A program made the translations under genes and the position numbers. Positions 1-64,000 of a stretch of DNA of 64,000 nucleotides are shown here, piece after piece. This DNA is from Camelus ferus. Taxonomy: Eukaryota. Below the pieces are notes generated by a model, which made no database searches, was not told the DNA's origin, and saw nothing but the letters and a program-made list of their open reading frames with translations. Every line of letters begins with the position of its first letter. Position 1 is the stretch's first letter. The stretch spans positions 22,072,001 to 22,136,000 of the forward strand of contig NC_045716.1 in assembly GCF_009834535.1 (NCBI RefSeq), given 5' to 3'.

Positions 1-407
1 CCGCCCCACCCCAGCTCCAGGGCTCTGAGAACACCAGTCAGTTCCATTTTTCCCAGCTACTGGTCAGAGGGTGGGGATGGCGGGTCCAAAAGCTTGGCCG
101 ATTTGTCGATGGCCGCCGCCAGGGGCCACGCGGCTTTAGGGGTGATGACTTGGCAACTGGGGGTGTCAGAGGGCGTACAACTCCCTTTGTGGTACTGGAT
201 TGTGTAGAGAGTCACCCCAGACTGGGCAGAAACAAGCCGCGAGCATCCTGGGGACACTCGCTGACCCTGCTTAGGACTCTGGCCCTCCCTAGCCCATCTT
301 CGTCTGAGGCGACAGCATCTCCTGGCGGCCAGACCTGGAATCGCGACAGGGGAGACCCTCCTTCCCTGAGCAGACAAACTTTTGAGGAACGCTCTCAAGA
401 CCTCACG

Positions 408-413
408 TTTATT
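408..413 (-). terminator. ADAM15: ADAM15 polyadenylation signal AATAAA
   Basis: tttatt on plus strand, ~260 nt after the stop codon. Confidence 0.8.
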
Positions 414-673
414 GCAACTGATCAGAGACCGGCTGTGCGCACCTCCCTCAGCCCCATCCAGCGCCCAGCCCCTCCCCAACCCCCAGCTGCCACTGCGTGG
501 GCGGGTCCCCAGGGTGCTCCTCAACAGTGCGTGGAGGTGCCTGGTGTCTTAAGAGGCCTGCTCCATAGCGTCCAGGCTCCAGCTCCTTCAGTCATCGCGG
601 GGGGACTCCAGGGGTCAGGCCCACCTCTTGAAGTCCTAAGTCCAGGTTAGAGGCAGCGGGACCTCAGGAGAGG

Positions 674-716
674 TCAGAGGTAGAGCGAGGACACTGCTGG
701 AGGCGGCGGCGCAGGC
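674..716 (-). CDS. ADAM15: ADAM15 exon 23 (coding part)
   Basis: [16 protein letters not shown]. Confidence 0.94.
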
Positions 717-3700
717 CTGGGGTGCGGGAAGCCGAGGAAAAAGTTCAGAGGTCCTCTTTCCTCAGACCACTCGCTCCGCCCACCGATCCTCAGCACCCTT
801 CCTCCCCTACCTGGAGGGTACCACTGGGGGCGGGATTCCAGCTCCAGGGTCAAGCAGGTCACCCGAAGGGCGCTGGCCCTGGGGATCAGCAGGCAGTGGT
901 TTTCTTGGGGGTGGGGGCTTGGTGGGCCCCTGAGACTGAGAGAGAGAAGGCAGAAGGCCAGCTTGGGAGGGGGTATCATGTTGCCCACTTCCGACAACAC
1001 TGATGCTCAGGAACACCAGCTTGAGGGGCGGCACCAGAGGTCACCTTTGTCTCCAAACAAACCTGTCACCATTTAAGATGCCACCAGGTATGTGCCCCCA
1101 GGCACAAGGGTCATCTTGCCACCGGCACCACCGCCAAGGCTACTAGCACCACAGACCTGGGTGGGGGGAAAGGCTGTGCCCTTCTCTCCCCCCACTGTTA
1201 CCTTCGGGCGCCTCACCACCGGGTCAGCTGGCAGAGGGCGAGTGGGGGGATTGGGTCGGTCAGCCAGCTCAGCCTGAACAGAGAAAGGAGCAGTGGCTAT
1301 GAGAGCACAGCTAGGGGCAGTGGGCATGCAGTGGGTCTCCCTAGGGGTTCAGGTCAACATGCAAAGTCAGCCAGGGGGCAGGAGAGAACAGGGACATGCG
1401 CACAGGGCTTGAGTGCAGGCCAGCAAATGTCTGCGGGGAGAAAGGTGTGGGTCACCGTGGTGTCCCTGGCCGACTGCAGTCCCGCCACTGACCACCAGAT
1501 GGTGGTAGAAACCAAGGCAGGAGGCTCACCCATTGCTGCTTCTGGGGCTCAGAGGGTCTGGAGGTTGAGGGGCACCCTGGTCCCCTAATGAAGAGCGCCA
1601 CTGGCAGGGAACAGGGATGAGAACTGCAGTTGGGCACCAAGCCTCCCACCTGCCCTGGGCCAGGGCGGTGCCTGGTCCAGATTTACCTGGAGTCTCTTGG
1701 GCACAGGGTCAGGAGGCAGCGGCCTGGAGGGGGGTGCTGGGAAGCCAAGAGCACTAGTCTGCTGAGAAAGCAGGAGAAGCAGACAGGCAGAGTCGAGGTG
1801 GGGGTGGGGAAGAGGGAGCAGAGAGACAGATGTGGGCAGAGAGGTGTTAGTGCCCACGGAGGGGCAGCCAGGGCCCCAGGGGCAGTAAGGGTTCTGCGTG
1901 CGGTTATTCAGTTGCATGCAGAGTGGGTGACGAGTGGTGGTGGGACATGCAGACCACCTCCACACAAATACTCCTATCATCAGATCAGGGCTCAGGGCAG
2001 GGGCACTCACCAGCCCTTCTACACATGGTGACCTGGGCCTCGTCAGGTCCTGGCACACTGAAGGCCACTCTGAGCACCACCCCCTCCTGCCCTCCAGGAG
2101 TCACGGCTGGGAGCACAGGTAGATCCACCTTTCAAAGGCACCCGTTTGGCCAACTCAAAGAGCTCAGCACTGCCTCCTCTAGGAGACTGCCCCTCCCCAG
2201 TCCAGTCTGGACTCTGCTTCTCAGCCTGCAGCTAGGGGCGGGGCAGGGAGGGCTGGCCCTGACTCCTCTGACTGACTCTTGGGAAATGCAAGTCTTTCTG
2301 AGTCTAGAGCCTTCAGTACCCCCACCCCAGGGCCCAAGCTGAATGCCCGGCCAAGTTGGGGCCCTTTCTCCTCTGGCATACAGACCTACCTTGGCACCTG
2401 GCATCAGCAGGGCCCTCTGCGGGGGTCCTGGGCGTTCCGGAGGACCAGACTGGGCTGCCCTGAGCATGAAGAAAGGCAAAGAGGGAGAGGGCCCAGCCTC
2501 AGATGCTGTTCCCCACTCATACACGGCCCTTGAGTGGGGCTAGCCCTTTGTGGCCCCTTGACAGGAGCTTGTCTGTGGTTTAGGCGTAACTAGAAGTGGG
2601 AAGGGGAAGTTGATCAACCTGAGGGAAGGCCCCAGTTACTCAGCACTGGGGCTCCTGGAGAGAAATGGCCTTAGCATCCCAGCTGCCCCACGCGGGTCTA
2701 TGTGTGATGTGGAGGGTTACGGGGCACATGTAAGGAAGAGAGGTATGTGGGGCTTGTTCCGGGGGACTTGGGCTCAAAACTAGGTGGCAGGGGCTGCGGA
2801 GGTGGGGGCAAGGCTCCAGAGCTGTTGTCTTCAACAGAGCTGTTGAGAAAGCTGGTAGCAGGGAGGCTGGTACCTGTATTGGCAGCTGGGTCCCTTGAGC
2901 TGGCAGATTCGCTGGCGCAGGCGGGCACGGTGCCAGTAGCTGGCACCAAGCAATACGAGGACCAGCAACAACAGGAGGCTGAGGGCCAGCCCTGTGGTCA
3001 GGGAGCTGGTTGCTGCGCAGGGGGTGGGGGGCAAGTTTGAAGGTAAGCAGGGCTAAGAACTCTACACCCAGGAAGAGGCAGGGTGGGGACTGGTAGGGCA
3101 GGGAGTGAGGTCAAGCAGTCAGAGAAGGTGAAGGGGTCAGGGGTCACAGAGAGTCAGGGAGCCAGCAGTGAGGGGGTCAGAAGAAGAGGGGTGGTGTAGG
3201 ATGCCCTCCCAGCTGCTCCTACCCCCCACCCCATGCTACCTCTGATGTGGGTGGTGCAGTCCGGGGGTGCCCAGCCCTCCTCACAGCGGCAGTGTCTGTT
3301 GCTGTCGCAGACCTAGGAGGTACAGGTTGAACAATGAGAGGTCGTGCATTCTGGGGCCATGTTTCTCTGTCTCCAGCTTTTCAAGATCCCAGATGTTCAC
3401 AACTGGAAGGCGTGCTGGGGATGATGGGATGGAGGGTGCCAGCACTCTCGAGAGGGAGGGACTCTTTATCAGTGCCAGAGGAAATTGGACTGAACTCACA
3501 CTGTGAGTCTTTCTATATGCTGGGGACTTTACTAGAAGCTTTCATACTTATCTCATGTACCCACCGAAGTCGGTACTATTATTATGCCCATTACTTAGAT
3601 GAGGAAGCTGAGCTCAGAGAGCTTAATAACCTGCCTCACGTCACATGGTTAAGAAGTGGTAGAGCAAGGATTAGAACTCAAGTGTGTCTGTTTCTAAAAC

Positions 3701-6700
3701 CCATCATTCTTTTCCTCCCGGGAGGCTCCCTGGTCCCCATTCATCTCTCCTGTGCCAGCTCACCCCATGCCCATGGCATTTGCTTCGACATTCCTGTGCG
3801 CCCAGGATTTCCTCAGGCTGGCATCGATGGTCAATGCACACCTGCCCGATGGGGAGAGAAGAGCAAAGATCACATTCTCACAAAGCTTTTCTGGTACTGG
3901 GAGGCCAACATGGCCGAGGCCCACCCCACTTTTACAGATGGGGAAACCAAGGAAACAGGACTTTGCTCCATCTGAAGTAAGAATCTGAAGTCCCCTCAGA
4001 GTCTGCCTTTTGTCCTGGTGGATAGTGAGGCCTGGGCACTGCTTGCGGTAGTCCAGGTGTCCCTCCCCACTTGTTCTTGTCCACCCAGGCTGCTCACCAG
4101 GCCAGGACCACAGGCTGTGCCAGGCAGAGTCAGGAGGGGCTGGGCCACGTCGTTGCCCAAGTCCAGGTGGACCCAGCTGCAGTTCAACTTCTGCTGGGTC
4201 CCATTGTCTTCCAGCACCTCCCAGTGCAGATCCCGGGCTGAGCCTAGCAGAGGCTGGGCCCTCCCACCCTGGCACTGGAGCTGTCCGCAAATGGCATCTC
4301 TGGGGTTAGGGAGAAGATGCAGGGTCAGTGGGGCAGAGCCAAGACTCCCACAAACCCAGGAGGAGCCAGGTTGCCTCACTTGCCTGGGGGCACAGGACAC
4401 ATAGCTTCCATCAGGGTTGCGCCCACAGCTCCCAAAGGCATCCCCCCGAGTATTGGCAGTCAGGAGGCAAAGCGGCATGGCGGGCTGGGCCCCAGGTCCC
4501 CAGAGAGCTTGGCACTGCTGGGCATAGGAGGCACAACGCCCTTGCATGCACACAGCCTGTCCACCAGCACACGGCTCGCCGTCTCCCAGGCTGACATCAG
4601 GGGGGCACTGGGAGCTGTCTCCTGGGCAGAACTCGGGCAAGTCACAGTCACCTCTGGTAGGGCGACACTGCCAGCCAGCCGGGCGCAGCTGTGGAGGGTG
4701 GTTCAGCATCAGTGTGGGTGCTGGGCAAATCCAGCCGGGCCCTAGGAGTGACTTTTTCCACCCTGGCCCCTGGCAGGTGGGCTCTGGGTGGCCAGTTCAG
4801 TCTGCACCCACCTGGCAATTTTGACAACAGAGCCCATCAGATGCGCACTGTGCCCCTGGCCTCAGCTGGCAGGTGTGATAATCACAGCAGGGATCGGCGC
4901 AGTCCTGCGGGCCAGGGCACAGAGGGGCCGAGCATCAGAGCAGGCTGGGCCTGACAGCCTACCCCAACCCCTCCTCCCGGAGCCCGAACCCAGAAGGACA
5001 CACGCAGCAAGTGAAAGCTAGAGCCCAACAATCCATGTGCTGTCCCCACAGACAGGGAGGTGGGGAGAGGGGCTCAGGAGGCTTGGACAGGGCTGATGCG
5101 CTGGGGTGAGGGCACAGAGTGAGTGGGGCAGGGCTCTGGGTGAGGAGCTCACATCTGGGAAGCCACAGTCACACTGCTCGCCGGGCTCCACCAACATATT
5201 TCCACAGATGCTGGCCATAGAGGGCAGAGTGGACAGCCGTTCAAAGAGGCATCTGCCCATCCCACCCAGGAGGGCTTTCTCCAGGGCCTGTCGGCTGCAG
5301 TTGCTGAAGTTCAGGCCTGGCAGGAAGCTGGGGATGGCAGCAAGGAAGGTTGGGGCTGTGGACTGCTCCCTGCTCCCTGTCCCTGCCCTATCCCCTCTCT
5401 CCATCCTGCAGCTACTCACTCTGTGGAGGCCTCCATGATGCAGCTCTTGGCTGGGGCGGGACCTGGACAGGGGCAGCGGTTCCCAGGTGAGTCGTGGTCC
5501 AGGCCTAGGCTGTGGCCCAACTCGTGGGCTATTGAGGAGGCAACTCCCAGGATGCTTGTGGAGTGGTCCTGTCGTTGGGGAGGGGATAACCCAGGTCCAG
5601 CACCAGCCTGACTGCTCCTGTTCTCTCCTCATCTGACCTCTTGGGCACTCAGCAGGCACCGCCTTCCTCCTTAATTGCTTCTCAAGTAGGGGGGAACCCA
5701 GGCCTGGGTGGCAGGAATCCTGGGTGGCAGGAAACCTGGGTTCTAGCTCAGCCCTGTCCCTCTCCCTCACTATGTGACCCTGGGGGAGCACCTCTGTTCT
5801 CTGGGCCTCAGCCGTCCCTTTATCCCCCAAGACATGGGAAGAGCTTATAGGTGAAGACTGTGTACACTAATCAACTGGCCATAGGCGAGGGGTACCCTGA
5901 CAGCAGAGCCCACATCATGAACCCCTGCCCTCTATACCCTCAGCTTTGCAGTTGATAAGTTTGTAGGGGGTTTCGGTGAATAAATCGTACCACAGTTGGG
6001 AGGAACTGAATCAGGAACAGGAAGGAGATGTGGAAATAGCTCACCATGTTCACACCTCCTGAGAAATCAGGAGAGCAGATGGAGTTCTGAATGGCCATGC
6101 CCACCGTGGGCCCAGAGAATGAAGTAGCACTGTGGGATCGAGAGGTCAAAGGTCAAGGCCCAAAGCCAAGGTGGCCAGAGCTTCAGGGCCTTGGGTAGGG
6201 AGTTGGAGTGTGAAATTGGCCAGACTGGGGCTGAGCTGAGCTCTGCTGGCTGAGCCTGGGGGTCTTACGTCACCAGCTGGGCACTGTCGTGGGGCAATCG
6301 AGGCAGCAGGTCTGACCGGCGCCAGCGGAGGAAGCTGTCTAGTGTGAGAGCTGGGTCCTGGCTTATCTCTATCAGGTCGCGCTGGGCCCAGGCCTCCAGG
6401 CCAACTAACATCACTCGGACATTCAGAGGCCGGAAGAACTGAAAGAGAACTGGGGTTCAGGAGAGGGGTTCCCAGGGTCAGGGGCCATAAGGATGCTGCT
6501 GGCCTGACACTCACTGTGTCCAGGAGGAGGACTACTTCCAAGGTACGGTTCAGCAGGCTCTGGAAGTCCCGGTACCTCTGGACCTGTGGGTTACGAGAGG
6601 TGACCATGAAAGGTGGCAGGGCAGGCAGAGGTCAGGGGAGGACATGCAAGGGCCGGCAAGCTCACCTCAGAATGGTCAGCCACAATCACCAGCTCCACAA

Positions 6701-9700
6701 TCTTGGTCTCTGTCACCACATCCCGCCTCCACTGTGGACAAGAGGAGGGAGCATGTGGCACCCCCACCGCTCACCGCCAGCAGCCACATGGGGCTGACCA
6801 GGCTGTGTCCACGCCCACCTTGTGTGGCTAAACAGGAGAGTGAAGAGCCCATTTTACAGAGAACCACTGAGAGGCTGAGAGGCCAGGGACTTGCCCAAGG
6901 TAGAATAATTGAAGGTTATGAAGCTGGGAGTAGAGCACTCCTTTTCTGGCTTCAAATTTAGGGCTTTTCCCAAATTTAAAAACATAATAATAGCCAACAC
7001 CATCAAACACTTAACATATACCAGGCAGAGTTCTAAGCATTCACATATATATGCATGTATATACATTCATTTAATCTTCACAGTAATCCTATAAAGTAAA
7101 TAGTTTTATTATCCGCATGGAGTAAATTAGGAAGTTGGACTCTCACTGCTCTGTGATTGGTAACTATGTGTTCTCTCTATCCAAGTGAGAGCTCTCTGCA
7201 TATGGATCATAAGCCCCATGAGGAGTTTGAGTCAAGTGCCTGCATCTAAATCCTGGCTATACTATTTATTAGTTGAATGGCCTTGGGTAAGTCATTTAAC
7301 TTCTCTGAGCCAGTTTTCTCACTAAAATAGAACCATGGAGACCATCTGCCCCCCAGGGTTGCTGGTAAGAGTAAAAGAGATAATGTTTACAAAGTGTCTG
7401 GTACTGGGAAATCACTCCATTAGCAGGAGAGGTTGTTACTGTGGACAAATAGCTCTGAGGGCCAGGAGGCCAGCCCTGGGGACAACAGAAGCCCAGCGCT
7501 CCTGCCATTCATCCTCACCCGGTGACTGTGATGCTGTCCCAGGGGGCGCGCTGGTGGAGCCTGAGTGAGCACAGATGCAGGCCTGCTCAGGGCACAAGTG
7601 TGGCCTGGCAGGAGGAGGTCTTGGATCCGGGAAATAACAGGGGAACCCTGAAGGTCCCCAGGCCCCAGATCCAGGACGTAGCTTCTCTCTGGGGACAGGA
7701 TCACTAAGCCCCTATGAAAAGATGCAGGAAGTCAGAAAACTTTTCAGCTCGTGTACCCTCACTCTCTTCACCTTCAAAGAATTGAGCCCCTGTACCTGAG
7801 CCCAGAGCAGGTGCAGACAGAGACCCAGGAGTCGGCATGGCCCTGCACACTTCCCTGGTAGCAGCAGTCCTCCTACAGCAGAGAAACATGAGTGCCAACT
7901 TGAAGGACAGGCCAGGATTAGAGCCCAGGAGACTAGCCTGTTGGTGAAGAGATGCAATGTCCTCCCACATCCTCCAGGTGCCCCCTCCCTTCTTCCCTCA
8001 GGCCAGAAGCAGGGCATGAGACAGCCTGACTCACCAGAGTGTGTCCCTCACTGACCACCCGGGTGCCATCAGGCTGGTACCATACCAGGGTTGGGCGGCC
8101 TGAGACTAGGTCCCTGTGAAATGAAGAAAAAGGAGGGCAGTGTCAGCTGTCTCCCAGGATGGTGCAGTGACAGCCTGAGGACTGGAGTTGGTAAAGGGGT
8201 GGCTGTGGGCCAGGCAATCCCCCCAACCTTCCTGCTTCCCCTGGAGTCAGCAGAGTATAGTGGCTGGGCCACAAACTCTGTCAGGCTATGGGGGTTCCTA
8301 ACTGGNNNNNNNNNNNNNNNNNNNNNNNNNNNNNNNNNNNNNNNNNNNNNNNNNNNNNNNNNNNNNNNNNNNNNNNNNNNNNNNNNNNNNNNNNNNNNNN
8401 NNNNNNNNNNNNNNNNNNNNNNNNNNNNNNNNNNNNNNNNNNNNNNNNNNNNNNNNNNNNNNTGGCACATCGTAGATGCTATATAAATGTTAGTCATGTT
8501 ATTATTAATGTTACCACTATCATCATTACCTATTCTGTAGCAGCTCCAGGATATGACTCTCACCATCCAATTCCAATTTGATCCGCAAAGCCTCAGGCAG
8601 ACTGGTCTGTGGGCACCAGAGGGCATGTCACCTCCCTGGCCCTGCCCGAAACTCCTATCTTCTCTAACCAGAAAATCTCAGGCCCTTAGGAGAGCACCAA
8701 CGATTAGATCACTGGTGGGGGGATCCCGAGGGAGGGGCCAGGAAGCCCTGCCTGGCCTGGGGCATTGTTCTGGGGGTTTGTGTGGGGAGGTCAAGGAAGG
8801 TATCCGAGCTGCCCCTTCTCGGCTTCCTGCCCAGAGAGGAAGCATCGTGGAGGACTCGGTGTAGGCCCCAGCCCTTCCTCTGACTCAGCTTTAGAATTGG
8901 GAGGGGAGGGTGTTTGGTGAGGCCTCTCCAAGTCCCCCCACTGAGGAAACTGACAACATGAGACCAAGAAAGCAAGTTTGGCCTCAGAATTTCCCAGAGG
9001 AGATGGATGGGTTGGGTGGGGCTGAGGCGGACAGATGTGTGTGTAGAGGGGAGAGGGAGGTAAATGAAGCCAGGTGCTGGGGTGTGGAGGGAGAGGCAGC
9101 CAGACCTGGGATGGCCATGCTACTGTGAGGTCCACGCGCCAGCTCCTCAGGTAGACTTTACCTTGAGACACCTGGTTATTCAGGGTGATGGGTGGTGGAG
9201 GTGTATTTCTTTATTGAGGGGAGAGGGAGGCTCACCTGAAGCACCTCTGCTAGGCTGAGCGTGAGGTTGTCCTCAAGGATCTGGGGCTCCAAAGGCCCAA
9301 ACAGAGCCCCCTCTGGCCTTGCCTGCTCCTCCTCAGCGCCACCTGCAGGGTCCCGACGACACCCCAAGAGAGTGCTGAGAGAGTCAGCACCAGGGCTGGT
9401 GCCCTCAGACCCACCTGGCTCCTAGTACCTTAAGGCCTTTCTCTGCTTGAAGGACTGCTGCATTGCATGCTGGGACTTAAAGGAGAATACTGGGGGGTGG
9501 GGGTCTGCTCTCCAATTTTTCCCTTTCATGCCACCAACCCATCCACAAGTCCCCAGAGAAAGAAGTTCAGTTTAACCAGCTTGTGGCCGCTCCCTGTCCC
9601 CCTCAGGCAAATCCCAGGTTCTCACGGGGACCCTCTCCCTGTTCCCACTCCCTCCCAACTCCCCCCCAGGAACGCCCACGCTCAGGACTGGGCGAAGCCG

Positions 9701-10591
9701 TGTGGCCGGGTGCCCACTCACCCTCCCTTTCCTCACATCAGAGATGCGGGGAACGCCCATTTCTGGGTGAGCAGTGCAAACACCCCCCCTCCCAAAATAT
9801 CCCTCATGCCCAGTCAGGCACACCCGCTCCCCACAGCCTCCGCTTCCTCCCGGAGTCCGCCCCCCTCCCCACAATGGCCCTCTCTCCTCCGGACACTCCA
9901 CCCCTGCCTGCCCTCTCGGCCCCCAGCCCAAGACAGCAGCGGGAAGTGAAAGTTCCAAAGAGGAGTCGGTGTCCCAGCCTCTTTCCTGGCCAAATCTCCC
10001 CTCTCCTGGCTTTTCCCGGGCCCTCTCCCGCCGGGTTTCTGGTGGCATCAGCCCCAGAATGAGGGGTGCCTGGCCGCTCAGGTCTGGGATGAAGGGCCAG
10101 GAAGAATCCTCTTCGCCAAACCCTACAAGCCGTGCCTACTCGGCGCCCTGGCACTGGGTGGAACCGTCAGCTAGGCCCCAGAGGAGCGAAGGCGTCAGTC
10201 CTGGGGAGCAGCTACCCTCTCCAGCAATTCTCAGAGGGCGCTGGGCTAGGCGCCTCGGTGCCTGGTCCCAGAGCCTGAAAGTGTCCGCGGGGACCGTGCA
10301 GAGGATGACCGGGCAGGGACCGCCGGCATCCCCTCTCTTTCCCTCTCCATTGCCCAGTCGCTGGGCCCTTGGCCCAGGATAGCAGATCTGGGTGGGATGC
10401 GCTCTGGTTTGGGTCTCCCACGGACTCTGGCCGACCCCAGGACACCAGTGCCTCCCGACTTCCCTGCGAGTCCTCCCAGTCCGCCCCCGGCCCACTCCAG
10501 GCCGGTACTCACCTATATCTGGAAGCGGCCGGGAGGGCACCGGGCTGCCCGCGCCCAGGAGCCCCAGGGCCCAGAGCAGCGCCAGCCGCAT
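674..10591 (-). CDS. ADAM15: ADAM metallopeptidase domain 15 (metargidin), whole CDS span, 23 exons, 2601 nt / ~866 aa
   Basis: Starts with signal peptide [12 protein letters not shown]. Contains furin site RWRR, zinc motif [12 protein letters not shown] with CIM Met-turn, disintegrin RGDCD, a transmembrane segment and a Pro-rich tail ending SSLYL*. All exons join in frame with GT/GC-AG ends. Confidence 0.98.
811..935 (-). CDS. ADAM15: ADAM15 exon 22
   Basis: [18 protein letters not shown]...VVPSR. Confidence 0.93.
1202..1273 (-). CDS. ADAM15: ADAM15 exon 21
   Basis: [24 protein letters not shown]. Confidence 0.92.
1687..1761 (-). CDS. ADAM15: ADAM15 exon 20 (75/72 nt, tandem CAGCAG acceptor)
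   Basis: (Q)[24 protein letters not shown]. Confidence 0.9.
2390..2459 (-). CDS. ADAM15: ADAM15 exon 19 (70 nt, alternative in human)
   Basis: [23 protein letters not shown]. Confidence 0.92.
2874..3012 (-). CDS. ADAM15: ADAM15 exon 18 (transmembrane)
   Basis: [31 protein letters not shown]...CQYR. Confidence 0.94.
3240..3312 (-). CDS. ADAM15: ADAM15 exon 17 (EGF-like)
   Basis: [24 protein letters not shown]. Confidence 0.93.
3518..3710 (-). mobile_element. MIR SINE (ADAM15 intron 16)
   Basis: Reverse MIR core: attattatgcccatt...agatgaggaagctgagctcagagag; limits approximate. Confidence 0.7.
3764..3841 (-). CDS. ADAM15: ADAM15 exon 16
   Basis: [26 protein letters not shown]. Confidence 0.93.
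4098..4299 (-). CDS. ADAM15: ADAM15 exon 15
   Basis: [10 protein letters not shown]...TACGPGL. Confidence 0.93.
4384..4688 (-). CDS. ADAM15: ADAM15 exon 14 (RGD loop; GC donor)
   Basis: [20 protein letters not shown]...SYVSCAPR; donor AG|GCAAGT. Confidence 0.92.
4812..4904 (-). CDS. ADAM15: ADAM15 exon 13
   Basis: [31 protein letters not shown]. Confidence 0.94.
5153..5327 (-). CDS. ADAM15: ADAM15 exon 12
   Basis: [13 protein letters not shown]...[18 protein letters not shown]. Confidence 0.94.
5420..5568 (-). CDS. ADAM15: ADAM15 exon 11 (catalytic zinc site)
   Basis: [26 protein letters not shown]...SCIMEAST. Confidence 0.95.
6045..6129 (-). CDS. ADAM15: ADAM15 exon 10
   Basis: [28 protein letters not shown]. 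Confidence 0.93.
6269..6438 (-). CDS. ADAM15: ADAM15 exon 9
   Basis: [17 protein letters not shown]...PHDSAQLVT. Confidence 0.93.
6515..6583 (-). CDS. ADAM15: ADAM15 exon 8
   Basis: [23 protein letters not shown]. Confidence 0.93.
6666..6731 (-). CDS. ADAM15: ADAM15 exon 7
   Basis: [22 protein letters not shown] (furin site, start of metalloprotease domain). Confidence 0.93.
6845..7425. mobile_element. Cluster of MIR fragments, both orientations (ADAM15 intron 6)
   Basis: cccattttacaga...; ccttgggtaagtcatttaacttctctgagcc. Confidence 0.65.
7519..7711 (-). CDS. ADAM15: ADAM15 exon 6
   Basis: [22 protein letters not shown]...QHHSHR. Confidence 0.93.
7796..7872 (-). CDS. ADAM15: ADAM15 exon 5
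   Basis: [26 protein letters not shown]. Confidence 0.93.
8035..8113 (-). CDS. ADAM15: ADAM15 exon 4
   Basis: [26 protein letters not shown]. Confidence 0.93.
8530..8606 (-). CDS. ADAM15: ADAM15 exon 3
   Basis: [26 protein letters not shown]. Confidence 0.93.
9236..9342 (-). CDS. ADAM15: ADAM15 exon 2
   Basis: [10 protein letters not shown]...LAEVLQ; cag acceptor, GTGAGC donor. Confidence 0.93.
10513..10591 (-). CDS. ADAM15: ADAM15 exon 1 (coding part)
   Basis: gccgctgccATG Kozak context; MRLALLW...LPDI; donor G|GTGAGT. Confidence 0.96.
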
Positions 10592-11099
10592 GGCAGCGGC
10601 GCCCGGGGCCGGGCGAGGACAGCAGGTGCTGGGCCGCGCGCCGAGAAGCCGCGGCGGCCGGGTCGGCTTCGCGTACCTCGCCTCGCAGCGCAGCCACCAG
10701 GCCCGCCCGCCCCGCCCGGCCCCTCCCACCCAGCCCGGGGCCAGGCTCCGCCCCCGAGGCTCCGCCCTCGGAAAGGCCCCGCCCCGGCCTCGCGCCTCGT
10801 CTTGAAGAGGCCAGGACCCAGCCCACTATTCCGACTCCCTCGCGGCGTGCGTTGCTGCGCCCCTCCAGTTTCCGGCTACTGTACAGGGTGGGAGCCGAGG
10901 CCCGGTCCGACCGACATGGGAGCCGCGCCTCCACCCAGCCCTGGGTCCGGACCCTTTCCTACCCTTCGGCTTCACATCTGCAGCCCGGCTCTGACCGGAT
11001 CAGGCGGGCCAGTTCTCCAGACTGCCTGCCACGCAACGCCGGCCCACCCTCCCGTACCGGACCCCTGCGAAGAGCGGGCAGCAGGAGTGTACAAAGAAT

Positions 11100-11105
11100 T
11101 TTACT
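11100..11105 (-). terminator. DCST1: Probable DCST1 variant poly(A) signal AGTAAA
   Basis: tttact on plus strand, ~41 nt after the stop; no AATAAA seen before the ADAM15 promoter. Confidence 0.55.
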
Positions 11106-11146
11106 AAACAGGAAGGAGCAGATGGGAGAGCGAGCAGGACGTCCCT

Positions 11147-11398
11147 TCACTCCGCGTAGGTAGCGTCATCATTGCTGTCGCTGTAGGCGGAGGAGGAGAG
11201 CTCCTCACGGGGTGTGCAGACCGGGCACCGCTGCCGCATGTCGTTCCAGCATGACCAGCAATATACCGCCTCGCAGTCCGGCGTCGGGCACACATAGGAC
11301 TCGGGCGCCTCGGGTGCCTGGCACACCACGCATCGCCGGCGCAGCCAGGGGCGCAAGATGGGGCAGCGGCGGTGCAGGATGTCCGCCAGGTGGCGGCG
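11147..11398 (-). CDS. DCST1: DCST1 coding exon 16 (last)
   Basis: [26 protein letters not shown]...DDATYAE-TGA. Confidence 0.94.
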
Positions 11399-14300
11399 CT
11401 GTTAGGAGGCAAGGCGGGTTTAGAGCCTGTTGGGGAGTAGCGGGGAAAGAAGGGGTGCGAAGGGTACTGGATAGCGCTTCTTGTTTGAAATCTTAAGGCC
11501 TGACTATGCTCACATGTTGGAGGGAGCTGGATTGGGCAAAGAAGACCCGTGGAGGGCAAGGGTACTGTGAAGTGGGTCCTAGAGAGCCTCCCTCACTCCT
11601 TGATGGAGAGTGGGAGGATGCAGCCTACACTCTCTCCCAGCCAGTAACAGCAACAACCATCATAGTTTGCACTTTCCCATGAATCACCTTAGTTGATTCT
11701 CACCGTGGGGCAGAGACATGAGTAGGGCAGATAAGACCATCACTACTGTGTTCCCCCACTTTACAGATGAGAAAGATGAACCTCATGAAGGTTAAGTGAA
11801 TTCCCAAAGGCACAGGGGATAAACAATCAAACCTCGCTGGACCCAGGTACCCTGATTCCAAATCATAAGGCTGGCTTATTATGCTTCCTCCCTCTTCCAC
11901 CCTCTCTCCACACAATTGCCAGGAATTCTCAGGCCACATTATCAGGTCACTCTCTGCTCAAGAAACTCCAGAGGCCCCACTACCTGCTAGACAAAGGCAG
12001 AACTCCGGGGCATGGCCTTCTGAGTCTTCCACAATCTGGTCCCTTTCTAGCCTCTGCTCCAACTTACCTCTCCCTGAACTTTCCATCTTTTGTACCAGTT
12101 TCTCCTTAGACTAGCCCTGGCTCTTGCAATTCCCTCTAGACTCTGAGTCTTTGCACATTCTGTTCCCTCAGCTTGGAATGAAAGCCCTTCACATTTCCAC
12201 CTGCCCATCAAAATCCAGTTAACTCCATGAACTGTCATGTAATCATAGTATGTTCATTTTTTTCATCAGGCATTCATTTAGCCCCTATTGTGTGACATGG
12301 GAGTTGGGGCAATCTAGACACTGAAGGAAAAAGTTAAGCAAACATAGTCTCTCACTTTTATGAGCTTTGTTAGGTCTGGTTAAATAAGAATGTCTGCCAC
12401 TCATTTTTAAAATAATGTTGGGCCCTGTACCAAGAAACTGAAAGCAAATTAACTAAATTCAGACAATAACCACTTAAGGCAGATATTGGTGTCATTATCT
12501 CTTTTTCAGGCGAGAAAACTGATGCTTGGAGAGGTGGCTACTTGCCTAGGATCACACAATGACAATTAGCACGTGTATGGAACTTGCTGTGTGCCTGCAC
12601 CATGACAGTGAAACTCATCTAATCCTTACAACAACCAGATGGAGTAGTTAATTCCATTTTACAGGAGGGAAGAACCAAGGCTCAGCATTAAGTAAGTGCT
12701 TCAAGATTACGCAATTGTCAGAGTAATAAGGGGAGGAGCCAGAATACAAACCCTCTGGCGTCAGAGCCCCACACCTAACCACCATTCTGTTACTGATCTT
12801 TAGTGAGCTGGCCTTACAGATCTGTCCAAGCTCCCCATTCTTCAGAGGGAAAAACTGAGGTCAAGTGAGGACCATGGCCAGGGCCATACAGCTTAATGAG
12901 GGAGTGTGGACTGGAATCTGGTTCTTCTGACTGTGTACTTTCTGTACACCACATACCCTTTCATGAGGCCTCCCTTACCCCCAGCCCATCTGCCTCCCTG
13001 CCCTCCTCTGAACTGCACTGAGCTTCTGGTCTGCAGCCCTCTTAGAAGAACCTGTGGTCCCTTGTTTCTGATGAACCCCTCTTGCGTTCCTTTGACCCCA
13101 CTATCAAATCTGATCCCCCTTTTCTGCCTGCTTCCCAGTGGTCCACTGAGGATCTCAGGCTGAGCTGGATCCTGGGGTACAGAGATGGACACAGCCTTGA
13201 CCTCCAGGAGCTGGAGGACCAGGGCCCTTTGCATGCATCCCATCAGAACTGACTGGGCGTCAGTAGGCCTGGGACCTCGGTGGGGGCTGGGCACAGGGGC
13301 ACAGGCCTAGACTTACGGGAGCTCTCTGCTGTTGTGCCCGCCTCATGATGGTGGCCCTCCTCAGTTGGGTGAAGGCTGCTCTCTTCCTCAGGAGCTCGTT
13401 ATAGAGGAACAGGATACGTTGCTTCTCTCGCTGGGGCCGGGGAGAGTGGATCAGTGACAGTGACAGTGTTAAGGAGAAAGGCATCTCCCAAAGATGGGGC
13501 TGGTGGGGAGCTGGGTGCGGGCTGGTGTGTGTGCGTAGGGGTGGAGGGGTCAGGGGCGGGGTGGACCTTGGGGAAGTAGAAGGCTGCGATGACCCTCCGG
13601 AGCCGGTAGCCGAGCGCCTGGAGCAGGCAGAGACACACGAGCAGGCCGCTTGGCAGTGCAGCCCTCAGATAGGCCCTGGTACTCAGGGGCACGGGCTGGG
13701 GCAGGCAGGCTGGGGGAGGGGGCAGGCCTGTGAGGGATCTGGTTAGGATCGGCTCTGGGTTGAATACCCCGTGCCAGCGGGATGGGGGTTAAGCCTCTGA
13801 TTACCCTGCCCTCCTCCTGCCTGCCCCTCACCCTGCAGAGCTGTGCTGCCAATACAGGAAGCTATTTCCTCAGCATGGCACAAATGTAGAAATTTTCCAT
13901 CATGGCAGAAAGTTCTGTTGGACAGGGTTGCTCCCAAGGGCTGGGACTCTCTGGCCCTAAGGCCCCAGCCTTCAGAGCCCTCTGACCTAAGCCTGTCATC
14001 CTCCAACTCTGACCTGATGTTTCCCGCTCTGATTTCTCCAACCCAACCTCGCCACTTCACCATCTCACCAAACCCAAGGCGGTCGCCCAACGCTTTGTCC
14101 TGGAAAGACTCTGTCTCCACCCGTCCTCCGCCCTCAGTTCCTCTGATCCAAACTTTTAGCATCACTCACGCATGTTGTTTGATTCCACTACTGTCTCTGA
14201 GGAGGTGTTCAGGGCCCCGATGGTTTTCCGAAGAAGCCGGGCAAGCATAGAGTCTCCCCCGACTTTCACTTCCAATTTATGACTGCCTGAAGCCAGAATA

Positions 14301-15729
14301 GGGGCCGTGGTATGTGGTGGGGTGGGTATGGATCACGAAAGAATTGGAGTTAAGGGGATGGGGCAGGATGGGGACTGGATGAAGGGGAGAGGTCAGAGCA
14401 TAGAAAAACTCACTGCACAGGACTTTTTGTCCTCTCACCAAATACTAACTCCTCCTTTTGGTAAATATAAAGGGGGGTTGGAAACTGAGGCCCCCAGTGA
14501 CAGCTGTCAGATTGCAGGGCTGATACTTGACCCTGCAGAGGACAGGGAGGGGCTGAGACGCAGAAGGAAGTGCAAAATGGGAAGAATTGGGGTGGGGTGG
14601 CTGCACAGGGGTGGGGGTTCTCCAGGGGGCTGTCTCCTGGGCCTGGAGCCTGGAGTGGGGGCTGGGCTCACTGCGGAAGGAGTACTGCAGGAAAGAGTGG
14701 TGGCGGATGGTGTCAAAGATGGAGTAGAGAACCCAGTCCAGGCCACAGAGCAGCAGCAGCAGCAGCAGCACGGGCATTGTCTCCATGAGCTCCCTTACCT
14801 GCCCAAGGAGAAGGAGGGGCGGAGCTGGGCAGCGTCGCCTGCCCTGGCCTGGAGCCCTTTCTGATGCCTTTGCCCTCCACCCCTCAGGCCCCTGCCTCTG
14901 TAGGATCAGGGGTCTCCCCTCCATGCCACCCTCACCACATTTCTCATTTCTGAGGCCTGGATGGTGGGGTCCCTGGGGAAGATGACGGTTTTCTTCTCAG
15001 CTTTGCGGAGTGGCAGCAGAGTCCGTTTGCCCTGGGAAAATGTCCACACAGTGAGAAACACTGAGCAGCCTCTCCCCTTTCCCGCTGCCCTCCAGGGCCG
15101 TGAAGCCACACAGGGCACAGAGCAGGGCGCCCTTGGGCCGGGCTGCGCCCGCTCACCAGCTTCCTCCTGCGTTCATCGATCTGACAGAAGTAGGTGCTGA
15201 TGTAGATGTTGTCAAAGCGGATGTCCCCGTTATAACTGTCCACGTAGGAGAAGCACCTGTGGATTAGGGGGTCTCTGTCTCTTCCAGGTTTGCCCACGCC
15301 CCGCCGTGGGCTTCCTGGGCGCACAGCCATTCAGCCGACCACCCAGCATGCACTGGACCCCAGCTATGTCCTAGGAGAAGGCACTTCTGCCCTGCCCCTC
15401 AGCAGCCCACAGCCCAGTGAGAGACATGCACACATACGCTGATGAGACATAATAGAGGTGAGGAGAGGAGGGAGAGTCATGTAAGGGCATGGGAGGTAGG
15501 GGAAGGTTTCCCAGGCGTGGAACTTTCTGGATGAATAGCAGAGGAAACAGCAGGAGAAAAAGCACCGAGACAAGAAACCCGTAAAGGTGGCCGGAATTTC
15601 CTGATTCACCTCTCAAGTCCCTACCTCTTGGCCAAGCCCTCAAAACATCTCCTGGAAGTCACTTCAAGCAAAATTCATTCCAACCACTATTTCCCTTTTC
15701 CTCTAACACACCCTTGAGTGCAGCGGTGT

Positions 15730-15779
<50 letters not shown>

Positions 15780-18700
15780 CAAATGTAGCTCCCCTCTGTG
15801 TATCTCCCAAAGTCCCATATAATGCTTCTGTTTCCTAAGAAAAAAATGTTAATTGTTGGAAATGTGTTTTAAACTGTAAAATTACATTAAGTAAGCTCTG
15901 TAAACTGTGAAACATAAGTTCCAATGCTGTTGGTTCTGGGACCCTGTAAAAATCCACGTCTTCGCCTTTAAGGTAGAAGTAACTATAAATGCAAAGAAAG
16001 GCTATGAGCGCCCCCTTGTGGAGAGACCTACCGCTGCCGGGCCTGGGCCCCGCCCCCTGGCCAGCTCTGTCCCTTCAGTGAGTGACCCCACCCAGGTTGA
16101 AAGCCTGGAAATGGCTTTTGACTATGTGCCTCCTTCCTTCCCTCCCCAAGCTGGCTCTGAGACCTGCTGCACCTTTCCCCTTCCTCCCTCCATCTCAGGC
16201 CAACTTCCTGCCACGCCCCACTCCAGCCAGGCTCCCTAACCTCTGACCCACCTTGGCCTCCCTGCCTCCAAGCTGCTCCAGTCCACCCTGAAACCCTGCA
16301 ACTGAGGGGCAGTTCAGGGCCCTCCTGCAGGGATTTTTCAGACTGTTCTGACCATGCCCGCTTCAGCCCAGTCCTCAACCCCAGCCTCTGTCTTCCACAC
16401 CCCACAAATGCCAGAATCCTGGCCCAAGAGAACTCCTTTTCTCTTCTTGACCATGGCTCCCTATCTGCAGTCTTTTGAAGCCCCATTATGGCCCTCTCAG
16501 GGGCACCTTTTCAGCTCCCACCCCTGTCCCAAGAGCCAGTTCATAGTACAGCCCTGAACCATCTGTTTTGTTGATGTCTCTCTTGCTTCTCCTAGACCAT
16601 GAGCTTCTTGAGGGCAGGAATATGGCTCATTCATCTTTGTCCTTCCACAGGGCCCTTGGCACACATGTAACCACTCACTTGTGGTCACTCTAGGCCCCAC
16701 AGATGGGGCCAACCAAGCAGGAGCTCCTATGGCTGCCCTTGCCCAGCCCCTGCCCATCTCAGGCATTTGGGGGTGGATTCAGGACATAGAGGGTCCAGAG
16801 GTCGGCAGGGAAGCCAGGTAAGGCCCAGGAGCCCAGCTAGACGCCAGGCTGGGTGGGGTTGAGGACTTTGGTCCAAATGGAGGGAAAGTAGCTGCCAACG
16901 CAGCAGGCGGGAGAAAATGAAAGCAGAATTGGACGATAAAAATGGCACAAAGTCAGAGCCAAGGGGAATATGAAGGGCAAGAAAAAAAATCAAAAGTCAA
17001 AGCTAAAAGTAAAGAAGAAAGTCAGCATCAGGATAAAGGCCGGAAGGAGGCAGATAAATGAAGACAGTCACCCTTTTAAGGTGGTGGGAACCTGGGTAAC
17101 GTTCCTTCTGACAAAATGTCCACATTTCCTTTAACTTTGTGTAAACAACAAACCCAGTTTTATAAAAAGGTGAAGTTAAAGGCCCAAGAACGTTCACATT
17201 TGGAGTCGAAGGTGGGCTCTGCAGCTCCATCCTTAGAGCCTCCCTCAGGGCAGGGCTTCCATCCTGAGCATAGGAGGGGGCTTCTGGGTGGAGGTTGAGG
17301 ACTCACGCGCGGAGGACGAGCAGGAAGGTGCAGGAGAGCAGCACGTGCAGCAGCCCCAGGGCCCACTCCAGCTGGGCCTCCTGACGTCTCACGTAGTCCC
17401 GCACCTCGGTGCTCACATGTTCCCAGCTTGTGTTGAGGCCCAGCACCCCAGCCCGCTTCTCTTCCTGGTGGAGGGCGTTGGGCCGACTCAGAGCCTCAGC
17501 CTCTCAGCCTCCCAACCTCCCAGCCTTCCAGCCTCTCTGCAGCTTCTCTTCTCTGATGCCCGCCCTTGTCCCCTGACTCTTCTCAAGACCTTTAGGGTTG
17601 CCACCTCCTTCTGTTCGCTGCCCTCCTTGACTCAGTCTTGCTGCCCTACATCTGTATGAGCTGACACCTTCCCACACCTGGCTGACTCTTCTGTCCTCAA
17701 GTCAGGTCCCTGTATGTGTGAGCCACAAGCTCGGCCCTCTTCCCCACCCTGTCCCCTCACTCACAGCCAGTCACCGCTCTCCTGTGTCCTCTCACTTGCT
17801 CTTCCTCACACCCTTTTCCCGGTGCCCTCCTCCCACTCCCTATCTCCCCCTGCCCCCATCCCCACCCTCACACCCTCCTCCTACCTTGAGGTTAATAGTG
17901 GCTGAAAATTCCCCCTCCAGGCCGCGAATAGACTGGTTGAGGGTGTCATAGGTCTGCCCAAAGTTGCCCTCCACTGGGATGCGGCTGCGGCACCAGACCT
18001 CCATCACTGGCCGGGGGGTGGGGAGGGGACAGGTCAGGGACCTCCCTGTACCCAGCCTCCAGTCCTCCCTTCCTCTGAGCCTCTTCATCCTGCTTTTCTG
18101 TCTCTCTGCCTATGACTTTCTACCACCCTCAGTCTCTCCCCCTTCACTCTCCTTGAATTCTTTCCCCCATTTTTTCACCTGTCTATAACCATACCAAAGG
18201 TTGATAATGATAGCCAACATTTAATACAGCGATTCCTCTCCGTGCCAGTGCTGTTGCCTGCTTTACACACATTACCCCTTAAAGCCTCAAAAACTCCAAG
18301 TGGGATAAACATAACATCGCTGCCCATCTTTCAGATGAAGAGACAAAGCTGAGAGCCTTGCTGTAAACTTACCCGAGTCACAGAGCCTGTCAGTGGAGGG
18401 GCTGGGATCTGAGGGTGCCGTGTCCCCAGAGCCGAAACCCTCCCCTCCTGATTGCCTTCTGCCCCACACCTACCTGGGGTCTCCAAGGACTCAGACCCCA
18501 GCCCTGGTGCTCCCCACCCTCCTGCTGCAGTGCTGACCCTTGGCAATGCCGCAGAAGAACTTGAACTTCATGGGCAGGCAGAGCAGATGGCTGAGGAGCG
18601 GGACCCAGATGCGTTGCATGCACTCTTCGTGCTTTTGGTCAAACCAGTGGCGGCAGTGGAGCATGGCCTTGTTCACCACATCTGTGGGAAGGAGCAACAG

Positions 18701-21700
18701 GTGCCTGAGGTCCCCACACGCTCACCTGGAGCCCCCCCAGCCCCCCCCAGGGACCCCACCCTCACAGGAGCAACGCAGCTTGGTCCGCAGCTCATACATC
18801 TTCTGTGTAGAGAGGCGGTATCTGGAGGCTGAGGCACGGCGGATCTCTCTGCCTTGGGCTGCCTCCTCTGAGCCCAGGGCATCCTCGGGAGTGAAGCCGG
18901 TCTCACTGTTCACCTGGGCATCCAGCTCCTCAAAGGAGTTGGTGATGTTCTGAGTCTCGGCTTTCATCAAATCTTTGCTCCCCTGGGGTTGGAGCGGGAG
19001 GGAAGAAATGGATCAGACATGGGAGCTTAGAGCTTCTGCTGCCCAACAGCCTGTTCTTCCCTCAATAGCCAAGCTTTGGGCTCTTACCTCAATTCTATAG
19101 GGAGACTAAGCCCTGAGACAGACTTTCATCTCAGATTCTCCACTGTTCATAGTCCTTGGGAGCCCTCTCCCCTCCCCAGGTGCCTCTGCTCACCTCCCAG
19201 GCTCCCAGCTCCTCCTGAGGCCTCCCATCCCAGAAGGGTTCCCCAGGTTCTTGGACTTCACCCATCACTAATCTCACAGACCACTGTGCCAACTCAAGGT
19301 CCCAAGCCCCTCAGTCCTTATCTCCCCAGCTCCTCAACTCTCCAATTCTTCCGAACCCCCATCTCTAGTCTTCTAGTACCCAATTCCCTAATCCTCTGGT
19401 CCTCAAAGCTTCCAGAGTGCTCAAGGCCAGGGCCCCCAATTTCCTGGCATTCTAGCTCAGCTACCCAGAGTACCACCTACTCAGGTGGTTGGAAAAGTGT
19501 GTGTTTGGGGGTGTCCCGATGGCTTGGGACAGGGGCTATCCTGGCATTTATCGCCCAGGGACCATTTAGTGCAATGTTTGGGGACAGTTCTGCAAAAAAA
19601 AAAAAAATCCAGTACCACCCTCATTGGGAAACTGTAAATCCAGGACCCCAGCCCCCAGCGCAGGTCATCTAGGCCCTGCGGGGAGAGGGACCCCCAGGTC
19701 CTGGCCGGGCAGGGTCCTGACCAGCAGGTCCTTGAACACTGCCCGAAGCGGGGCTGTGGAAACATGCCAGGCCGCGCGGGTGTTGTTGATCTGCAGCTCC
19801 ACGGTGCAGCCCAGCGATGCTATCACCTCATTGAGGTTGTGCCGCAGGTTGGCCACTGGTCCTGGGGGAAGATGCCCTGGTAGATTATCTCCCTCTAGAG
19901 CCAATTAACTTCCTTCAGCCCACCCCTAACTCCTACTCTGCGTGCAGTGACCATCTCCTAGAAGCGTACACTGATGGGGCCCAGAAACTGGTGAGAGGTC
20001 AGCTCATTCAACCCATGATCTTTTTACCTGTGTAAACTAAGGAGACCCAGAGATGTGGAGGCATTCTCTCAGGGACACCCAGCAAGTTGGAACAGCTGGG
20101 ATGAGACTCCCAGTCCTTCTCCTTTACCAGGCCTGGCACTCACTGGATGGCCCACCCGGGGTCACTGCTTCATTGAAGACTAACTGGTACCCAGGGGCAC
20201 ACACTCACCCTCATAGATGGCGGCCAAGGCGTATCCCAGCACAAAGAGCCGGCCCTCTTTGCCCAGCATCTTGGGTACTAGCAGGAGGCTGGCACAGCGG
20301 ATGTGAGGGGAGGTCCCCCAGCCCATGGCCCCCAAGCCTGTGGGGAGAGCCCAGGAGGTGAGGAGGCAGAGTGAGGAAGCTGCCTCACCCACCAGGTTTA
20401 GCAGAGCACCCACCCTCTTTGACTCCCTTCTAGAACCATCACCATTCTACCTGTGTCCCACTTACAGTGACTCTGATAGGCCTTCCAGGCCACTCACTCA
20501 TTTACTGAACAGCCATTTACAGGGTTCAGCTGTGTGGCAGTCTCTGGAAGGGCTTGGAAAGATGGCTAGAGATTGAAAAGCCATGGTCGGGGATTGACTT
20601 TGCATGTGTACATGTGTGTGTGCTAGGGAAGGGGGCCAACACTTCTCCTCCTCCAGGCTGGATTCACACTTACCATAGGTGCTGAGAGAGCAGAAAGCAA
20701 GAGAAAAATTCTGGAAACAGGCACTGGTGCCCAGAGCCGTCAGAAGAGAGGTCACAGCCACTTCAATATTCCCCGTGCTCTGCCACCTACAGCACTCACA
20801 GTCTCTGCCCCTAATTTTAGCCCTTAATTGTGTACATCCTGGTATGTTTTAGCAGTTTCACGTGTGTCTCCCTGTGGTCTCTGCAAGGAGACAGTGAGCT
20901 CCTTGAAGCTCATAATCCAGGGAGAGAGACAGACGGGTAAACAAATGACTACAACACGAAGTGCTAAGTGCACAGGGAGGTGCTTATAAAGAGCTGTGGG
21001 AGCCGAGAAGGGAGTGGGTATTTCTGCGGGGAGGGGTGGGGCTGGGAAGGCTGGACAAAGGAGGTGATGTGTCAGCGGGGCCTGGAAGATGAGTAAGTGT
21101 TGTTCGGCATTCCAGGCCCAAGGAACAGCATAAACTGGTCAGGGAACCTAGAAGACTCTGGTATTGATAGAGTGTTCTCCCAAGGGTCACCAAATTAAAC
21201 CCCAAGTCCTCACTCTGCTCCATCTCCACTGCCCTCATGGAGTCCCCGTCGTCCCTCATAGGGACCAGCTAGTCTCCTAATTCCTCTCTTGCTAACCTAA
21301 ACTTCAGTTTTCACAAGGCAGCTACATCTTGTAAAAACGTAAGTCAGATCACGTCCCTTCTCTGCTTCAAACTAGGCAATGACTTTCCACCTCACTTGGG
21401 ATCAAATCCAAACTTCCTGAATGTGGTCTCCAGATTTTCATGATCTGGCCCCGGCCTCCCTTCTGAAATGATCACGTGCCACTCAGCCCTTCGCCCACCA
21501 TGTCTGCCCACACAGGCCTTGTTGCTGTTCCTGGAACCCGCCAAGCTCATAGCTCATCCCTCCTCTCAGGTCTTCGCCCTGGCTGGTCCCCCTGCCAGGA
21601 GCGTTCCTCCCCCTGTTCTCCACCTGGCCGGCTCCACCTGGTCATACAGGTTTGCTGCAAACCCTGTCGGGTGCCACCCAGCAGTTTTTCTGCCTTCTTC

Positions 21701-24700
21701 CTTGCTAACACAACTTGGGTTTTGTTCAAGGGCAATGGCCTGTCCCTGCCTTGGCCCCTGGGGGTAAATCTGGATCTGTCTATCCTGAGTTTGGTATAAC
21801 AGGACATCGAAAGCGGCTTGTTCTATGGGTTTGGCCTTTTGGCCCAAGACTCAAGGTGAGGACAATAGTTGACAATAGTTGGCCTACATTCCGAGGATGA
21901 CTGTTGACCAAGGGTTGCCCTCCATTCTAAAGAGAGCCCCGTGGAGCTCGCCCATGTCCGTGTCTAGGCTTACCCGAAGAGCAAAACTAATCTCACCCCT
22001 CTGTGCCAACCAGTCTACATAAAGACAAGACTCGAAATCTGTATTTTCTGGAAGTGGAGAGAAGCGGTTAGAGTAGGCAGACAGAGGAGGAGAGTCTGTG
22101 GAGAGGATGGGTGTCCACTTCCCCATGTCAAGTGACAGACTTAAGAGAACCCTTCAGAGGCTGGTGCTGCAGGAAGAGGAACCCGGCTCATCACTCCCAG
22201 CCCGACGCCCGCTGAGCCGCAGAGCCTGGCAGGGCCCCTCCCCAGGCTGCCACCAAGGCCCAGAGAGGGAGAGCGTTCATGGGCGTGCTCAGCAGGGACC
22301 CCTGACCCGGGAGTGTGGGGGAATCGTGAATGTGGAGAGTGGTACTTGCTTCTCACCACGGCAGAGGAGAGGGCAGCTGCGAGGGACCCTACTTTCCGAG
22401 TTTGGCTAGGCAAGGAAGTGCACACTTCCTCTGGGACAATAGGACATTTGGAGGACAGCAGGCCTTAAGCCATCTGTGAGGGTCCCCATCCCAGAGTGCA
22501 GCCTGCTTGGGGGGAAGCATCCAAAAGTAAGAGGCTGTGGGTGGTCTGTAGAAGCTACCGGGAGCCTCATTTGAGGTCAGCCAAATAGAACTGCCCTCAG
22601 CAGGAAGCTGGGCACTGTGAGGTCCACACGGAACCTCCAGAGAGACCATAAACGGGCCTCCTGAGACAGCCAGGGTGTGAGTGCTTGCCATGCAGAGGCG
22701 GTGGAATTATAACAGTATCGATGACTTCAGACTTTTGTCTCTTTTCCTCTAATTCTTCTAACCCCCTTTCTGACATCAGAAGAACCAAAAGGGGAAGGAA
22801 GTGGAGAAAAAAGTGAGCGAGCCAGCCAGGCCCCCTTCTCCACTGTGGGACCCCATGCCAGGGGACAGGTCTGAGCTGCGAGGGGGCGAGGGGGCAGTTG
22901 AGGGGAAGATGTCTGAGAATGGACGTGAGATGGAAAATTTTATATAGACTGGATCAGACCTTTTAAACACTAAAAACAGTCATAATTACTGAAGCAGGAC
23001 TGGGTCTTCTAGATTAAAATCACCAGAAAGCTAAGGGTCTGTGTGAGAGGTCATTAGTGGGAGAAAGGTAGGAATACAGTGGTCGGAACAAAAGCAGTTT
23101 CATGTTGGTAACCCATAGAGGCAGTTCGTTCAGTGAGCTGGTGTCGATGCCACGTCCGTGCCCCTTGCCTGGGAGAGGTTTAGGAAAGGGCACGTGCTGC
23201 AGTTCTGACCACAGAGGTGTGGGGGATGTTGGCTAGGGTGGACGGGAAGTTTTCTTTGTTCTTATGAGACATGAGGAAGGAATGCTTCGGTCTTTTGACA
23301 TTGTTGGATGAGGATGTGATGCTTGGATTTGCTGCAGCCATTTCATGACCTGAAGAGGAATGATCTACAGGCCAAAGATGGCAGAGAAAAAAGACAAAAG
23401 GAAGCTGGGTCCTGGGTGGGTTTACTGAGCTGCTAAATTATCCAAATCCCAAAACCACTCTACTTTAAAACTTGCTGTGTGCCATGATAAACTTCCTCTA
23501 TGGTTAAACCACTTATAGGTGGATTTTCTGTTTTTGCAGCCCAGTACCTCCTGATACAAGATCTCCATTCAAATGTCACCTCCTCTGAGAGGCCTTCCCT
23601 GACTACTCAAGGTAGCTCCCTGCCCCTTTCTATCACATCCCCCAGGTTTACTTTTTTCATACCACTTGTCACCATCAGAAATGCTCTTGTTTATTTCTTG
23701 TTCATTTATTGTCTAACCCTCTCCATGAGATTGTAAACTTGAAAGAATGTAAACTCTGAATGAGCTGGGTGTGGGGTGAGGGTAGGGAGGAGTAGGGGAA
23801 ATAGGTGAAGGGAATTAAGAGGTAAAAACCTTCAATTATGGAATAAATGAGTCACAGGGATGTAATAGATAGCATAAAGAATTTGGTCAGTAGGGAATAT
23901 AGCCAGTATTTTGTAATAACTTTAAAATGTTGAATCAATACGTTGTACATCTGAAACTAATATAATATTGTAAATTAACTATACTTTAATAAAAAAAGAA
24001 CATGGTCAATAATATTGTAATAACTTTGTATGTGGACAGATGGTTCCTAGACTTATCATGGTGATTATTCCGTGACATATGCAAATGTCAATCACTATGT
24101 AGCACACCAGAAACTAACATAATATTGTACGTCAACTATATCTCAGTTAAAAAAAAGAACTCATTATAGATTATAGCTGTCACTGCATATGTATAGATAT
24201 ACACATGTATGCATTATATATTACAGTGTATGTATGTGGATGTAGTATGTATGATATATATTATAATCTCTAAGAGTCTAAAGTTAAAAAAAGAGCTGAG
24301 TGCATGTCAACCAAGTTCACTGCTGAAGCCTCAGCAGGTGCTCAATTAGTGCTAAATGAATGAATGAATGAATGAATAAGTGAATGAAATGAATTTATCA
24401 GGAGCAGCAGGAAACAAGGCCAGAGAGGTCAGGAGAGATGGGGATCATGAAGGGTCTTGGGGTTTGGACTATATCATGGGGGTAAGAGGGAGTCCCTCAG
24501 ACTGGGGAGACTTGAGAGGGCAAGGACTGTGTCTTCTTCTGTGGACTCAGGGCCTCTGCCCTCTGGATCTCCCCTCAAAGCCCAAGACAAGGTTGAGGCT
24601 ACAAGGGACACTTGGGAACAGAAGAAACAAGCTCAGACTCCTTCCTGGGCACCCAGGGGTGGGCTGTGTTTCACAGGCCTCTTGAGTGTCCCCGTCCTTA

Positions 24701-25389
24701 TCCCAGTACTAACCAACCAAGCTGTACAATGTCACCATCTTCTGATCTTCATAGATGTTCATAGGGTTCACCAGGAGCTGGAAGAGACCTGAGGATACAG
24801 GGTCAAGCCAAAAGTCAAAAGATGGGCCCCACCCCTGAGCTCTACTTGATACTCACCTATGGCCAGGAGCCCCCCAGTGCCTGCTCCCAGCAGGAAAGCA
24901 CTGACTGGAAACTCGCCCTGCTGGCGCCACAGGAATCGGCTACAGGCGTCGGGCAGCCCCCAGCTCAGGAACCTCTGTACCGCTGGGAGATGGTGCAGTT
25001 TAGCCTGGCAGGGCCGACAGACCGCTCTTCTGGTGGGACCTGGTTCACTAGGGTTAGAGGCTGGCAGTGGGGAGAGGCTGGGGTAACCTGGCTGAGGGTG
25101 GCAGGAACTCGGGGGATCCTGAAGGAGGATGAGGGACCCTGAGGAAGTGGGGCAGACATGAAGGAGAGAAGAAGAAAGGGCTAGACTGGAGGCGGACACT
25201 GGATGAGACTGGTGGAGGTGGGGAGACAGCAAAGTGGGGCAAAGGGCTGGTGTCCTAGAGGAGAGATTGGGTGGGAGGAGTAGGGCTGGCAGTCGCTGGC
25301 AGTCACTGCGAAGGGGTGGCTGACTCACTGGTGTGGGGTAGTTTCCTTCTTGACCCTTTTGCTCTATTCTGATGAGGTCTGATGGCCAT
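11147..25389 (-). CDS. DCST1: DC-STAMP domain-containing protein 1, whole CDS span, 16 coding exons, 2121 nt / 706 aa
   Basis: Multi-pass TM protein with C-terminal Cys-rich RING-like region (CVVC...[14 protein letters not shown]...CPVC). The exons sum to 707 codons, the same length I recall for human DCST1. Confidence 0.97.
11720..12890. mobile_element. MIR and L2 fragments in the last DCST1 intron
   Basis: actttacagatgagaaag; ttccattttacagg; L2-like gcattcatttagcccctattg. Confidence 0.55.
13317..13430 (-). CDS. DCST1: DCST1 coding exon 15
   Basis: [17 protein letters not shown]...QQQRAP. Confidence 0.93.
13567..13709 (-). CDS. DCST1: DCST1 coding exon 14
   Basis: [18 protein letters not shown]...AAFYFPK. 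Confidence 0.93.
14170..14286 (-). CDS. DCST1: DCST1 coding exon 13
   Basis: [38 protein letters not shown]. Confidence 0.93.
14672..14798 (-). CDS. DCST1: DCST1 coding exon 12
   Basis: [22 protein letters not shown]...QYSFR. Confidence 0.93.
14936..15031 (-). CDS. DCST1: DCST1 coding exon 11
   Basis: [32 protein letters not shown]. Confidence 0.93.
15157..15256 (-). CDS. DCST1: DCST1 coding exon 10
   Basis: [33 protein letters not shown]. Confidence 0.93.
15734..15775. repeat. (TG)17(CG)4 microsatellite
   Basis: Direct reading of the sequence. Confidence 0.95.
16008..16021 (-). promoter_or_regulatory. CTCF consensus motif in a DCST1 intron
   Basis: CCACAAGGGGGCGC on minus strand, one mismatch (A at position 5) to the CCASYAGRKGGCRS core. 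Confidence 0.55.
17307..17464 (-). CDS. DCST1: DCST1 coding exon 9
   Basis: [24 protein letters not shown]...TFLLVLR. Confidence 0.92.
17885..18006 (-). CDS. DCST1: DCST1 coding exon 8
   Basis: [20 protein letters not shown]...TINLK. Confidence 0.93.
18538..18681 (-). CDS. DCST1: DCST1 coding exon 7
   Basis: [20 protein letters not shown]...FFCGIAK. Confidence 0.93.
18766..18982 (-). CDS. DCST1: DCST1 coding exon 6
   Basis: [14 protein letters not shown]...LRTKLRCS. Confidence 0.92.
19460..19635. mobile_element. Possible MER20-like hAT DNA transposon remnant
   Basis: ctggcatttatcgcccagggacc...gcaatgtttgggacag resembles MER20 from memory. Confidence 0.3.
19722..19861 (-). CDS. DCST1: DCST1 coding exon 5
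   Basis: [28 protein letters not shown]...FKDLL. Confidence 0.93.
20209..20337 (-). CDS. DCST1: DCST1 coding exon 4
   Basis: [29 protein letters not shown]...AIYE. Confidence 0.93.
20900..21650. mobile_element. L2 fragments (minus, then plus)
   Basis: gtcagatcacgtcccttctctgcttcaaa and other L2 3'-region hallmarks. Confidence 0.6.
21665..23558 (+). mobile_element. MLT1-type MaLR LTR split by a 1.37-kb insertion
   Basis: TG start; ttcttccttgctaac and gatgtgatgcttgga...gcagccat motifs; typical end ttttctgtttttgcagcc...ctgataca. Confidence 0.65.
21786..23152 (+). mobile_element. Putative unclassified ERV solo LTR
   Basis: TG...CA ends; degenerate 5-bp TSD tatcc/cgtcc; TATATA at 22941 and ATTAAA at 23013. 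Confidence 0.45.
23560..24380 (+). mobile_element. L2 3' end interrupted by nested L1 3'-end fragments (~23765-24290)
   Basis: L2 caaatgtcacctcctctgagagg and (GAAT)n tail; L1 3' UTR motifs ctgaaactaatataatattgt with A-tails. Confidence 0.7.
24714..24788 (-). CDS. DCST1: DCST1 coding exon 3
   Basis: [24 protein letters not shown]. Confidence 0.91.
24857..24982 (-). CDS. DCST1: DCST1 coding exon 2
   Basis: [25 protein letters not shown]...LLAI. Confidence 0.92.
25329..25389 (-). CDS. DCST1: DCST1 coding exon 1
   Basis: [20 protein letters not shown]; donor A|GTGAGT. Confidence 0.88.
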
Positions 25390-35998
<10,609 letters not shown>

Positions 35999-36165
35999 CA
36001 GCCCCACCCGAGGCCCAGTCTATTGGCATTCCCACACTCCCTTGGCCCCACTGACCACCTCAAAAATCCTCTGTTCCCAAAGCAGACCCCTCTCCCAGCT
36101 TCAGAACCCCCAGTCCTTCTGTCTCTCCTCTACCTCTCCTTCTGATCCCTCCCATCTACCCTCCA

Positions 36166-36171
36166 AATAAA
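36166..36171 (+). terminator. DCST2: DCST2 polyadenylation signal AATAAA
   Basis: AATAAA overlapping the TAA that ends the remnant SDPSHLPSK frame. Confidence 0.8.
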
Positions 36172-36879
36172 GGAACCAAAGGTAGACACAAATGTGAATC
36201 TTAAATTATTATTATTTCTTCCTGTCGTTTACACCCGAGGTGGGGGGCAGGGGAAGGGGAGGGGAACAGGAGAGGGGGGATTGCCTCCCCCCCTAAGGCA
36301 CTGAGTGGAGAAGCCGCAAGGGGGGAGAGGGGAGGCCACATTGTCCTCACTCCCTGGGGCTAGGCCTCAGGTCTCCTCAGCCCTGGGCTCCCCCATCACC
36401 TGAAATGCTAAGATGAGGCCCAGGGCAACCCGACCTCCCCCAACCCCAATATATTACATCATCACTTTTTAAATAGATATAGGGACTGGTCCCGCTACCC
36501 CCTCCCTGTGACCCCCCCACTATTGGGGGTACCTGGGCAGCTGTGCAAATGGGCATGGGGGTGCTTGGGAGAGAGGGAGAGCACCGGGCCCCTGAACCTG
36601 CCCCTTTGAAGGAGGGGGAGGGGCCGCCAGGCCAGGGAGGGGAAATAGTGCAAGGCAGAGCCCAGGCCAAACGGGGTCCAGCACCCAGCGAGGAAGAGGG
36701 GGGAGATACCCCCACCCCCAGCAGATTTGGGTAGTTAAAAATCTGAAACTAGATTTCAACAAGACCAACAGAAAAGGCTATGTACAGAACGGGGGTGGAT
36801 TCAATCCTAAGGGAAGAGGGAGGGGATTATTCTCCCCGACCCAACAGGGAGCCGGGCTGGTAAGCGTCTGGGGAAAGGG

Positions 36880-37400
36880 TCCCTTTCCCACAGCTCCGCA
36901 GCCCACTTTCCCTGCGGCTGAGCAAGAAGTTATTTGCCCACAGCCTTGGCAAGGGGGCGCCGCTCACCAGCTGGGGTGGTGGGGGTGAGCGCAGACGGCC
37001 CGCTGGAAGTGGCCGCCAGGGGCGCTCGCCCGCGAGGGGCACGGCCGCCAGATGGCGCCGGCTCGCCCGTTCTCCGCAAGGCTCCCCCCAACCCCTCACC
37101 CGGTCCCACACCCTGCACCGCGCCAGCCCGGGGGCGGCGTGAGTCAGGGGCGGCAGCGGTGGCGGCGGCTCCGGCTCGCACCTGGGCGGGGAGGAGGTGG
37201 GGAGGAGAAGAGGGTAGGACACCGCCCGGCCCGCCCTGCCCTCTGGCCCCGGGGAGGGAGCGGCGGGAACAAGACATTCCCTGCCCGGGGACGCGGGAGG
37301 GGAGGGCAGGGGAAGAGAACCAGCGAGCGGCTCCCCTAGCTGGGCGGGGCCCCTCCCGCTGCCCCCAGGGGCGGGCGAGCCAATCAGGCCACCCCGCCCC
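36880..37400. promoter_or_regulatory. CpG island within the ZBTB7B 3' UTR with CTCF-like motif
   Basis: CpG-dense; CCGCCAGATGGCGC at 37045-37058. Confidence 0.6.
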
Positions 37401-38033
37401 TTCTCCAGGACCCCATGACTCAGCGCTGGGAGCAGGGCGGAGGGGGACTAGGATGGCTCCTTCCTTACAGGCCCAGTCCCCCTGTCTTTCAAGCTTTTAC
37501 CTTGCTTTCCCCCACTTACCCTTCCTTTGCCGCCCCCTATGCATAATTCACTGCCAGGAAAAGGGAACAGAAACCAGGAAGGAGGGGTCTCGAAAGGGAG
37601 GGGCAGTCCTTCACCCCCTTACACAGCCAAAACCCCAAGGGGCATGGGGGCGGGGCAAGGCTTTGGTCCCAAGCCCCCCACCCCCTAGAAACCCGCATAG
37701 CCGAAGAGGGACCCCACGAATCAGAAATACATTATTGCTTCTACTCCCCAGGAGCAGCTGGGGACAGGGACCCCACCGTTACAACAGAGCTGTAAATATA
37801 TACATCGTATCATACGTATCACTCCTTGGGAGAGCACCCCAATCTGGGGAGCTTCTGCCCCAAAACCTTCTCAGCTTGAAACTGGAATGAGGGCTCTGGG
37901 GGAAGGGGCTGATTTTCGATGCCAGGGAGGCTCAGTGCCTGGACCCCCAGCGCCGTCTGTGCTGCACACTCCCACTGCTTGGCATGGGCGTCCCCAGCCC
38001 CCGTGCTGCTCCAGCTTGGCCACTCATCCCTCT

Positions 38034-38499
38034 TTAAGAGGACTCCATGGCACCTTCAGCCTGAGGTGTGGTGGGTGCCCCCTCCTCCTCATCGTCATCA
38101 GGGGGCCCTGGGGTGGAGACTGGGGGCCCAGTAGGGGCTGACTGCTCCCAGAATCGAGCCAGAGAGAGGCGGAAGTTGTCCAAGTGGCCATTGGAGAGGT
38201 CGAGGCCAGCAGGGGACGGGGTGGCGGCAGAGGGTGTTGGGTAGTGAGGGGGCGCATCGTCCTNNNNNNNNNNNNNNNNNNNNNNNNNNNNNNNNNNNNN
38301 NNNNNNNNNNNNNNNNNNNNNNNNNNNNNNNNNNNNNNNNNNNNNNNNNNNNNNNNNNNNNNNNNNNNNNNNNNNNNNNNNNNNNNNNNNNNNNNNNNNN
38401 NNNNNNNNNNNNNNNNNNNNNNNNNNNNNNNNNNNNNNNNNNNNNNNNNNNNNNNNNNNNNNNNNNNNNNNNNNNNNNNNNNNNNNNNNNNNNNNNNNN
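38034..38499 (-). CDS. ZBTB7B: ZBTB7B last coding exon (5' part inside N-gap 38264-38507; 5' boundary estimated)
   Basis: Visible part reads DDAPPHYPTPSAATPSPAGLDLSNGHL...MESS*. The gap length fits the missing zinc fingers. Confidence 0.8.
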
Positions 38500-40065
38500 N
38501 NNNNNNNGGCAGCAGGGAGGGGCAAGTGAGATGTTCAGGGCGGGATCCCTGGTTGTCCTGGCCAGCCTCCCAGGTCTTGTCCCACTCCCGTTCCCCCCAT
38601 TTGTTTCCCCATTGCTGCCCCAGGAGACCGTTGCTGACTTGGCCCCAGCTTAACTGGGCCTAGCTACCACCCACTCCTCTGCCCCCTGCACAGCCCAGTC
38701 TTTCATGCCCCACACCCACCTCCCTTGACTTTCTCCTGGCCTCCCTTTCCTGGTCTCGCTCTTCACTCTGGTGACCCCTACACCCTCTCAGCCCCTCCAG
38801 GATCACCCACCTCCACACCTCGGGTCTCATAATCCCTTTCACCCTCCCCCTGACATGACGTGGCCCCAGCTGAGCCCCTTCCCCATTGGTGCTCACCGGG
38901 TGAAACGGACGCCGCAGACTTCACAGGCGAAGGGCTTCTCACCAGTATGGGTCCTCATGTGGCGTGGCAGTTTGCCTGCCCCGTGGATGATCTTGTGGCA
39001 GACTGGACACTCCTGGGGCATCTGGGAGCGGCGTTTGCGCACTAGCTTGTCCTGGCCATCCAGGCCTGGTGCCAGGGTGTCCTGGTGCAGGGAACTCAGG
39101 TAGGCCATCAGGTCAGGATCGATGGCATCCTCATCTGAGCCCAGCTCCTCGGGGGACAGCGGGGGCCCACTGCCCTGCACCAGCCCATAGGCTGGGGGAT
39201 ATACCAGCTCCTCCTCTTCTTCCTCACCCTCATAGGCATCGTAGCTCAGGGGCCCCTCAGTGGGTGAGGCAGTCCCTGTGGGAGGGCTGTAGCTGTCCCC
39301 TGGACCGCTGCCCCCACTGCTGCCCACTCTGCCAGCTGCGTCCTCCTCCTCATAGGTCAAGGGATGGGTGGGCACTGTGGGCACTTCGGGCACTAGGTGG
39401 TTGGCCCGGGCCCCCTTGGTCTGCAGGAAAGCTTTTCGGGGCTTGCGGCTGCGGCGGGCGACAGGCCGAGGTGGCGGTGGTGGTGGTGGGAGGGGCACCT
39501 GTGGAGCACTGTCTTCACCATTGGGAACTCCCGAGGCTGAGGCTGAGGCTGAGGCTGTGGCTGTGGCGAAGGCCTCCAGGTACTGGCGAGCTCGCTCGCA
39601 GTCGTCCTCATCAGGGCTGGGAGCTTCCAGTCCGCTGCCCTGCAGGATCTCCATGCAGGCAGCGATGACACATGGGATCTCCAGCAGCCGCGCGGCCTGG
39701 AGCACGGCTGGCATGTTGGCGCTGCTGGTGGTCAGCGTGGCCGTATAGGCAAACTCAAGCAGGGCACCCAGGGCCTCTGGCCCCACAAAGTCCAGCTCAC
39801 ACACACCGGCCCCTGCTCCCCCGGTGGCTGTCCCGCTGCCCCCAGAGCCCATGACTGCCCCGCCACCACCCTCAGTGAAGAGCTTCTTGAAGTAGTGGCT
39901 ACAGGCAGCCAGCACAGCCCGGTGGGTGCGGTATTCAAGGCCCTGGGTCCGGATGGTGAGGTCACATAGGTGGCCCAGCTGGCGCTGCTCATTGAGGCTG
40001 CTCAGGAGCTCACTGCTGTGGTCTGGGAATGGAATCCCGATCAGGTCGTCCTCCGGGCTCCCCAT
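38034..40065 (-). CDS. ZBTB7B: Zinc finger and BTB domain-containing 7B (ThPOK/cKrox), CDS span, 2 coding exons
   Basis: MGSPEDDLIGIPFPDHSSELL BTB domain; C2H2 finger CPVCHKIIHGAGKLPRHMRTHTGEKPF; C-terminus ...QAEGAMESS-TAA. Confidence 0.97.
38897..40065 (-). CDS. ZBTB7B: ZBTB7B main coding exon
   Basis: ATG at 40065 after cagcagaagaag; ends CGVRFT CG|GTGAGC. Confidence 0.96.
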
Positions 40066-40129
40066 CTTCTTCTGCTGGGTGAAATAGAAGGGGAAGTTAA
40101 GAGCACTGAGCCCTGCAAGGAGTACCAAC

Positions 40130-41780
40130 ACTGGCCAGGTGCCTATAGGCCGGGTGGTCTTCTAAGTACTTTACACCCATTTCATCTTCCCCAATCTTCT
40201 AAAGTAACGATTATCATCCATTTCACAGACAGGAACCTGAGGTGCAGGCAGGTGAAGTAACTTTCCAAGTTAAGTGCAGAATGGGTTCAAAGCCAGGTGG
40301 TCCGTGTTCCTAACACCTGTGCACTATTCTACCTGAGAGCAGGAGCCCCGCCTTTCTGGTCCTTTCTTAGAGACCCATCTACTTCACCTTCCCCATTTCC
40401 CATCCCTTTGGAAGAAGCACTGGACTGGGAAGAAGGATGCCTGGGTCCTGGTTCAGGCTTCATGAAGAACTGGCTGAAGGACTCTGGGTGGCTCTGGCAG
40501 CTAGCCTCAGTCATCTGCAAAGTGTGGTGCCAGTCTTTACGATGGAACCTCCTCACAGCCCAGAGAGGCTGATGAGAGAGTTCAGATTCACACTGGACCA
40601 AGGTCTGTTCAAGGCAAGGTCAGGTGCTTTAACTCACGTTATCTCCCTAAAGCATTTGTTGCACTGTAAAACACTATGCAAACATGAGAGGCAGCTTCCC
40701 AGCGCCCTCCTCCTTCTCTTCCTCCTGTCCCTCCTCCACCCACTAAAAGTTCATCTCCCCTTCTAGATACCCACTTNNNNNNNNNNNNNNNNNNNNNNNN
40801 NNNNNNNNNNNNNNNNNNNNNNNNNNNNNNNNNNNNNNNNNNNNNNNNNNNNNNNNNNNNNNNNNNNNNNNNNNNNNNNNNNNNNNNNNNNNNNNNNNNN
40901 NNNNNNNNNNNNCGTTCCCCGCCCCCTCCCCCACTGCCAATAGGCCAAGTTCCAGTCCCACCCCTCCCCCCTGGTCTACCACCACCACCTCTCCCTCCCA
41001 GTTCCCGGCCAGTCAGGAGAGTCCCCCTCTCCAGAGGTCCATCTTCCACCCTCTATGCTTTCCCTTCCAAGGCAAAGCCACAGAAGGCTCAGAGCTGCCA
41101 GCAACCCTTGGTGGAGGCTGGTGGAGGGGAGGGGAGGGGTAATAGAGTGAGTCTGGCCTGGAAGTGGGGAGATCTGCTTCAAGTCCTGGCTCTGCTGCTA
41201 TCTTGCTGAATGACCTTGGGCAAGTCATTTCTCTCTGTGCTTCCATTTCCTCACTGTACAAGGAAGGGGTGGGATTGGAAGCCCCAAGGGCTCAGCCCTT
41301 TGCCCTAACATTCGGTGGGCCTGGAGCAACTGAAGACAGAATTGGGGCCTGGAAAGAGCTGGACTCTGGAGTCATCCAGGCTTGAGTTTGAATCCTCACT
41401 ATGTGGCTGATTAGCCCTGTGACCTTAAACAAGTGATTTAATCTCTGAACCTCCTTCCTCATCTGTAACATGGGACAGTTCCACCAGACTCCTAGGGCTG
41501 TGGTGAAGGTTAAACGAGTCCAATGCAGGCACAATGCCTGACCCACAGTAGGGGCTCAGTAAATGTTCTGGCCTTGGGAGGGAGGAAGAAGGCCTCACCT
41601 GGAAGTAGATTTCACTATATAGACGGCCTCTGCCGCGAGACAGGTCTGCCTCCCTCCCTCAGATCACCCCAGGGAGTCAGGTTACTACCAGCTACATGAC
41701 CTTGGACAAGTCACTTCCTTCCCCAAGGAGGCCTGTTTCCTCATCTGTAAAATTAAAGGGTGACCTAGATGATCCTTAGG
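40130..41780. mobile_element. Several MIR fragments in the ZBTB7B intron
   Basis: 40130-40320 (minus); 41150-41270, 41355-41580 and 41690-41775 (plus): gaccttgggcaagtc, ctcatctgtaaaa. Confidence 0.65.
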
Positions 41781-43591
41781 GTAAGTCCCACTGACATTTT
41801 GTCAGTGTCTTGTCTGCCTCTCCCAACAGCTGTTCAGTTTCAGTCATTGATGGGGAAAGGTTCTTTGGCGAGTTGGAGGAGTCAAGGGCTACAGGTTTCC
41901 TCTTGAGGACACAAGAACTGCATTGTCTCCGCCTGCCTCCCCGTCTGTCACCTTCGTTGCAATGCCAGGATACCTGCACAGAAGCCTTTAGTGAGAAGCA
42001 CCCATGTGCCTGCTTGTAAGCCACAGCAAGACACCCTAAGATAACCCACCACTTCCCACCTTCAGTCCCCAAATCACTTCTCCTTCCATAGGAGCCAAGC
42101 AGTCTGGGAGCACTCCCAGTTTCCTTTGGTTCTCCCACCTGTACTTTACAAATAGTACAAGTGGCAAATGGCCCCAGGACTTAGGAACAAACAAAACCGG
42201 GTGGGCAGCAGAGCAGCATTGGGCACCCTCTTGGGCCCAAGCGGATCCTGTCCCTCCTGAGGGGGATGGGTGGGGCTGTCCTCATTGTCCATTGGCCCAG
42301 AGCTGGGCACCCACAGGCACGTGGCTCTCCCTCCTTCCCTCCCCACCCTATCCAGCGGCTGCTAAGCCCGCCTCCCTGCCTCCCTTCTCCCACCCCAGGG
42401 CCGTCTCCGTGGCAACTTGGTGTGGCAGGGGCACTGATTGGCTGACCCTGCTGTCAGGTCACAGGCTCAGGCTGGTTCACCATGCAACTCACTCAGGGCT
42501 TGGGCAAGGGTGAGTGTTTAACCCCTTAGGCCTAACTCCAATGCCCATGGCCAGGAAGTAGCAAGGAAGGAGGGAAGAGGCAGAGGAGACACGTGGGAAG
42601 GGGAGGTGTTCATAAGGTTCTCTAGCTTCTGGGAAACTCCCCTAGCCAGGGCTCTGGCACCCATGCCAGAGGTGCCACCTGGAACTAGGCTGGTGCCAAC
42701 CAGGCCAAGGGGGCACTCCTAACCCCATCATCTGGGAGGGGTCGGTGGGGCGGCGGCCTCCCCCTTCTTCCTGGCAGGCTGGGGCACTGGTGCCAGGATG
42801 CCCACCCCACCTTGGGCACCCTTCCCACCTCTGCACCCCAGAGGGCCCAGCCCCCTAATGCCCCATGAGGGCGGCCCATCCCTACCCAGCCTGGCATGCC
42901 CCCTCTTGCTAAGACCTTGTGGGCATGGGCGTGTGTGGTGGTTGGGGGGGGGCAGCTGTGCCAGGGAGCCAGGGAAGGTCTGTTTGGTCTGTTTGCCTGG
43001 TAGGGGGAGAACTGGGGGCCCCGCCCCATCTCTCCCCGCTTTCCCGCCACCCCCCCAGGCTCCCCTCACTGTCAGGCCTGCTAGACCGGCCAAGCCGGTG
43101 GGCAGCTCTCTTGAAACTGGGCCCTGAGTCAAACTTGCCCCATCTTTGGTGGGGGGAAGATTTTGGGGTTAGAAAAGTGGGAGCGGGGTGAAGGTGAGAA
43201 CCCCTATCACCTACCCCTCAGTGCCCAAGGGCACCTGCCAGGGTGTGTCCACCACCAAGAAACCAAAAGGTAGAGGGCACTGGCCCTGGCGTGGGAAGGA
43301 AAAGGAGGCTGGAACTCTTTCCAGGTGCTGACCTCAGGCAGTGTCCAGTGCAGGGCTGGGGGCACCAGGGCCAACACTGCTGGCTCCAGCCAGCTGAAGA
43401 GCAGGGATACGAGGCCCTGAATGGGGCAGCTGAGCAAAGCTGGCCCCCCTTCCCCACACCCTGGGGATTAGGGGAGTGAGGCTTAGTGTGGGGGGCAGCA
43501 GGCGGAAACAGGATTAGCCGCGGAGAAAATAGATATGGGCCTGAGACACAGGCACACAGAGCCCCCCCTCCCCAGGCTAGGAGGCCCCCAC

Positions 43592-43687
43592 CTCTGGGCG
43601 CTGCCAGAGAGGCTGAGAGGGGCCTGGCCAGGCTTCTCCAGGTGCAGCAGCTTGGGGTGAGGGAGGATGAAGACCAGGCTGTGATGC
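43592..43687 (-). other. ZBTB7B: Homologue of the ZBTB7B alternative N-terminal-extension exon, lacking its ATG
   Basis: ASQPGLHPPSPQAAAPGEAWPGPSQPLWQRPE followed by donor GAG|GTGGGG; resembles the human long-isoform N-terminus as I recall it. Confidence 0.6.
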
Positions 43688-45603
43688 CTCCTTCCAGGGT
43701 GATGGAGAGGCCTGAGGCTCTTCCCACCTTGGCTGGCCACCCTTCCCCCTTACTTCTTTCTCCTTTCTACCCCCCAACCCCCACCCCAACTCCAGCCTCA
43801 GGTTCTCTTCCTGTTTTTTTGGAACTAAGTTTGCACGAAGCCAGGGCTTTGGCCTGTGGCTGGACCATGGGGGTGGGGAAATAGGGCAGCCAGTCTAAGG
43901 TCCTCAGGGACCCGGGAATCCTAGTTCCCCAGCTTCTCCCACCCCTTCCTAGGGCCTCTGGGGCCCAGGGGCTGAAGCCATCTGGACTAACCCAGTGGGG
44001 AAGGCAGGGTGAGAGGTTGAGGTGAAGCCCTTGGAGGACTGGAAGGGCTTCAAAGGAGAGGCCCTGGGCCCAGGGATGCCCTAGGCATCTATGGAGCCCT
44101 CCCTGACTACCCCAGCCCCTCCAAGCTAGTGCATGCCTTCCCCATNNNNNNNNNNNNNNNNNNNNNNNNNNNNNNNNNNNNNNNNNNNNNNNNNNNNNNN
44201 NNNNNNNNNNNNNNNNNNNNNNNNNNNNNNNNNNNNNNNNNNNNNNNNNNNNNNNNNNNNNNNNNNNNNNNNNNNNNNNNNNNNNNNNNNNNNNNNNNNN
44301 NCTCAAAATCCCCAATTCCTGGTGCTTCAACTCCTGACAGGAGGGAGACCTCAGTATTCCCTACATTTTCTTTCCATGACACCTGCCCTAGTCCGCAGCC
44401 TCTCAGGCCGCATCAGGGGAAATCTGAGGGACATAAAAGATGGCGGAGGGAGGAATAGGGGCAACTCCCTCTTACCCAGCCTTCTCCTCTTTACCTTTGG
44501 AGACCCCTGCCCTCAGCCTCTCTCTATTCTTGGCCCCTTTTCTTGGCCTCCTCTTCCTGTCCCCTCACTGCCTTCTCCAACCCTGTCTCTGCTCTCCGCA
44601 ACTCATCCTTTGCTTTCCTTCCGTCAGCCCTTGCCAGGCTCCTGCGTCTTCTCTACCACATCCATGTCCCTTGGCCTCCTAGGAACCATCCCTGCCTCTC
44701 CTTGATTTTCCCTTCTGGTTCTCTTGCTCAAGCCTCTCCCACTTCCTCCATTTCACCCTGCTCCGAGCATCCCGTCTCTCTTCCCCAGGCAGGCACGGTG
44801 TAGAGAGGGGCAGATAAATCAAGTCGAGAAGCCAGGCCTGTCCTTCAAGGCCTGGTCTTGCCATGAGATGTCCGCATTTCGGGCACCCACATCCCCCTTC
44901 TGGATGAAGAACAGGACCCAGATTTGGGGGATGGCTGGGGAAGATGGGTGAAGGGGGTGCTGTGAGAGCGGATGTGGGGTGGGGTGGTGGGGACAACCTA
45001 GGCCTCTCTGCCCGTCAGAGTTTCCAGCCCTGGAGCTGCTGGACTTTCCCCAGAGGCTGCCCACCCTAGGCCAGGCAACTGTGCACATGGACAGACCCTG
45101 GCCATCACAGTTCCCAACGGGGGTCTGCCTAGGCAGTGCCAGCTCCCCTTAGGGCCTGAGGAGACCGCACAAGGTGCCAGGGTCTGCCCTGTGCCCACCC
45201 CCTCCCCCCAGTCTAGTGTCTCTGGCTGGGNNNNNNNNNNNNNNNNNNNNNNNNNNNNNNNNNNNNNNNNNNNNNNNNNNNNNNNNNNNNNNNNNNNNNN
45301 NNNNNNNNNNNNNNNNNNNNNNNNNNNNNNNNNNNNNNNNNNNNNNNNNNNNNNNNNNNNNNCCCAGCGATCCCTCGGCTCCTGTAGGCCCCTTCTGCTC
45401 TCCTGTCCTGCGGGGTCCCTGAGACCCTGAAGCTTCCCCATAATCCAGACCCTCAGACCCTCAGCTCCCTAAACTGCCCCTTGTGAAGTTGGGACACCCT
45501 CTTCCTAGCCTGTTTTTCAGTCCCTCTCTGACCCTTGGCCAATTCTAGGCCTCCAAACCTCCCCTGGGGCCTGATCTCCCAAGCCAGAGTGGGGCCTACT
45601 CAC

Positions 45604-45800
45604 CTGAACGCTGAGGGGCCTTGCCGGCAACTCCTCTTGGCCCCTGGGGGGAGCAGGTTGGAAGGGGTGGGGGAGGGCTGGGCTGGGGGGGAGGTAGGGT
45701 GGCTGTTCCCCGCTCCAGCTCCCTCTTTCAAAGGGGCCGCCCACGACTTAGCCCAGCCCCTCCCCCCTACAGCCTTAACCCTCTGGGTGCTGTCCCCCCT
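45604..45800 (-). promoter_or_regulatory. ZBTB7B: Candidate ZBTB7B proximal (P2) non-coding first exon; 5' end approximate
   Basis: Strong donor CAG|GTGAGT at 45604/45603, ~6 kb downstream of the distal exon; GC-rich; TTCAAAG at 45727-45733. Confidence 0.45.
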
Positions 45801-48800
45801 CCCCCCAGATGGAGGGAGGGGTTACCAGAGGGCTGGCAGCGTGGGAGAGGGCCTAGAGTCTCTGCCTGCGGTGCCCGAAGCCCCAGCTGTACCCACCCCT
45901 GCCTGTCCTTACTGAGTCCTAAAAGAGGAAAAAGGTGAGCGGTAGGAAAGGTAGGAGCTGGGACAGTCCAGGAGGACAGAGGTGAGGAGGAGCAATGGGA
46001 GAGGCTGCTGGAGGTGGGACCAGGAGAAGGAAGAAGGGAGGGGAGGGGACAGGAGGCGGCAGTGGCCAGAGGAGGGAGGAGGGGAACCCTGGACAGTCAG
46101 CGCCAGGGGTGACAGGTGCCCAGGTCCCAGCCCCTCAGGGCATGTGGTATAACAGGGGACCACGAAGAGGCCCTCCAGACCCCAGCAGGCCCCTTGGCAC
46201 CCCTGGGAGCTGGCCGAATTCTCCCCACCCTGTACTGGGCTGGGGCCCTCAGGGGCTGGGCAAGGCAGCACCCCGCCCTCCCCATGCCTCACCCCAAACC
46301 CACTCACATACCACAGTTCCTTGCCCGGGCGCCAGCCCCTGCCAACCAGGCCAGGGGGCAGCGCTTGTGCCAGCCCCCAATGGCCAGGGGGATCAGGGGG
46401 ACAGAGCTGGCCTGAGGTNNNNNNNNNNNNNNNNNNNNNNNNNNNNNNNNNNNNNNNNNNNNNNNNNNNNNNNNNNNNNNNNNNNNNNNNNNNNNNNNNN
46501 NNNNNNNNNNNNNNNNNNNNNNNNNNNNNNNNNNNNNNNNNNNNNNNNNNNNNNNNNNNNNNNNNNCAGGAGGGCTCAGAGCCCAGAGATGGGTGGGCCA
46601 CAAAGTTCCACTTAAACAACTCCTGGGGTCTCTCATTCCTGGAATGAGGGGTGCCCTAGGTCCCCCAGACACTAGGCCATCCCAAGTCCTTCTGGGCTGG
46701 GAGGGGGGACCACAGAATGCCCCCTAAAATATCCCCTCCCCTTTCCCCCCAACAGCNNNNNNNNNNNNNNNNNNNNNNNNNNNNNNNNNNNNNNNNNNNN
46801 NNNNNNNNNNNNNNNNNNNNNNNNNNNNNNNNNNNNNNNNNNNNNNNNNNNNNNNNNNNNNNNNNNNNNNNNNNNNNNNNNNNNNNNNNNNNNNNNNNNN
46901 NNNNNGAGGGTCACCCCTGTGCCTTGGTGCCAGCTAGGCGGGCCCAGGCCCCCAGGTCCTACAGATAACACCCAAGACCCTGTTCTTAAGCCATCTCCTC
47001 AAGAAGCAGCGCATGGGTCAGGGCCTACACGAAAAGAGCCTCGGGGGCTATGGACAGCTCGATGAGCAGTTATTGAAGGCACCATTCCCAAAGGTGGGGG
47101 CCAGTGTCCCTCCCTGCCACCAGGTGNNNNNNNNNNNNNNNNNNNNNNNNNNNNNNNNNNNNNNNNNNNNNNNNNNNNNNNNNNNNNNNNNNNNNNNNNN
47201 NNNNNNNNNNNNNNNNNNNNNNNNNNNNNNNNNNNNNNNNNNNNNNNNNNNNNNNNNNNNNNNNNNNNNNNNNNNNNNNNNNNNNNNNNNNNNNNNNNNN
47301 NNNNNNNNNNNNNNNNNNNNNNNNNNNNNNNNNNNNNNNNNNNNNNNNNNNNNNNNNNNNNNNNNNNNNNCCTAAGGTGAGAATGGGTAGCAGGTCTCAG
47401 CTGGGGAGATGGATGTCAGTCATGGGTACGTGGTGTCATGTGGGAACAAGATGGTGAGGACAAGGTGGTGGGATGCAGAGGGTACCCATGTTCCAATTCA
47501 TCCTCATCCACTTTTACATCCAGAAACATTTCTAGACTTAACCAAACTGAGAGCTCAAGGAGGACTACAACTCCCAGTGTGCACCACAATTGCTTTGCAT
47601 GTACCTTGGGAGTTGTAGTTCCCTTGAGAAGCCCTGTACTCTCCTCCTCCCCAGAGCCTTGATGATGGGGTGGGGAGGGCAGAGCAGACTCGGTCATGAA
47701 TCTCCAAGCTGAGATTGTTTAGAAGAGGTGAAAGGCAGGAGGTCTATGGTGGGGGGAGAGGACCCCTGCTCCCAGGCAAAGGGGGAGGAAAGGAGGAAGG
47801 AAGGAGGAGAGGATGTCTGTTGAAAGGGGCATATGGGTGGGGAGGAGTTGGGGGGGTGGGTGGAAACAGGAAGGAAACTGAAGCCAGAGACACGAGGTCG
47901 AAAGCAAGGGCCTGGTGGAGCCCCATTCCGAGGTCTGGCAGGGACTGGGAAGGCATTTCCCCCCGCCATTCTGGTGGCCTGGGGAGGCATAAGAGGAATG
48001 AGTGATGTCAAGAAATACTAAATTGGTGTGTTTGTGGGGGTCACTGCCTCCGTTTACCTGCCACCAGCCCTGTTTTGTCTGGGGCACCCTCAACCCTTGG
48101 ATCTGGCACAGGTATTTGCTGGCTGGCAAGCTCTGAAGGCTGACTTGGTCTTGGGATGCTAGCAGACAGAGGAAGGGATTGGGGGAGGTCAGGGCCAGGC
48201 CTGATGAGCAGTGTGGTGGAGGGAGATATGTATGGGGTTAGGCACTGGTATGAGGTCAAGGAATTGTGCTGGCAAATGAGGATGCCATCCTCTAGGACTG
48301 AGGCCATAGCAACTGGGAGCTCTCAGTGAAGAGAGAGCTAAGATGCCAAGGAAGGCCACTAGCCTCCCACCCACCCCAGGCTGTGGGACCGAATGAAGAG
48401 GGCAGCCCTTTCTGGTCTCCCTGTGGAATTTGCTAAAGGTAGCTTTCTCCTTGTGCCAGGCAGACTGTGAACATTAAAGGTGGCAACTCAGGGGGCCAGA
48501 TGGCAGCTGAGTGCCTTTCCTTAGTGGGGGTGGAGGTTAGAAGTGGGCAGAGGTTCTGCTTCCAGGCCACTTTCCCTGGGCTCCCCAAGGCTCTGGGACA
48601 GATGCTTACAGGCCCTAGCCAAGACTCTTGCCAAGAGCTGGGTCTGGCTGGGTGGCTGGGTGGGGGTCATTCTTGCCTTTCCAAAGCCCTTGATGGTGGA
48701 TGACAGTAGCTCTAACCCCTTCCCCTCAGTCCCCCAGGCCCGCTTTGGCGCCTGGCCGCCTGTGTGTTGGCAGGACTGGGGGGTGGGGGGGTGGGGGCGG

Positions 48801-51690
48801 CGAGCAACTTCAAACTGTCCGGGCAAAACGTCAAGTTTACTCACGAGTTTACTCAGCAGAAGGAGGGGGAAGAGGCCAGGGCAGGCACACCCCATGCCAG
48901 GGTCCTATCCGTCTGCCTGTCCCCACCTTCCTCCCCCACCCTCCTCTTCAGCCCTAGGCCAAAACAGGCATAGGCCCCAAGGCCTGGTGGCAGGGCAGTC
49001 TTAACTCTCAGAAGGTCAGGGAACCAAGCAGACCAGAGGGAGGAAGCCCTGAAGCAGGCCCAGAGGCTTCTATCAGAGGGCAGTGCCCTGCTGGAGCCCA
49101 TTCACTATCCATCTTAGGACCTTGGCCTTGGGCCAGAACTGGGTCTCTCAGTCACCAAGAAGGGGACAGTACCAGGCCAGGCCTCCTCCATCTAAGCAGT
49201 CCCTTGGGCAGTGACTCCTGACCCCAAATGCCCAGTACTAGGTTGTGCCTCAGGCAGCATGATGCCATCTGGGCAGCCATAGGATCAGGGGCTGGTTCTC
49301 TCAGCCTTGGCTTGGAATGGGGGGCCAGCACCCTATCTGACCTACTTCCCTTTCCTCCCCACCTGCTTTCACTCTCCAGTTCTCCCCCAGCCTTCACTGT
49401 CCCCACCCCAGAGGCGCTCCGCCCCCCATGCCCGCTGGGCCCCCTCCCCCACCCTTCCCCAGGGTGCCAAGTGCAAACACACAAAGGGCCCGATGGTGCA
49501 TTGTTAGCCCAGCCCCCGCTGCCCGCCGCACCCTCCCAGGGCGGGCAGTAGGCCAAGGAGGAGCTGGGGGCCCTGGGTGCCAGGGGGCACCATGGGGAAG
49601 GGGGAAGAGGTCAGCACCTGTCTCCCAGTCACTGGGGTCCATTTCACCAGAGCTGAGCAGTGATGAGAGTGCCCCATTAGAGCAGGCCTCTCTCCTTGAC
49701 ACCTGAGCCTAGTGGGCACTGCCTTCTTTCCTCCCCAGAGCCCCTTTTGGTGGTATTAACCCCTTCCTGACCCCGTGCTAAGGTTGGGGGTGTGGTACCC
49801 AAGGGAGGGGACAGTGTCTGGGGGTGCCAGCAGGCTGCATCGTGCCCACAGCAACCATGTAACAGAGGGACGCTGGGGGAGCTGGGGTCCCGGGGGCCAA
49901 GGACAGGAGGCACTGACAGAGATTTCTTCTTGTTTCATCAGCTGCTCCAGGGGGAGCCCCCTGCTCTTCTCCCCAGTCACCACTAACAAGGAACACTAAC
50001 TGCCACCCAAACTCAGTCACAAATATATCCCTCTCCAGCCCAGCACAACACTCCATATGCCCACTCTCCCTTCTCAACCTGATGTCCACTCCATGCCAGC
50101 TCTCCCAGCAGTGCCAGGCAGGTACAGGGGTGACCAAACCAGTTGGTGTGTGTGGGGGAACAGGAGGTAACCCCATAATCCTCCAGACCTCTCACCCCAC
50201 TACACACATACACCCTCAGGGAACAGAGAGTTCCCATCCTGGTTTAACCCCTCACTGCCCAATCTGGCTCCCTGTGCCCCTGATAAACTGTCTCCCTCCT
50301 CCAGGAATAAGTTGGGGGAAGGGGGAAGAGCTGCGCTGACTCATTCCCATTCTCAGCTGCAGCTAGGGGTCTCCAAGACATTCAGGTGGGGGTCAATTCA
50401 AGAACGCCCTCCACCTGGCCCGGAAGCCNNNNNNNNNNNNNNNNNNNNNNNNNNNNNNNNNNNNNNNNNNNNNNNNNNNNNNNNNNNNNNNNNNNNNNNN
50501 NNNNNNNNNNNNNNNNNNNNNNNNNNNNNNNNNNNNNNNNNNNNNNNNNNNNNNNNNNNNNNNNNNNNNNNNNNNNGGGCGCCCCNNNNNNNNNNNNNNN
50601 NNNNNNNNNNNNNNNNNNNNNNNNNNNNNNNNNNNNNNNNNNNNNNNNNNNNNNNNNNNNNNNNNNNNNNNNNNNNNNNNNNNNNNNNNNNNNNNNNNNN
50701 NNNNNNNNNNNNNNNNNNNNNNNNNNNNNNNNNNNNNNNNNNNNNNNNNCCCCTCGCCCTGACCGGGACACGTCGCTCTCTTACTTGGGGTGGGGTGGGA
50801 GGGGAGAGAGAAAGCTGGAAATTGAAAGCAGCGCCCCCCACCCCTTTGAATGGCAGCCCTCTACTAGTGGCGCTCTGAGTAGGTTCTACAACAACACAGT
50901 AGCGACCCCCACTCTGCGTAGGGGCAGGTGCGCCGGCGCGGGCGGGGGAACGGGTGGTAGGTAGAATTCTTCCCAGTCACCCACCCGTTCTCTTGGGTAC
51001 TGGGGGCAGGAGCTGGCTTTGAAAAGGTGGCGGCGGTACTGGAGCCTGAACGAAGAAAGTGGGATTGAGGGGCGGCGGAGAGAGGGGTCGTTTTATGTCG
51101 CTCGGAGGTTGTCGCCGAGCCCCACTACCAGCGAGAGAGAGCGGTTCGGGAAGCGCAAGAAACCAAATAGTCCAGCCGGTAACTTTCCCCCAAGCCGCGG
51201 CTCCTCCTGTGCTCCCCCCCACCCCCCATGCAACTGGCCCGGGTCCAACCCACCGCGCCAGGGGGCACGGGGGGGGGGAGCGTTGTCCTAGTTAGAGTCT
51301 GTCAGCATTTCCATTCCCTCAACTCGGTCGGGTCGGGGGTCTCCCGCTAGAGTCATGAAGGAGACTGGAGGAGCGCTCAGTGCCGCCTCACCCTCTCTCC
51401 ATCCCGGAGCTGCCAGTCTGTCTGTTCCCAGAAGTGCACAGAAAGTTTCTGGGGACCCACCGCCCCGGGATGGGGGGCGGCCGTAGTTCCTTCTCTACCT
51501 TTCCTTCCAGTTAAAATCAATTCCAAAGACCCGGGATGTTGAGAAGGCACGGGGAAGGGGAGTGGTGGGAATCTGGTCTGCATGCGTGTGTGTGTGGGGG
51601 GGGTCCCACCTACAGGACAGACGAAGGACACTGCAGTAGTCTCGAGTCTAGAGGACCCTGAGCCAGGAGACAAAAGTGGGGTACACTCAC

Positions 51691-51884
51691 CTCTCCGCCT
51701 TTGGGTCCGCTGGCTGGAGCTGATGAGGCACAGGGTGTGGGGAGAAGCGCGTCCCCGGCCAGGCCCGGGGGCTTGGGGCCCTGCTCCGGTCCTGGTCAGA
51801 AGGCCGCGGTCAGTCGCTCGCCGCTCTCTGCTGGGGGGCTCCTCCTCCGCAGCCCTCTGCCTCCTCCTGCCGCCCGCCCCCCCC
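51691..51884 (-). promoter_or_regulatory. ZBTB7B: ZBTB7B distal (P1) non-coding exon 1 (5' end in N-gap)
   Basis: CpG-rich segment ending in donor GAG|GTGAGT, ~11.6 kb upstream of the coding-exon acceptor. Confidence 0.6.
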
Positions 51885-54800
51885 NNNNNNNNNNNNNNNN
51901 NNNNNNNNNNNNNNNNNNNNNNNNNNNNNNNNNNNNNNNNNNNNNNNNNNNNNNNNNNNNNNNNNNNNNNNNNNNNNNNNNNNNNNNNNNNNNNNNNNNN
52001 NNNNNNNNNNNNNNNNNNNNNNCCCCAAACTCCCCCCCCAACCCTTAGCAACACCCTCTGTCACTTCCTGGTTTTTCACCCGCCCCCCCAGGCCCCCCTC
52101 CCTCCGCCCAATAAGGACATAAACTTCAACCCCTTGGTCCAGCCAGTCTCTGCAGGGAGCAGATGGATCCCTCCCTCTTTTTTCGCTCTTCTTTCAAGCT
52201 CTTACTTTGCTCTCCAAGCCTTTCCCACNNNNNNNNNNNNNNNNNNNNNNNNNNNNNNNNNNNNNNNNNNNNNNNNNNNNNNNNNNNNNNNNNNNNNNNN
52301 NNNNNNNNNNNNNNNNNNNNNNNNNNNNNNNNNNNNNNNNNNNNNNNNNNNNNNNNNNNNNCGACCCCCATCCAGCCCTCCGCCGCCGTTCCGCCCCGCC
52401 CCCTGCACTCCACCGCCCTGTCCACCCATTGGCCTGAACACCCGCTCATCCCAAATGGGTCCCGCCTTGCGTTGGGCCAGGGAGGGGGCGGAGCGGAGGG
52501 GCTGGCCTGAGACCTGGAGGAGGGGAAGAGGAGGGGGCAGTGTCCGCAGCGGCCGAGGAGCCGAGCACCGCCCCATCAAGGGCTCCCACTCCTTCAAGAG
52601 GGGCTTCTGTAGGGTCAGCACCTCGTGAGGGAAGGGTATGAGAGGTTAAAGATAGGCTAGGTTGTGATGAGACGGGGACTTAGGTAATTGAGGGAGGGGG
52701 TCCCGTGAGGGGCTATAATCAGGTCAGGGCCCCGGGAGGTAGGGGGAGGGGAGCCACCCGGCCATCAACTCCAGCTCCTCCGCCCCCCCCCCCCCCAGAG
52801 GGAGAGGGGGAGTTGAGGCTGCCGGCACCCTGCGTCCCTCCCCACGCGTGACGGCGCCCCGCGGGGAGGGAAAGGCGCCTTGGGCTAGCAGCCTCTGCGC
52901 TCCAGCCGGTGCCCGCTGCGGCCTTGGCATTGTCGGAGGGGAGGGGCCGGGTCCGCGAAGAGGGAGGGGGAGGCGCGCTCACGCTCCTGCTCCCCGCCTC
53001 CATCCCGCCGTTCCTTAAGTGGAGAAACTGAGTCTCCGCGAAGGAGGGACCTCTGGACTTGGATTCGCTCAGAGACCTAGGTGGTCTGTGTGTTTTAGAA
53101 TTTGTGTGTGGGTTTGGGGGAAGTCAGGATGCGTACTTCAGTGCCCCCCAAATGAGGAAGGTAGTCTGTGTGGGACGCTTCCAACTGGGCCTGAGGCGCT
53201 ACGTACCCCAAAGAGCCCCTCCCAGTAGTATAAAACGGATTCAGATCCGGCTACCGCGGGCCAGATTCCACTCCCCGCGGCCGGCTGGGCCGAACCGGGT
53301 CGGACTCGCTTTCTCCANNNNNNNNNNNNNNNNNNNNNNNNNNNNNNNNNNNNNNNNNNNNNNNNNNNNNNNNNNNNNNNNNNNNNNNNNNNNNNNNNNN
53401 NNNNNNNNNNNNNNNNNNNNNNNNNNNNNNNNNNNNNNNNNNNNNNNNNNNNNNNNNNNNNNNNNGGGCGGAGTCCCGGTCCCTCCCTNNNNNNNNNNNN
53501 NNNNNNNNNNNNNNNNNNNNNNNNNNNNNNNNNNNNNNNNNNNNNNNNNNNNNNNNNNNNNNNNNNNNNNNNNNNNNNNNNNNNNNNNNNNNNNNNNNNN
53601 NNNNNNNNNNNNNNNNNNNNNNNNNNNNNNNNNNNNNNNNNNNNGGTAGCAGCAGCAGGCATGGGGCGCTCCTACTCGGGTAATCCGCTCCGGATTTTCC
53701 TGTCGTCCCTGTCCCCCTTGGGTCCAGAGGTTGGTCACTGCTCCGGGTTTTCTTCTCGGCCCCGCTGGACAGATTCTGGTTCGTGAGGGCCCAGAGCCGG
53801 TGGGGTCCAGGCCAGGGTTTTTCCTTTCCTTCTCCAGCCGTCGGGGTCGCGCTAGCCTGAGGAAGGGCTATGCTAGGGGCTAGACGACAGTGTCAGATAC
53901 ACAAGTGAAATGGAGAGGGGCTGCCTCGGGGTGGAGGGGGGCATGGCCGAAGAAAGGGGGGGGGGAGTGGCTCAGGGAGGACAGAGCCAGGGCCTCCAGG
54001 GGCAATAGAAGAGAGAGTGCCTTGGCACCAGCCCTTAGGTTATAGAGAAGCGAATAGGAGGCTCGCCCCTTAGGGGTTCGCGCCAGGCGTCTTGCTGGAC
54101 CGAGCCTGGATCTTTCAAGGCCAGAATGCCATTTCTCACTTGAGTCTCGACAGTCCTGGAACCTCCTGTCAGTTCCTCAGTGACCCCCTCCCACATTCTC
54201 TTCTGGTCCACACAGCTCCCCTTTCCTCACTCAGAAGTCGGAGGGGGGAACCCCGACTTGAAATTCCCGCCTACCCCCCAGCTCCGGGCCTTTACCGCGC
54301 CAAACCACTGAGACTGCTGCGGCCAAGAAACGCTGACTGGGGGCCCGCCCCCTCCCAGGAAACCCCGGCCGGGCCCGTGGGGCCTGCCACCACCTCTGCC
54401 CCGCCACGAGGCCCGTACTGGAACTGGGAACTGGAGGGCAGGTGTGGGATCTCTAGCGGCCTCCTGGGGATCGGGGAGCGTCCCAGATCCGCACGTTCGA
54501 ACTTCAATCGTCAGGCGGCCAACTAGTCCTTAATTTGGGGGGGAAATTAGCAGGAGATGGGTAAATACCCGGAGAGTGAGGTGGTTGACTGAAGAAAAGG
54601 ATGAAAGCCCAGGTTGGGAGTTAACCCTTTCTAGGGAGAACTGCGCACCTGGGGCTGGGGACTGATTCAGAGTGACAGCCAGGTGCTAGGACTGGCCCGG
54701 CCACGTGCGTCAAACGGGCAGCTGCGGAGGAGTTAGATGCTTGCAGAGCCTGGCGGAGAGAGAGCTTCTGGAGGGAAGAAAGGCAAGGCTCTGCCTGGGC

Positions 54801-54949
54801 GGAGTCCCGAGTGAGTGGGTCTAGGGGCCCGTTTTGGAATGTGGGGTGGGGGGGGCTGAGCTGGAAGCGGAGCGTCAGCCTCCGACCGGCGCCCACCTCT
54901 TCCCCGCTCCCCCCCTTCCCAGGGCTGCCTCCGCTTCCCTCGAAAAACC

Positions 54950-55030
54950 CGCCGCCCAGGAAACCACTGGGGGCGCTCAGACCGCAGCCCCAGCGCCCCC
55001 ACCGCGACCGCCCAACCCACCTGAAGGGGC
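54950..55030. promoter_or_regulatory. Candidate ThPOK silencer (distal regulatory element) core
   Basis: Runx-type ACCGCA at 54981-54986, ~3 kb upstream of distal exon 1, the position I recall for the mouse Zbtb7b silencer. Confidence 0.5.
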
Positions 55031-56394
55031 CGTGGCTGCCAGGGTTGCCCCCCTCCCGCCGACTCCCCCCACACCTGCGGGCGGCACTATTTATAACCCA
55101 GCGCCTATTCCGGGCCTCTGGGCGGGAGCCGGCTGCTGCGCAGCACTAATCGTCGCCTGGATCTCTGCGCCCCCCAGGGCGGGGGGAGATAAATTTAGCC
55201 TCAGGAAGCTCGGGGGAACATTTTCCAAAACTCCACGTCCCAGAGAAGGCGAAACAGAACCCTCTGCCCTCAGCCTCCCTCGGGCCAGCCACGAGGCGGC
55301 GCAGGTCCCCCGGCTTCTCGAACCCAGCCGGCAGTCGGGTCGCTGCTTCGAAGCTGCGGTGGGTAAAGGGCTGAGAGCTAACGACCGCAGGGTACTGAGG
55401 GGGCGGAGGTCAGAGAGCCCAGAGAATAGCCAGAAGAGTAGGTATGCCCCCAAAGCTGGCAAAGAGTCTGGAGTAGAAAGTCACAGCCGGGCGTAACTGA
55501 GAAAGGACTTCTGCCCTTTGAAGGGGAAATAACTCATATGCAAACAAGATGCAAATAGGAACGCAAATAAGAGCCTATGCCCTTGGTAGAGGGGTGCTCT
55601 GCGCTCTGGTGCTAGAGAAACAACTGCCGCACTCCTCTTTCTGCCCATCTCTCAGTGTTGCTGGGAAAACGTAGGACCCCCCCCCCCCCCCGCCAAGATC
55701 ATCATTGTAATATCCAGTTTATTGTGCGCGGCTCCTCAGACCACTTCTCATGACCACTCTACTCCACCTGTCTTCTGCACACCACTGAGGGTCTTATATC
55801 CAACGTAATCAGCTAGGAATCCTGGATGTCAGGCCGCACCTCCTCCTCATGCTGCTATTCTTGGGGGTCACTTCCAGCTCTGCGTTGTCTCCTCCATTTT
55901 ACTCTGCCCATTCCTCTACCTATTGTGGTCACTAGAGGGCCCCGGGGAGCCGAGGGGGTAGATGAAATCTTACCCATCCTTCCCTGTCTTGGAGAGCTCC
56001 CTTTATCCGCTCCCCCAATCTCCCCCGCAGTGAGTTCCTGAGAGAGTAGCTTGGACACTCAAAAACCTGAGCTTTCTCTGGTTGGGAAGAGAACATTGCA
56101 GGGAAACTGCCACATCTCTCTTTCCTTTCTAGAGGAGTGAGGAGGTGTAGTGCAGGGGATCATCTCCTGTCCTTGGATTACGTGGAAAGGGGCTAGCTGG
56201 GCCTCCCAGCTGAGCTGGGGAGCTCAAGGACAAGGGGAGCTCAGGCTGAGGTGAAGTGGGAAACATGGGTGGGTGCAGAATGTGGGTGGTAGTCCCCTCC
56301 ACAATTTTGCTGGCCTGGCCCTGCCTCCACTGCTACTAAGGCCACCATGCTAAGCACCAGTTCAGAAGAGGAAGGCAGGCTAATCGAGAGAAAC

Positions 56395-56550
56395 CCAGAA
56401 TTGGAGGTGAGAAAATCTGGGTTCACTGAATGACTACCCTACTGCAGTGTGCTGTGTGTGTGACTTTGGAGGGGTCCTTTCACCTGCCTGGGCTTGTTCC
56501 TTCACATTAAGATGGGATAAGTGGACTTTTGTAAGGCTCAAAGCACTTTG
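56395..56550 (+). mobile_element. MIR fragment
   Basis: atctgggttc...gtgtgactttgg...taagatgggataa. Confidence 0.5.
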
Positions 56551-57249
56551 TAGCTAAAAAGGGCTCTTGGAATGGTATATGAGGTTTTTGTTACTCTCCC
56601 CATCCTTCTCCTCAGTCTTTCTACTTTCAGGGCTCTCTTTCCATCTCTGACACTCTCTTGGGGCTACTGGCAGTCTTCACTCCTCTCCCTCCTTCAGCTC
56701 CCCAGCACTGGTCCCACCACATGCCGCAGCCCACAGCACCCTGCCTTCTTCCACCTACCACTTCCGCAGTGGCCTTTGCCAGACATCCCCTCCCCTGGCA
56801 AAAGCCCCTGTGCTCAGAACTCTCAGGCTCCAGGATTCACCTTCAGACACTGCCCCAGCTTGGTGGGAGTGGGGCCTAAGAAAGGAAAAGGAGGCAGACA
56901 GCTAGAGCTTGAGTCAGGGAAGGGCTGGAGCTGCCAAGCAGGGTGCAGGATATGAGGGGGAGGGGGAACCCCAAATTCAGGTGGGAAGGTGAAGTCTGTG
57001 TCTACCACTACCACTAACCTCTGTCTGGTTGGATTCAGGACCTTCTCACTACTGTGCCATGAGGCAAGAGAACTGACCTGTGTTTTGTGGATGCCTAAAG
57101 AGGGGCTGCCAGGGATGAGAAATTATCTTGAATTAGATTACTATAGAGTACCATGCTACTGTCTAGAAGAATGGACAGGCTCTAGGTATACTGAAGCGGA
57201 ATCCTGCACAGGGTATGTTCAGAGAAAACAGCAAGGTGCAGAATAGGGG

Positions 57250-58450
57250 GTAGAGCATGTTACCAACTACAAGGACAAGTGTATGCAGAAGGAAGCCACT
57301 TCCAACCACTGCGATTGCTATAACCCTGCTCTGAGCCACCAATGTGTCTGGCCCCGTTTGTGCACATTACCTCCTAAAAGGTCTCTCCTCTTCTACCCTT
57401 GCTCCCCTAAAGTCTATTCTCAACCCAGCAGCCAGTGTGAGCCTTTTAAAATTAAAAAAAAAAAATGAGTTCATGCTCAGTTGCCTGCAATAGTTCCTCA
57501 TTTTGCTTAGCATAAAATCTCAAGTTCTTACCCTGGCCTCCTAGACCCTCCATAATCTGCCCCAACTCCCATCCCCAGCTGGACTTTTTCTTTTCCCATA
57601 GCACTTATCATCTAATAACATCAATGTACTTATTTTTTTATGTTTATATTTTATTTTCTGTGTCCACCCACCAGAACTTCAGCTCCATGAATACAGGGAT
57701 CTATTTTGATGACATTGGCCATGTTCAGGGTGGTATGGCCATAGACAGCTACAGGGATCTGTTTTGTTCACTGCTGTATTCAAAGTGGCCAGTTTGGCAT
57801 ACAGCAGATGCTCAGTAATTTTTGTTAAATGGATGAATGAATGCATGTTTACTGCCATTTCCAACAATATAGATGTAACTGGAGGGTATTATGCTTAGTG
57901 AAATAAGTCAGATAAAGATAAATACTGTATGTTATCACTTATATGTGGAATCTAAAAAATAAAACAAATGAATGAATATAACAAAACAGAAACAGGCTTA
58001 CAGATCTAGAGAACAAACAAGTGGTTACTAGTGGAGAGGGAAGGGGGAGGGGTAAAATAGAGGTAGGGGATTAAGAGGTACAAACTACTATGTATAAAAT
58101 AAATAAGCTATAGGGGTATATTTTATAGCACAGGGAATATATCCAATCTTTTATAAGAACTTTAACTGTAACATAATTTATAAAAATTTTGAATCACTAT
58201 GTTATACACCTGAAACTAAAGTAATATGGTAAATCAAATTTAAAAACTGAAAAAAAATGAATGAATGAATGAATGAATCAATGAAGATGCAGTATATGCA
58301 TAGACTATCTCTGGAATGCTATCCAAGAAACTGGTCACCATGGTTACCTCCATGGAGGACAGCTGGGGGGTTGGGGGTTGGTGTGGGGGAGGGAGATACT
58401 TTTTACTACCAGAATTCTTTACTCTAGGCATATATAACTTTGACCAAAAA
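57250..58450 (+). mobile_element. L2 3' region with inserted L1 3' end (57870-58257) and an older L1 fragment
   Basis: ggagggtattatgcttagtgaaataagtcag...; (GAAT)n on both sides. Confidence 0.75.
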
Positions 58451-58616
58451 ACAAAAAAACAAAGAAAGAAAGAAAATAAGTCCAGAGAAAAAGGAGTAAA
58501 CTAAGATGTCGGAATAAGATCTGGTCCCTGAATGTGGGGGAGGGCAGCAGACATGACTTCCAGGCCAGTGTCCCAGGAGAGAAAGGGGAGGGGCAATAAC
58601 TGGATCCCAAGACGGG

Positions 58617-58666
58617 CCAGGGAATTCTGGGTAGAGATCCCAGGGAATTCTGGGTAGAGACCCCAG
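58617..58666. repeat. 23-bp tandem repeat, 2.2 copies
   Basis: ccagggaattctgggtagaga(t/c)c twice, then ccag. Confidence 0.9.
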
Positions 58667-59302
58667 AGACACTTTGAACAAGCCTGGCTGGCTCTGAGGT
58701 CATGGGGGGCTGGGAGTAGGTCTGTCAGTAAGCAGGAGCAAGACAATGCAGGGGGCTGGTGTGTACCTATCACTGGGAGTGATTCAGGAGAGTATGTGTT
58801 GGTGGTTGCCAAGGGGAAGTGAAGAGTCAATTCTGCTCATTCTGGCTTTGTGTCCTGTGCACTGTCATAAGCCTGAGGGACCTGTGTGGCCACACAGGCA
58901 GCTTTCTCTTGCAGCTTTGTGTGTGAGCTGGAAGAGAGGGGGCTGACTTCCTCTGTGAGCTGGGGACTCATGTCAGCCCAGTGCTTTCCCCAAGATCTTT
59001 AGAGGCAGGAAGCTGGCCAGACCAGGTCTTCTATTTGGGTTCCCATCCTTACATGCAGGCCTCCCAGAAGACCCCACCCAAACTGGACTCCTCCCTATCT
59101 ACAAGCTGGGAGGAACCTGGCCTTTCCACCCTCCACCCTCCCCACCCAGGCACCAGTGAGTCAGGAAACCTGGCTTTCAGTCTCAGCTCTATCTAGGACA
59201 ACCTCCTTCCACCCCGGGTCTGCACCCTGGATCCCAAGTCCTTTCAGTGCTGATTTTTCTGCTTCCCCTTTAGACATTTAGAACTTTTGACCTCAAGGCT
59301 TA

Positions 59303-59308
59303 TTTATT
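59303..59308 (-). terminator. LENEP: LENEP polyadenylation signal AATAAA
   Basis: tttatt on plus strand, ~490 nt after the stop. Confidence 0.7.
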
Positions 59309-59798
59309 GTATATATAGTTCAGTGATTCTCAAACAGAGATCCTGGGGCCCAGCCCATTCCTGGTACTAAAAGGACAGTATGGTAAGATAAACCATCTGG
59401 GCAGGTGGGCTCACTGTGCCAGGCTTGGAGGAGTGCCAGTTCCTGCTGCAGTCTGACTGGGGTCCTAGCCAGCAGGCCAGGTTCCTGTGCACCATAGGTA
59501 AACCAGAGGTGGGGGCTGGGAATGGAGATGCCCAGAGATGAGGCAGTTCTGATGGATGGCACAGACTCAAAGCAGGATCGCACTTCACTTGCTGTTCGTG
59601 GCCCATCCTTGGGCGAGCACAGCTGGTGCCAGGAGTCTTCACGAGGGCTGGGCCGGGAGCTAAAAAAGAGAACGGGAAGCTGAGAGGCAGGCTGCACCAC
59701 AGAAGCTGCAGTCATGCCTCCCGAGGGTTTGTCCCACCCCACCCACCTGAGTGATGCCTGCTCTGGTCCCAGGGGGAGGAGGCAGGTCCCTGCTTCCA

Positions 59799-59984
59799 TT
59801 AATCCAGCAGCTCCTTGATACACCAGCAGCAGAGGAGGATGTAGACAACTTCCTTCAGGGTCCGCTGCAGGCCCTCCCACCCTGTGCCCATCTTTATGAT
59901 GGGCACCCGGAGTCCAGTGTCTTGCAGGACCCCTCCAAGGGAGAAGGGTAGGGCCTGGGCTAGGGGCTGTGTCCGGGGCTGCAT
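59799..59984 (-). CDS. LENEP: Lens epithelial protein (LEP503), single coding exon, 61 aa
   Basis: MQPRTQPLAQALPFSLGG...YILLCCWCIKELLD; expected position between ZBTB7B and FLAD1. Confidence 0.96.
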   Translation of the reverse strand: MQPRTQPLAQALPFSLGGVLQDTGLRVPIIKMGTGWEGLQRTLKEVVYILLCCWCIKELLD

Positions 59985-60030
59985 GCGGGTAGCAGCTCTG
60001 GGGAAGGGTGTGGGAGCTGTCTTTAGTGCC

Positions 60031-60139
60031 TTTTATCAACATGGTCCCCACCCCCTTCAGACCTCATGACTGTGGGGACAAAGGCCCCTGGGTCTAGCAC
60101 AGGGAAGGTTCTGGGCCAGAGAATGGGCTGAGTCAGCCC
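60031..60139 (-). promoter_or_regulatory. LENEP: LENEP proximal promoter: TATA-like GATAAAA and MARE-like palindrome
   Basis: GATAAAA at 60031-60037; GGGCTGAGTCAGCCC at 60125-60139. Confidence 0.5.
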
Positions 60140-60524
60140 CTGTGCTCAGGGATTGGGGGGGGGGGTGGGGTCAGGAGGAGGAGGGCCTGGCTACTCCATC
60201 TTTCATCCTCCACAGCCAGGCCTGCTTAGCTTCCCTTCTTTCAGCCTGCGCCTCAAAACCCTGTGTGCCCTGCCTGCCTGCCTGTCCCTTCCCCCAAAGG
60301 TTGGCACCACTCTCTTCTCCTGCCCTCCGGTGGGCTACTGTGCAGGTTGGCACTAAGAATCATCAATGAGAGCTCCTTTCTGGAGCTCTGTCTCCCCTCC
60401 TGTGCCCCTGACCCCTGAGAGTGAGCACTGCCGGCTCCCAGCTACCAGGGCCTGGCCCACTTCTGCTTCTCCCATCCCCAGAAGCAGGAAGACACAGCCA
60501 GAGCAACAGGCATATGAGAGGTGG

Positions 60525-60530
60525 TTTATT
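60525..60530 (-). terminator. FLAD1: FLAD1 polyadenylation signal AATAAA
   Basis: tttatt 55 nt after the stop. Confidence 0.8.
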
Positions 60531-60585
60531 GACAGGCTACACCGCGGGACGCCCCCCTTCCCTCCCTCCTCCAGTGGGCGGGAGG

Positions 60586-64000
<3,415 letters not shown>

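Follow-up and report, generated by a model that had tools for sequence, protein, structure and literature searches.

An imperfect 75-bp palindrome at the camelid ZBTB7B (ThPOK) locus is probably a regulatory element that acts at the level of DNA, composed of two inverted copies of an M4/SBS2-type motif and associated with the enhancer known as the ThPOK GTE. It lies between the distal and proximal ZBTB7B promoters, on the side of the GTE that faces the proximal one. The original prediction for this stretch of DNA had described paired ZNF143-type motifs enclosing a Runx site, and had offered as readings a head-to-head double binding element, a pre-miRNA-sized hairpin, a cruciform or an exapted MITE. 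Our analysis favours the head-to-head double element, in that both arms carry full M4/THAP11 matches, are conserved from marsupial to camelid, and have a conserved footprint that coincides with the protein motif; the Runx, MITE and pre-miRNA components were not supported.

The palindrome in the window

We analysed a 64-kb stretch of camelid DNA (the window) and recovered the palindrome with the sequence that had been described for it. A perfect 13-nt inverted repeat, ACTACAACTCCCA, occupies 47564-47576 and its exact reverse complement 47607-47619, while the outer extensions CTCAAGG (47554-60) and CCTTGAG (47622-28) both lie outside the 13-nt repeats. Self-BLAST of 47554-47628 against its own reverse complement gave 75% over 80 columns, with perfect complementarity limited to the inner 13 nt of each arm. 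This is the best inverted repeat in the window, and, among perfect ones of at least 13 nt, the only one whose spacer does not exceed 80 nt. The two motif copies have a start-to-start distance of 43 bp, about four helical turns. The features of the palindrome are:

47554..47628, no strand: whole imperfect palindrome, 75 bp, defined by self-alignment to its own reverse complement
47562..47582, + strand: M4 arm A, GGACTACAACTCCCAGTGTGC, an extended M4/THAP11-Ronin match, antisense to ZBTB7B
47601..47621, - strand: M4 arm B, GAACTACAACTCCCAAGGTAC in gene sense, an extended M4/THAP11 match without a good ZNF143 3' half
47564..47588, + strand: SBS2-like 25-mer, ACTACAA followed by CTCCCAGTGTGCACCACA, overlapping arm A, by comparison with the SBS1/SBS2 probes (PMC3627581)
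47583..47588, - strand: Runx-like TGTGGT (ACCACA on the + strand, placed as originally reported), a chance-level hexamer
47583..47600, no strand: poorly conserved spacer middle (3/18 columns invariant), holding a CAATTG centre and the gene-sense octamer-like ATGCAAAG

When metagenomes were scanned for the palindrome pattern, AT-rich bacterial terminator hairpins were the only hits, which left copy number uninformed, and a full-text literature search for the 13-mer returned mostly unrelated primer sequences.

Both arms match the M4/THAP11 motif

Motif definitions for M4 and TBS were taken from PMC3627581 and PMC5006282. Both arms match the M4 consensus ACTAYRNNNCCCR exactly, and both are exact matches to ACTACANNTCCCA, which was found twice in the window against an expectation of 0.04. 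The 21-nt extended M4 pattern, RRACTAYRNNNCCCRRNRNRC, likewise occurred twice, at 47562-82 (+) and 47601-21 (-), where 0.00 occurrences were expected. The core and extended definitions of the M4/Ronin motif (RRACTAYR, TCCCRRNR and CCCRRNRNRC; Xie 2005; Dejosez 2010; PMC5006282) thus fit both arms. THAP11 binds ACTACANNTCCCA and ZNF143 binds SBS1/SBS2, the two being mutually exclusive (PMC3627581). In lymphoid cells M4 is bipartite, with THAP11/HCF-1 on RRACTAYR and Ikaros/p50 on TCCCRRNR (PMC5006282). Judged by these motif matches, THAP11, ZNF143 and Ikaros are predicted to bind at the palindrome.

Arm A also resembles the ZNF143 (Staf) site SBS2, ACTACAN followed by TTCCCANNATGCAYYGCG (PMC3627581), in that ACTACAA and CTCCCAG are present and TGCACC is correctly spaced. 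The TGCACC element has no complementary counterpart in arm B, where the ZNF143 3' half failed altogether. Compared with the 18-bp SBS1 TTCCCANNATGCAYYGCG, the camelid CTCCCAGTGTGCACCACA agrees at about 12/16 specified positions, having GTGCA for ATGCA and a 3' ACA for GCG. The hedgehog counterpart, CTCCCAGAATGCACCGCG, matches SBS1 at every position except the first, and includes an exact match (ATGCACCGCG) to the 3' half of the ZNF143 SBS2 EMSA probe. TGCAC is invariant among the placentals compared, and the next C is kept in 7/8 of them. The 3' GCG of the ZNF143 site is gone from arm A in most species.

Any two consensus sites will be complementary once they are placed in opposite orientation, so the perfect 13-bp inverted repeat can be understood as a by-product; since the arms fit the motif's own consensus, no hairpin is needed. 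Paired Notch/RBPJ sites were also considered and rejected: the arms have CTCCCA where TTCCCA would be expected, and their orientation and 30-nt spacing do not suit a sequence-paired site.

Conservation across therian mammals

The comparison set comprised eight placentals (camelid, sperm whale, donkey, bat, squirrel, vole, rabbit and hedgehog) together with the Tasmanian devil. Both arms were present at the orthologous place in all nine species, with a spacing of 30 nt in eight and 29 nt in bat; tested by itself, conservation of the spacing was statistically not significant. The extended M4 pattern was matched in both arms of whale, donkey, bat, squirrel, vole and rabbit, and in one arm of hedgehog.

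Among the eight placentals, 30 of 32 arm columns were invariant, compared with 11% of columns in the flanks (binomial P about 6e-27). Over the full motifs, 19/21 columns were invariant in arm A and 15/21 in arm B, so that the conserved footprint amounts to the pair of 21-nt extended M4 matches and takes in an unpaired part. The asymmetry is that predicted by the protein motif, with TGCACC conserved after arm A only. The outer palindromic extension is not conserved (5/15 columns invariant), and the spacer and outer arms evolve at a near-background rate. We tried the octamer-like ATGCAAAG and the central CAATTG as extra sites and rejected both, neither being kept in bat, squirrel, vole or hedgehog. 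Hyperconservation is typical of M4 sites and was found in both arms of the palindrome. An absence of conservation, which would have spoken against the original prediction, is thus not what the orthologous loci display. The invariance of 30/32 arm columns against 11% in flanks, together with the presence of both arms at every locus, rules out chance, neutral DNA and a MITE of recent origin.

The palindrome abuts the ThPOK GTE amplicon

Strand and distance were set from the ZBTB7B coding exon, and the GTE was located by published mouse primers:

38896..40065, - strand: first coding exon (coding exon 2) of ZBTB7B (ThPOK), 90-95% identity to mammalian ZBTB7B proteins
47630..47796, - strand: ortholog of the mouse ThPOK GTE qPCR amplicon (primers from PMC12302258), abutting the palindrome
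47751..48010, - strand: highly conserved GTE core block, with ETS-like GGAA clusters and CTTTG

With coding exon 2 at 38896-40065 on the minus strand, the palindrome lies upstream of the coding exons, about 7.5 kb from the ZBTB7B ATG, and within intron 1 of distal-promoter transcripts, as had been proposed. By mouse primer mapping the proximal promoter is about 1-2 kb away, with the palindrome on its upstream side, in agreement with the distance of about 1.8 kb upstream of P2 given earlier. The proximal enhancer, 1.8 kb below P2 (PMC5360760), maps by the same means about 3.4 kb gene-downstream of the palindrome. An adjacent block, 47127-47370, is masked. One mouse-like JGI contig (L011) carries an intron-less Zbtb7b copy with unrelated flanks and was unusable for mapping.

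The reverse GTE primer matched 47777-47796 with two errors, and the forward primer adjoins the palindrome in squirrel, donkey, rabbit and vole, corresponding to roughly 47630-47650 in the window; the published mouse primers thereby identify this region as the ThPOK GTE ortholog. The claim that no annotated feature explains the palindrome needs correction in this respect, as the published GTE amplicon lies directly against it. Within the GTE core block, 162 of 260 columns were invariant among the eight placentals, and the block is also alignable in the Tasmanian devil. By looping, the GTE contacts either the silencer or the distal promoter (PMC8783009). In the literature examined (He et al. 2008, per PMC5360760; PMC8783009), the GTE, like the palindrome, lies between distal and proximal regulatory elements, and is presented in terms of TCF1 binding and looping; we found no mention of paired M4/SBS2 motifs there. 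A literature search for ZNF143 together with ThPOK returned no paper linking them at this site.

Alternative explanations

Selection might have acted on base pairing itself, in an intron-1 or enhancer-RNA hairpin (pre-miRNA-like or another structured RNA) or in a DNA cruciform. Folded as RNA, the palindrome had a free energy of -45.1 kcal/mol (z -6.7) when read on the + strand and of -41.6 kcal/mol (z -4.0) when read on the - strand, values that no shuffle attained, and the fold contained the further spacer pairs, G-U included, that had been anticipated. A strong hairpin was obtained in all nine species (MFE -28 to -45 kcal/mol, z -3.3 to -7.5), and in the RNAalifold structure 97% of cells were paired. 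Compensatory substitutions, proposed earlier as a check, gave a divided answer. Three pairs had changed on both sides while remaining paired, an outcome equalled by only 1 of 500 shuffles: in the Tasmanian devil, motif position 7 is altered alike in both arms (A to G, and the complementary T to C), and two more double changes there keep pairing. Sperm whale has a G-U intermediate at the pair that is G-C in devil. However, all three double changes belong to the devil lineage alone, which implies few independent events, and 12 of the 13 core pairs are invariant and hence uninformative on pairing. The outer stem, which a Drosha substrate needs, was 75% paired, no better than shuffles, and had neither covariation nor double changes. 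An A·C mismatch stands next to the 13-bp core in eight of nine species (U·C in hedgehog), and neither strand folds consistently better. Conserved pairing covers the 13-bp core and about 4 bp more, where a pre-miRNA stem would have some 33-35 bp. In neither the window nor five orthologous loci did any Rfam family reach threshold; the nearest approach, scoring 28 bits where the gathering score is 90, was lizard mir-5408 (RF04264, Anolis), a hairpin whose arms, GGACUACAACUCCCA and UGGGAGUUGAAGUCC, contain the same motif. Since this likeness is confined to the motif-bearing arms, the palindrome is not a member; a literature search for mir-5408 found nothing. It would also be surprising for a therian-wide miRNA to be still unknown in mouse or human. 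As the conserved columns track the protein motif, even in an unpaired part of it, we regard selection for pairing as unlikely, and the pre-miRNA version proposed earlier is not borne out by the Rfam search or by the outer stem.

An origin in a mobile element, either an MLT1J (MaLR) LTR fragment or an ancient palindromic MITE, is distinctly unlikely, and bears on how the palindrome arose rather than on its present function. MLT1J is the family in which most SBS2 sites away from promoters reside: non-promoter ZNF143 sites are strongly enriched in it and have SBS2 alone (PMC3627581). In addition, 181 MLT1J copies carry NF-Y, USF and ZNF143 sites (PMC3431495), and lizard mir-5408 hints that another amniote may have inverted M4-like repeats in multiple copies. 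The palindrome resembles the MLT1J-borne sites in being SBS2-type outside a core promoter, but differs from them in being palindromic, in having a marsupial ortholog and in standing by itself: neither the 64-kb window nor the orthologous loci, about 190 kb in all, contained a second copy, and no conserved CCAAT or CACGTG partner motif (NF-Y, USF) lay nearby. Target-site duplications were likewise absent from its ends, and the marsupial ortholog would make any insertion older than the therian split. Single-copy in the window and at each locus, and orthologous across therians, the palindrome does not behave as the MITE that had been suggested. A functionless palindrome left by a local inverted duplication is scarcely credible. 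Template switching does produce short inverted duplications, and the spacer and outer arms do evolve almost as fast as the background, but the arms have stayed invariant over the ~160 My separating marsupials and placentals, whereas only 11% of flank columns are invariant in placentals alone. These conservation data in effect refute a chance or neutral reading.

The original prediction had also tied the palindrome to Runx control of ThPOK through the gene-sense TGTGGT between the arms. Runx factors do act on ThPOK, repressing it by way of its silencer (PMC5360760), and the hexamer is kept in five of nine species (camelid, whale, donkey, vole and rabbit), with the hedgehog CGCGGT still within YGYGGT. 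TGTGGT nevertheless occurs at chance frequency, 41 times in the window against 34 expected, so that the hexamer by itself is uninformative. It has been lost in bat (TATAGT), squirrel (TATGGT) and devil, leaving no conserved YGYGGT core, and it coincides with YYGCG, the CpG-bearing 3' end of the ZNF143 site; TGTGGT is most simply a CpG-decayed form of the CGCGGT that hedgehog retains. The known functional Runx sites of the locus lie in the silencer upstream of P1, not in the palindrome. A Runx site as the functional core is accordingly very improbable.

Several observations also weigh against an inverted pair of protein sites. The typical M4 site is single and lies within about 100 bp of the start site of a housekeeping gene, in a CpG island, as SBS2 sites typically do, whereas the palindrome is an inverted pair with fixed spacing in an intronic enhancer region, CpG-poor in the camelid, of a lineage-specifying gene, 1-2 kb from the closest known promoter. 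Arm A of most species is without the ZNF143 3' GCG, the matched two-arm changes of the devil are not predicted by independent protein sites, and the spacing is not significantly conserved when taken alone.

A possible role in ThPOK enhancer contacts

Should the inverted pair of protein sites function as its motifs suggest, the ACTAYR halves would recruit THAP11(Ronin)/HCF-1 and the CCCR halves could be read by Ikaros-family factors in lymphocytes, with arm A alternatively read by ZNF143 as a competitor of THAP11. Ronin dimerises and bridges DNA (PMC10329844). Because a Ronin dimer may bridge motif-bearing DNA in this way, the pair could offer the GTE a lineage-independent, promoter-like platform, or a tether for contacts with the distal promoter or the silencer.

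That the inverted pair does more than two ordinary sites would, either as an architectural tether of the ThPOK locus or through selected pairing (a hairpin RNA or cruciform), is doubtful. The tether version would have a Ronin/THAP11 dimer clamp determine the choice of GTE contact, distal promoter or silencer, with ZNF143 competing with the clamp and Ikaros on the CCCR halves. The pairing version is suggested by the complementary marsupial changes in both arms.

ThPOK decides CD4 versus CD8 T-cell fate, and its GTE reportedly switches contacts between the silencer and the distal promoter. As a 160-million-year-old inverted pair of motifs for a DNA-bridging factor (THAP11/Ronin, with its competitor ZNF143 and lymphoid Ikaros) at the edge of the GTE, the palindrome is a concrete, small and mutable candidate for the tether. 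Motifs of this kind are otherwise typical of the core promoters of housekeeping genes, which makes the location unusual. If the palindrome is not bound or required, it would still be an unusually well-conserved orphan element; if it is both bound and required, it would tie ubiquitous promoter machinery to a lineage-specific enhancer.

Position and sequence of the palindrome

Positions 47554-47628 of the window match their own reverse complement by self-BLAST. The sequence described in the original prediction was borne out: one arm, ACTACAACTCCCA, occupies 47564-47576 and the other, at 47607-47619, is its exact reverse complement, with CTCAAGG and CCTTGAG outside these arms and ACCACA at 47583-47588. 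No other perfect inverted repeat of at least 13 nt with a short spacer exists in the 64-kb window, which contains two matches to ACTACANNTCCCA where 0.04 would be expected. The palindrome is poor in CpG and coincides with no known start site. Two genes frame it:

38896-40065, minus strand: first coding exon (ORF) of ZBTB7B
61.5-63.9 kb, minus strand, as ZBTB7B: FLAD1

The coding exon places the palindrome ~7.5 kb upstream of the ATG, in intron 1 of distal-promoter transcripts.

Conservation across mammals

Restricting comparisons to the unmasked stretch 47371-48400, we located orthologous loci through mammalian ZBTB7B proteins and retrieved them with 10 kb of flank from sperm whale, donkey, a bat, grey squirrel, prairie vole, rabbit, hedgehog and Tasmanian devil; primates were left out. 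The 1-kb palindrome region is 71-90% identical to that of every placental fetched, and the devil aligns at 67% identity over 450 columns. Every fetched locus holds exactly two ACTACANNTCCCA matches, both in orthologous position; their starts are separated by 43 nt in eight species and by 42 in bat, a conservation of spacing not significant by itself. Both arms are essentially invariant across the aligned orthologs: among eight placentals, 30/32 arm columns are invariant versus 11% in the flanks (binomial P ~6e-27). Conservation so far above the flanks rules out a chance or neutral palindrome, and also the MITE that the original prediction had offered as an option, if young or lineage-specific.

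Other retrieved sequences were of different kinds. A 22-kb JGI metagenome contig (Ga0531673_0015903) carries a mouse-like Zbtb7b coding sequence with the intron absent and flanks unrelated to the Zbtb7b locus; it presumably derives from host or laboratory DNA, as a cDNA, a transgene or a processed copy. In three others (L001, L002 and L003), the only matches to a loose palindrome pattern were bacterial hairpins rich in AT, ACTACAAATCCCA...TGGGATTTGTAGT, with runs of T after them, which probably represent intrinsic terminators unrelated to the palindrome.

Paired M4-type motifs

The conserved footprint consists of two 21-nt blocks, at 47562-82 (arm A, 19/21 invariant) and 47601-21 (arm B, 15/21 invariant); invariant columns are few elsewhere, with 3/18 in the middle of the spacer and 5/15 in the outer CTCAAGG/CCTTGAG extension. 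Using published definitions (RRACTAYR, TCCCRRNR and CCCRRNRNRC; PMC5006282), we built an extended M4 pattern, which both blocks match exactly (two in the window, 0.00 expected) and which also matches both arms in six further placentals. The perfect 13-bp complementarity arises because both arms fit one consensus in opposite orientation. TGCACC follows arm A on its 3' side (plus strand) at the exact spacing of a ZNF143 SBS, whereas arm B has no SBS 3' half; such asymmetry in conservation is expected of a protein motif but not of a hairpin. In hedgehog, the arm A ortholog is CTCCCAGAATGCACCGCG, its 3' half identical to the SBS probe of PMC3627581. The hedgehog locus has a textbook SBS2 at L010:2695-2723 (reverse strand), ACTACAACTCCCAGAATGCACCGCG, in which the two CpGs are preserved; these positions read TG or CA in most other species.

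The Runx site said to be enclosed by the arms is present as a hexamer, but it occurs near chance frequency in the window (41 copies vs 34 expected), making it uninformative alone. On the gene-sense strand five species have TGTGGT here, overlapping the SBS at its YYGCG end; hedgehog has CGCGGT, and bat, squirrel and devil have lost the hexamer. It is most simply read as a CpG-decayed SBS end, and an independent Runx function is unlikely.

Relation to the ThPOK GTE

[quoted passage not shown] With two errors, the GTE reverse primer maps to 47777-47796, and its sites in the other species correspond to this position; in squirrel, donkey, rabbit and vole the forward primer lands directly beside the palindrome. 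The palindrome therefore adjoins the GTE amplicon. Beside it, a 260-bp block (47751-48010, minus strand), 62% invariant in eight placentals and alignable to the devil too, contains ETS-like GGAA motifs in clusters (GGAAACAGGAAGGAAACTGAAG, plus strand) and one CTTTG; primer mapping identifies it as the predicted GTE enhancer core. For site A, the forward primer falls at 40736-40755, which is ~0.7 kb upstream of the ATG.

The GTE lies between distal and proximal regulatory elements, binds TCF1 (PMC5360760), and contacts the silencer or the distal promoter in a lineage-dependent manner (PMC8783009). The proximal-enhancer forward primer falls ~3.4 kb gene-downstream of the palindrome in two rodents; the reverse primer matched weakly, only in vole. 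Since the proximal regulatory element is reported 1.8 kb below the proximal promoter, that promoter is expected ~1-2 kb to the gene-downstream side of the palindrome, which agrees with the ~1.8 kb upstream of P2 originally proposed. Their distance from the palindrome in the vole and squirrel loci would put the proximal-enhancer primers at ~44.2 kb, in a masked block (44146-44301).

Hairpin and mobile-element explanations

That base pairing itself is the selected feature is a minority alternative to paired protein sites. The palindrome folds strongly as RNA (-45.1 kcal/mol, z -6.7, plus strand; -41.6, z -4.0, minus strand), and every ortholog forms a hairpin on both strands (z -3.3 to -7.5), yet neither strand folds consistently better. 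In the structure from RNAalifold, 97% of cells are paired, and three pairs have changed on both sides with pairing kept, which 1/500 shuffles reached. All three double changes, however, are confined to the devil: one in the arms (A-U to G-C; G-U in sperm whale) and two just outside the 13-bp core. The devil (L012:2774-2829) has G for A at motif position 7 in both arms (ACTACAGCTCCCA / TGGGAGCTGTAGT), with complementarity still perfect, a matched change that independent protein sites fail to explain; in sperm whale only one arm changed there. Against pairing, 12/13 core pairs are invariant, a mismatch beside the core persists (A·C in 8/9 species, U·C in hedgehog), and the outer stem shows neither a double change nor better pairing than shuffles. 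No Rfam family scored above threshold in the window or five orthologous loci. The lone weak match (window 47553-47629) was lizard mir-5408 (RF04264; 28 bits vs 90), through a shared motif: its Anolis arms, GGACUACAACUCCCA / UGGGAGUUGAAGUCC, are likewise M4-type motifs in inverted pairs, which suggests that such pairs, possibly repeat-derived, have been annotated as miRNA hairpins in Anolis. Of the proposed pre-miRNA-sized hairpin, then, the strong fold stands, without an Rfam family or a supported outer stem.

Derivation from a mobile element concerns origin rather than present function and appears improbable. SBS2 sites outside promoters lie mostly in MLT1J LTRs, alongside NF-Y and USF sites (PMC3627581, PMC3431495), making these LTRs a candidate source; but we found no second copy in the window or fetched loci, no target-site duplication at the palindrome and, near it, neither CCAAT nor CACGTG conserved as a partner, and the palindrome is orthologous in a marsupial.

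A candidate tether for the GTE

The double binding element of the original prediction is thus the best-supported reading on sequence and conservation: a deeply conserved inverted pair of predicted M4/SBS2 sites, within or flanking the ThPOK GTE. M4 is read by THAP11/HCF-1 on ACTAYR halves and, in lymphocytes, by Ikaros-family proteins on CCCR halves (PMC5006282). ZNF143 and THAP11 bind mutually exclusively (PMC3627581), and Ronin (THAP11), but not Zfp143, dimerises and bridges motif-bearing DNA (PMC10329844). THAP11/HCF-1 would occupy the ACTAYR halves of both arms, and Ikaros-family proteins the CCCR halves in lymphocytes; arm A might alternatively be read by ZNF143, to the exclusion of THAP11. 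Some four helical turns apart, the two sites could accommodate one dimer or two bridging complexes, and might serve as a lineage-independent platform or tether for the GTE. The palindrome adds a new and well-defined component to a known kind of element; its interest is moderate and lies in its small size, its ancient origin and its openness to direct tests.
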